Part shown: positions 1-64,000 of the stretch, piece after piece | How positions within the stretch are numbered: the stretch's first letter is position 1 | How the letters are laid out: every line of letters starts with the position of its first letter | NCBI GenBank assembly: GCA_024137785.1 | Contig: JAHRHZ010000021.1 | Coordinates: 41,690,442-41,754,441 of the forward strand | Source of the DNA: Ginglymostoma cirratum | Taxonomy: Eukaryota | DNA: 64,000 nucleotides | Direction of reading: 5' to 3' | Program-made: the position numbers and the translations under genes | The notes under the pieces: generated by a model | What the model was told of the DNA's origin: nothing | The model's database searches: none | Seen by the model: only the letters and a program-made list of their open reading frames with translations

Positions 1-122
1 ATTCAAACAGTACTTTTAGGTAAGACATAAAATGCAAGGAGAATACAACTTAGCTTTTTTCCCTCTAAATTGTTTCAAATACAAAATTCAAGTGCAATTA
101 AATTCCAAATATTACTTACATC

Positions 123-136
123 TTTATTTCTTTATT
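123..136 (-). terminator. Candidate tandem polyadenylation signals (2x AATAAA) for SCUBE1
   Basis: Plus strand tttatt at 123-128 and 131-136 gives two AATAAA on minus, about 490 nt after the stop, followed by U/GU-rich sequence. Confidence 0.5.
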
Positions 137-621
137 GCTATTGCATCACTTTGATACTTTTGCAGGTAGTTGCCAATTTCTGCAATTTTCCAACATACTG
201 AAAAGAATGTTTTTGTTCTACAGGATTACCTTTCTTTCCTGTAGAAGAGACTGAAAATGAAAATACTTTTAATAGAGGTCATTTTCTATTAGAATCACCT
301 GTTCTTTGAACATATAAGAAGGGGCAGAAAGCAATTTGCAGTGCACAAATTTACAGCCAAAGTTAAATGCATGTGTAACTTCCTAAATTCTTTCTGCTTT
401 CAGAGGATTATCATCAACTCAGAGCAGGATAACTGCTTTTACATCATTATATCATTTGAGGATAGGTTCTTCACTGAGGAAGAATGGAAAAACGTTTAAA
501 GTAAAACTGAAGACTATTAAACAGATTTTTTTTTGAGGAGAAAACATGACACCAGTGTTGAAGGGAGGGATGCCTCTTCATTCAGAATGCAGTAAAACAG
601 CATTTTAAAACATCACCAAAA

Positions 622-774
<153 letters not shown>

Positions 775-810
775 CTATATTAAAAAAGACAATTAAGAAC
801 ATTTTCATTA

Positions 811-990
<180 letters not shown>

Positions 991-1386
991 CTACTTCAGT
1001 TTGGATACATAAATTTTCAACAGTTAACTCAGAAGCATAATTAATGAAGAAAGAAAGTTTTAAAAAGAACTATAACATTGCATTGTTCATATTTTTTTTA
1101 CCAACGGTCTTTGATTCAATATTGTTGTGAAGCTGGCTGACATTAGCTAACTCATCAGAGACAGCAATTGAACAAAGGATCATATTTGTCTGTGTAACTC
1201 AAAGATACTGGAAAAAATCCAATGATAGAACCTTTCTTTTTGTGCCCACAAGAATTAGATAAAAATTATCGTGCAAGATGTATAAATTACATATCCATTC
1301 AAGGTAAAAATCATCAGAGTAGATACTAGTCATGTGATCATAGTTATCTTTCATCTTGAACGTTATTTCATGAGAACATATCCCTC

Positions 1387-1478
1387 AGGCACTACAGTGG
1401 CTACGTGGTTAGCACTGCTGCCTCACAGCGCCAGGTTCAATTCCAGCTTGGAGTGTGAGTTTGCATGTATGTCATCTC
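1387..1478 (+). mobile_element. HE1-like tRNA-derived SINE, 5' fragment
   Basis: gtggttagcactgctgcctcacagcgccaggttcaattcc (A/B-box-like head typical of the elasmobranch HE1 SINE), followed by gtgtgagtttgca. Confidence 0.7.
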
Positions 1479-1491
1479 CATATTTCCTTAC

Positions 1492-1644
1492 CATCATAGG
1501 TAACGTATGGAACTTGAAATCCTTTGGCACTGTTGCCCTCATTAGCTTTGAATTGAATCCACAGCTTTCGAGATCTTGAAGTAAATGCTATTGGTCGCTC
1601 GTAGGTCTGGCATGTTTCATATGTTGTGATCGATGTTGGTGACG
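1492..1644 (-). CDS. SCUBE1: SCUBE1 coding exon, CUB domain C-half
   Basis: ttgcag|CG..., (S)[50 protein letters not shown], donor G|gtaagg; 153 nt. Confidence 0.96.
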
Positions 1645-3799
1645 CTGCAAACAACACAGTAAATAATACAATATAAAATAAGAACCTTTCAAAGACTTGA
1701 CTGGTTTCAGTGCATATATTGCTTATTTTAAGCCATGAGGTTCAGAATTCCATCTGGCATGCACCAAGGACACAGATCAATAAGCTGCCAATTTATGAGC
1801 CTCCATCCATCAAAATTATGTCATATCGACTCTGGTATTACAACGGTTTCAAACCCCAGCAATCCCTTCCTCTGAAGTTGCAAATGTTTAATATTGATTG
1901 GGTATCGAGGAGCAAGGGGTGCATTGTCCAACAGCTCAGAGTGAGGAAGATGTGGACATGGTCAGAATTTGTCAGGTAGGCAGTGTGGAAGGAAGGGGAT
2001 GACATCTTATGGAGTATGCTACCACAAACAACATGTACCCACTTCTTTCCAGCCTTTACCTGTGAAAAACCGCCTACCCACACTTGCCCGACTGACTGCC
2101 CTTGCTGTGGTATGGAGTGAGCAGCACATTTAATCAGGTTGATAGAATTACCAAGTCTAATTGACTTTTCTTTATTTACATTTGGCAAACTCGCTGCCCA
2201 CCCACCTAACATATTATAGGGCTGAAGGCACAGGGTGTAATACCCCACCCAGGTTCAAGGGCTGACCTTTCAGATGGGTAGAACTACCTAACTTATTTTA
2301 CATTCTAACATTTTTGGAAAAGAATCTTTTTCTGCAATAAATCTCATGATATTCTTGTGTTATGAGTACTTACGATACCACCTTCTGTGTTTGGGAGTAC
2401 AGATTGAAATTTAAACTTTTGCTTAATCTTTTAAGCTTTTACCTTGTAGCAGATACAGAACGATCATGGCAGTAATATATATAACCTGTGTCTTACGGCT
2501 TAAACACTATTGTGCAAAAGACTTTGGATATAAATTCTGGTCCAAATTTATTCACATTGAGGAGAATGGCTAGAAACTTTGAGCAAGTTAATGCTTTAAT
2601 ATTCAAACTTACATGAGATACTAGGATGAAGCTTTCATGGAGTATATCAATGAGTAGAACATTGAATCAAAACAGAAAATAATTGTAATACTCAACAGGT
2701 CAGACACCTCAGTGAAGACAGGAACAGACTGGTTTGGTGGAATATTCTTACAGCATTGGGGATCTGACCTGCCAGACAGAGACACAGTGAGACACCCACT
2801 TTGCCTCTTTCCAGGAAAACCCACCAGTGCCAATCAAGGCAACGTTGGGGTTACTGCAGGTCTTCCTCTGGAATGAGGACCTCTCGGGCAGAGATCTCAC
2901 CCAGCCAGTGCTATTGCCAATAAGAGACCAGCAGCTCCTGTGCTCAGCAGCAAGATGGCTGCTGCCAAAAGGACATTCCCTTTCCCCTAACCCATCCCCA
3001 TGGATTTCCAGGATTGCTGAGGGGTCAGGCCACTGGTAAGTAATATGGGAGGGAGGTGTTCACTGAGTGGGATTATAGGGCAGATCAGAAACAAGAACAA
3101 GGGTTGGCTGTCGCCTCCCTGATGGCCATTCTCATGATCAGGCAGTGATTACCTTTGATGAAAGGATCCCACCTACACCCGTCCGTCCCAGTGCCCACTG
3201 AGGGGAAAGTAATACACCTGTCTCAGCTGTTGCACATGTCTCATTGAGGCATGGCCAAGATGCCACTGGGTTAATCCCAGTGATAGCAGCATGAGGTCCT
3301 TGTGGTGACTAATTAGTGACTTAAGGGCCACAATTTGCAATGCAAGAAGGTCAACAATGGACATTCCTGCCCAGAAATTAATTGTGGTGTGACAGTAGGT
3401 TAGCAGGTTTCAGATACACATCTCCCACCGTCCCACACTGGTAATGAACACATCATATCTGGGAGTGGACCTCTTAGTTTAAATCATCCTACACTCGTTC
3501 TTTCTCAATATTGAGATGATGTGACACTTTTATTTCTTCTCTGCTTTATGTTTATGAAAGGAAAATGGTCAGTAAAAGGAGGAAGGATACACAGACGTGA
3601 ATAAATGCAGAAACTAGGAATAAAAGGAAACAAACCAAAGTTAACAGAACAAAGACATGACGTGAAAGGAAGACAGCAAAAAAATTGAAGTGTATCAGAC
3701 AATGTATGTATCAAAATATCCATAATAACGTAAGTACTTAGTACACTATAAATCTGGGGGCACAATACTAGTGAATAAATGGAGTATGTGGTTACTTAC

Positions 3800-3997
3800 A
3801 ACTCTTCCTCATCACTAAAACATCTCCACACTCATCCTCCATTGGTAAGAAAATCTCCGGCACTACAATCAGTATTCTCCTCTTCGGTGGTGGATTTATA
3901 TTCCAAATACACTCCACATTAGAAGGATAGTCTCCAGGATAGTTGGGAGATTCAATGAATCCTGTGTACTCTCCAAGGTCGCCACCGCATTGCTGAT
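3800..3997 (-). CDS. SCUBE1: SCUBE1 coding exon, CUB domain N-half
   Basis: ctgaag|AT..., (N)[65 protein letters not shown], donor T|gtaagt; 198 nt. Confidence 0.95.
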
Positions 3998-4149
3998 CTT
4001 CAGATAAAAGTTCCAAAACAATACATACATCATTTAAAATCACCTTTGTGAAATATTCCAAGTGTCAATCATTTGACTCAAACTTGAATCATCTTTTGAA
4101 AACTGAGGTAGTATTAACTCCTGTTCACACCCAAGCTCACTTTCCCATA

Positions 4150-4305
4150 TGATCACAAGAGATGTAATACTTGCCCTTTTACATCTTCCCTTCTAATTAG
4201 GCATACAGCCTTTCAGTTAGATCAATAATTTGCTACTCCCTCTTTGGGTTTGACATGTTGCATTCAAAGTGTCAATGCGGTCTCCTCTTATACTGGGGAC
4301 ACTGG
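4150..4305 (+). mobile_element. Penelope-like element GIY-YIG endonuclease fragment (decayed)
   Basis: agatgtaatacttgcccttttac (RCNTCPF) ... tgcggtctcctcttatactggggacac (CGLL.Y.G.T with frameshift), resembling the PLE CxxC...C.QCGLLYIGET motif. Confidence 0.55.
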
Positions 4306-4667
4306 ATATATATCAGGTAATCATCTCCAAACTGTCCATGAGCTTGACCCTACAGCCAGGATTTAACATGGGACAATAGCGCCAGCACTAGCTGGGAGGT
4401 CAAAAGGGAAATTATGCACGTCTCGGGAATGAGTTGCCTGAGGTTGTGGCTTCCGTCCCTCTGAGACACAATGTGCTACCTCCAAGAGTTAGTGGCCAAT
4501 CAGAGAGCTCGCAGATCTTCTGTCCAGCTGTGTAACTGTGCTCAGTACCTTGAGACTGTGGTCAGTCCCAGACATGTGGTTTCATTGGATGTTAGGGTAC
4601 AAGGTGAGTGGCGTGGCCTCATTGATGCCAGTCAGACAGCTCCCTCACCCCAGGCTGGCACTGTGAA

Positions 4668-4894
4668 AACCAACAGAAATGCAGATGTTGTACATCAGGA
4701 ACAAAAACAGAAGTTGCTGGAAAAGCTCAGCAGGTCTGGCAGCAACTGTGAAAGAAAGATCAGAGTTAACGTTTCGGGTCCGGTGACCCTTCCTCACAGT
4801 TCTGAGGAAGGATTACCGGACCCAAAACGTTTGTTTTTCTTCACAAAAGCTGCCAGACCTGCTGAGCTTTTCCAGCAACTTCTGTTTTTGTTCC
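4668..4894. mobile_element. Palindromic non-autonomous element (Penelope pLTR-derived) with degenerate hammerhead motif
   Basis: Perfect 46-bp inverted arms 4698-4743 / 4849-4894; centre gtttcgggtccggtgacccttcctca...ctgaggaagg; flanking direct repeat ggcactgtgaa (4657-4667) / ggcagtgtgaa (4895-4905). Confidence 0.8.
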
Positions 4895-5799
4895 GGCAGT
4901 GTGAAGCTTGGAGGTAGCAATCTGGAGGGGACGGGGAAATGGTGAGCTTCGGGGGGTACAGGCTGATCCAGCAGGAAAGACCCACATCGGAGGATTCCCA
5001 AACACTGCAGTCAAGCCACCAAGCTATTATACACTCAGTAACGGAAAGCGACCATAAAATGCCTTGTACTTTACGACTGCCAGGGTGGCGTCAGAATCAA
5101 TTTGAGACAACGCTATCCATCTGCAAGTGAGTTAACTCGGAACCATGAAGCACTCCGTGACAGCATAAAAGGGCGACTGGATCAATAGCAAAAGGATTCA
5201 ATCAGTTGGTCTGGATAGCTCAGCGCAGATTGATTCAAAAGTCAGCTTAGAAAAAGGCTGAAAAAGCCATTGCAGCTATTTGAGGCATCCAGAAAGTAGA
5301 CATCCTTTAAAACTGATTTGTTTCCCCCCAGTATTGCGTAGTATTAGACATCACATAACTGCTATTAAAACAATTACCATCTTTCGCCCAACAGAAACAA
5401 TTTCTAATAAACAAGGACAAAAGGAAGGTAACAATAAAAACCATCAAGGCCCTGCTGTTCCATGAGGTGATGACAAAAAAATTGTCAGGCACTGTATTTA
5501 CCCCATTATCAAGGCAGTGTTTATGAACATGAAGATTTAACTCCCAAACAGGAATGAAAACTTTTTAGATGAAGGTCAAGATGGCAAGGGGCAAATGGTT
5601 AGCCTGATGTTGTGGGTAGTTGTCCTGTGTCCATTGGCTAGAAGGATTCAAACGGGTGATTGATGCAGTGTGAACAATCAGCCTCTAGAACCACGGTCTA
5701 GCATCAAGTGTTCATCTTCACAGGGCTGTCCTTGTCAGGCAACTGTTATCTTCTGATAGCAGATGGATCGAGAGGCAAGGAAAGTGATTAGAGAAGTCC

Positions 5800-7025
5800 A
5801 TCAGCTGTACATAAGGATGCTGTCCTCACCATGTCAAACTGTTACAGATCGTATACATTTCTGGCTAATTAAGTAGCATTGTCATTGAAACTGTTCAGTA
5901 ACAATGTTATCAAGCAGCACTTGCTCAGGAATAAGCTGCTCAATGATGCTCATAATGGGATCTTCCAGGGCCACTCAGCTCCTGACATCATTACAATCTT
6001 CATCTACACATGGGCAAAAGAGCTAAAGAGCCAAAGATGAGATGAGAATGACTGTCCTTGGCATCACGGGAGGATTTGACTAAATATGGCATCAAGAAAG
6101 TCTACTAAATTGGAGTCAGAGGGAGAACTCTCCGCTGGTCGAGTCGCATCTAGAACAAAGGAAGACAGTTGTGGTTGTCGGAGGTCAGTCATTTCAGACA
6201 TGCTTGCAGGAGCTCCTCAAGGTGGTGTCCTAGGCCCAATCATCTTTAGCTGCTTCAATGCCCTTTCCTCAATCATTAGGTCAGAGTAGGGATGTTCACT
6301 GATAACTGAACAGTGTTCAACATCATTTGTCACCCCTCATTTACTGAAGCAAACACAAAGTAAGACAGTATCGCCCACTATCAACATACTGGTGGTCTTA
6401 CCATTGACTAGAAACTGAACAGAACCTGTTGTAAAAGTACTGTGACCACAAGAGCAGGTCAGAGATTAGGAATTCTACAGTGAGTAACACTCTCTCTGAT
6501 GCCCTGAAACCTAGCCACCAAGTGCCAGGCACAAGTGATAGATACTTTCCAACTGCCTAAAGTGCACTGGTTTGTTGTGCAATTCCAATGTCATGCAAGA
6601 AGCTCAAAAAAATGTAGGTTAAAGCTTCACATTTGATGACCATCCCATCCACCACCCTCAAAAAAAAATCACCCCCTTCACAACTGATGCACTGGAAACA
6701 GCATGTTCCATCCACAAGATGTGCTACAGCAACTCACCCTGGCTCCTTTGAAAATACCTCCAAACCCATGAAGGAAAAGGGCAGAAGGTGCACAGGAACA
6801 CTATCTGCGAGTTTCCCTCCAAGCCACAGACCATCCTGACTTGGGAATATATCATGATTCCTTCACTGTTAGTGTGCTCCCTTCTTAACAGCATTGTGGG
6901 TGTACCTTTAGCAGCAAATCAAGGTGGCAGGTCACTACCAGCTTCTCTAAGGGCAATGAGGGAGAGGCAATAAACACTGGCCCAGCCAGTGAGACCCTCT
7001 TACTGTGAACAGATTAAAAAAAAAC
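5800..7025 (+). mobile_element. Decayed CR1/L2-group LINE (RT region through 3' tail)
   Basis: GAPQGGVLGPIIFSCF (RT PQGSVLGP motif) in ORF 6086..6289, gatgttcactgataact (decayed FADD), 3' tail gggcaatgagggagaggcaataaacactggcccagccag then A-run. Confidence 0.8.
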
Positions 7026-8035
7026 AACCTATGCTGGGGAAGCAAGCTCGAATAACTCTTCCATGCAATCATTTATCCAAGTTTCTATTCCTAAAAGATG
7101 AGCTAGTGGACAAACTGGGGTGCATGAGAGCAATACATGACTGACGTGCAGGGATAGGATAATCACATTTGATGATAGAAGAAAAAGTTGGATGTTCTAC
7201 ATTCAACAGGTGGAAACTGGTTTCCAGCTCAATTAATTAAGGCTTGTCAATAACAGAGGTCCGATATGAAGTGGGGACACCGAATAATGGGTAAAGTGAT
7301 ATTATGTAGAATTCAGTGCAGCTCAGGGAGATGTAAAATTATGCAACACCCAGCAGTTTCACCGCAAACAGAACAGTGCTTAAAAGAGAGATCTGAGCAC
7401 AGCATTGTGGAAGATCATGTTTAAGATTGTTGTTGCAGTGGTAAGAAAGAAAGTAATATACCTACAAATCTAAAGCCTTTTGATAACAGTCAGAGGTTAC
7501 AAAGAAATTTCACTGTGAGCAGATCAGGTTGCTGTAGCAAACCACCTTAATGTTTCAGAGACTTTCATACATGAAGCTATAATATCACGATGCAAAACAT
7601 TTACTACAGTATAAATAGTGTTACAACATTTATTATTATAATTGTGTATCTTTAGAAAAAAGTCAAAGGAAACAGAACATATTCTGTTGTGTGGAAGGGA
7701 AACCTAGGGAGTCTTCTGTGGTTCTACAGAATCACCGGTAATAGTGAGCAGGCAGCCTCTCTACATCTTGTCCAACTATCTTTTCCATTAATGTCAATGC
7801 GCTGCAATATGGTCATGACTGATTTCAAGCAAGACAATAGACTCCTAGTTACAATTTCATTCTAAAGTGAAAAAAAATTGACTTTCTAAAAACACGATGT
7901 TGCTTCTGAGAATTGCTCCCGATCTTCCAGTCTTTGACGCCTAACTTTTGCAAGATCTGCTGTTTATTGCAAAGAACCAAAATTTTAAACACAAACCAGA
8001 GAATTCTGTTCTTGAATACATTGGCGATTACTTAC

Positions 8036-8197
8036 TTTTACATTGAGTGACATTTGTGGAGCCATCAAAATCTGTAGTTGTATTTCCAGGACAGGTAATA
8101 CAGTAGTTTTGGCCAAACTCAGGCTGATAAGTTGCAACTGGACATCTTATGCATCTGTGTGTGGTGGAGTTGTAATAGTGACCAGGAGAACAATGAA
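8036..8197 (-). CDS. SCUBE1: SCUBE1 coding exon, Cys-rich repeat
   Basis: cacag|TT..., (V)[53 protein letters not shown], donor A|gtaagt; 162 nt. Confidence 0.96.
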
Positions 8198-8589
8198 CTG
8201 TGGAAAGGTTTATGAACAGTAAAACTATTTTCTCAAAGCAATGAATGATACATGCTGACAAAAACGTCTATACAAAACAAAACATAACACCACAATATTT
8301 TTAAGGGATGAGAAAGGTCACTATTTGAACCAGGAAGTAATTCGGCTGCCAATAAAGACTTTCTGTTGTGATATTATATAACATGTGAACATGATAATGA
8401 TTTCTAGAATTCAAAAATAGAATGGATAAAATTGATGTCAGAGTGCCAATATCAGACAGTATCCTTGATTGAGAGATCAAAACTACCATATACAATATAA
8501 GTCGCATTTATTTAACACTTTTTAATGTGAAAAATAACATCTGCCAGATGTGAGGAAAATTGAAGGTCAAGACTCCTGTCTTTATAAGA

Positions 8590-9220
8590 CAGGATTCTGC
8601 CCAGGAATAAGGAAGAAATCTTGGACAGATTGGTGACAGAATGTTGAAAAGGCACTGGGACCAGCTGAAACACATTCAAGGGATTTTGAAGAAAGTGAGA
8701 ACGAAAATTGCGGGGGTTCTGGCCATAATCTTTCAGTCTTCTCTGGACTTGGGGAAGGTGCCCGAAGACTGGAGAATTTCAAATATCACTACCTTGTACA
8801 AGAAAGGTTTTAAGGATAATTTCAGCAATTACCAGCTAGTTTAACTTCAGTGGTAGGAAGAAATTGAGAAACAATTATTTGGGATAGAATTAGTAATCAC
8901 TTGGAAAAAGACAGGTTCATTAGGAACAGTCAGCATGGATTTCAAAAGGGAAAGACTGTTTAACTAACTTGCTGGAATTTTTTTGAAGAGGTAACAGAAA
9001 CCATTGAGGATGGCAACGCTGTTGCTGTGGTATACTTGGTTTTCCAGATGGCACCTGATGCATTACCACAACAACAGACCTGTGAGAAAAGGTACAGGTC
9101 ACAGTACAAAAGTGACAGTAGCAATGTGGCTCACTAACAAGAAGCAGGGAGTAATGGTTTTCAGGCTGGAGGAAGGGTCATAGTGAAGTTCTTCAGGCGT
9201 TATTATTGGGATTCTTATTA
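8590..9220 (+). mobile_element. CR1 (HER1-like) LINE ORF2 fragment
   Basis: LAIIFQSSLDLGKVPEDWRISNITTLYKKG...NYQLV, SQHGF.KGK.CLTNLLEFFEEVT. Confidence 0.9.
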
Positions 9221-9599
9221 AGGAGACTCAAAGTCGAGCTTTTTTAGAAGTTAGATACTAATAGCCAAAGTTTAAAAGCTCTTAAAATGTTTTCAGTGTA
9301 TAATTATTTTCATTTACTAAGAAATTAAGTGTTGGGATCCAATGCAAATTGTTCTGTACAGTTTTGAAAAGTAATTTTCAGATATTTAAAAATTGGGTTA
9401 CTCAGATGATGATGAATCATTTTGAAATAAACACATTTTCAGGCACATAATAAAATGGTGGTAGGTTACCACTCTTGGGTTTGGGATTTAATTTAGGTGC
9501 TCTAATGGATTTTTTAATGCAGCATTTTAAATACATTAATACCAATTATGCTGGTTCATAGATTATGTTATATTTGATGAAGTTTAAATGAGGAAACAA

Positions 9600-10460
9600 A
9601 CATAGAAACATCGAAAATTGGCGCAGCAGTAGGCCATCCAGCCCTTCGAGCCTGCTGCACCATTCAATATGATCATGGCTGATCATTTAACTAAGAACTC
9701 TGTTCCTGCTTTCTCCTCCTACCCTTTGATCCCTTTAGCACTGGGAACTATGCCTGACACCTTCTTGAAAGCACTCAATGTTTTGGCCTCAACAGTTTTC
9801 TGTGGTAGAGAATTTCACAGGCTCACCACACTCTGGATTAAATTTCTCCTCATCTCAGTCTGAAATGGCCTACCCTGTATCCTTAAACTGTGACTCTTGG
9901 TTCTAGAATCCCCAGTCATCAGGAACATCCCTCCTACATTTACCCTGCCTAGTCCTGTTAGAATTGTATAGGTTTCTATCTGATGCCCCCCTCATTCTTC
10001 TAAACTCCAGTGAATATAGTCCTAATTGATCCAGACTCTCTTCATACGTCAATCCTCTCATCCCAGGAGTCAGTCTGGTAAATCTTTGTTGCACTCCCTC
10101 AATAGCCAGAGTACAGGTAAAGGGACCAAAATGCACACAATACCGAAGGTGTGGTCTCACCAAGGCCCTAGATAAGATGTCCCTACTCCTGTACTTAAAT
10201 CCTCTTGCCATGAATACCAACATACCATTTCACTGCCTGCCCCATATCTGCATGCTTACTTTCAGTGACCCAGGCCTCGTTGCAACTCCCCCATTCTCAA
10301 TCTATCACCTTTCAGATAATAATCTGTTCCTGCTACCAAAGGGGATAGCCTCACATTTATCCACATTATATTTCATCCGCCATACAATTGCCCACTCACT
10401 CAACTCTTCCAAATCACACTGAAGCATCTCTGCACCTTCCTCACAGTTCACCCTTTCCCA
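9600..10460 (-). mobile_element. CR1 LINE 3' fragment
   Basis: ALVRPHLRYCV...LAIEGVQQRFTRLTPGMRGLTYEESLDQLGLYSLEFRRMRG; WRMKYNVDKCE; catagaaacatc tail. Confidence 0.9.
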
Positions 10461-10548
10461 TCTAGCCTTGAAGTATGAAGGCAACAAGAGGAGACTTTGC
10501 AGTCTTGCGCTGTTTTCATACCATGGGTGGAAAAAAGGCTGAATTTAC

Positions 10549-10716
10549 CTTTTGTTTCACAATCTTGAAATGAAACTGCTGCTTCATATTTTGTCATCAA
10601 TCCACCTCCACAGTGAAAACACTGAGTGCGACCTGGCTCTGGTTGGAAGGTGCCAAATGGACATGACCTACAGGGTCTGAATCCATCGGAGGAGAAATGT
10701 CCTCGAGAGCACTGGC
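10549..10716 (-). CDS. SCUBE1: SCUBE1 coding exon, Cys-rich repeat
   Basis: tttcag|GC..., (G)[55 protein letters not shown], donor G|gtaaat; 168 nt. Confidence 0.94.
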
Positions 10717-11529
10717 CTGAAACAAATTATGAACAATTACAAACCATTATTTGTAGTAGTAAATTTAGAATTAAAAAAATGAAGGGTGGAATTGTTTGGT
10801 ACTGCCTATGGTTCTGTTTCTGGAATTGGATATGGTACAGCTATTTTTTTGCCTGGCTAGGTTGTAGCAGTAATGAAGCTGAAGGGACAATAGTAAACAG
10901 CAAACTGGTACAGCAATGGCAGAGGCTAGAAATGTGGTGGCTCCCTGGTTTTAATGATGTTTCCCTTATAGGATTACCTCCAGCCTGCTCAGGCAAGGCA
11001 GGACGCCTGGGACAAGAGGAGGCCTGCTTCTCAGCCCAAGAAATCCTGGATGAAGATTGCAACTACGATGGGGATATCCCTGGAAATTTGGATGCATGGC
11101 GAAAGAGGGCGAATGACCTTATCCATCACAATAGGTGCACCACAACATGCTTGCCTTTGGGCTGACATATGGTGAGGTGCAAGGATTGTCCAATCAGAGA
11201 CGTGATTCCAACCCAATTCCTAGAAATTGAGCAGGCTGCTGGAGGTGGCAAGAATGGTAGTGTATAGATAAGTGGCCCCGTTCTACTTCAGGTGACCAAC
11301 CCCCGCATGGCTGCTTCTGATGACTGCATCCAAATGTCATTCATGTCATCATGATGGAAATCAGGCAGGGTATAACATAGACATTGCACTTGTTTATGGT
11401 ACACGTACAAAGGTCAAATTCTACATTTTTACCAAAAGAATACCAGTCGACTGTCACACGAGTAATAATTTTGAGGAGTTGAAAAATCACACATTCTCAT
11501 CGTCTTGCTATTGCAAAATTACCAGGTGA

Positions 11530-12110
11530 ATTTAGCTGCCAAGCTTTCTCTCTCCTCAACTAAGTCATTGATGTAAAGTGTAAAATCTGAGGCCTCAGCC
11601 CAAACCCTTGAGGAACTCTGCTGTTACAGCCATCAGACAAACACTAATTTAGGCGTACTATCTCCTGCCAGCCAGCTAATTTTCTTTTATTCTGGGTAAT
11701 TTGTTACCCCCCTACAACAAGCTTTTATTTTCTGCCATTACCTTTGACATGGCATTTTAACAACTGCATTCTGGAAATCCAACTACAGTGCATGAACAGG
11801 ATCTGCTTTATCCTATGTTGCTCCTTTAAGTCTAAAAGTGCTGAGACATGATTCATCTTTCACAAAACCATTCTGACTCTCACCATTTACCTTGAGCTTT
11901 TCTAGGTGTGCAGCTATAATCACTTTAATAATCAGTTCTAAGACATTCCCACAGCAGACAACAGGCTAAGTGGCCCACAGTTTACAATTTTATGCCTTCT
12001 TTGTTGAATAAGGGGGTTATGACTGCCACTTTCCAGTCAGATGGAACCTCTCCCGAATCAAGAAATTTTTGAAAATTAGCACCAAAGCATCTACTGCCTA
12101 ATTTTATGTT
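11530..12110 (-). mobile_element. Old CR1 LINE RT fragment
   Basis: tttcacaaaaccattctgact (SQNGFVK on minus), gcattctggaaatcc (DFQNA), ccactttccagtcagatggaac (VPSDWKV). Confidence 0.7.
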
Positions 12111-13046
12111 GAACTTGGCTGTTTATCAGCTGATCCTTCTTGATGCCAAGTCTGTTCAATCTGGGGTCTTCCATCCTATTGGTGCAGGCTGGTCAGAGAG
12201 AGGCTTGCTGATTACACTGCCAGCTGAAGGCACTAAATCCTGCAGCCCCTCAGCCTGATTCTCCAGATCACTGCTAAAGCCGACATACTGGCTGGCTGTC
12301 TTTAACGTGACACCAATGACCAGCCTGATACAGCAACGAGCTGCAATTTGCGAGATCCCACACACATCTCCAGTGGATCAATGAAGTGATCCTGAAGCAC
12401 AGACATTCAGTGTCACCATGACCTTTAACATCATAGACATCTTCTCTGACGAGGCCTGTCATTGATCAGGATGGCTGATCTTTGGAGCCAAAATTGAAAT
12501 TCTGCTTGTCATTTTGTTATAACTGGCAAGGCTCTGGTGCCTCAGATCTTAACTACAAGACTGGGGAGTCAGTAAACTGTTGGAAATGTTAATTGCATTA
12601 CAAACAGTTTTAATTATTTTGTGAGATTGTGATGTCCTCCCATTACACCAGCCACCCTTCACAATAGATCAGATGTCTGTCCCAATATCTTTCCACCCAA
12701 TTTTCCAGCTTACCTCTACCTGAGTGGGAATATTTAAACCTGTGAAGTTCAGTGGAAGTTACAACTTGGTAACGGGAGCCCATGTAATGCATTAGGCCAA
12801 AAACCATCCTTTTTAGGATTTGGGTAAAAATCCAATTTACAAGAAGCTGTACAAGTCTCCTGAATAATAGCTAACAACGTAATTAAAATGGATTTGGATT
12901 CCCTGAAGAAACCATGTTACCCCAATAACAATCTCAAGTCAGTCTCACTCAGAGTTTTATCAAATCATCTTTAATTTGCACCTAGGTTCTTGATTTCTAC
13001 TGAAGGAACAGCAAAGTGCAATTACAAGCAAAAGACAGGAATTCAC

Positions 13047-13208
13047 CTCCACATTCAGACACATTCCGAGCTCCAGCCATTCCTTGTCCATCATTGCTCG
13101 GACACGGCTCACAGGATAGCTGTCCTTTCGTGTCTTGGTAGGTTCCTGGAGGACACAGGAGACACTGCTTGTGCTCCCCACTGTAGTAGTGGCCTGTTTC
13201 ACAGCTGA
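13047..13208 (-). CDS. SCUBE1: SCUBE1 coding exon, Cys-rich (ephrin-receptor-like) repeat
   Basis: ttccag|TC..., (I)[53 protein letters not shown], donor G|gtgaat; 162 nt. Confidence 0.93.
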
Positions 13209-13361
13209 CTGGAACAAGAAGACAAAATTATGAGTGACTGGAAACTCTATGTATTATATAGAGTGATGTTTCACAACTGATCATCCTGTTACATTGTAAA
13301 GGATATCTTCACACTGTGAGCCAAAATAATCCCAGCAATCACTGGTGAATAAATGACATTA

Positions 13362-13492
13362 AAAAAAACAAAGAACTGTGGATGCTGAAACTCTGAAATA
13401 CAAATAAAAATGCTGGAGAAACTCAGCAGGTCTGGCAGCATTGGTGAAGAGAAAACAGTTAACATTTTGAGTCCAGTGACTGTTCTTTAGAA
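13362..13492. mobile_element. Single-arm copy of the Penelope-derived short element
   Basis: aagaactgtggatgctg...gctggagaaactcagcaggtctggcagca...gttaacattttgagtccagtgac, homologous to the 4668-4795 and 21660-21795 arms. Confidence 0.7.
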
Positions 13493-14657
13493 GTCACTGC
13501 TCTGTTTGGAGGACTGGCTATTTGCTTGTATTTGAATGAGGTCCACTGCTCGGTTAAAAAAAAATCAAATTATGATTAAAATTTTAATAAGGATCGTAAC
13601 ACACCGTGGTATTTGTTTTACTTTGGGATGGCTCATCAAACCAACTCTAGTTTAGTCTGGTGGGTTTAACATTATCTAAATTCTTCATTGTCAGTAACTG
13701 GAAAGAAGTTCTAGCCTATCTGACTTGGGACCCCTTTGAAAATGGTGAGTGGGGCCTAATCCTGGGTTGTCAGGTTAGTGGGACATGGCAGGGGTAGAAG
13801 GAGTAATGAGGACAAAAAGAGGAATAGAGGTGGCTCTGGGCATTTCAAGGGTCACGGGAGTATGAGGGGTAGGAAGGATCATTTAGGGGGCATATGGGGG
13901 GGGGGGTGGGAAGGTGATGGTTGGAGGGCCTGTCATTCATCATTAAAACTAGGCCAGTGTGCCGGAGGTGGACATTCTCTCCTGGCCGTCACCCGCCTTT
14001 CCTGACCCCACCGCCCATCTGACCTTTCTCTGGACGTAGGATCCCAACTCATTCCTCCTCCCACCTCCCACCTCCACAGAATTAGAATATGGTTAGCAGG
14101 GGCACTGTTACAGGAAATGTGGCTCAGATCAGGACGTTGCTGGACTTGGTCCTCCGCTCTCTTCCACAACAGAGTATGGGAAGGTTTTAGCCTCTATTGG
14201 TTATCAATCTAATCTGGTTAGAGATCATGTTGAAAGTAAGGGAGCCTAAAATTCAAAATAAAGATAATAGGTTAAAACTAATAATTGAACAAAGTACTTT
14301 ATCTTGAAATTCTCAAAAAAGCACTATTGTAAGGCCTTGTGAAAATAAAAGGCCACTGCTCAGTGAACTATCTGCAGAACCTGCATATAAATGGCTTAAA
14401 ATGGGATTTGAGTCATCTTCCACTGAAAATGATCCAGGCAATTCCGCAAGGATTTTCATCCGAAGTCTTAAATTCACATCTGCTGCTTTGATGTTATCAA
14501 TTAAGACTAGTGCAATTCAGAATGCGTCAAAAATATCATATACAAAGCCCTACCATAAATCTGCATGAACTATTTTAAACAGTAGGTTTTCACAGTGCGT
14601 CTTGGTTAGATTGGAAGCTGTTCACAATGACCAGTACCATCTTGGAATAATACTTAC

Positions 14658-14861
14658 TACACTTGCCATCCTGGAGCACCTGACCTGTGCTGCACGCCTC
14701 CTGATTTTCATGTATTTTTGCTGGTTTCTGGGCAACTTCATATTCCGTCCCAGAGAACTGAATATAAAACTGTTGTTTATTAATGGACTTCCTTAGTGTT
14801 TTAATTGCCGTCTGCAGCTTTTGTTCCATCCTCTTGCGCACGCATTCCATGTTGCAAGACT
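14658..14861 (-). CDS. SCUBE1: SCUBE1 coding exon, end of spacer / start of Cys-rich region
   Basis: tttag|AG..., (E)[67 protein letters not shown], donor A|gtaagt; 204 nt. Confidence 0.95.
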
Positions 14862-16018
14862 CTAAAGAAAAAGGCGACGTAGAATCCTTCATTAATGGTT
14901 AGGCTATCTTGAACACCACCTATTCTCAAACATTTCATTTAAAGATTTATCGGCTGGTCAACCTCAAATTAATGACCGAAGAGTATACTGCGTTTAAGGT
15001 GATAAAAAATCCTGAAACCAGCTAAATTAGTGGTCACATTCCCGTGTTGTAAGGGTAAGCAGACAAGGCTCCTGATTCTAGGTCTCTCAGTGAGACAAGA
15101 GCCAAGGGGTTTGAGCTCTTCTTCAAAGCCTCCTCTTTCTCCATTGGAACACCATGGCTCTAACCGGAGTTTCCACAGATGACTGGGCAGATTTACAGGA
15201 TCCTGTTGTTCGGAGTGATTTATTAGCCTCATTTAGCAGAGTAACCAAAGACGTATCACAGAGGTTCAGCACAGATTTGGATGCCTTACTGGTAATTGCC
15301 AGTAAGGTGAGGTGAAGTTAACTCGAAGTAGTCTTGTGTGGAGCATTAAGATCAGCACACTGCGAGAGGATTGTGCATTCCATCTAATTCTGTCCAAGTT
15401 CAAACTGTCTTTCAAAGGAAAGTGGTTAAATGTTTACAAAGAAATATTTCAATGGCATCGGGAGACAGCACGGGATCAGCACTGAAGAAATAGTTTCTTC
15501 CCAAAAGCTCTCAATGATTTTACACTCCCTGGGTGGCCTGACAGCCTCAGCTATGTGGGCTGATATTGGGAACAGAGTCCTCCTTTATGGTCCTGTGCCT
15601 GGAAGTCCCAACCTCAAAGTCACATTTACCTCTTTTCCCTCCTCCCTGGCTCCCCAACATCCTTGCCCACTTCCCCACCTATTTTGCTGCCTGGCTCCAG
15701 CGACCGTCTCTGTTGGGGACTGCCCACAGCCCAAGCTGTGGCCATCAATCCCACCTGGCACCACTAGAACATCAGGGCTGCTGCCCTTTCAGCAGGCCGG
15801 TGACTCTCTTTGGCAGTACCTCCCGTACCTAAAGAGCAGAATTCTCAGCTCCACTCTTTATATCAGTGGCCACTTGACTGTTTAGTGACAGTACAGCACC
15901 CATCCTTCCCATGGGTGGGAACCCATGGGCAATCCACACCTACTGCCCGTAACATCCAGCACGTACAATGAGCTGAATGTTGAACATTTGTTACGTAAAA
16001 CTGCCATGATTCTTTTCT

Positions 16019-16118
16019 TAACACAAAAACAAAGTTGCTGGAAAAGCTCAGCAGGTCCGGCAGCATCTGTGAAGGAGAAAACAGAGTTAACATTTTTGGT
16101 CCGGAGACACTTCCTCAG
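16019..16118. mobile_element. Single-arm copy of the Penelope-derived short element
   Basis: caaaaacaaagttgctggaaaagctcagcaggtccggcagcatctgtg...ttcctcag; flanked by atgattct at 16006-16013 and 16121-16128. Confidence 0.75.
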
Positions 16119-16254
16119 TTATGATTCTGTCCCCGGTTGTTATGGCTGGTGGCTCTTCTGGTCCTAAGTCATGGGACATGTGACCAAGCTGACCACTGGA
16201 TCACCCATCATCCATCTTGATGGCTGGGGCCAATTCCAACAACGTGTTTATGTT

Positions 16255-16404
16255 TGTATCAGAGATAAAAGGTACTGCAGATGCTGGAGAATCCGAGATA
16301 ACAAGCATGGGGCTGGATGAACACAGCAGGTCAAGCAGCATCATAGGAGCAGATGATGATGATGCTGCTTGACCTGCTGTGTTCATCCAGCCCCATGCTT
16401 GTTA
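16255..16404. mobile_element. Fold-back element with perfect 46-bp arms (related family)
   Basis: 16299-16344 is the exact reverse complement of 16359-16404, 14-nt loop; flanked by gtgtttatgtt at 16244-16254 and 16409-16419. Confidence 0.8.
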
Positions 16405-16424
16405 ACATGTGTTTATGTTCTGTC

Positions 16425-16720
16425 TTTAATGGAAGGAGGTCTCCAAAGATGCTTCTCATGAGTGTTGTCAAATAAATCTGAGATCGAGTTATATAGAATG
16501 GGAGATATCAAGGCAGATGACCAATAATACGGACAAAGTAAGATTTTAAGGAGCGGCTTAAATACAGAAGGGAGCAGAGGCAGAGAGGTTTAGACAGGGA
16601 ATTCCAGAGCATAGGGCCCAAACACTTGAAGGCACGGCCATCAAAGGTTCAAACTGGCGATGAGTGAGAGGCCAGAGTTGCAGCAGCAGAGATTAGCTTG
16701 TGGCTAGAAAGGAGCTATAA
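16425..16720 (-). mobile_element. L2-like LINE 3' fragment
   Basis: ttttaaggagcggcttaaa...agggaattccagagc (LWNSL...FK..LK on minus). Confidence 0.55.
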
Positions 16721-16724
16721 AGGT

Positions 16725-17152
16725 GGGGCTAGAAAAACTCAGGTCATTTTCTCTGGAGCAGCAGAGGCAGAGGTGAGACTTCATACAGGTCTATAAAATT
16801 ATGAGCTGAATAGTTAGGATTGACAGTCAGAATTTCTTTCCCCAGAGTTGAAATGTCTAATACTAGGGGGCATGCATTTAAGGTGAGAGGGGGAAAGTTC
16901 AAAGGAGATGTGGGGTAAGTTTTTTTTAAAACACAGAGTGGTAGAACTCTGGAACGTGCTAGCAGAGGTGATGGTGGAGTCAGATATGATAGAGGTGTTT
17001 AAGGGTCTTTTAGACATGAATATGCAAGGAATGAAGGGGTGAAGGGATATGGGCAATGGACAAAGGAATTAGTTGAATTTGGTGTCATGTTCAGCACAAC
17101 ATTATGGGCCCAAGGGCCTGTTCCTGTGCTGTACTGATCTATTTTCTATGTT
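16725..17152 (+). mobile_element. CR1 LINE 3' end
   Basis: LG.FSLEQQR.RGD..QVYKIM, cagagtggtagaactctggaacgtgct, tail gggcctgttcctgtgctgtactgatctattttctatgttc. Confidence 0.85.
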
Positions 17153-17349
17153 CCAGAAAGGATGCAAGAACCTGAAATGTACTTTAAGGCAGCTGATGAA
17201 TCACCAAGAGTAGGAAATCAGCCATTATGCACCTCCTCGTGCTATGTAAGCTAGAAGCAAAATCGCTATCTGGCATATTTAAAAAAGCCTAGAACAGTTC
17301 TTCTGGTGATCACTAGTTGGAGCATGTCAAGATTGGGTAAAAGTATGTA

Positions 17350-17540
17350 AAGTCACCAGAGTCTCAGAGGACCATCGAGCTAATGCCTACTTAGAGACTG
17401 TTGGTAGTGGTTTAACTAGACGGTCTTCACACCTCAGGCAAAGGGAGAGGTTGGGAAAGAGGGACCTTCATAGCAATCTCAGCCAGTACAGGAATTGAAC
17501 CCATGCTGTTAGCATCACTCACCAGAGTGCCTGAGCTAAC
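17350..17540 (-). mobile_element. tRNA-derived SINE copy
   Basis: ggaattgaacccatgctgttagcatcactc...tgagctaac (B/A-box on minus); homologous to 24805-25005. Confidence 0.65.
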
Positions 17541-20500
17541 TTTATGGATCTGTTCAACGAGCAGATTTTGACATTGAAATCCTGTGAGCATTGTTCAATG
17601 ACTTTGGAGTGTCATTATGCAGGGCTTTTATTAAAACAATTGTGTGTCTACTACCCCATTACCAAGGGAAGTCATCTGAAAGCAGTCCACTTAAATAATC
17701 CTTTAATATTTGGATCAAGGTGTAACAGTAAGAAATATTAAAAATGAACATGCCAAATTTCTCAAGCATTAATAGCCAGTGTTTCTCAGCTCATCTCCTT
17801 CATTTCAGATATCTAGCAAATTGCCGCTGGACGTTCTCCACAACTTGCATTTTATTGAAATGTTTAAACAAGATCAATTTTGATGAACATGGGCTGTCTA
17901 ATGACGAGCAAAATGGAGCAGCTTTGTTATTTCAGAACTCTCAGCATCTGCCAAATACACACAGGCAGCCAATAATTTCTGTGCATTCAAATTAAGAAAT
18001 AAAAGTCAAGGACTGCTCCCTTGTCATTTTCCAAGTGTTCATATCTGATAGGGGAAGTTCCACACGAGCATGGTAAGTGCTTCCTGCTTGTATTCCAAAT
18101 AAATAGACTGCATACACTATACCAGCAAAAACTTTACAGCAGTGCAACCACTTATTTTAGCTATCATACTTTCTTGTGAAGAATCTTATACCTCTTGGGT
18201 TATATGCAAGAAAGCTGAAATCACAAAAACTGACTTAAATTAGCTTAGTTTCTAACAAATTCCTGACATGGATGGACACAAGTTTTCATATTAATGACAG
18301 CTGGATAAAAATATAGATGATCTGGTCATGATCCCATTGCTCTGTGATCTACACAAATTAGTTCAATTGTTATAAAGAAAAGTATGACACCTTAGACAAA
18401 TGCACGATATGAGAGAGTCTGGCTTTCCTCAAAGCTGAGTTTTAGCACATTGTCCTTTCTGTGTTTATATAATTTCCAATTTTGCCAATAGAGGGAGCTA
18501 GAGACCTGCTTTAGTGACCATTTGCCTGAACCACTGATCCGAGTTATCGCTTGTACCTCATTTGGACATCCCTGCTTTGGACTCTAATTACCCTGTCAAA
18601 CAAAAATGCAGAGCCTATAAATCCTATACAATTGGTTGGCAGTTCACAATGAGTTGATGCAATGAATAGACTGGTACGGTTTCAAAATGAGCATATTTTA
18701 TTTCTAAATCAAAACTTCTTTTCAAAAGTACACTTTTTTCAGATTCTCCTTCTTTCTCATTACTTCAACTTCTTTTAAAAAAAACTAAACATAACTGAAT
18801 TTTTTGTCCTAAATCTATCTTTTTTGCCAATTTTCTCTATTTTGGTTGCAGGGGAATTTAAAAGTGAAACAGAGCGAGTGAGTGACTCTTTGTAGGTCAC
18901 CAAATTGTTTTCCGGCAATGCACACCATCAGTTGTAATCTGTGGTTTTATTTCATTGGTAATGAGTTTTATACTGACTTTAATTGGCTACATAGATCTAT
19001 GAACATACGTTTCAACATAAGGTAACCAGCCTGGATCAAAATCACAGCTCATCACTGATAGGGGAAAGCTACTATGATCGACAAAAGGAAACATCTTTGC
19101 TTCTGCTCATGGCAATTGAACAAAATCATGCAAAACAGCAAAAGGACCTACAGTTCTAGCAAAGCAGCGGCCTCTCTCTGAAGTATAGTAAGACACTGGA
19201 TATGCAAGGGCTAAGCTTGAGATATCCACTTATATTTCAATATGTGTAAAGGTAATCTCTGTGTCTTAACAGTAATGTTTCCAATTGGGTAAATAATCTG
19301 TTGGGCAAGTGATTGTCAAGCAAAGCATGAACAGGTATTATATGTTTGCTAATTACTATGGTATAGTTGTGCAGCAAGTGTGTGCACAGCAAATAGATTA
19401 ATACATAACATAAAGAACGATGTAAACTCTAGATAACTTAACCTTAGTAGGAGGTGGGTTAAGCACAACAGCCTTGAGGCTTTAAGGACTGAAATGCCAA
19501 TTTTGTTCGGACTTTTCACTCTTCACTTTTTTGTGAACTTGTGAACAGGTTACACTGTGATTACATGGACCAAGTTCATTTCCCCATGACACCAGCAGCA
19601 CTGATTTTACCTTTCCAAACAGTCTCCTGAATCTCTGACATGCAATCATCCTAAATAAGTAATAATTCAGTATCAAAATAAGAGCAAAAGTATGGGTAGC
19701 TAATTGCACAGTAATATAAACCTCAATTAACTGTTGCCTTGCAGACAGCGTTTACTGTAAAGCCTATAAAACCCCAGTGATTGCCAAATTTAAGTCCAGC
19801 GGTTGCTTTGGAAAAAAAACTGTTGACAAAACCTGCAAGTTAATCCCAACCATGTGAAGAAAAGATTTCCAAGAACGGTTCGAAGGATGAAGGCCTTCAG
19901 TTAAATGGAAAATAAACTGGATGGCCTGGCATAACTAGTGACTAGGAAGCGACATGGGGAATAGGACTAGCTAGGTTGCCCTTGCAGAACTGGCATGGAC
20001 ATGATGGACTGAATGGCTTCCTTTGGGCTATAACCATTCCATGTTTCCATTCTCCTCTACCTCTTGGGATTTTATGAACTGTCTTTGCTATGACTGAATC
20101 AAACAGGCCACAGAACTAAATCTGTGATGGCCAGAACTCCACGCAATAATTCATTGGAACAGGTCCAAACAAAGAGTCCTACAGCATAGTTACACTTAAT
20201 TGAAAATCCACCTTTGTTTAAATTTACCATGCAAATTACATTTCACTGCAGGCAGTGAGGAAAAGAGCAGAAAACACGAAACTTGTCTTTGCTGTCCACT
20301 TCACACACGTTGGCAAAAGGAAAAATGTAAAAGAGCAGGCTCGAGATGGGCCTTTAGGACAAAAGAGTGTAAGGTCACTACAGCAGCTGGGAGGAAGCAA
20401 AGAGAAATGGTTTGATCGACGATTTAATGTGACAGAAATGAGTGGGGAGAGAGGCTCATGCAATGAGCAAAATTACTCTTGAGCGGAACTCGCTCCTCAA

Positions 20501-21651
20501 TGCTTGGCCTTTCAGTGGAGAAAGGTATCATTATGGTGCCTGCTCCAGGCTGAAATCTTGGAGCTCTATCTCGTCATCTCAAGATTTTGACATTTGAAAA
20601 GATTCCTCCTTTTTCAAAAAAAACCTGCAGATTGCTTTTAAGTAGCACTTTGAAAGACTTGTGAATGACTGTTTTCCGGTGTACAGTGAACCATCTGGTG
20701 ATCACATACTAGACCCCATTTTCTGTGATACACTTTCCACCTTCAATAAAACGTTACGGAGGAACATGAAAATTAGTCTTTAGGTGTACAGGCATCAATC
20801 ACACAGATCCATCGTTGCACGCCTTTCTGCAATTTTAACTTTCATTGATTGTTGTAAATTACAAATCTTCACTAGTCTAGCTTGTTATGTGTGTGTAAAA
20901 TAAGGCACCATATTGTGCAAAGGTTTTCATTGAAAATCAGGTTACATAGAATTGCATCCTTTTATCGTAATTAAATCAACCACTTGCATATAGCAAAGCA
21001 GATGAAGTGAATACAATCAGAAATCTCTGAGATATATAAACTGATAATATTTGTACAAGGGCAAGGCTTTGACAAGGAATACATTTAGTGAGCAGAACAG
21101 CATCTGTGCATTGTGAAGAGGCAGCATAGGAAAGGTATTGCGTTATAAAAGAAATTAGAGACGTACTGATATTTTGAAGGATTTCAGGACCTGAGGAGAT
21201 TACATAGATCATGGACAGGTGAAACCATTAGTGCATAAGAATAGGAACAGGAAAAGGCCATTCGGCCCTTTGAGCCTGTTCCATCATTCAGTAGGATCAT
21301 GGCCAATCTGACATTCCTCATTGCCATTTTTGTGCAGGATTTGAAAGTGAAGATGAGAGTATTAAATTAAAGGAGCTGCATAAAGTGGAGCCGATGAAGG
21401 TCACCAAGCTCGATGCTGACAGGTGATAAGAACTTTGTGCAAACTACAAGTACAACAGGATTTTGTTGACCTTGAGTTGATAATGATATGAGAGGCCAAC
21501 CTAAAGCATGTCCACGTATAACTCCCAAAATATATTTTTAAACTTACTTGCAGCAACCAGATTCAAGGTTCCGTATCTGTTAAATGTGCTTATTATATTT
21601 GTTGGCAATGACGTGTAAAGAAATATCAATTTATTGCCTTCTTTCTTAAAA

Positions 21652-21890
21652 AAACGTACAAAAACCAAAAGAAACTGTGGATGCTGTAAACCAGAAACAA
21701 AAACAGGAATTGTTGGTAAAGCTCAGCAGGTCTGGCAGCACCAGTGGTGAGAAATCAGAGTTCATGTTTCGGTTCCAGTGACCCTTCCTCAGAACTTTCT
21801 GGGTTTCTGGAACCGAAACATGAACTCTGATTTCTCTCCATAGATACTGTCAGACCTGCTCAGCTTTTCCAGCAATTTCTGTTTGTGTTA
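21652..21890. mobile_element. Palindromic Penelope-derived element with hammerhead motif
   Basis: Inverted arms about 21697-21778 / 21807-21887, inner 30 bp perfect; minus strand agtt-CTGAGGA-agggtc-actg-gaacc-GAAA-catg-aact; flanking ttctttcttaaaa (21639-21651) / ttcttccttaaaa (21904-21916). Confidence 0.8.
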
Positions 21891-22559
21891 CAGCTTGTAG
21901 GTGTTCTTCCTTAAAAGGGAAAGGAAAGCCTAAAAACTGTTCTTTGACATTAATTAATTTCACATTATTTGAAACTTTCTCTAATGAATATCCTTCTGTT
22001 ACATCATAGAAGTATCTGTCAGAGGGAACTCTCCACAAGGTCTTCGATCAGTTCGACAGCAAGGGGTGTACAACTTAAACTGGACTTACTCCCAAGCTAT
22101 CGGACGTTGGCTCACACGGTCAGTTCCTTGCTAGAGTTGGTGAAACAAAAACTTATGAATTCTGATCGACAGTTGAAAAACCCTGTGGTTAATCTGTTCT
22201 GCCCCATATAACAGCAGACATCTTTGTGCTTCACCATATATACACTGCCTACCCTGACCAAAATCATTTTATCTCCTTGACAGAAGTGAAAATCCCAATA
22301 GAATTTCTCAAGCAAATGATCTGGGAAATTCCTTCCACTGGGGGAAAAAATAAACTTCTTGGGTCGCCTTGGCTGAGAACTAAAACTTCTTAAATTCATA
22401 ATTTTGCTGTATAAACAAGGAAATACTTTGAATAAATTCTATGCCTGAGCTTGTTTTCCCCATCATATTTAACAATATTTACACTACGAGCCAAAGGAGC
22501 CCAGTGGTGTCATCCACTGCTGAACAGCTAATCAGCTTCCAGCTTAAGCAGCTACTAAC

Positions 22560-22697
22560 CTGTCACCTCCTCAGACTTCATCTCCACCTCGAACTCTGCT
22601 GTAATGTGTGACACCTCCTTCGACGGCGACTTACGTCCACGCCTCCTCTTTTTGGAAGAATCGCACTTTAGATTCACAAAGGTCACGTGACAGTTAT
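22560..22697 (-). CDS. SCUBE1: SCUBE1 coding exon, spacer with polybasic motif
   Basis: cacag|AT..., (D)[45 protein letters not shown], donor G|gttagt; 138 nt; inside ORF 22555..22821. Confidence 0.95.
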
Positions 22698-24804
22698 CTG
22701 TGCATGGGAAGTGACCTCCTTTGTGTAAAAGAGAATAGAAGTGGGAAAAAGGCAACAGCACGTTCATGACGAAATGTAATGAAGAGGAAATGCATATTTT
22801 AAATTGATAAACCAGAGCCAATTTGGCAAATATTACACAGTTATGTCCTGTGAACTTGTCACAATCCTTTCATTGATTCTTTTTAAGAGCAAAATGTCTG
22901 CTTAGAAGCAACTATATGAAATCTAAAATCTATTTACATAAATCAAATATCACATTTGATACTGATTTAATGTCAGGTATGACGATGTTTGATTTGTAAC
23001 TGAATCCAAATGTACAGGTTAAATATTTTCTACGTTAGCAATAAATTAAGCTTTTTTTTCCTGAATTTCTATTAGTATACATACTTAAAACTTTTGAAAG
23101 GAATATTGGATAGGAATAGGATTAAAATTATGACTACAGGCTACAAAAGTATTTATCTCCGTTTTCTTCATCCTTTACTGAATATTTTCATGCTTGAATG
23201 CATGGGATTGGGATTCACAATGGAGAATCTCAGGCAACTAAGATTAGCTTCAGGGTATAGCACAACTAGGCACAGAGGAAAAGTCTGTATGACCACAATA
23301 TATTAACCAATATCTGAAGTATCGCGCCTACTTCCTATTGTTGCCATACTTGTGGCCTTTCTGATCATAACTACAACTTCATGGCAGTAGTAATTTTGTG
23401 CTGTTGGTTCAGAGCAACGAGAAACTAGTCTTAGAATGCTTTAAACTATTTTCACTGAGAGTAGGCTTTCATTCTGTAAGATTCATTTTGACCCCTATCA
23501 CAAGTTGTCTCTAGTTCCATCATTTTTAAGGAAGTAAAATTCTACAATATTTCATTTTTGCTCAGGTCAACCATAAACCTAAGTAAATTCATCAATGTGC
23601 CAGCCTCACACATGTATAAATCGCTGTATTCTTCCACAATTTGCCATAAGATATACATTAGTAAAAACTGCCTGGCACGGTGAAGGGAAAGTAGAACTAC
23701 CATCATTTGTCTCAAATTTATTTAAAACCAAAGTTCTTTATTGATTTGGTGACACAGCCTTGGAGCATGCTTCTTGGCTGCAACGTCAGAGTTTTCAGTA
23801 CAGTTAAAGTTCACCGTAGATACTTATTAACATTTCCAGGATGTTTTGCTGCTCCATTAAACTGCTCCGTTATAAACTATAACCTGTATGTCAATGTACG
23901 TTACATCCTTTCAATGCTATGTAAACAACTGAGCATATACATGTTGATGCTATACCTTCTGTCAGAGTTCAAAAGTAGAGTAACACAGATAGTTATGAAG
24001 AAATGAACGAATTCCAATTGCCAAACAATGCATGATACACATTTTAAATGAATAGTAATTTGCTGCTGCCTTATATGTTCTGATATGTCAGCTTCAATTA
24101 TTTGATAACACTCTTATGCATTGGGGAAGAGAGAGAATTCAAGTTTTACGGTTATAGGAGAATAGCATTATGAACAACACAGGCAACGATATGGATAACT
24201 GCATAATAGCTGACTTGGAGTCAGGCACATGGTAGTCATTGAGTTAAATGCTTCTGATGACAAATAATTTTGTTCTTTTATAGTACAAGTGTGTCGTTTT
24301 TTTTGCTAATAGAGCTCATTTCACAGTTTGTGAAAAAAGGATCATCGCCCTTCAGAGGATAGATAAAGTTTTGAATAACCTAGCTGGAAAAATAATACAA
24401 ATAAATGTTGCCATTATACCTGAATCAGACTAATTGCTAATATGCTAATACCAATGGATAGGGGAAGATTTTGTTTAGTAGGCACACAAGATACAAGAAA
24501 ATAACAGACAGAAACAATAATTACACAAGACAGTGACTGAATCTTGGGTTCTATAAACATTTAGAAATATTCATCACAATTGCCTGACTGAAATATCAGT
24601 AAGTTACTATCACATATTATTCGCATTTCATCAAGAAAAATGCCTCGGCTTAACAACTAAATTGCAGTGGAAAAGATTTTTAAAGTTCGAAATAAATTTA
24701 TGAAAAGTGCACTTTAAAATACTGGACCAAATAACAGAAAGGAGGTACAAATTTTAATGGAAATGTTGATGGTTTTTAAATAATAGTTACAGTAAAGAAA
24801 AACG

Positions 24805-25005
24805 TTGCCATAGTCTTACCAGGTGATAGGGCTGCTCTTAGAGAGAGACGACTGGTGATGGTTTCACCTGCCTCATGCAAGGGGAGAGGTTGAGAAGGAG
24901 AATCCTTCCTGGTAACCTCAGCCAGTGTGGGAAATTGAAACCATGCTGTTAGCATGACTCTGTGTCGTCCACCAGCTGATCAACCAACTGAGCTACTCGA
25001 CCCAC
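24805..25005 (-). mobile_element. tRNA-derived SINE copy (same family as 17350-17540)
   Basis: Shared ggggagaggttgagaag...acctcagccagt...ttgaaaccatgctgttagcatgactc...caactgagctact. Confidence 0.65.
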
Positions 25006-26479
25006 ATTATAGTTATAATGATAGACTGTAAAGTACAGTGTTTATACAGTTGATTCATTTAAATTCAGAATATGGTTAGCATAATGTCTAAAAATGAGCA
25101 GTCCACATTTCAAACATCAATGAATTCTTTTGAGGTATTAATATGAATGGGAGGCACTTTTTGTAATTCAAGACAATAACATTTTCAGATCTGTATGTCT
25201 TGTGATGCAGTGGTAGTACTCCTAACAACAGTGCAGAGGTTTCACCGGCTCCAGTAATGTACCATAACATGCCCGAATGTTTATAGTGCAGCCTTTGGGT
25301 CAATGTGAGCCAGAAAAGATAACTATTTGAATGATGCATACTGCTTTTAATGTACAAACTAAGGGGAGGGGTAAAAATTTGAGATGAGGACGTTCATAGA
25401 CAATGTGTGCCATTTGGAAATGAGCTTCACAAAAATGCTGTTTGGCCTTTAAGCGCATCATGAGCTTGTGAAGCTTCTACATTTTCAGATTAATTGCTCA
25501 TTAAACTCACCGCAGCTATTTAACTTAATACTTATGTGATTGACTGATATCGTTATGTGATGATTGTTAATCTCTCTGGCCCAGAAAATGAACAATTCGA
25601 AATATGTAATCAGATCCTTTCAGGCAGTAAATTGTCAGAGATCAGAGCTTGTTTTTCTCTTGTAGCCCTATTTTTCTTTTCCTCTCTACTTCGCTTCATA
25701 TATCTGATCAATATTCAAGTCACCACTTTAATTCACCTTCTTAATTCTTGAGTCTCATCAAGACTGTTCACCAACTTATCAGCTGCTCGTTTGTGTATGA
25801 TGTGCATTATCAGCTCACATTTCTAGAAACTTACATGTGTTGGTGCATGTGCTTTTGGGGGAAAGATCTATACCTAATGATGGAGTGGAGGTCCCTATAG
25901 GACTTAACGTTTCTCTGGTAGACAATTCCTTGTTTTAACAAAAAGGACAGCTTACTTCCAGTAACAGATCGTATCTCCAAGCAGTCTGGGAGATAAATAA
26001 AAGTTCTGCAAAGGGGTAAATGAGAAATTAATTAAACAGTTCTGTTTTCAAGCAGTTTAGTGAATAAGCTGGCTGCAGGATCTTGTTTAAGGAGAATTCA
26101 GTTTACATCAGGAGGTGCTGGAAAAATGGTTTAAACCCTTGACAGCTGAAAAAAAATACCAGAATTGGTTGGACTTCTGGGATAACCAAGCAGAGAAACA
26201 AGTGAGAGACAGATACAAAATGCAGGACTCCAGAAGTAACATCTAAACCAGGAGACTTCTAAACCTAGAACATAACCCTCCAGATGCTAATGCATCTGTA
26301 TTAAACTCAGACTGTACTCAATTGAAGGAGATATGAGGGAAGCTTTGCTATTTTAGTCAGGGTAGAGACCCTCTGTAGATGAATGGAAGGCACGTGATAG
26401 CAAAGAGAAGGTGGTCAAGAAAAAATGCCAGTTCTCGACCCTATTTGATGCTGAAGTAAATCTCAAAGGGTCAGATGTT

Positions 26480-27090
26480 ACTGCCTTTTAAGAACCCTTG
26501 CACATCATTTTGTTGTGGTAAGGGAAAAATAGTATTGAGCAGCTTTAGCCAGCAATTAGCTTTCCCCAGGATGTTACATAGATTGTCTTGGCTCACATGA
26601 TCAATCACCTTCAAGGAGATCAGTAAGGGCAATATATCATGGTGTCCTTTGAAATAGCATTTATCTTGCAGCTGATGGACTGAGGAGATCACATCACTTG
26701 TAGATCTTCCCATTCTCAAACTATGCTGGGATTTAAGGAAATACACTTGTCCAGAATTTCTGATCAGGGCCACGTGGGGAAATACATTTTCCACGATCAC
26801 ATAAAGAGATGGCTCAATAAATGTTACAATTGTTGCTCTTGTACAGGGTATCTTTGTATCACACACACATTATGACCCCTGCTTCCAGCAGAGACTGAAA
26901 AGTTTGTATAGGTACTTCAGAAAATGCTGACTGATTCAAGGCTAACATTGCAGTGATGGAACCTTGTTGAAACCAGTTGGTCTGCTCTCCTAAGTTAAAA
27001 GAGAGATCAGAGTGAAAAGACTCCGAATGCTCCCAGGTGCTTGAAGTAAAGTCTAACAGATTGCTAGACGGTGTGCCGACGACCACTGGT
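26480..27090 (-). mobile_element. RTE-clade LINE reverse transcriptase fragment (decayed)
   Basis: KSQHSLRMGRSTSDVISSVHQLQDKC...DHVSQDNLCNILGKANC..KLLNTI resembles RTE ESQCGFR.GRST.DMIF..RQLQEKC...D.VSR..L..IL.K.GCP.KL. Confidence 0.75.
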
Positions 27091-27449
27091 TACAACTCGG
27101 CCAGAACATGCAGATGTCCTCCAATGCTGGGAATTCTCGGACTGTGTACAAATGGGTTAAAAAGGCAGTAGGTCCATCAGCAAAGAAAACAACTCAACTG
27201 AAACCAAAGGCAGGGAAGTTTGCTTGGCAATAAGCAGTTGGAGGGGAGGGATCAGTGGAACAATACTTAAAACTATACTCTAGGGAGAGCCCATCACTGA
27301 GGAAACTCTAGAACATGAGCATAGACCTAATGGGGGCCAGTGACCCACGATAAAAATAAATTGATTGATTGAATCAAGGATCTCACACAGAAAAATAGCT
27401 TCCGTATTTAGTTCTTCAGGGAGAAAACTATTGAACTGACCTGCTGATT

Positions 27450-29150
27450 TTAATCTGAAGCTGAGGTAAGATCTTCCTATGTCTGCTGGCAATGAAGACA
27501 TTGTTACTCAATTGTTGTTCAAAATTCTACCTACTGCTAACGCAGACAGTTCTTTGTCAGAGAAAGTTTTAAAAAGAGCTGTTCACAGCAGAATGTTGTT
27601 CCGAACAGTGACACAATTCTCTGTACGTATCAGCTTTGGAAAGTCAGCAGCACCTACACAGAGTCTGTTGAAGTCCAGCAGATGCAGGTTATTGCATTTG
27701 GCTTTCAGTTCATTGTGTGTTTCTAGTTCTCGGACTTCAAGTTCAAGGTTTCCATGTATATCAGCGGCTTCAATATTGAACAGCTTGTCAAAAGTTACTT
27801 AATTACAATTCTTTTGTTTTTAGGTTTTGAAATTCCTCACTGTATCTGAAGCAAAAATTGCACGCGCCTCTCATGTTGCACGTTCTTGTCCCAGGTGCAT
27901 GGGAAAATGCACTGTGCTGCCCCTTTTCAGCTGCATTTGCCTCAGTTTTAACTCAGCTTCAAGTGATTTACATTAGAGAGGGGTAAGCAGCCGGTTAGGC
28001 TCTTGCAACTTGACTTTGAGCGCGGACAAACGCTGCATCACGTCAACCACAAATGCCAAGACACAGCTATTTGTGGTTACTCAGCTCAGCAACAGCGTTT
28101 CCATTCCTCTCCACGGATAATTTCACTCTGTTCCTTGATTGATGCTATCACGTCATCATACGCTACCCCACTGCTCCCCTACCAGACCAGTTAAACTATG
28201 TCACTTCACAATATAGATGAAGTCACTGACCTCTGATTTGAAGTCTTTCAGTAACTCTTCAAATTGGAAGCTGTTTAAAGCTGTTCTTTAATGAAGTTCA
28301 TGCTCGATATAATTTCTGGCTTTACATTGCTGAGCCTGAGGGACAGCACACACAAATGGACTACTGGCACACAATCAACTCACATGGATCAAGGTTGAGA
28401 TGATCCATTTCTTTTTAACTGAAGGAACTAACCTCTTTGGAGATCCAACAGTGGCGAAAGCACCATCAAGAAAGAGCACAATTTTTCAAATGATAACTGA
28501 AGCTGAAGCCGAAGCCCCCTGTTGTGACTTTCTCAAAAATATCTTCATCTTTGGTGGCATCATGCAAAGAAAGCAAACCCTCTCTAATCTCAAAATCTGC
28601 CGTGATTCTACACATGAAGGTTATTCGCTGGCCTGCACTCAGTATATCTGTTGTCTCAAGGCAGAGTAAGAACTCCAAATCAGTCCCTGATCTTTCAGAT
28701 TTTTAATGTCACGGACTATGAAACAAGCTCACTCCCTGAAATAATGTCCATTTCTCGAAAGCCAGTAAAGCTGCAGGCACAACAATGCACTTCTTGACAA
28801 ATTCCCCCTCTGAATGAGGCCCAAGTATTTTTGCACTGAGTTCACTTATTACATAACTGACCTGAATAACACAGTCCATCTCCCCTCTCGGCCTTGTGAA
28901 ATTTACTTGCTGCACGTCCAAATTCTTTCCACATTCGCTGACTTTATCAGCGCACACCTGCCCTTGAAAGTCTTCGTATGTAATGGGCTTTGTGCTGTAA
29001 TGTCACTCCAGGTCAGCTTTTCTCATGACAGAAACTGCTTCTCCACAAATCAGGCATATGGGCCTCCATTTCACCTCCACTCAAAAAAGGAGTCATTTGT
29101 CCATTTTTCACAAGAAACATAACAGTCCAGGTCTACCTTTCTTCCTTTGT
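27450..29150 (-). mobile_element. Decayed hAT-Charlie family DNA transposase (SPIN/GTF2IRD2-like), near full length
   Basis: Collinear motifs on minus: RKVD..EKWTND.FF..PICLICGEAVSVM (about 29000-29145), SYVISELSAK..EGEFVKKCI, ETTD..Q..F..ITADFEIREGLL..EDIFEKV, DGAFATVG, MNFIK..LN..QFEELL, SLFGTTFCCEQLF (about 27575-27615); stops and frameshifts present. Confidence 0.88.
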
Positions 29151-29736
29151 TTCAAGGAGTCAGTTTTGTGGTAGACCTTCCGAGATAGACCTCGGTTGAT
29201 GTTTCTCTGCTGGGGGTCTCCTCCATGTCTGCTGCTGAGTCAGGGGCTTCTCTCTGACGTGCTTCTTTTCACACTTTATTCTTCACTGCCAGCATTATCA
29301 CAATGCCTCTCCAGATGTGCTTCCATGTTCTCAAGCTTCTCCCTGTGATGTGCAGTGCTGCTGAGGTTCAATGCAGCATTTGCTCCTGGAACCTGCGAGG
29401 GGCCAGATTCAGTCTAGCAATGGGCCAGATTCTACACACATTCTGGAGGCTCTCCGCCTCCTGTTCTAGACACAATTGAAAAAGCCAGAGCTGAGTACCG
29501 ATCTCAGAGCAGAAGAGTTTAGCAGCTTTTGACTCACTTGCAATGGCCAGAGCTCTTGGTGAAGATGCCACACTGGTTTAACTCATCAACTCTTAGGATT
29601 AATCTTGTAGAATCTCAATGACAGAAAGGTGTTGAATCATACCCAGTAATGCATTGTTCCTGGTTTATTACTAAAATGGTTAGACTCGAGAGTGCAGACA
29701 TGACTTGACCACAATTAATACAAGATTGTAACTTAC

Positions 29737-29853
29737 CTGATATGGTTTGTTTCAGGCTATCCTTAACCTTTTCCTTATTACGTGGTCGTAGATGGCATTT
29801 AGCATCCTTAATCTTGAATCTAGCTTTTTGCTTTATTGGCGGTGCTAAAGGAT
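29737..29853 (-). CDS. SCUBE1: SCUBE1 coding exon, spacer region
   Basis: tttcag|AT..., (D)PLAPPIKQKARFKIKDAKCHLRPRNKEKVKDSLKQTIS, donor G|gtaagt; 117 nt. Confidence 0.93.
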
Positions 29854-31354
29854 CTGAAACAAAGAATGTATGTCTTCAGTATCACGAGGCTACAAGTTTA
29901 AACGAACACATTTTGATTGAATTGCAAGATTAGTATAAAGATTTGTTGTTCCACAGAATTGTGTATGTGCAGACAGACAATATGGCAACATCAATCGATT
30001 ACTTAACTCCTACACACAGAAACATGATAAGTAGTGTGCTTGAGAACGTGATTGGAGATGAAAGTAGGGATCACAGAATCTGACAAGATCTAAGACTTCT
30101 TGGGTAGCGTTAAAGCTCTGCTGCTGAGACCAGAGTACAAAGAATATCTGTGAAAATCGGTAAGTTTGGAATAAATAGAACCATATAATTCCAGAGAAAC
30201 CAGTCATAACAGATCATGGTGCCTGTGCCCTTGGAGTTCCTTGCCAGCTACCTAAAGTAACCTAATTTTTGCTGAAAATATTTAATAGCTTTTCTTATTG
30301 CAAGTTCGCACAGTAGCACCCTTCACGTTCATTTTATGGCATTGACTTTTCCTGGCTGTTCCCACACTGGGATCCAATTTGGAAAGGCAGGTTGCTACCT
30401 TGCAATTATTCTGAAGTACTACGGTTTTTCACTTTGACTGGATTTCTTGCTTTTGACAGGACATTCAGCAGATAGAATTTTCAGTGCCAAGGGGAGGTGA
30501 ATTTGTATGTCTGGTTGATGCCATATGGATTACAGCCTGGAAAAATGGCGTTAGATCAGAAGCTAACAAAAAGGTGCCCACCTGTAGGTCCTAACAGGCA
30601 GGGAATTAAAATATTCCAAGGGCTAGTTAACAGAGAGGACTGAAAATATTCTGTATGTAACAGTGTCAACCAGGCAAGTGTGCAGCAGTAAGTGCTTGTT
30701 CAGCGAAACCGACTGGCTGCAAAGCCTTCAAATAGTTAACCTGAAGAGCTGCAGCCAAATCTTGGACAGCGAGGAAAGAAAGCAAATCTTATGGCATAAT
30801 AGATTATGTGCACAGGACTGAAGGACAATACTTGTCGATGGTGACTGTGAGATGATGCAAACAAGGAGTATGGGAAGTGGAGTATGTGTTGGTTGTTCAG
30901 ATGAGACAGTGAGGTGCTACCCGGAGAGACAGGAAGCAGCAAAATGCCTGGAACATTGTGCTGGAGAATGCTGGTCAAGTCAGAGAGTTCCTTCTCAATT
31001 GCACTGGTGCATGGCTCCATAACAATCAGAAACATGGCACACTGTGCACCATGAGGCCGCACACAAGCATATAATATTTAATGGGAATGTTGGCGTTAGC
31101 CTTTCCATTCCTGTGGTTGATGAAACTACATGGATCAATGTACAAGTTCAGCTATCCTGATTGCTGCTGACATTCGTTTCACTAGAATTCCTTCGACAGC
31201 TTCAGTATGCCATCCCCTCTGACTGCTCAGGCAACATGGAAGCGGGATGCTAATATATTAAAGAGCCATATCAAAGCATGCTGACAGAACACACAGACTT
31301 CCTACTCATGACCAGTCTCCATATTGTAAACTGTCTGTTCTTTGAAGATTTACC

Positions 31355-31795
31355 ATTATAGAATCATAGACACTTACAGTACAGAAGGAGGCAATTCAGT
31401 TCATTGTATGGCTAGTCAACAAAGATCTGATTACACTAATCCCATTTTCTACAGCACTGGAGACTATGGCAACAAATGAATATCGAAATATTGCTTAAAG
31501 TTTATAAGAGGTTCTGCTTCAGTCACCCTTTCAGGCATTGAGTTTGGTACTGCCACCACCCTGAGTGAACAAAATGTCTCATCAACTCTCCTTAGTATCC
31601 CAGCACTTACCTTAAATCTATGTCCCCTGGCTACTGATCTCTCTACTAATGGTAAATGTGCCTTCCTATCTAACTGATTTGTGCCACTCAGTCTTATACA
31701 TCACTATCAGGGCCCCTTCATTTCTTGCTCCCATGGAAACATCCCCAGCCTATCCAATTTTTCCTCAGTTCAGATCCTCCAGCCAAAGCAGCATT
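31355..31795 (-). mobile_element. Old CR1 LINE 3' fragment
   Basis: atagaatcataga...acagtacagaaggaggc tail; caccaccctgagtgaacaaaatg; ccttaaatctatgtcccctgg. Confidence 0.65.
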
Positions 31796-32760
31796 ATGTC
31801 TGTATGTGCAGAATTGACTTTGGTTTGTTCAAAACATCTGAATTGCTGAAGTGTTTGTACGTCGCACATTCTGCTACTTATTCTAAACCACTATAAAATT
31901 ATCAACCTCATAACCAAGGAAATACTCCAGATTGCGCTACCAAACATCTTCAGCATACTTTTCACAATGTTTAAAACCTACTTTATCACTAGAGCGAACT
32001 TTAATGTTCTCAGTTTGTCTGGGGCCATTACATTATGTAAGCTAGAGCAATCTCAATTCCCAGTCACGCTTCTGGATTCAATGGTCCCCAGGGACATCCA
32101 TGTGACAGATCAAACCCCTACCATGGAGTGACAGCATGGAATCACACTAGGTCAAGTATAAGCTCTACAGATCTCTCATGTTCCTGGTAGCTGTTAAAGG
32201 ATTAAGCCTATTTGGGCATTATGTAAACACCATATAACCAAATTTATTTTATTTTAGTGCTATGAATTAACACATGACTGTGCAAACAATTAGAATACTG
32301 ATTGCGCATTTCAGAAAATGCCTGAGAATTGACAAAATGAAAGAGGAGGAAACCAAAGAACTAGCATTTTGATAACACCCAGCTCTAAATATTTGGGAAT
32401 TGCGAATGAAGAAGAGTTGGTGCCAACATTGTGGATGTGTAACATTTTGCTTCTAATACTGAAGCAAGTGCATTTTCACTCCCATCAAAAAGGCTGAGGG
32501 ATTATGAAGGGATTTCAGACCACTATAATTCTGTGGTAATCATTTTCCAGTTCAAAAATAAAAAAAAAAATCAAGAGAAGTACGAATAAAAGGTTCCAAT
32601 TCAGTTTCTTGAAGCTGATAGGCTGGGACTGAAAAACAGAATTATTTCAGCCCAGTCAGAGGAGCACTAAGGTTACTTCTGATTGATGAATGAAACTTCA
32701 GTTTCTCAGAAGACCACCAGATTTTTTTTCTTTTAGACCAGCGTGGTTTGAGGTGCTTAC

Positions 32761-32853
32761 CTGCACAGTTAGGTAGACTTGTATTTCGCTTTTGCGAGGA
32801 TTTTGTTGGCTGTATTGGAACTCCACAGCTAAAAGTATAGCTATTTTCAGAAT
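32761..32853 (-). CDS. SCUBE1: SCUBE1 coding exon, spacer region
   Basis: ttcag|AT..., (D)SENSYTFSCGVPIQPTKSSQKRNTSLPNCA, donor G|gtaagc; 93 nt. Confidence 0.9.
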
Positions 32854-33431
32854 CTGAATGAAGACGAAGGTACTAGGTTAGAGAAAGACTGAAAAGTATT
32901 GAAAATCTCTTTGTTGTAACAGATGAATAGACGAAACTTGAACTTTATTTACCTTCCTAACTTGGTAAGTCTATTTGTTGCACAACTGTTATGCCCACTG
33001 TAACCTATAAAATGTTGCTTTATATAATGCCCCAACAAAACAGGACCCCTCACCAAGTTGCTGTAATTGTTGATTAGAAGACTGACAATTTTATTCTGTT
33101 TGTATTGCCTCTGCCATAAATTCGCTTGTTGACTTTCTAGGTGGTACTGCAAGATAAGGAGAGTGGACTTCCCATCATTACTGTAATCATTATGACTTAA
33201 CCACCAATATTTTCACTAAAATTTTGTCTGGGTCCTATTAACGAGAGGCAGTTACATTTAGTTTACACTTACTGCAACATGAAAACCCCTTGGATGCCTT
33301 TAGATTAATAGCCACTAACTTATCATTCAAATTTGCCCTTGACCTCAAAATCAGCTCCACAGAAAGGCTGAATGATTTTTGTGCTGCATGTCTGCTTTTC
33401 CAAAATTAATTTGATTCTGATATTAAGGAAG

Positions 33432-33802
33432 AGCAACTTGTATTGATATTGTTTTTCATGACCGTATGACATCTCAACTACTGTATTATCAAAAATACAG
33501 CAACCAGAAATCCTACAATTTAGTTTTTAATGCTGATGAAGGAATAAATATTGACTGCGACACTCAGGATAAATCCTTTGTTGTTCTTCAAAACAGTGCT
33601 ATGAGATATTTTACATCCATCTAAGCAGCAGACAGAAGCCTCAATTTACCATCTCATTTGAAAGATAGCACCTCCAATGTGTAATACTGCCTTAGTGCTG
33701 TGTTGGTCTGTTATCTTTGATTTTTACTAAAGTCCCCAAGTCAGATGTGATCCCAAGACTGAGACTCAGATGAGAACGCTGCTGACTGAGCCACAGCTAA
33801 CA
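33432..33802 (-). mobile_element. Deu-domain SINE (SacSINE1/AmnSINE1-related)
   Basis: Reverse complement contains ggaggtgctatctttcaaatgagatggtaaattgagg...gatggatgtaaaatatctcatagcactgttttgaagaaca...caatatttattcc, the Deu-domain pattern, with a tRNA-like head at the 33760-33800 end. Confidence 0.7.
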
Positions 33803-36800
33803 CATTATGGGGGAATATAGGCCAACTATAAGTATCTTCAGCATTCATCAACGGTAATGCCTTCCTGTAGACTGAACAGCCAATCACTTTGAAGGATACC
33901 TTCAGAGAAATGAGGAAGTAATCTTTTAGACTTCTGAATAATTCTACACAGAATGAAATAAAGATTCAGATATTCACCTGGGATTAAGATAGAAATTGAA
34001 GCACAAACGACTTTTAAAAAAAGTTGGAAACCTATAATATCATAATGGAGCTATGCAACCTTCCACAAAATTAAAACGTGTTATTCAGAGACAGAGGGTT
34101 GTTCAGAGTAACGATATTCAGTATGGTGCAAAAAAAAGATACTTGAACCTATTCAAGGCACAACCTATGCAAGGCATTATATAAAATGCTTTCAAAGAAT
34201 GACTGGAAATTGATGTCAATTCAACTGATTTCTAAAGGTTTTCCTATTGCGATGAAGAAGAACACTGACAGTTATCACCACTACAAACAACAATGGTTTT
34301 TTATTGCTTTTATTCAACAATAATTCTCTATTTCCACTCTCAACTTCACTTAGTTGGGTCAATGTCCTTTCACTGCACCATTGCCTCAGCAGGTAAACTT
34401 TAGTTTTTCATTCAAGGTGTGTAATCAGAAATGCATTGCTGGAAAGTGGTGGAAGCCAATTCAATGGTAACTTTCAAAGTGGAATTATATTTTTAAATGG
34501 AAAACATTGCAGAGCCATAATGCAACAGCTGGGGAGTCAGACCAATAAAGAATTCTATCAAACAACTGGGACAGGCAATTGAGCCAAATGGTCTCTGTTT
34601 GTACAAGATAATGTTAAATACTTGACTGAACAAAACACTATTGATTATTTTTGTATTATTAAGCATAAACTGTTGTGAAACCAGCCACAGTTAAATATTG
34701 AAAAATGCCATTCACTTGAAGGAAATCTAAACATGTAGCAGGATATTTTTATTAGAAAGATGTCCAAGTTTTGATTTGATCCTGGTGCAATCTTTAATGT
34801 AACCATGAGCCACTTTAATTACCTTGATAATCCGAATAAGTTTGACAGTATTTCAAACATATTTAAAATTCCATTCAAGTGCAGCAAATCAGCAAACATG
34901 CTGGACTTTATAAAGTATATTTTTACAGTGATATATACTAATATTCTGCTGTATTCACGTAGTTTCTAATTATATGTATGACTTGGCTGGTAATGTAAAT
35001 AACACACCACAGGTGAGCAAACACCATTTTTTTTGGATTATTCTATTTAAAAAAAAAGGAGGTCCACTACCAGTGAAGTTAATGATTTATGTATATATGG
35101 CTGATTGAGTTCAATGTTGGGGGTGGGGGGGTTGGAACGCTCCTTACTTAAGAAACCCACATACAGAGAAGTTGGCCCAGGTTTTCACACAGATATAAAG
35201 ATTCCATCCGGTTTCCAGGATACAATTCGGGTAGAACCTCAATTTGGAAGTCCTACCTCCTTTCGCAAAACTAGGGAAAAGGAGGAAGAGGCATGACTCA
35301 TACGAAGAAAAGCCAAACTCAGGAGGGTTTGAATACACCAAGGTGTCATTATAGCAAGGGCCTTAACCCGTATTGTGGGTGTCACATTTTCACTAGTAGT
35401 TTTAAATGCTCTTCAATGTCTGTGGAACCGTTTAGTTGTGAAGTTATTTAAATCTCTCCCACTTTAAATGTTTAAAAAGCCTGCCTGTGACAGTGAGAAG
35501 TTAAAAAAACACTCCCTGTGAAGTTATTTAAATCTTCAACTCATTTAAAATTTTCAAAATTAGGCAGTGTCAACGTGAACTGAAAGAATCTGGTCTAGTC
35601 ATTTAAATAGTTGTGCGTTGACATTACCTGAAAGGGAATCGTTATATCATTATCTCCAGAAGGCATCCTGAATTCACAGTCTGACTATACCTCAAAGAGA
35701 TTATGAAAGGATTAGCTGTCCTTCATTTGAGTTTAGGAACACAGGTCTATTTGTTTTCTTTAAATAGGGAATGAACACCTTAAGGGAATTTAAAAGTTTT
35801 GACTGGGCTTTCATTATTATGTTTTTCCCATTTTAGCAAAAGATGTAATAACTATTAAACAATTATTTTGTTTCATCTCAACATGGCTCCTGGGTTCTGC
35901 CTGGTGAATACGGAGGACATTGGCAATGGAACGTATAAAAGAAAATCTGCCGAGTGTGGAGCACTAGTATACTTGGAAAGTTTTAGAGGTCTTTGAGATC
36001 AGGTGGGGGCATGGAGGGTATAAGGCCATTGGGGGCAGGTAAAAGATGTGGGGTGGCATGAGTTGGCATGAATGGGGCACACAGAATGCGATAGAGGGCC
36101 AGAATGGCTAATATTAAAGAAAACAACTGGGACAATGTCTCAGAAAATTATAAATAACGTACAACATGCCTTGGCACTTCGTAGCCCTAGTGTCCAACTT
36201 CGACTTCCATCCTGAAGCAGCAGGCCTGATGCAAAGGACCAATATACTCTGAACCTACTTCCTCAACCCCTAGGGTAGGTGGCAGCAATGACCTGAAATC
36301 CAGTGTAAGCTGTTCCCTCCAAACGCAGGGAAAACTTCCCAATGAAACATTTCCAAGAAGATGCACTGCAAACTAAAATGTGACTCCTTTAAAATGTTTC
36401 AGCTCATGCCCATTATATAATTCTGACCTCCAATGGGCAATAAGCTTCAGCACAACAATAATCCCATGGAATATTTGAAAAATATAACTGATGTTTCAAA
36501 ATGGATATAAATAGGGGACACACTGTCACTAATGAGGCTGAAAAGAGTCTAGCCAATGCTTATATGAAGCATCCTGTGTATTCATGGTATGTTCTCCATT
36601 TATTCGCTGAACAATTACATTTTTTCTGTCCAAATAAACGTGTGAAGTAATATCTATTGTCACTAGATCAATAGTATTTCACAAAACATTTTTAAACTCA
36701 TCTTAAATTCTTCTCAGGGATGGTCGGACATTCAACAAAATCACACCTTGGCAGTGCGAAGGCCGTTTTAAAAAAAGGGATTGGTGAGCAAAAGGACATT

Positions 36801-37901
36801 ACAAAACATTTGTGAATTTGGAGCTTCCTAATGAAGAGAAAATTGTAATAACACCCCATTGAAGGAGGGCTATAACTGGTTACAGTACAAATGCAATTAA
36901 GTCCCACCTGATTCCTGTTCAAGTAGTTTACATAAATTTCACAAGCTGGAAGTTCTGAGGATGGGAAACACAGATGTATGGCTGGAGAGTGACTCAAGCA
37001 TTGAACAGCTTGTTATGAATAATTACAAGCAGGGAAAACTGGAAGGAATTAACAGCGAAGAAGCTGGAATGGGAAATCAAAAGGCAGTAGCAAAGAGAAT
37101 GGAAACATTTGAATCCTTATTCATTAACAGAACAGGAATTGGATTAAAAATTGATCTACCAAGGAGAGATATGGACCATGTTACAAAACCGAATGTGGTT
37201 GGGAGCCAAAAGCATTGCTTGGGTGGGTTGGGGGATAAAATGTTTTCTGAGTGTTATAGTAAGGAATGAAGACAAATCTAATGGGAGAGAAAGGATTGCA
37301 GGTCAAATAGTTTCTACTTGGTGATGGGACAGAGGATTCATAGGCACATATCGCCCAGTAGGAAAGGAATCTGCTTCACCAAGTGAACAATCTCATCCTG
37401 TGTGGAGGGTGCTGAAGCCATGATCAGCTGTGTTGAGGTTTGATGTGATTTGAGTTAGCTGTTTTAGAGTTGATATATTTTTCTTAATCTCACCTCGGTC
37501 AATTTTTCACACCGTATTCTGCTTCCGGCATCACCTAAAAGTTCACCATTTTTTTAAACAGTTGTGGCCACTAACAATAATCAAAAATTAATGCAGAAAA
37601 ATTAATGTGCAGAACCAGGATAAAACAACTTACAGTTTCAATTGAATACAGTGCATTTACAAAACTCGTGAATCAGATACTCCAATACTTGCAGCGTATT
37701 CAAGTGTGAGCTGCTTAGTCAGATACATTCCTGTTATAAATATTTCATCCGCTAAAGCTATTTATTAAATGCCAATTTGCATACATCCTATTTAGGTTTT
37801 TTTTTTTAAAGCATCTACCACATCAAAAAACATTTTAAACACTTTTCATACACACTTCCCCAGTATGGTGATTGCACAATTACTAAAATCAGAACACTAA
37901 C

Positions 37902-38021
37902 CTGCTACAAAGAGTGCTTTGGATGGACAGGACAGAGAGCAACTTTCTACTCCACCACTCTTACTGCAGACGAGCTGGACTTTGCGTGCAATCTTTGCAT
38001 TTCGGACACATTTCACCACCT
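37902..38021 (-). CDS. SCUBE1: SCUBE1 coding exon, start of spacer region
   Basis: ctcag|AG..., (E)VVKCVRNAKIARKVQLVCSKSGGVESCSLSCPSKALFVA, donor G|gttagt; 120 nt; resembles recalled mammalian SCUBE1 QLSCSKAGGVESCFLSCP. Confidence 0.92.
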
Positions 38022-38189
38022 CTGAGGGAGAGTGAGTCATTGATTACATACAAAGAACTTAAAATAAAAAAGCCACATCAGTTACCAGAGCAGATTGAGA
38101 GTTTTATTGCCATCTTAAATATTCAGAAACAACGTACGTTACATCACTCAGTAGTATATAGACCAGCAACTGAGGGATTGAAGTATGTT

Positions 38190-38300
38190 TTTTATTCATT
38201 TGTGGGATGTGGGTGTCGCTGGCTAGGCAGCATTTATTGCCTGTCCCTGGTTTCCCTTCAGAAGGTCGTGGTGAGCTGCCTTCTTGAACTGTTGCACCCC
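38190..38300 (-). mobile_element. 3' tail of the same LINE family as 5800-7025
   Basis: ttttattcatttgtgggatgtgggtgtcgctggctaggcagcatttattgcc; similar tails at 52660-52872 (+) and 63495-63560 (-). Confidence 0.65.
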
Positions 38301-38647
38301 ACATTCAAGTTGCACACTCGCAATATACTGCGATCTATCCATGTAGTTCGAGGAAAATGAAGGACCAGGCATTTTGCATCCAAGCCAGCAAATGTGTCAG
38401 ACAATCAATGAAAAACAACGTGAGATTAACTAGGCAGGATTCTACCCAAAGTAAACACGTGGTGCTTGATCAGAACAATTAGAGTGAGGAACCAAACATT
38501 ACATGTCGGAAGTTACGTAATTTAATAACTTAGATAACAAGAGTTTTTAAAATCTGTACTCAGGTTGTGTACACAAACAACAAAGGGACCTAAAGTCTGA
38601 AGATTACTCAGAAGAGCTTTGTTAAAAGAAAATAGGTGAAGTCAGGT

Positions 38648-38737
38648 GACTCCACCTGACGAAGGTGCAGTGCACTGAAGGTTGTGATTTCAAATAAACC
38701 TGTCGGACTATAACATGGTGTTGTGTAACTTCTGACA
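38648..38737 (+). mobile_element. Penelope pLTR-like 3' fragment with degenerate hammerhead motif and AATAAA
   Basis: cac-CTGACGA-aggtgcagtgcact-GAAG-gtt-gtg followed by caaataaacctgtcggactataacatggtgttgtg. Confidence 0.6.
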
Positions 38738-38951
38738 CTATCTAATTGGAAGAAATTTCTGCTCATCCAGTGCTGTGTATTAGAAATTCCCGATCCCTCG
38801 GTATTTTGTATGTCTGTTTCACTTCCTCTTTCATAAAAACACTGCGCGCGTTGTACCAGGAAACATAACACTTCAAGTATTTAGGTCAGTGTTAAGGTTC
38901 TAAGTACAGAATGGCAAAATTTCCAGTAAAATCCCCTGTATACTGCTCAAA

Positions 38952-38968
38952 TGTGTGTGTGTGTGTGT
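38952..38968 (+). repeat. (TG)8 microsatellite
   Basis: tgtgtgtgtgtgtgtgt. Confidence 0.9.
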
Positions 38969-39877
38969 CAGGCATATCTCCATTTCCTAACTAGCTATTT
39001 GTTAATGAATACTGAACTAAGAGCACAATTGCCCTGGGTCAGCCAGTTTCATAAGTGGAGCCAGCCATTAGAGTCAAAAAAGAAAGTGCTAGACCAAAGA
39101 AAATTGATCAATATTTGATAAATAACAATGACTAAACCAATCAAGTGGATAATTTCCTGAGTTGTTATGGTCTCTTTCTAATATTCTTGAAAAAGCAAAA
39201 GAAAAAAAATCCAAAATTTTTAAAACAAACTAAATTTGACAGTTGAAAATCCCTTTGTGATGTGTTTTTCGCTTCATTTGTAAAATGTAGAAAATGAAAT
39301 TAATGAAAATTTAAGCTAATGGAAACTTAGATGTCAATAAAAGAATTTTTGTTCTATATTTACAGCATGATTCCAATTGCATGATGTATCTCAAGTTGTT
39401 GACTGTCCCAACGGACCCTAAGTTAATCAAAACCAAAGCACATAGTGCCTCAGTGGCTTGTGCCCATATTTTACTTGAAAAATTCCTGTTTAGAAACACT
39501 CTCAAGAGCACTATCGTGGTATTCAAGAGCCCAAAACTAATGAAACTGTTGTGACATTCATTCCGGATGTACCTTTAAACAATATGAATTTAGAAAATGC
39601 ATCCTGCTGCTACAAAATTGTACAAAATATTCTAGTGATACATTTACTAAAAATGTCTCAATTACAACTCTACATGGCATATAGCTCCTATTATTTTAAA
39701 AGCAAAACCTGTTTGGACGTGTTATGATGCATCTTTGTGGTCTGGATTTAAACCTGGATCTTCTGGTCTTTACTACCACTATACCTTCCTTTGTTCCTTT
39801 TCAATGTTGACTTTGATCAAAGTGACTTTAAAGGGGCTCCCATCCTATCCTATTGCTTTTTAAAAAACCCTACTTAC

Positions 39878-40000
39878 CAACACAATCCTTCTTGTTCCAA
39901 TGCAACTTCTTCCCAGGAGGGCACACACATTCATAACTTCCCATCGTATTAACGCAACTATAGTCACAGCTCCCATTATTAATACTGCACTCATCGATAT
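39878..40000 (-). CDS. SCUBE1: SCUBE1 coding exon, last EGF-like repeat
   Basis: gacag|AT..., (D)[40 protein letters not shown], donor G|gtaagt; 123 nt. Confidence 0.95.
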
Positions 40001-40893
40001 CTGTCAAGATAAATTTCAGTGGCTAGAATGAAAATCTGGGCTGAGAAAGAAACAGTTCCATTTAATGTTTGTACATAACGTATTTACTCCATGAAAACAA
40101 ACAAACATATTCCTTGTACAGAATTCATGTAATGAACAAATATCATGACAGTAAATAAACATCTAGGTAGGAGAATTAAATAAATCAGTTAGTCAAGTAT
40201 TTCATTATGCCAGGAAACAAGCTGCACATCAACTGTGCATTTAGTGGGGAAATAAAAGAGCAATTTTAATGCCTAACATTCAAATAACATTTAATAGAAA
40301 AATAAGTTGCAACTGCTCAAAGTGTAGCTGGCTGTGTGCTCTATTTATGCTACCTCCTACATGGGATTTTCCCTTCACTATTCTATGTTTCCTGATTCTG
40401 GCCAAATCCATTTAATTGGTCCCATTAGTATTTGGTCCTTGACAACCCTCCAAAATCCCTACTCTTCTGCCTCGTGCCTCATCAGCCGCTGAGCCGGACT
40501 TCACTCATTTTTTTTTAAACCCTCTATCTGCCTCCTCCAATGGGTCCATCATGGAATCTGTTCTGTTCTTAACAGCACTAACCCAAACTTCACCACCCTG
40601 CACTTTCACTAACACTGATCACTGAAAAAAGTATCCGTGATCATTTTTTAGCATCCGTTTACATCCCATTCTCTCTACATCCTGCCAACCCTATTTTCTT
40701 CTGCATTCACACTTTCTTCAATGTGCTTATCATCACACTTTAAAACTTTGTACTGATGAGTCTATGGTCCTCCATTTACTATAGTATTTCAAACAGTTAC
40801 ATTAGTATTGACTAACATTGGATAGTACCTAATACTAATCATTGCAGTTTCAGTCCATGTGAATTATAATGGCATTCATCGTATTGAACAAAC

Positions 40894-41010
40894 CTCCACA
40901 ATGTGTCAGTCCATATAAGGTATAACCTTTATGACACAAGCATTCGAAGCTTCCTGGGTAGTTAATGCACATGTGGTCACATGTTCTTTCAAAGGAACAC
41001 TCATCGATAT
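40894..41010 (-). CDS. SCUBE1: SCUBE1 coding exon, calcium-binding EGF-like repeat (most 5' exon recognised in window)
   Basis: Minus strand tttag|AT ATC GAT GAG TGT... translates (D)[38 protein letters not shown]; donor G|gtttgt; 117 nt, phase 1-1. Confidence 0.93.
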
Positions 41011-41479
41011 CTAAAATTGGAGAAGAAACATTACACCATTAAAAAGACCTGTCAGATATAGTGTAACTATAACAAGAACATAGGAATAATACCTGCTCAA
41101 TTTTCAAGTGGTGTGATAATGAAAAAAAAATTGTTGATATTTAGGATATTCACAGTTGCATTTTCAATGTTCTATATAAAGCTGGTCACCATATAAGGAG
41201 AGCTTCAGCAGGAACAGCAAGATCGGAAAGCTCCAAAGGTCAACATGAGTAATGTTATACAGGTGTTAGTGATTCACTGACATTTACCAAGTGTACTTGT
41301 AAACTTAGTTTTTTCAAACACTGCATACAAAATGTTCAAACCTCAATGGGAATAAAGCACAACGGCACCTTGTTAGTTTCACATTTAACAACATCACCAA
41401 CTTCAGCCGCTCACAGAAGCAAGAGGAAATGAATTGTGAAAAAATAGCCGAATTAATAATTACATTAATAATTAGATCG

Positions 41480-42690
41480 ATTTGGAAAGGTAGGATGAAT
41501 TTATTCAGGGAAAATCAGGTCAAACCAACATGGAGGTTTTTTGAAAAGGTAACAGGGTTGATAAGGTTTATGCTGTTGATACGAGTATATTGACTACCAA
41601 AAGGCACTTTAACACAGTTCCACATACAGATGAGTGAGGAATGTTATTGGTCATGGAATAAAAGCAATGTAAAAGTAAAAATGTGATTACTAAACTGGCT
41701 GAGGGATAGGAAACAGAGTAATGGTTAATGGGTATGTTTCAGAGTGGAAGGAGGTTTGTAGTGGAGGTCCCCAGAGATCAGTCTTGGAGACCTTGCTTTT
41801 GCTAATTTATATAAACGATCTAGATTTTAGTGCGCAGAGAATAATTTCAAAATTTGTGGATGATGAAAAACTTGGAAGAATTGTAAACTGTGAGGATAGT
41901 GTCGAACACATTTGAGGAGTGAGCTGCTCGGGGGGCAGATGAAGTTCAGTGCGGAGAAGTGCAAGATGCTGCACTTTGCCCCAACGAACATGGAGAGATA
42001 GCATTAAAACATGGGTGCTATTCTAGAGGGTGTGCAGCAGCTCAGAGACCTGGGCTTATATGTACACAAGTCATTAAAGGTGGCAAGACAGGTAGAGTTA
42101 GCTGTTAATAAACTATACAGTGTTCTAGGCTTCTTAAAAATGGGGCCATAAAGTCCAAGAGTAGGGAGATGATGATGAATATAAGACACTGGTGAGACCT
42201 CAGCTGGGGTATTGTGTAGTGGCCCCTGCACTACATGAAGGATGAGCAGACATTGAAGAGAGTACAGAAGAGGCTTACAGGAATGGTCCCAGGCATAAGA
42301 AACTCAGTTATGAGGACAGATCAGAGAAATTGGGACTGCTTTTCTTGGGAAAGGAAAAAGCTAAGTGACAAAAATTTTCAAGATGATGTGGAGTCATGGT
42401 AAGGTGGTTAGAGAATGATTGTTCTGAATCATACAGATGGAAAGCCAGAGAGCACAGTTTTAAAGCGTTTTACAAAAGAAGCAAATGCAAGGACCCGATC
42501 ACCTTGGAAGGCTGGTGAAGGCACATTTAATTGGTGCATTTAAGAGAACATTATTTTAATTCAAATAATTACCCAATCTGCTGGGTTATGGGGAAAGGCA
42601 GGAAATTGGCTCTGTCTAAATTCTGAGAAAGCCAATGCAAACACAACGGATCAAAGGACCTCCTTCTGTATCATAATATTGAGATGCTGT
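41480..42690 (+). mobile_element. CR1 LINE ORF2 fragment to 3' end
   Basis: SGGPQRSVLETLLLLIYINDLD...ISKFVDDEKLG; KTLVRPQL.YCV; ERVQKRLTGMVP. Confidence 0.85.
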
Positions 42691-42989
42691 GAAATTTGAA
42701 TAATTGAATGTCATAATATCACGAGTCCTGCTGCAGTTGATTGAAAATGCAAACAAGAAAGTAGGACAAAACTATATCCACAGCTGATAACTGTGGGAAT
42801 TCTTCTAATTGGTCCAACGGGATGGAAATTCCTTACTGTAAACAATACAGTACTTCTATTTTTCAGAAAGTGGTTTGAAAATTACAAAGTGTGGTGAAAA
42901 GGTTTAATGGGTTGATTACCATCTGAAAGAAGAGTCGACATTTTGATGCAAAGCTTCATTCTCGTGGAAGACCCACAGAAAACATCAAC

Positions 42990-43878
42990 TTTGGATGTGA
43001 ACATAGGAGGTATGGTTAGTACATTCGCAGATGACACCAAAATTAGACAGCGAGGGAGGTTACCTCAGGAGAACAACGGGCCAAGGAATTTCAGTTGGAC
43101 CTTAATTTAGATAAATATGAGGTGCTGCATTTTGGAAAGGCAAATCAGGGCAGGACTTTACCATTAAGTGTACAAGTCCTGGGGATCACTGATAAATAAA
43201 GAGACTTTGGAGTGCAGGTTCATAGTCCCTTGAAAGTAGAGTCACATTTAGACAGGATAGTGAGGGTGCTGATTGGTACGCTCGGCTTGGTTAGTCAGTG
43301 CATTGAGTATTGGAGTTGGGAGGTAACGTTGCGGCCACACGGGCTATTGGCTGGGCCACTTTTGGGCACTGTGTGCAATTCTGGTCTCCCTGCTATAGCA
43401 AGGATGTTGCAAAACTTGAACAGGGTTCAGAAACGACTTACAAGGATGTTGCCAGGGTTGGAAGGTTTGAGCTATAGGGAGGGGCTGAATAGGCTGGGGT
43501 TATTCTCCCTGGATTGTCAGAAACTGAGGGTGGCCTTACAGAAGTTTATAAAATCATGATGCACATAGACAAGGTGAATAACCAAAGTCTTTTCCCGAAG
43601 GTAGTGGAGTCCAAACCTAGACAGCATAGGTTTAAGGTGAGAGGGGCAACGTTTTCCACACAGAGGGTGGTGCGTGTATGGAATGAGCTGCCAAAGGAAG
43701 TGGTGGAGGCAGGTACAATTACAACATTTAAAAGGCATTTGGATGGGTATATGAATAGGAAGGGTTTACAGGGATATGAGCCAAATGCTGGCAAATGGGA
43801 CTAGATTAATTTAGTATATCTGGTTGGCATGGACAAGTTGGGCTAAAGGGTCTATTTCTGTGCTGTACATCTCTAGAA
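42990..43878 (+). mobile_element. CR1 (HER1-like) LINE 3' fragment, relatively young
   Basis: FADDTKI; RVQKRLTRMLPGLEGLSYREGLNRLGLFSL; FSTQRVVRVWNELPKEVVEAGTITTFKRHLDGYMNRKGL. Confidence 0.92.
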
Positions 43879-44321
43879 CTTCAACTTTTCTTCTTTTCCT
43901 TCTGTAAGTATCTTCCAGAAGTTGTCATATCCATCTTACAAAATTCCATGACATCTTAGAATTTTGCTTCATATACTAAATGATATCAGAGTGAGTTATT
44001 TCCCCAGCTGAAACTAGAGTGTGGTGGCAGTTTCTGTCTTCTCCAGTCCAATAAATGTACATATTTACTTAAGTACAAGTGAAATGAATTATCGGACAAA
44101 CATACATCATATTTGTGCAGAAGATAACCCAGATCACGTACGTTAAACAAGTGGATTTTCCTGATCATGGTTTTGATTGCAATATTTTGGTCTGCGTTGT
44201 CTCTGTTTGAAATGCAAACCTATTGCTGGCAAAGTTTCTCATTACCTCCTGGGATTAATGTGATATTTTCCATGTGCTTCAGAACCCCTCATTTCCCCCG
44301 AAAGCTGTACAGTTCATCCTG

Positions 44322-44538
44322 CCATGATTTTTAACTTTTTGTTTTAAATTTTAAAAATATACTTTATTCATAAAATCTTTTACACATCTAGAGTCACTAA
44401 AGCAGTTTGGCTCAGTGCGGTAGCATATGAAGAAACCAAATAAACATCAGAGTTTGACTCCAGCCAGCACACAAACCCAAGACATATGTTACTCATATTA
44501 CTCATTTACGGCCCTGGGAGGGTCCGTTAACTGAATGG
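44322..44538 (-). mobile_element. 5'-truncated retroposed fragment (Tx1/L1-like 3' end) with target-site duplication
   Basis: acagttcatcctg at 44309-44321 and 44539-44551; minus strand ends ttttatgaataaagtatattttt followed by an A-rich tail. Confidence 0.6.
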
Positions 44539-44551
44539 ACAGTTCATCCTG

Positions 44552-44910
44552 GTATCATATTTGACCCCGAGACAAGCTTTGAATCATATTCTGCTATTAT
44601 TAAGGCCACACATTTCCACTTCTATAACGGTATCTGATTCCAACTTACTTTATCTGTTGATAAAACACTTATCCACACCTTCATTACCTCCAGGTTTGAC
44701 TATTCAAATGCAACCCTGGCTGAGTTACCACATTCTACACTGCCTGAACTTGAGGCAATCCAAATTTCTGCTACTCATGTCTAAACTCTCACTATCTATC
44801 ATTCAGTGATCACATTTTCTCCCTGACCTACAATGGCTGCTGGTTAAGCAACATCTAATTTTAAAATTCAAACTTTTACGTTCAAGGCTTTGCCACTCCT
44901 GATCCTGCCT
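44552..44910 (+). mobile_element. L2 LINE ORF2 C-terminal fragment
   Basis: acacttatccacaccttcattacctccaggtttgactattcaaatgcaaccctggct = TLIHTFITSRFDYSNATLA (L2 LIHAF.TSRLDYCN motif); later L.WL.VKQ..FKI. Confidence 0.75.
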
Positions 44911-45624
44911 TGGAACTCTATTGCCATTCCGAAAACTTTGCTGGGCCAAAATCCTGCAACTCCCTCCCTAACAGCACAATAGACCACCTTCACCAGGATG
45001 GGACTTCAGCAATCCAAGGAGTCAGCTCACCACCTTCAAGAACAATTAGAGATGAACCATCAAATAGCTTGAATTTTAGGGTCTTAAAAGAGGTGCCTTC
45101 AGAGATTGGTTATAATCGCTCAAAATTGTCTTGATTCTGGAAGGGCCCCTGTGGATTTGGAAAACCACAAATCTAACAGCTCTGCTGCTGAGGTGGAAGA
45201 CAGAAATCGAGAGATTTTGGACCAGTCAGCCTAACACCTGTCATAGGAAATATTTCTAGTTCCATAATTCAGCAGGTAACAAAATACAGAAGAGAATGAA
45301 ATTGCAGTCAGGCAGAAACAACAGTCTGGTGAAAGGCAAACGTGGTTGACTGAATGAAGGGTACAAGAATTTATAGCTTATTTGGATTTCTGAAGGGAAA
45401 TTAAGTGAGCTGCGACACTGACCATTGCTGCACCAAAATAAATATGTTTGGGAAACAAATGGGAATGGATTAAGGATTGATTAGCTAACAGGAAACAGAA
45501 TGGGAATCTGCAGCAGAGTACCACTCCATTACCATGGCGATCAATGCTGGGGTTTTAACTACTTATAATCTACATTAAAGACTTAGATACAAGAACTGAC
45601 TGTGTTATGGATTTGTATTTATTA

Positions 45625-45865
45625 AGAGCATAGGATTAAGGTGGGGGGGGGGTGGAATGTAAAAGGGACCGAAGGGGCAACTTTTTCAGACAGGGTGGTG
45701 TGTGTATGGAATGAGCTGCCAGAGAAAGTGGTGGAGGCTGGTACAATTACAACATTTGAAAGGCATCTAGATGGGTACATGAATAAGAAGGGTTTGAAGG
45801 TATATGGGCCAAGTGCTGGCATATGGGACTAGATTAATTGTTCATAATGGACAAGTTGGACCGAC
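45625..45865 (+). mobile_element. CR1 (HER1-like) 3' end
   Basis: RVVCVWNELPEKVVEAGTITTFERHLDGYMNKKGL. Confidence 0.9.
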
Positions 45866-45871
45866 CGGTTT

Positions 45872-46785
45872 GTACAGCACAGAAACAGACCCTTCGGTCC
45901 AACTCATTCATGCTGACCAGATAACCTACTTAATCTAGTCCCATTTGCCAGTATTTGGCCCATATCTCTCCAAACCCTTCTTATTCATGTACCCATCTAA
46001 ATGCCTTTTAAATGTTGTAATTGTACCAGCCTCCACCACTTCCTCTGGCAGCTCATTCCATACATGCACCACCCCCTGTATGGAAAACATTGCCCCTAAA
46101 AGTCCCTTTTTATATGTTTTCCCCCCCTCACCTTAAACTTCTGCTCTCTAGATTTGGACTGCCTTACCCTGGGGGAAAAAAACCATGGCTATTCACCATA
46201 TCCATGACCCTCATGATTTTATGAACCTCTATAAGGTCACCCCTCAGCCTCCAACATTCCAAGGAAAATAGCCACAGCCTTTTTAGCATCTCCCGATAGC
46301 TCAAACCCTCCAACCCCAGCAACACCCTTTTCTGAACTTTCTCAAGCTTAAAATCTTTCCTAGAGCAGGGAGATGAGAATTGAATGCAGTATTCCAAAAG
46401 AGGCCTAACCAATGTCCTGTACAACCACAACAGGACATTCCAACTCCTTTACTCAATGCACTGACCAATAAAGGCAAGTTTACCAAACGCCTTCTTCACT
46501 ACCCTATCTACCTGTGACTCCACTTTCGAGGAACTACGAACTTGTACCCCAAAGTCTCTTTGTTCGATAACACTCCCAGGACCTCACCATTAAGTGTATA
46601 AGTCCAGCCCTGGTTTGCCTATCCAAAATGCAATACCTCACATTTATCTAAATTAAACTCCATCTGATCAAGGTCCTGCTGTCCTGAGAGATTATCTTCT
46701 TCACTATCTACTACGCCTCCAATTTTGATGTCATCTGCAAACATAGTAACCATTCCTCCTACATCACACCCAAATCATTTATATT
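45872..46785 (-). mobile_element. CR1 (HER1-like) 3' fragment, tail-to-tail with the preceding copy
   Basis: LYRTLVRPLLEYCIQF...LEKVQKR..LEGLSYRE..LFSLE.WRLRGDLIEV; gtcatctgcaaa (FADD on minus). Confidence 0.92.
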
Positions 46786-49344
46786 TATATTGCCACTAAA
46801 CTTATATGTAAGAAAGCAAAGTTGTGAAGAGTACATTAGGAGTATATAAAGGATACAGATGGTTTAAATGAGTGGACAAAAATTCAGTCAAGCAAAATGT
46901 GGCAAAATATAGGCTCCTCCACTGGCAAGAATGAAAACAGACGGAATATTATTTGAAAATGATTTAAAAAGGAGAGAGATTGTAAAAATCTGTGCAACAG
47001 AAAGTATCTTGTTAGATGAATCACGTTAAGTTAACATACAGGTACAGCAAGTGATTAGGGACACAAAGATACTGTTGGCTTTTGTTGCAAATGAAATAGA
47101 GTATAAAAAAAGGGAAACTTTGCTGCAACTATATGGGGCCTTAGTGAGACCCTAAGTGGAGTAGTGTATGTGGTTTTAGTCTCCTTAACCAGGAAGGATA
47201 ATAACTGCATTTGAAGCAATTCAGAGAATGTTCAGCCTGCAGATTCCTGGGCTGAAGGTCGTCTTGTATAACACAAGATTGAGCAAGTTATCCTCATACT
47301 TACTGGAATTTTAAGAGGGAGGTGATCTTATTGAAACGTATAAGATTCTTAGCGAACCTGACAGGCTGAAATGCTTACAGGATGTTTCTTGTGGGGAGTT
47401 GAAAACCTGCTTGGGGTATAGTTTACAAATAAGGCAAGAGTCTCATTTAAGATGGAAATGGAAAAACATTTTCTTTAGGTGGTGTGTTACACAATTGAAT
47501 TCTCTTCTACAGACAGCAATGGCGGCTGAGTCATTAAATATCTTCAAGGCTGAGCTGGACAGGTATTTTGATTGACAGAAGAGTCAAGGGTTATAGAGAG
47601 CAGAATAGGGAATTGGCAAAGATGCAGGCAGAATAGGTATGATCTTATTGCCTAAGAGCAAGTTTGAAGGACTGAATGGTCCAATTTCTTATGATCTTGG
47701 ATGTCGGCTTACCAACAATGTTCACTTTCTACAAAATAATATATTTAAAAAGAAACAGGCTGGTTTAGGTTTAAGCCCTCCACACATTTTCAATAAAGAA
47801 CAACACTGGAACAGAACCAACTCCAATAAAATTTTCTATGGATGTTGTGTTTAATGCACCTGGTCAACTTATTTTTTAAAAACATTTTCATAATGAGTAT
47901 TCAAATGATTGCGACGTGCGTTATGAGTTAACATTTTGTGTCTTGATTCCAGGTTTGAATCTGGAGGAGACTGGTGGAATGAATACATCTTAGGGGAATT
48001 TTCACCAATGCATTAGTCCATGGAGTGGTGACCTGCTTGAAAGCCACGTCTACCCGATTTCCTACCAGACAGTTAAAGTCTACTCTCCACTTCCACTTGC
48101 AGCTTGCTTGCAGTTTGTGCTGCTTGTTTTCATTAAAGTGTTCTGATTTCAGCACAGATTGGCACTAATTTGGCAAACACACTCAGATATGGAATATAAC
48201 TGGAAACAGAAATCACACTGATGCACTACAATTAAGTAGTGCACAACAATTGAAGCACATTTATTAAAGCATTTTGGAAGTTTTACTTTGCATCTGGTAG
48301 TGTTATAGCTGAGTTGGGAGTATCTTGTCCACACTCAGTACCCAACTTCAAAAGCTTTTCTATTTCCAAGCACCACGGTCTCTCAGTTTAACTAACACAA
48401 AAGCAGAGGAAGCTTAATGTTGCTATCAAAGACATGTAAACTCAATTACAACATTTTGCCCTGTAATACAAAGCAATATAAAGAGCATGCTCATGCAATC
48501 AAATTCTCAATGACTAGTAATTTACACATAAAGAGATTTCAGTCTATAAAACCAACTACTTAGCACATTCTGGTCAATTTCCCCCACAGCAACCTATAAA
48601 TCAACTCTGTACCGCTTTGCTCAAGATATCCATCAATTTACAAAGCTACAGGAACAGAATAAAATATTAATGACAAACTGTGTCTGGAGTTAATTACAGA
48701 GCAAACTCCCTCAGTGAGTGGTGCGGGTGTTAATGCCCATAAGAAACAGACTGCTGATACTGCACTGCTTTGTCTGCTAGCAGCTGCTCCCAATAAAGTT
48801 GCCCAAGGGGGAAGATACTCATATTAAGGCAAAATCCAACTCCCAGTTCCTGTGGATTTTCTTTGTGCTATCTAAACCAATTACTCTAATTATTGAAATG
48901 CACATCATGGGATTAAACAGAAGGTATGTTGGGAGTTGGGGGAAGAGAAAAACTAATAACCAAATATAATATGGATCAGTATCATTATCCATTTAGGAAG
49001 TAGTTTTTTTAAAAAATTAGTTTGCTTCTAACACTAGGATATCAACAATAAAGAAGATGTCGACCCTTGCTTAATCAACTATAAAAGACAACAAGAGTCT
49101 GCCCAATTAAGTTTACTTTTCATTGATAATGCTATGTCTTACACTATACCTATGGTCACCAGAGGGTGCTTTCACATTTGTCTTTATTCCTCCAATCAAG
49201 CTAACAAATCTACTCTAATCCCTACCCTGGCTCCAATTCTCCTCATTAAATATTAAGTTACAATCTAATTTTTCAAACCAACAGCGTACATCTGCTTACT
49301 TCAGTATCAACAGAGTTGCACAAGAAGGGTGATGACAAACTGAA

Positions 49345-49460
49345 CGGCTCTTATGACGCAGTGGTAGTGTCCCTACCTCTGGATCAGAAGGCCTGGGTTA
49401 AAGTCTCACCTGCTCAGCGGTGTGTCATAACATACTTGAACAGACTGAGTAAAATATCTA
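49345..49460 (+). mobile_element. Short tRNA-derived SINE (more decayed copy at about 25196-25285)
   Basis: ggctcttatgacgcagtggtagtgtccctacctctggatcagaaggcctgggttaaagtctcacc: A-box and B-box-like head. Confidence 0.55.
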
Positions 49461-50247
49461 CTCTGGTATCAACCTTTGCATCTTTTACTCAGGCTCATCC
49501 ACAACTGCCTACCTGCTGCCCATTTCCTGCTTTGCTACCAGTTGGCTTGCTACTCTGGTTTCTCCCCCCCTCCAAGATTCCTTCTGCCCTATTCAAGGGG
49601 TTCTGTTCTCACTCACCTGCTGATTGCTCCAATCTACTCAAACCTGATCACAAATGTGGCTTCTCACTGTCAAGCTGTTTTTACTGTGCCTCAATCTGTC
49701 GCTATCAGCATTCAGCACGATTTATGTTCCCACTTTGTCCATTCTCGGACTGAACTCCTTGCACCCTGTTCTCTTGTTGTTCACACCTCTCACTTAGACA
49801 CATCAACATGGTCTCCTGGCCTGTACCCATGCTTCTCTCTTGACCCACTGCCAATAAGATCTGCCCTGCAAATGTAGAGTCCTGTTTTGGTACCTTCTCA
49901 AAATTGATGGGTATCTTCACCATTGAAAAGAACTGCACACTGGCCATGGTCTCATTTCTTCTCAAAATGCTACTTCAAATTCAATCTTCAATATCTTTCC
50001 TCAACTCATCCCTCAGGATCTTCTAACTTCTTGGAAATTTTAAATTGTAGCACTCTTAAATTTTATAGTTCTTCAAAAATGCGCTCTCAATTTGAGAAAT
50101 CAGAACTCACATTTCTTATTTGCCACCCATTCTATGCTCTGACAGTAATCTTGCCCAACACATCCTTCAGCAAGCTCTCCTATTAAAGATCTTGCACAGG
50201 GTCCATACTCCACTGGAAACTACAAGGTAAACATTTCCTATGGAAGG

Positions 50248-51211
50248 TGCAATGTAAAAATTTCAGACTTGGCTATATATGAGACCTACCACAACACAAT
50301 ATAGCACCAATATCCTTAAGATTAAAACCAACACTGTATAACAACCATTATTTTTAAGACAATTAGGAATAGTGGAACCTGGTAGTCCACTATATAATGC
50401 AACACTAGGTTTAGCCTCAAAGCATCAACTGTGTCAGAGGAAGAGGGAGAGAGACCGAGAGAAAGTGAGAGTTTCTTAGAAAACATGAGAGAAAACGTGT
50501 AAATTCTAGAAGGAGAGAGCACGTGCACAAGTCATAGAAACACCAAGTGAGAGAAAGTCCCAGAAAAATAGCGAGAGCAAGAGCACAAACATGCAAGTTC
50601 TGGACAGAGTCCTAGAGAGCAAGACCACACAAGTTCTAAAGAGAGAAGGACAGAAAGTGACAGTACAGTCTTTGACAGTGTGAGAAGCTTTTGGATACCA
50701 GACAAAATGCAGGAGGGAAGATGTTTCTTGGTGGAAGAAATGGAACCCATGAAAATTACAGGGTTTTGAAAGATTATTCCTGGAACAACCAGAGAAGGGA
50801 ATCACCAGAGTGAGCTGTTAGTTTGTGACTTCTCAGAAGACTGAGGGAAAGGAGCTTCAACGATTTCTGGATATTACAACTCAAAAGAAAATTGGTCAAA
50901 ATGAGTCCATTGGAACTGGACAGAACTTTGAACTGTGGCCTATAAAGACTGCAATTCTATGGAGAGCATGCTGCAGTGCATTAATGCGCAGTAAAGATGT
51001 TAGTCCTATTAAGAAAATAATAAGTGATCTTTTCTGTACTGTAGTGTATTTGTTGTCTAGTAAGCAATTTGTAGGTGAATGTTATTTTTAAGCTTGTTTG
51101 TTACAATAAAAATCTTAAAATTTAAAATCTTACTGCACAACCCTTTAAACCCACTATGAGAAATTCAAGAATCTTCTCAAAGATTAATCAGCTGCCCCAG
51201 GGGTCATAACA
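50248..51211 (+). mobile_element. Probable solo LTR inserted in a CR1 remnant
   Basis: Begins TG, ends gtcataaCA; GA-rich interior; AATAAA near 51105; CR1-like 3' sequence resumes immediately after; TSD imperfect (aagg/aggg). Confidence 0.45.
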
Positions 51212-53389
51212 AGGGGTGTACAGACGTTGAGAGGAAAACATTTCAGGAGCCTGAATGGGTGGTGGAAGCAGAATCCTTTGAAAGATTACTTGGATATTCA
51301 CTTGAAACATGATAAATTACATAGCGATGGACCTCTTGAAACTGGGATTTGGCTGGATAGCTTTTATTTGCCTGACATAGAGAACATGGGTATAACAACC
51401 TCAAATTGTACTGCAAATTTTCCATGTTTCCATGTTCTACCTTGAAGCATTCTTACAAACATGAAATCAGAAAAGTAAAAGCATTTTAACCTTTGCTTTT
51501 AATGTAAATTTTCAGATACATATTGATTGGAGGTAGACAGGCTAAAACAGCAACATAAGATTTTAAACATTTTAAAACTACAAACATTGTTTAAAATCAC
51601 TGTTTGTAATTTGATATTCCACAAAAATAAAGTTTGCTCTTCTGGGTAAATATTTTTAAACAATAAATTATCAAGTTAGTATACTGTTAGCAATTCAGTT
51701 ACACCTTGTTCAACAAAGCACAACTCTTTCACCTGGTGCTGCATAACATAATAATGGTAAAATGGAATTTATCTTCAGTTTACTGACTTCTTAGGGATTT
51801 TAATCTGGGTGCCCACAGCAGTGTATTCTCTAGTGGTAGATAACCACTTATGGATTTCCACATTATTCTGCAAATGTGAGAGCTCCTGAAAATGTTGCCA
51901 GTTTCAATCGGTCAACAACTATGAAGATTGGCAGCCACCTTTTTCCAATTTACTGAGAACAATACCATGAGACATGTAATTTTGCAGTCCTAATCTAATG
52001 TAAAGGCTTACTTAATTTATAGAAGCAATGGGAACTCCTTCCTCGCTTTTAATATCCCTAAATAATAACTTCAACTCTAGGCTATATTTATACACTAAAG
52101 ATTTGACAATTTAAAAATATATTGTCCTCGTGCTTAAATTTGGAAACCAATTGCGGTCATACAGTAGTAACATTAAATAAATGGCTAAATGCATAAGTAT
52201 TTTTAAGCAAGGGTTACATTTAGGACAAAGAGCAGCTTTTGATGTTGAACTATCTTTTTGTCTTCCATTATAGTATATATCCAGTGCAAAATTCAGTGAT
52301 ACATATAATGCTGTAATAATATAGCCTCATCAGGCCAACTGATTCATTTAATAAATGAGATCGCTCGTGAGAGCTTAAATTGTGAGAGAATATCTACTCT
52401 CTTTCATCTTCAGCATTTGCAACTCCTTCCAAACACATTCACTTTGAATTCAGCAGTATATAAAATTACATGATTAGTTATTACAAAACTATGTAACATG
52501 TTCCTAATTCATTGCATGGGATGGTGACAACAATGCTTCCTTCCATATATCTAGAAATATGCTTTATTGAACATTAGGTACAATTTGCAATGGCGGAGTG
52601 GGTAGAGGTTAACTGAAAGATTGTTAACATAACCCAAGTAATAAAGCTTGTTTAACAGGTGAAACCACATTGTCGATTGTCAGAAAAACCCATCCGGTTC
52701 ACTAATGTCCTTTAGGGAAAGAAACTGCCATCGTTACCCGATCTGGACTATATGTGACTCCAGACCCACAGCAATGTCATTGATTCTTAACTGCCCTTTG
52801 GGCAATAGGGATGGGTAATAAAATGCTAGCCTGGCTAGTGATGCCCACATGACCTGAATGAATTTTAAAAAATGGAGTTCCAATACATTAACACGCGAGA
52901 TCCGATTGAGTAGAGGAAAATAGAACTTGGGGATTGGTACGCTATTAAGTCCTTCGAGCCTGCTCCACTCTTCAGTAAGATTTCGGTCACTCTGGTTATG
53001 GTCTCAACTCCACTTTTTTGCCTATGACCATCAACTTATTTGTCCATGAAAAATCTCTCCAACTCTGCCTTGAATAAATTCATTGACCCTCCATGCAGAA
53101 TTCTACATACAAACAACCTCAGAAAACAATTTCTCATTCCCTTCTTAAAAAGATGTCTTATTCTTAAGCTGTCTACTAATTTCAAACTCCACCTCAAGAG
53201 AACACATCCTTTCTATATCTAGCCTATTAAAGTTCTCTCATGATCTTGAATTTCACTAAAGTCAACCTTCGTTCTTCTTAACTCCACTGGGTATAGTCCC
53301 AACCTGATTGACCTTGTTTTAAAGAAGCCCTCCCTCCCAGGGATACAGTCAAGTGAACCATCTCTGAACTGCTTCTGAAGCAATTTGAC

Positions 53390-53592
53390 TCTGGGCTCGA
53401 TTCCACCTTCGGGTGCCTATCTGTGTGGAGCTTGCACATTCTCCCCATGTCTGGGTGGGTGCATTCCAGGTGCTCCAGTTTCCTCCCACCATCCAAAGAT
53501 ATGCAGGCTAGGTGGATTAGCCATGAGAAATGCTTACAGGGATAGGGTAGGGGGGTGGGTCTGGGTGGGATGCTCTTAGAAGGGTCGGTGAG
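53390..53592 (+). mobile_element. HE1-like SINE body
   Basis: gggctcgattccacc...ctgtgtggagcttgcacattctccccatgtctg...gctccagtttcctcccac..tccaaagatatgcagg.taggtggattagccatg. Confidence 0.8.
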
Positions 53593-54409
53593 GACAGTCA
53601 ATTTGTGCTCAATAAAGTCACGTATACAGCAATGAGCTAATGATCATGTAATCTATTTCACATGGCATTGTTTTCAATGAGAACAGGCCATTCAACCCTT
53701 GGTTTGATGGTGGATGCTAGCAGAACTTCAATATTCTGAACTGTGACATTTCCACCCATCTTTCACTCATTCACTTATAAATGGCAAATGCATTTGGTGT
53801 TTCACACCTCCCCCCACCGAAAAAAAAATCACCATCTTTGAGGTGGGAGGCTGAAAGGAGAAAATGGAGAATGAAGAAAAAGAGGAAAATGGGACAAGCA
53901 CATCAGAAACATTCACAATAGGAATGTCTTGTAATTTGCCTTATCTTATGATGAGTTGTCAACATGTCTGTAGAAGTACTCAGATGAGTTTTGGAAAACA
54001 TGGGCTTGTTGCCTCTTATTTCAACCATACTACTAAAACAAACAGAAACCACATCTGAAGAGCTGCACATTGAATACATACACTCTTACCACACATAAAA
54101 GCCAGTGTTAGTTTACACAGCCCTCCTGAGGCTTGTTTGTCTGTCATTAAAACTGAATTGAAACCACATTTTTTTAAAATTGCATAACAACTATGTCGCT
54201 TGAAGTAGGCTCAAAAATATCGATGGGTGGCAACTTGCCGCTATAAAAGTTCATATCAGCTAAATTTCAAATGGTGTAAATACACTTTTGGCACTTGCAT
54301 AAGTGCCATTTCTCTGGTCTGTCGTAAGGTTTTTCTTATTTGCCTGTATTTTTTCAAAAGTTGAAGGATTTTCAAGTGAGGAAATGGCGGTCTTTTTCAC
54401 TTTTATCAT

Positions 54410-55050
54410 GTTATAGAGTCAGAGAGCCATACAGCACAGAAACAGAACCTTTGGTTCAACCAATCCATGCTGAACATAATACCAGAATAAAAATAGTGCC
54501 CTGCCTGCCTACTCCAGGCCCATATCCCTCCAAACCTTTCCTATTCATGTACCGATCCAAATGTCTTTTAAATGTTATAATTGTACCCACATCCACCACT
54601 TCCTCAGGAAGTTCATTCCACATGCAAACCACCCTCTGTGTAAAAAATTTGCCCCTCATATCTTTCTTAAAATCACTCTTCTCTCACCTTGAAAACGTGG
54701 CCCCTAGTCATGAAATCTTCCATCTCAGGGAAAATACAATTACCACTAACTCTAGCTATAACCTCTCAGTATTTGGTACACTTCCATCAGGTTGCCTCTC
54801 AACTTCCTATGCTTCGATGAAAAGAGTCCCAGCCCCTCAGTCTTTCTTTATAACTCAAACCTTCTATGCGTGGCAACATCCTGATAAATCTCTTCTGAAC
54901 CATCTCCAGCTTAATAATATCCTTCCTATGACTGGGCGATCAGAACTGGACACAGTATTCCAGAAGAGGCCTCACCAGTGTCCTGTCCAACCTCAACACG
55001 ACTTCCTAACTCCTATATTCAAAGGACTGAACAATGAAGGCAAGCATGTT
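54410..55050 (-). mobile_element. CR1 (HER1-like) LINE 3' fragment
   Basis: ORF 54456..54659 FFTQRVVCMWNELPEEVVDVGTIITFKRHLDRYMNRKGL; tagagtcagagag tail. Confidence 0.9.
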
Positions 55051-58000
55051 GTTCAGTTTGCCCCACAAAGCAAAACTCCCGTGTTTGGTCAAATGTTATT
55101 AAACACTGGTGTAGGAAAGAACGCACAATGCATGCAAGCATATTTTGTAGGAGAGGTTGGTTGAGGCAGCTCTCTGTCAATAAATAGTTCTACTGATTCT
55201 TCATTACAGTCAGGCTGACCGAGTATATCAATGGTTTCTCACTGTACGTGTACAGGAAATGTTCTACCAGGAGTTGCAGCACATGTAAACTGACTATACC
55301 TCAACTCAAACAGGAAACCATAAGCATCAAAATAAAATCACTTCTTTAAAAACTTACACAAATCAAATTAATGATTTACACTTATACAAGGAGATGTAAA
55401 AGCTAAAGTTTCTGAAAACTTCATAAAAATTAAAATTCAGCCTGAAAAATTAATCATTTAACATCTCTTTACAGATATAAAATTACTTCCACAGGGCCAG
55501 TTACGCTGATTATCAAATTTTATTAAGCACATCATCATTAAAGATCCAGTTTTTCTAAAAAAAAAATCACTCCTGGGACATGGAAGTCCCAAGCTAGCCA
55601 GCATGTATTGCCAGGCCCTATTTGTCCTTGAGATACCTGAATGAACAGAGTGTAACTTTATATGGAACTTTTTTCGAACAGTGAGATTAAACAGGAGAAA
55701 AAGGAGCTTTTTTCTTCTTGTTTCCGGATTGGTGGCTCAGCAGCAGGGTTGGGGTGAGGTGAGATTGGGGGCACAGCCATTGCTGTGTCACAGCCCTGAA
55801 TGACAACCTACAATTTTGAGATTCTGTGCAATCTGTGCATCCAAGGTAATAGAGATCAAACAAACCTAAGTTTTCACTCGTCCCTGCAGCTTGATAAACA
55901 TTCACATTAGATAGAATTGCATTAGCCATTCTTGAAGCTCAGTCAGCCATTCTTCATATTATCCAGCCATTTCTTCAATTTGCTTTTGCTGATTAAATTG
56001 CCCGATAGACTCATCACTGAGCTCCCAGAATGGTAAACGCGCTTAGATCTCAGCAAGCAATGTCTACACGGCTGTATACATTGTTTAATCCTTAATTGAC
56101 ATCTCTGTTGTTACAAAACAACCTATTGATTTATTGAAGAGCTTTTTTCCCCCACTGCCTGTGTGTTGATTTACACTATGATAAGAGTTCTGAATTGGAT
56201 AAAAGCTTCTTACATTGAGTAATGCAATTGATGTCTTTCAGGAAGGTAAGAGGGCCAATAAATTTCACTGGAAAATTTTAACGTTATTATTTTTGGTTGA
56301 TGGCTCAAAATGAGGGCTCATCCCTGGCTCACTACTCATGTAAGAGGCTGTGAGCCATGTTTTCGTATGGAATGGACCAACTCCACCAAAAACGCAGAGG
56401 AAGGGTGTTTGAACTATCTATCCCTGCGACAAAGCTGGCAAGTGGGAGTCCAGCTTGTGGGCTGGCTACCTGCACCCTTTTTCTGCTTCAGCAAACATTG
56501 CTAAGAACCAGAATGGCAAAATACAGGCCATTACTTCTCATACAACACGTCCCCTTCAGAGTCACTTATTCCATCTTTTACTGCACAGGAACTGGCAACT
56601 CTGTTCACAATATTTAAAACAATGACTACACTTTAAAACTCCATTGCTCATAAAGCACTATAAAAAGGCCTTCTCACTTCTCCCAAATATTAAGCAAAAA
56701 TGTTTTGCCAAAAACTGATGTCATTTAAAAAGCTGTCTCCCCCTCGATGATTCATAGATTCTTCATAGAACTAATTCTATCAAGGAAGAAAGGAACAGAA
56801 TTTCCATTAAAATAAATGGGACTGTTTACCATGGAACCAAGATTGTTTGAACTGATCACTGTGCAAAGTGGGAAATATGAAGAACTTGTGTATCATTAAT
56901 TTAACACTTTTACTTTTAAAATGCAGTTATTTTGTTTTGGTTATGGCAAAGAGGAATTGGATACAATATTGATTTATTATTCCATACTACATAATTCTAT
57001 GAATAACCAGATTCATGTAGAACTTCCAGAATTTTTCAGCACAGGTGGTGGCCATCTGGACATTGTACCTCTGTCCGTTCTTTGGAAAAGTTACCCCCTC
57101 AGTTCCACTCCCTTTATCTACTGATCTATCATCACTGCCTTGACGTTTTCTCCCCTTCAAACATATTTCCAATTCAATTTTGAAATCTACTATTGTCTAT
57201 GCTTCTTTTCAGTAGTACATTTCAAATCATAATCCCCTACCTCCAAGACAAAAAAAAATCTTTTTTACTCCTACTTCTTTGCCTAATTATGACCATCAAA
57301 TAACAATATCAAAAGCAGCTCTGATCTGTTGTAATTACTGGAGTAGTTTTATCGATTAAATATGTTTATATTATAGTGGTAAACGGAGATCAGAACTTTT
57401 CCAAAATTAAGTGCTTTATTTGTCACAGACAGCAACAAGTTCAATGAATTTTAAACTGGTGCCAGGGTAAACCAGCACAGGTTGATACCGATTGCAACAT
57501 GTATCACCATAAACAGCTCCTTAACCACATGGCCTGAAATCCTCACACACGCCCTTCCCAAGCACTGGCATTTCTCTCATTTCTTCCATCACACACACTC
57601 CTCTGTCCCCAAAATCTCCGGTTTGTCTTGGCACTGGGAGGTCAAGGTGTTACATTTGCACAAATTAAATTTAGAAAGAAAAATACAAACATATGAGTGG
57701 TACAACCTGACTAATCCTCCCCTATTTATTTGATCTCTGAGTCAGATTATGGCATGGCTCTCAGCATAAATGACATGTTGTATCAATTTTCCATTCAGTC
57801 TGAATTTACTGAGCAGAATTTTAGTTTGATCAAGCTTGTTGACTTATCCCTAACAGAATCAAAGTAGTTAACTGGTATAGCTTTGAATAAATGGTATAGA
57901 TTCTGCCTAATGTTTAGTTTTGGCAGTACTTTTTGCAAAATTGCAACTCAAAGATTGCTGCATCCATGTGCTAAGATTTTATCAACCGAGAGAGGCGTGG

Positions 58001-59444
58001 AGCAACATCTAACTCTGCTGCCTGACACTCACTGACCCTTCAGCCAAATTATCAGTAGCCTGTAGGGAAAAAAAAAGTTTGTTTAGAATTTAAAAATAAT
58101 TAATTTAGTTTGCGTGCTAAATTGTAACAGATCTTCTGCTGCAACAAAGCTATGCTTATCACTTTGAAAAGACTATAGTTCAAAGGACATCCCTAACACA
58201 CTGAAGTTGTATTTATTACCAACATCCTCTAATCAATCATAGTTACAGTAAAATTATTACATGTCAATGAGATAAGAGCACATTATTTGACAAAGGAGGA
58301 AGTTCTTGAAACCACTGAAATGACTTGGGGCTGAGTCAAATGAGCGAACCCTTTGATTAACACGATGTTTGCATTGAATTCTGTTCTACTGAAGCCACAC
58401 AGCTACAGCCAATGGACCCGGTCACACCTGGAGATGTGTGAATTGTTCTGGATTTTGTGACATGACAGCCTGGCGTAGATACAGTGCAAAATTGCATGAT
58501 TGATCCTATTGAAATGGTGGATACACCGAGACTTGTCATCAACTTGCGTTGTTTACATATGAGGAATTCTGTATCAATGTTTCAATGAGTCTTGCAGATA
58601 AGATGTTAAACCAAGACTGCCTGCCCTTGCAGTTACAAAATTTCCTTGACAGTACTTTCAAAGAGGACAGAACTTCTCTGGTGTTCCAGGCAATGTTTAT
58701 GCCGCAAAGTAACATCACAAAAATAATTTATTTAATTATCATCGCATTGTGATTTGCGACACCTCGACTGTTGTGTTTATTCTATAGCAAAGTGATGTAT
58801 AAATTTCAAACAGTTCTTCATTGGCTACAATGATAAAATACAAGTCGTTTCTCTTTATGATGCTTTTTAATGAGGAAAATGATATTGTCAATGTACCAGA
58901 CACCATGAAAAGGGATTCAGTTCTATAGCTAGGATTGAGAAGTAAAGGCAGAAAGAAGATTTTGAAAGCAGGGTGCAAAATAATAGGGCAGAGGGACCAA
59001 GTTAGAGACAATCACAGTATTGTTGTGGTTGGATGACTGACCACAGACAGATTGGGGAAAAGGGTAAAGTGCCATGTTAGGACATACAGAGGATACACAA
59101 GGACACAGGCAGGAGGAGATCTCAGGCTGAAATGACATGTCAACAGATATGAAACAAAAGAGGACAGAGGAGTTTGAGAGTTCTTTGTGCTGGAGCCTGA
59201 GGAACTTGCAGGAGAGGGTGGCAGGAACATAGGATTTACTACAGGTAAGAACGTTTAAACCTACGAAGGAGTAAAGTCAGTGATTAAAGAACTGGCGAAA
59301 ACGAGCCCAATGTCGCACAAAATTTCATTTGACATGTTTAAGTAACCTTCCACCTAGTTTGAGTGGTAAGGTTGGGCAACGATTTACACGTCTGCTGAAG
59401 CTTTCAGGTAGTTCCTGTGACACACGTCCATTTGTCAGCTGAAA

Positions 59445-59650
59445 GACTGACAATTTAAAATTTAAGTCACCCTTTCCTCCCCCACACAAACGGTTGAACA
59501 TCTAGGTCACCTTCTCTTCCCCCCACTGATAGATGAACATTGAGTCCATACCACCTTCCCCTCTGATACTTGAACATCTACACCACACCTCCCCTCCCCG
59601 AAGATTGAAAATCTATAACCATCCTCCCCCTGACAGTTTAAAATCTACAT
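59445..59650. repeat. Degenerate minisatellite, about 30-40 bp unit, 5-6 copies
   Basis: Recurrent ttgaacatcta / tttaaaatcta followed by a pyrimidine run ending ctcccc. Confidence 0.65.
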
Positions 59651-61194
59651 TAAGTGGATAAGCAAAAGTGACTTCTGAATGGAAGTGAATGCAAATGTGT
59701 TTTGGTATAAGTAACAGCATAACTTTATGGCTCTGTCGGATTTTTTGGATATGAAAACGGACACTCAAATCGTTAAGAAATGTAAATGGATGTAAAGTCA
59801 TCAGATCAATATCTCATTCTTGCACAGTAGCTACAGTTCAGTGTTTGGTAAGGGGCTCGATCCATTTTCGACAACCACCACCTGAATCGCTGAGCTTTAC
59901 TCCATGTTTTTATTGTGGATGTTTTGACTTTGATGAATGTAATTTGATTTTAGCTTTATGGTTGAGATTTAAGAAGTTTACCAAAATAAATCTTTTAAGT
60001 GCAGCTTCTGTTTTATTTATTTTCAGTGACAACCCAACGCTTAGATTTCAATCATCATGCTTTTTTGATGGTATTACACGATAAAATACCCTACTGTACG
60101 AAGGGGCTTAAGATCAAACTCAGAAATCCCAACTTTAATATTGGTTTTGGCTGTTGTGAAAGAAAACTTGTTTGTGAGGTTATACTCATTTCCGGCAATG
60201 TGATGGATTCAGTCCACAAAACAGAGGAAAACAAATAAATAATGTTGACAGCATTCATGCAATTACAACAATTTTCTTTGACAACATGCGCAACGTTTTC
60301 CAAAAACAGATGGTCTTAAACAAACATATTCAAGAGTTTCTTTTAGTGTCAAGAAACAATGCTATTGCAGTAACTCAAGCCAACGAGCTTAAAAAACAAA
60401 CTTTCAGTCAACATATCATTATGGTGGAATGAGAGTTCTCTTATTCATTGATGGATTTGTGCATTTATCCCTTTACAAGTTGCCAGGCTGGATCAATTTG
60501 TGATTAAGCAAACTCATTTTATTCAACTATCATTGTACAATTGATGCAGAAATGATGGTAAAATCAATAGCCCAGTGTTTAGAAGTTTAAAATCAAAAGT
60601 AAAGCTGTTTTGCAGTGTGCAATTGCAAAAGTGAAATTCAATAATGCATGGATTTACTTTACTGACAGCCAGAAATATGAACTTCCTTATTTATTTACTT
60701 TTGCTTCAGGGTCGATAAACGAATGGATGGTTGGCACAGGCAACACTGTTTCTACTTCAGTGCTTGCCAGATCGCTTCACATCTGTTTAATATAACCACT
60801 TTAAACTTATATGGTTCAGTTTTGTCATGCCTATTACAGAAACAAACTAATAAATCTCATCTGAAATATACAAACATGCAAATCTGTAATGTATTAATTG
60901 AAATGAGAACTTAAATTAACTTAGATTTTTTTTCTTTTAACAATGGGAATTGCAACATCTTTATTGTTAACCATTTATGTTTGAAAAGAAACAATGTTTG
61001 AGTGGTGGATCTTATCATTGGCTAAATACAAAACTATTGCTCGAGAAGTATGGATCCTCATCACTTACCAGATTAACCAATCTCAATCAACAGTGACAGT
61101 ATCATAATTAGCCTGGATCACATTCTCAATTGGCTGCAAAGTATGCTCCTATGATTACCAAGCCTTTGACACTACTGAAGCATATAATTACTTC

Positions 61195-61266
61195 AGTACA
61201 TCAGTACAATACTGAAAGAGTACTCTGCTATCGAAGGTGCCGTCTTTCGGTTGAGGTGTTAAACCA
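61195..61266 (+). mobile_element. Deu-domain SINE fragment
   Basis: cagtacaatactgaaagagtactctgctatcgaaggtgccgtctttcggttgaggtgttaaacc. Confidence 0.6.
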
Positions 61267-64000
61267 CTCATTTAATTATTATTCATGCATACCGAACACA
61301 AAATTAAGGGAGGATTTTTCAAAGTTTTTAATCTGCTTTATACACACCTTCGTAATTCCTATCAGAAACAGGAAAAAGGTCTCGGTGAAAATTATTTTCA
61401 TTTCTAAAAAAAGTTTAAATATTTTAATGGAGACGACAGAAGAATGTGTAGTTAATCTCGGACCCAAACATTTGGTTGCTATTTTGAGACCACTTGCCCC
61501 CAGCCCAGAACAAGTGCAATTGGAAGATATTCGCATTTACGAGATGGGGCATGGCTAAACCAGATAAAAGATCAGCTAGATTTACTCTAATTTTAGTTAT
61601 TTGAATAACTTATTTTAACCCAAACATCCATGTTGATTTAGACTACATACTTGGTTAGCTTTCAGTTTCTCCCAACAAATTTCATTCATAGAATGCCTTG
61701 AGATCCTCAACGGTCATCAAATTTGATGGTTTTGAGTGGCAACAGAAAGCATTGAATGCAAATTTCAGGCTATCAATGCAGATGTACAGGTAAAGCAGTC
61801 TCCTATCCTTTGATTCACCATAAGTTACACCACAGGAGATCCAAAAATAAGTGAACATTGTCAAAGACAATGGAATCTGTCACCTGTCATCCATGTAACA
61901 AGAAAAATAATAGTAACTATCACAGAAATCCAATGATTGCTTTAGATATTCAGGGCTGAGCAGATTACACAAGTATTTTGTCAAGAAAAAGGAACACTCC
62001 TAGTAACTGTAAATTTTCATTGCAAGTCCAATCTTGGGTTAAGAAAATTGTACGTGTAAAATTGGCTTAGAGTAATGTTGAGGACTGGTGATGATTAATT
62101 GCAGCCAACTTTATAACCTCCCCAACTTTCTTTTCCAAAGCAGTCACTTGGACAGGGTGTGAACACTCTACTTACTTGCCATTTCCAGTTTGTAGGAAGA
62201 CCACTCCTTCCCCAGTCAACTTAGGCATTGCTTAAAAGTTTCTTTGTGTGTGTTATTGAATAGAAAAACAAGCATCACCTTCAGTTACTCAGATTTTTAT
62301 AGCAGTCTGAATGTGTGCAAATATATATGGAAAAAGTTAGTGTCACAAGTGTAAAATGTCATGCAACTATGTTCCATGACTTAAGATTTCCCAAGAGCAG
62401 ATCTGAGTATTCAGATTAAAAAAAATGTTCTCACACAACTATTTGAAGGATGTGGCTTAAATAAATGCTTTAAAAAATATCATCCTATGGTCAAAAGCAC
62501 AGATGAGCGTATTACAAGATTCTTGTCTATTGATAAAACACCTCTAAAAGGATAATTACAACATCCATCTTTTCCGTCTCCGTCTGTGTTAAATTATCCC
62601 ATCATTCTGCAAAACCTCAATGTTACGGGAGCTTCGTTAAATATCTATAATAGCCTGCACTGAAACAGTTGATTAATTCTGAAGGTGATGAATGCTATAT
62701 TCCAGAAGCACTGGAACTTGGCCACATCTGGGGCTGAGAGCTAAAAGGACTTAGCACATCACTGTACCTAGGAGAGTAATATACAATTTATCGCCGTTCA
62801 GAGGATGTTGGTTCTTTTATTAATAGTCTGGAATGTTCCTCGGATGATAATGCATAGAAATTGAAGTTTATTGATTAAAATTAGGCAAAATGGGATGTTA
62901 GTCAGGTCAATTACCATGATAAGAATGTTCACTTCTGCTGTGATTGATAGGTCACCTGACCAAGCAGCAAATCCTAAGGTCAGTTTATTCCGAGTGAGAG
63001 TTATTAGATTTTTACACCTTTCTGTCTGCTAAATGAAGTTTCTGGAAGAGCAGTCACTTGTTAAGGTTTTCCAAACCGTTGACTAATAAACTAATTAGGA
63101 TAAAAAGTTAAACTTATATCAATCTTGTATCAGAGTGACAAAACATTTGCCCCTTTCTTCCTGCTGTCATAGTTTTGTTCATTGGCAAATGGGTTACTTC
63201 TCAAAAAGTATTTACTTTTCTCCCCTCTTTTCCAATGAAGGCTTTAGTCATACACTTAAGCACAATTTAATACAAATTATGTCTCAGGTGACGCTAACAA
63301 AATTCAGCAAGACCGGTATTGAGTTAACAGATAAAATTAAAACGTAAACCTACTTATTTACATGTATACATAGTTATATAATTACATATATATGTAGACA
63401 CTTGATAATTCAAAAATACATTATTTATTAGTATGCTGTCTGGTGTAAATTAAATTTTATTGTACATTACAAAAGTTGATTTGATGTGAATTTATTTTCA
63501 TTCATTCATGGGGTGTGGGCATTATTGGCCGGGCCACCATTTACTGCCCATCCCATTGCTGTGGCAAGGGCAAATAAGCAAGAACCATCCTGCTAAGTTT
63601 GGTTAGATAGCCTCTTTCATGGGTAGGCAGTGATGGTGGGCGAGGGGGAGGAGTTGAGTAATTATTGAGAAGAATTTTGATGTAAAGGGGTATTAATGCT
63701 TTGTGTTGTTATGGAGGAATACACTAGTAGCGTGGATAATGGTGAGAAGTGTGGGAAAACATGGCAAAAATGGAAAAAATAGTCAATCTTGATGTTGAAA
63801 AAAATTCCTACTTCTCTCGAAGATAGGGGAATTTAAATGGGGAATTCAGAAGCTTAAAAATGAGTATCACTAACTCATTTCCATGCATTTGTATCTCATT
63901 AATATACGACTTTGTCCCATTTTTATGCAGCTTCCAGTTCGCTCCTTTCTGGAGAAAGTACATGGTGCAAATTCCTGATGAAGGCAGAGCTGTAATCTGG

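Follow-up and report, generated by a model that had tools for sequence, protein, structure and literature searches.

We find that a short, non-coding fold-back element of Ginglymostoma cirratum (copy A, positions 4657–4905 of the 64,000-nucleotide stretch of DNA analysed here, hereafter the window) is, with a probability of about 0.8, a dead-on-arrival insertion of a Penelope-like retrotransposon (PLE); two copies of its hammerhead ribozyme end were likely made during insertion and linked head to head. Copy A has the features of such an insertion: an inverted, 5′-truncated copy arranged head to head, a 32-bp tail on one side only and a hammerhead in the pseudo-LTR. Membership of the PLEs is the most likely assignment. 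It rests on anatomy and motif because none of the 131 open reading frames in the window (72 amino acids or more) matched a reverse transcriptase or GIY-YIG domain in Pfam; the only matches were to host exons, plus one below threshold, and the parent element was not seen. The original prediction, which was made from the letters of the window, had proposed a Penelope derivative, and the anatomy supports a PLE-like origin.

An inverted element with a one-sided tail

The outer arms of copy A (4698–4743 and 4849–4894) match perfectly over 46 bp. The palindrome between their outer ends (4698–4894, 197 bp) folds at −160 kcal/mol (z = −18.6), with none of 200 shuffled sequences as good. The non-coding palindrome of about 230 bp, the 46-bp arms, the 10/11 flanking repeat and the two damaged, opposed motifs that had been described before are all confirmed. 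The overall size of the element also stands, but its palindromic share is only 197 of ~229 bp, and a 32-bp extension on one side (4666–4697) had been missed. From comparison with other copies, this extension is part of the element, the edge of which is marked at 4666 by 1,519 RNA reads that depart there into unrelated sequence. A stop-free frame of 150 amino acids runs across the element (4465–4917); it had no Pfam match and was rejected as a gene.

Both ends of the element adjoin the flanking repeat (4657–4667 and 4895–4905; 55% GC). An equal score was reached at 18 of 6,000 random places in the window and at 21 of 6,000 local places, so that the 10/11 match is beyond chance. The putative duplication had been put at 11 bp; its left copy overlaps the first two bases of the element, and its length is 9–11 bp. 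We also noted a perfect 13-bp inverted repeat (4474–4486 and 4907–4919; 420 bases apart), one arm of which lies just to the right of the element and which is probably due to chance. Copy A is an old, decayed insertion. Coordinates are collected in Table 1.

Table 1. Features of copy A and related copies in the window
Feature	Position	Strand	Basis or remark
Copy A, left putative target-site duplication	4657–4667	+	Last 2 bases overlap the element; 10/11 match to 4895–4905
Copy A, one-sided extension (Penelope-type 'tail'), 32 bp	4666–4697	−	Left arm only; common to the copies at 21661 and 13364
Copy A, left arm, of pseudo-LTR type (minus-strand sense)	4698–4797	−	Arm comparison
Copy A, left minimal hammerhead motif	4764–4797	−	Descriptor scan; intact parts are stem II, GAAA, the cleavage triplet and the 3′ strand of helix I
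Copy A, right minimal hammerhead motif	4798–4831	+	Descriptor scan; helix I 5′ strand and CUGAGGA intact
Copy A, right arm, inverted copy without tail	4798–4894	+	4849–4894 identical to 4698–4743
Copy A, right putative target-site duplication	4895–4905	+	Flanking-repeat tests
Copy D, a more diverged single arm that carries the tail	13362–13494	−	Window self-comparison
Copy C, single arm without tail	16021–16121	−	Window self-comparison
Copy E, sister family, fold-back	16262–16406		One-sided tail; lacks the centre and the ribozyme
Copy B, same family, fold-back	21661–21896		About 235 bp; tail on left arm only; right motif partly deleted

Related copies in the host gene

The host gene lies on the minus strand (1475–13227), with exons for three Ephrin_rec_like repeats and a split CUB domain in Pfam, an architecture that we take to be that of a SCUBE-family gene. 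Copy A sits within the intron between 4064 and 8031, and copies A–E are all intronic in the minus-strand Ephrin_rec_like/CUB gene. The tail is confined to one arm in all three fold-back copies of the window (A, B and E). Copies A and B differ in their centres, and copy E has a short GAT repeat in place of the ribozyme. Another repeat occurs elsewhere in the window as inverted and dispersed copies (42990–46774 and 54328–55161; 70–88% alike), with no Pfam match and with an inverted repeat at 45625–46147.

We searched for flanking repeats within ±10 bases of the ends of each copy and compared the scores with those at 3,000 random places. Candidate target-site duplications, each equalled at no more than 4% of these places, were found at four of the five copies: A (11 bp), B (13 bp), C (8 bp) and E (11 bp). 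That of copy E is exact, with none of the 3,000 random places as good, and that of copy B matches at 12 of 13 positions about 8–9 bases off the ends. In copies B and C the distance between repeat and element end reaches about 9 bases, and the boundaries of these copies are uncertain. Copy D had no flanking repeat above chance, and only that of copy A passed when the search was narrowed to ±4 bases.

These data bear on whether the family consists of MITEs, that is, non-autonomous DNA transposons with inverted repeats that resemble a ribozyme by chance. Long inverted arms, small size, many copies and a flanking repeat all suit a MITE. However, the ends are asymmetric, as the 32-bp tail extends past the inverted repeat at one end, single-arm copies predominate, the candidate duplications (8, 11, 11 and 13 bp, with the boundaries of B and C uncertain) have no fixed length, and the family consensus contains a complete minimal hammerhead. 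We regard this explanation as barely credible. The original prediction had favoured retrotransposition and had named fixed-length duplications as evidence to the contrary; the one-sided tail and the variable candidates at four of five copies bear it out.

Two broken hammerheads in one hairpin

Damage to the two motifs of copy A goes further than had been supposed. On the left, C3 is changed to G and the 5′ strand of helix I was lost at the junction, leaving 1 bp of that helix. On the right, G12 is changed to A, stem II has one mismatch and the 3′ strand of helix I was lost in a 5-nt deletion (helix I, 0 bp). Both motifs are thus damaged, as predicted, and neither has the complete layout of a minimal hammerhead ribozyme (min-HHR).

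A minimal-hammerhead descriptor that allowed one core mismatch gave five matches on the two strands of the 64 kb: both motifs of copy A, one in copy C and two at unrelated places. The strict core pattern gave two matches in the window against 1.3 expected, one of them in copy B, and the pattern alone is not significant. A scan of 4200–5400 with Rfam, which had been proposed as a check, returned five weak matches at E ≤ 10 with no hammerhead family among them, and exact-pattern scans found no match in metagenome contigs and none in viral contigs. Matches to a shorter pattern at seven loci were dismissed as chance, as they showed no likeness outside the pattern.

On either strand, one motif of copy A is sense and the other antisense. 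In folding of copy A, forcing the sense motif open costs 36 kcal/mol on the plus strand and 32 kcal/mol on the minus strand. Self-cleavage of copy A is therefore unlikely, because the opposite arm traps the sole sense motif, and copy A is predicted to be inert. Nor can the opposed motifs on one RNA form the dimeric hammerhead fold, since that fold requires two same-sense motifs (PMC4209133).

Just downstream of the cleavage site, on the minus strand, 4744–4770 resembles a 3′ splice site, with a branch-point-like motif, a pyrimidine run and CAG. The same splice-site-like sequence is co-oriented with the host gene in the left arms of copies A and B and in copies C and D. No splice joint was present among the 15 of 227 joints examined.

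Family sequence in reads and contigs

We mapped reads and contigs from four of 24 listed runs to 3700–5500, the locus of copy A only, at 80% likeness. RNA run X22, of which about 24% was read, contributed 23,736 reads, and two DNA-type contig sets of another organism (organism B) contributed 29,329 and 47,431 contigs. Depth fell almost entirely on the element; the flanks of copy A had none. Family reads were equal in both directions and mostly less than 95% alike. Because of this symmetry and the zero depth of the flanks, nothing marks copy A as giving rise to an RNA of its own.

The reads repair the ribozyme in the 40 of 127 rows examined, which do not include 4824. C3 is restored by 79 of the 145 RNA reads covering 4797, and stem II by 245 of 343 RNA reads at 4812 and by 304 of 340 at 4814. 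In all four runs, the loose ends at 4796 start with letters that complete the core and helix I, and GAAA is intact in the left arm of copy A and in copy B. Each part of the min-HHR (CUGANGA, bulge, stem II, GAAA, palindromic pair, NUH and helix I) is intact in one arm or in the read majority. Judged from these sequences, the family has an intact minimal hammerhead as its consensus. The composite of the two arms proposed earlier, a minimal type I hammerhead, is thereby borne out as the true consensus of the family, with C3 and stem II restored by the reads.

Single-arm reads make up the majority of the family, and most family reads cease to match at the 5′ edge of the ribozyme: in X22, 5,492 reads pass from 4796 into sequence that fits neither arm, compared with 145 that cover 4797 in the geometry of copy A. 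Fold-back joints accounted for 215 X22 reads in the 15 of 227 joints examined, and the fold-back share of X22 reads is at least about 6%; within the window it is two of four family copies. Among the joints listed, 4796 or 4800 is connected to 4719, 4730, 4742, 4744, 4749, 4750, 4752 or 4789 on the opposite strand, or skips to 4848–4862, and the second arm is mostly attached without a second ribozyme. Copy A stands at the long extreme of this series of fold-backs.

The original prediction implies that the fold-back with its two ribozymes is a mobile unit in its own right; on this model it would be transcribed from either strand, cut by a ribozyme and re-inserted. Consistent with this, fold-backs account for two of the four members of the family in the window and have similar lengths (229 and about 235 bp), and the 145 reads noted above cross the centre as copy A does. 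Against it, the inversion junctions vary widely, copies A and B have different centres, single-arm copies dominate, the hairpin traps the sense motif and opposed motifs cannot dimerise on one RNA. In Anolis, moreover, the insertion RNA must extend to +172, beyond the start sites of reverse transcription, and a stub such as copy A lacks such RNA (PMC11167929). We consider this explanation highly improbable, and this part of the prediction was not upheld.

A source of another kind would be a short non-autonomous element, either a tandem non-LTR retrozyme or a mini-PLE made from a pseudo-LTR, that borrows the protein of a PLE; the fold-back would still be made at insertion. Such a source is plausible given the preprint of Li et al. 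2026, which reports PLE-derived tandem retrozymes, together with monomers dispersed in the genome, for 20 of 31 vertebrates, the single chondrichthyan of its sample among them (10.64898/2026.07.22.740005). Non-autonomous PLEs are also known in Chlamydomonas (PMC8557442). Very many short pieces of the present family seem to share an end near the 5′ edge of the ribozyme, more sharply than random truncation predicts. However, the window holds no tandem unit, its one array being of an unrelated 16-bp sequence, and none of the 15 of 227 joints examined runs head to tail, although these data would not reveal a source whose unit is longer. The letters before 4666 agree poorly (0.4), as unique flanks do, and the motif is minimal, not canonical. 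We judge this origin unlikely. The suggestion of a retrozyme-like system also fared poorly, given the absence of tandem units from the window, the dominance of single-arm reads and opposed motifs that cannot dimerise.

Other observations concern the sequence around the mapped arms. In X22, X8 and X14 the letters beyond 4796 open with an identical stretch of eight bases, and those of X22 stay richer in GC for about 20 bases; they may represent upstream sequence of the parent element. Run X23 contains 37 reads, most of which come from one or two loci, that join an arm to a different tail-side sequence with 93–98% agreement; they possibly derive from another subfamily or from one expressed copy. 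Position 4760, a candidate subfamily-diagnostic site, is T in about 55% of reads and A in about 45%. Neither of the two RNA runs showed a pile-up of RNA ends, at the cleavage site or elsewhere, and none would be expected from a poly(A) library made of fragmented RNA.

No empty site was seen in the four runs mapped to copy A. In organism B, the flanks of which differ by ~4–5%, one contig spans the left junction, which is identically placed, and reaches 39 letters into the element; another spans the right junction with 30 letters, one below threshold. The insertion of copy A probably predates the split from organism B, because the left junction is shared.

Perfect tracts within diverged arms

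The arms of copy A differ at 13 of 99 columns and nevertheless contain the 46-bp perfect run (permutation P = 0.002). Those of copy B differ at 16 of 96 columns and contain a perfect run of 30 bp (P = 0.023; approximately 21751–21782 and 21809–21840). The perfect tract of copy B carries ribozyme-breaking changes that are common to both of its arms and absent from copies A, C and D. In copy A, the 46-bp tract has no CpG and, among the 40 of 127 rows examined, no majority difference from the reads. The same test gave P = 0.0001 for copy E but was discounted, as the centre of that copy is not homologous between the arms.

The contrast between perfect tracts and diverged inner arms suggests arm-to-arm copying after insertion, by template switching, as the simplest account (PMC8604942). 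An alternative for copy A is conservation, in a tract without CpG, combined with two separate RNA templates.

Comparison with Penelope-like insertions

Insertions of endonuclease-bearing PLEs have been described as head-to-head inverted arms with a palindromic junction and 8–10-bp duplications (Arkhipova et al. 2013, PMC3846280; see also PMC8969392 for the described form), and the PLE unit as containing an inverted, 5′-truncated copy and a tail of 30–40 bp that is often confined to one end (Craig et al. 2021, PMC8557442). Copy A shares with these units the head-to-head arms and the shorter inverted copy. Its 32-bp tail compares with 31 bp in Adineta Pen2a and 30–40 bp in general, and its putative duplication of about 9–11 bp with 8–10 bp in Adineta (PMC3846280; PMC8557442). 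Copy A differs in having no open reading frame between its arms and in a truncation that reached the ribozyme.

The ribozyme is also of a kind known from PLEs. Cervera and de la Peña 2014 (PMC4209133) described min-HHRs in PLE pseudo-LTRs, with thousands of dispersed copies and with dual min-HHRs 100–700 bp apart on opposite strands. The present family fits their consensus in its CUGANGA, its 5-bp stem II, which opens with G-C and is preceded by a single extra base, its GAAA, its palindromic pair in place of helix III and its short helix I. The motifs of copy A differ in that they abut instead of lying 100–700 bp apart and are both damaged. Cartilaginous fish account for none of the 56 motifs in Figure S3 of that paper.

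A functional comparison is possible with Poseidon PAc of Anolis carolinensis (Frangieh et al. 2024, PMC11167929), in which both target strands are nicked and extended and reverse transcription starts internally at two sites, the interval between them being the tail. The PAc open reading frame starts at stem II, and initiation occurs 111–118 nt into it. In the present family, the distances from the start of stem II to the two ends are 92 and 124 nt, close but not equal to the values for PAc, which belongs to a different family; as in PAc, the ends are one tail's length apart and roughly 100 nt downstream of stem II (PMC11167929). For PAc, a C3G change abolishes cleavage, cleavage is dispensable for insertion and the template must reach +172. 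Genomic copies in both systems retain the whole uncut ribozyme, and in neither do RNA ends accumulate where the ribozyme would cut. The targets that PAc prefers are AT-rich, in contrast to the putative duplication of copy A, which is 55% GC (PMC11167929).

By this comparison, staggered nicks would each prime one cDNA, one from each start site; both cDNAs would end near the uncut ribozyme and then be joined head to head. Self-priming on an antisense template is an alternative route to the inverted arm (PMC3846280). The two ribozyme motifs would be passengers, one of them antisense in each transcript and paired with the other. Within host pre-mRNA, copy A would form a long hairpin and would not cleave itself, and, by analogy with Anolis, a stub that lacks RNA beyond the start sites would not be used again as a template. 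A further scenario, in which such stubs are re-mobilised after host read-through of either strand yields a 230-bp hairpin RNA that Penelope protein unwinds and copies, giving rise to a MITE-shaped lineage of its own with one ribozyme per strand, seems to us very unlikely.

Retrozymes are head-to-tail tandem units with same-sense ribozymes and circular RNA (Cervera and de la Peña 2020, PMC7229834). Copy A resembles non-LTR retrozymes in being short, non-coding, PLE-related and endowed with a type I hammerhead sequence; it differs in its head-to-head arrangement and in its opposite-sense, broken motifs (PMC7229834; 10.64898/2026.07.22.740005). A retrozyme system in chondrichthyans would not in any case be new, given the report of Li et al. 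2026 (10.64898/2026.07.22.740005), and the families listed in the supplements of that preprint may include the sequence of copy A. Expanded Penelope-like elements in introns have been reported for the whale shark (10.1101/443036); in the text of PMC6155905 considered here, sharks are mentioned only for the name of a ribozyme. We found no description of the copy A family in sharks in the literature searched, the repeat databases Repbase and Dfam lying outside that search.

Significance

Copy A is most likely an unremarkable dead remnant that belongs to a very abundant repeat family, and elements of its kind have been described before. As a decayed intronic repeat it carries little weight by itself. 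In host pre-mRNA the insert may contribute a double-stranded stem of ~95 bp, a possible substrate for A-to-I editing. Palindromes such as this one are easily misfiled as MITEs. Fold-back copies preserve both the start points of reverse transcription and the position at which their halves met, and a genome-wide catalogue of them could test how PLEs make their inverted ends, a step that the papers cited here leave open.
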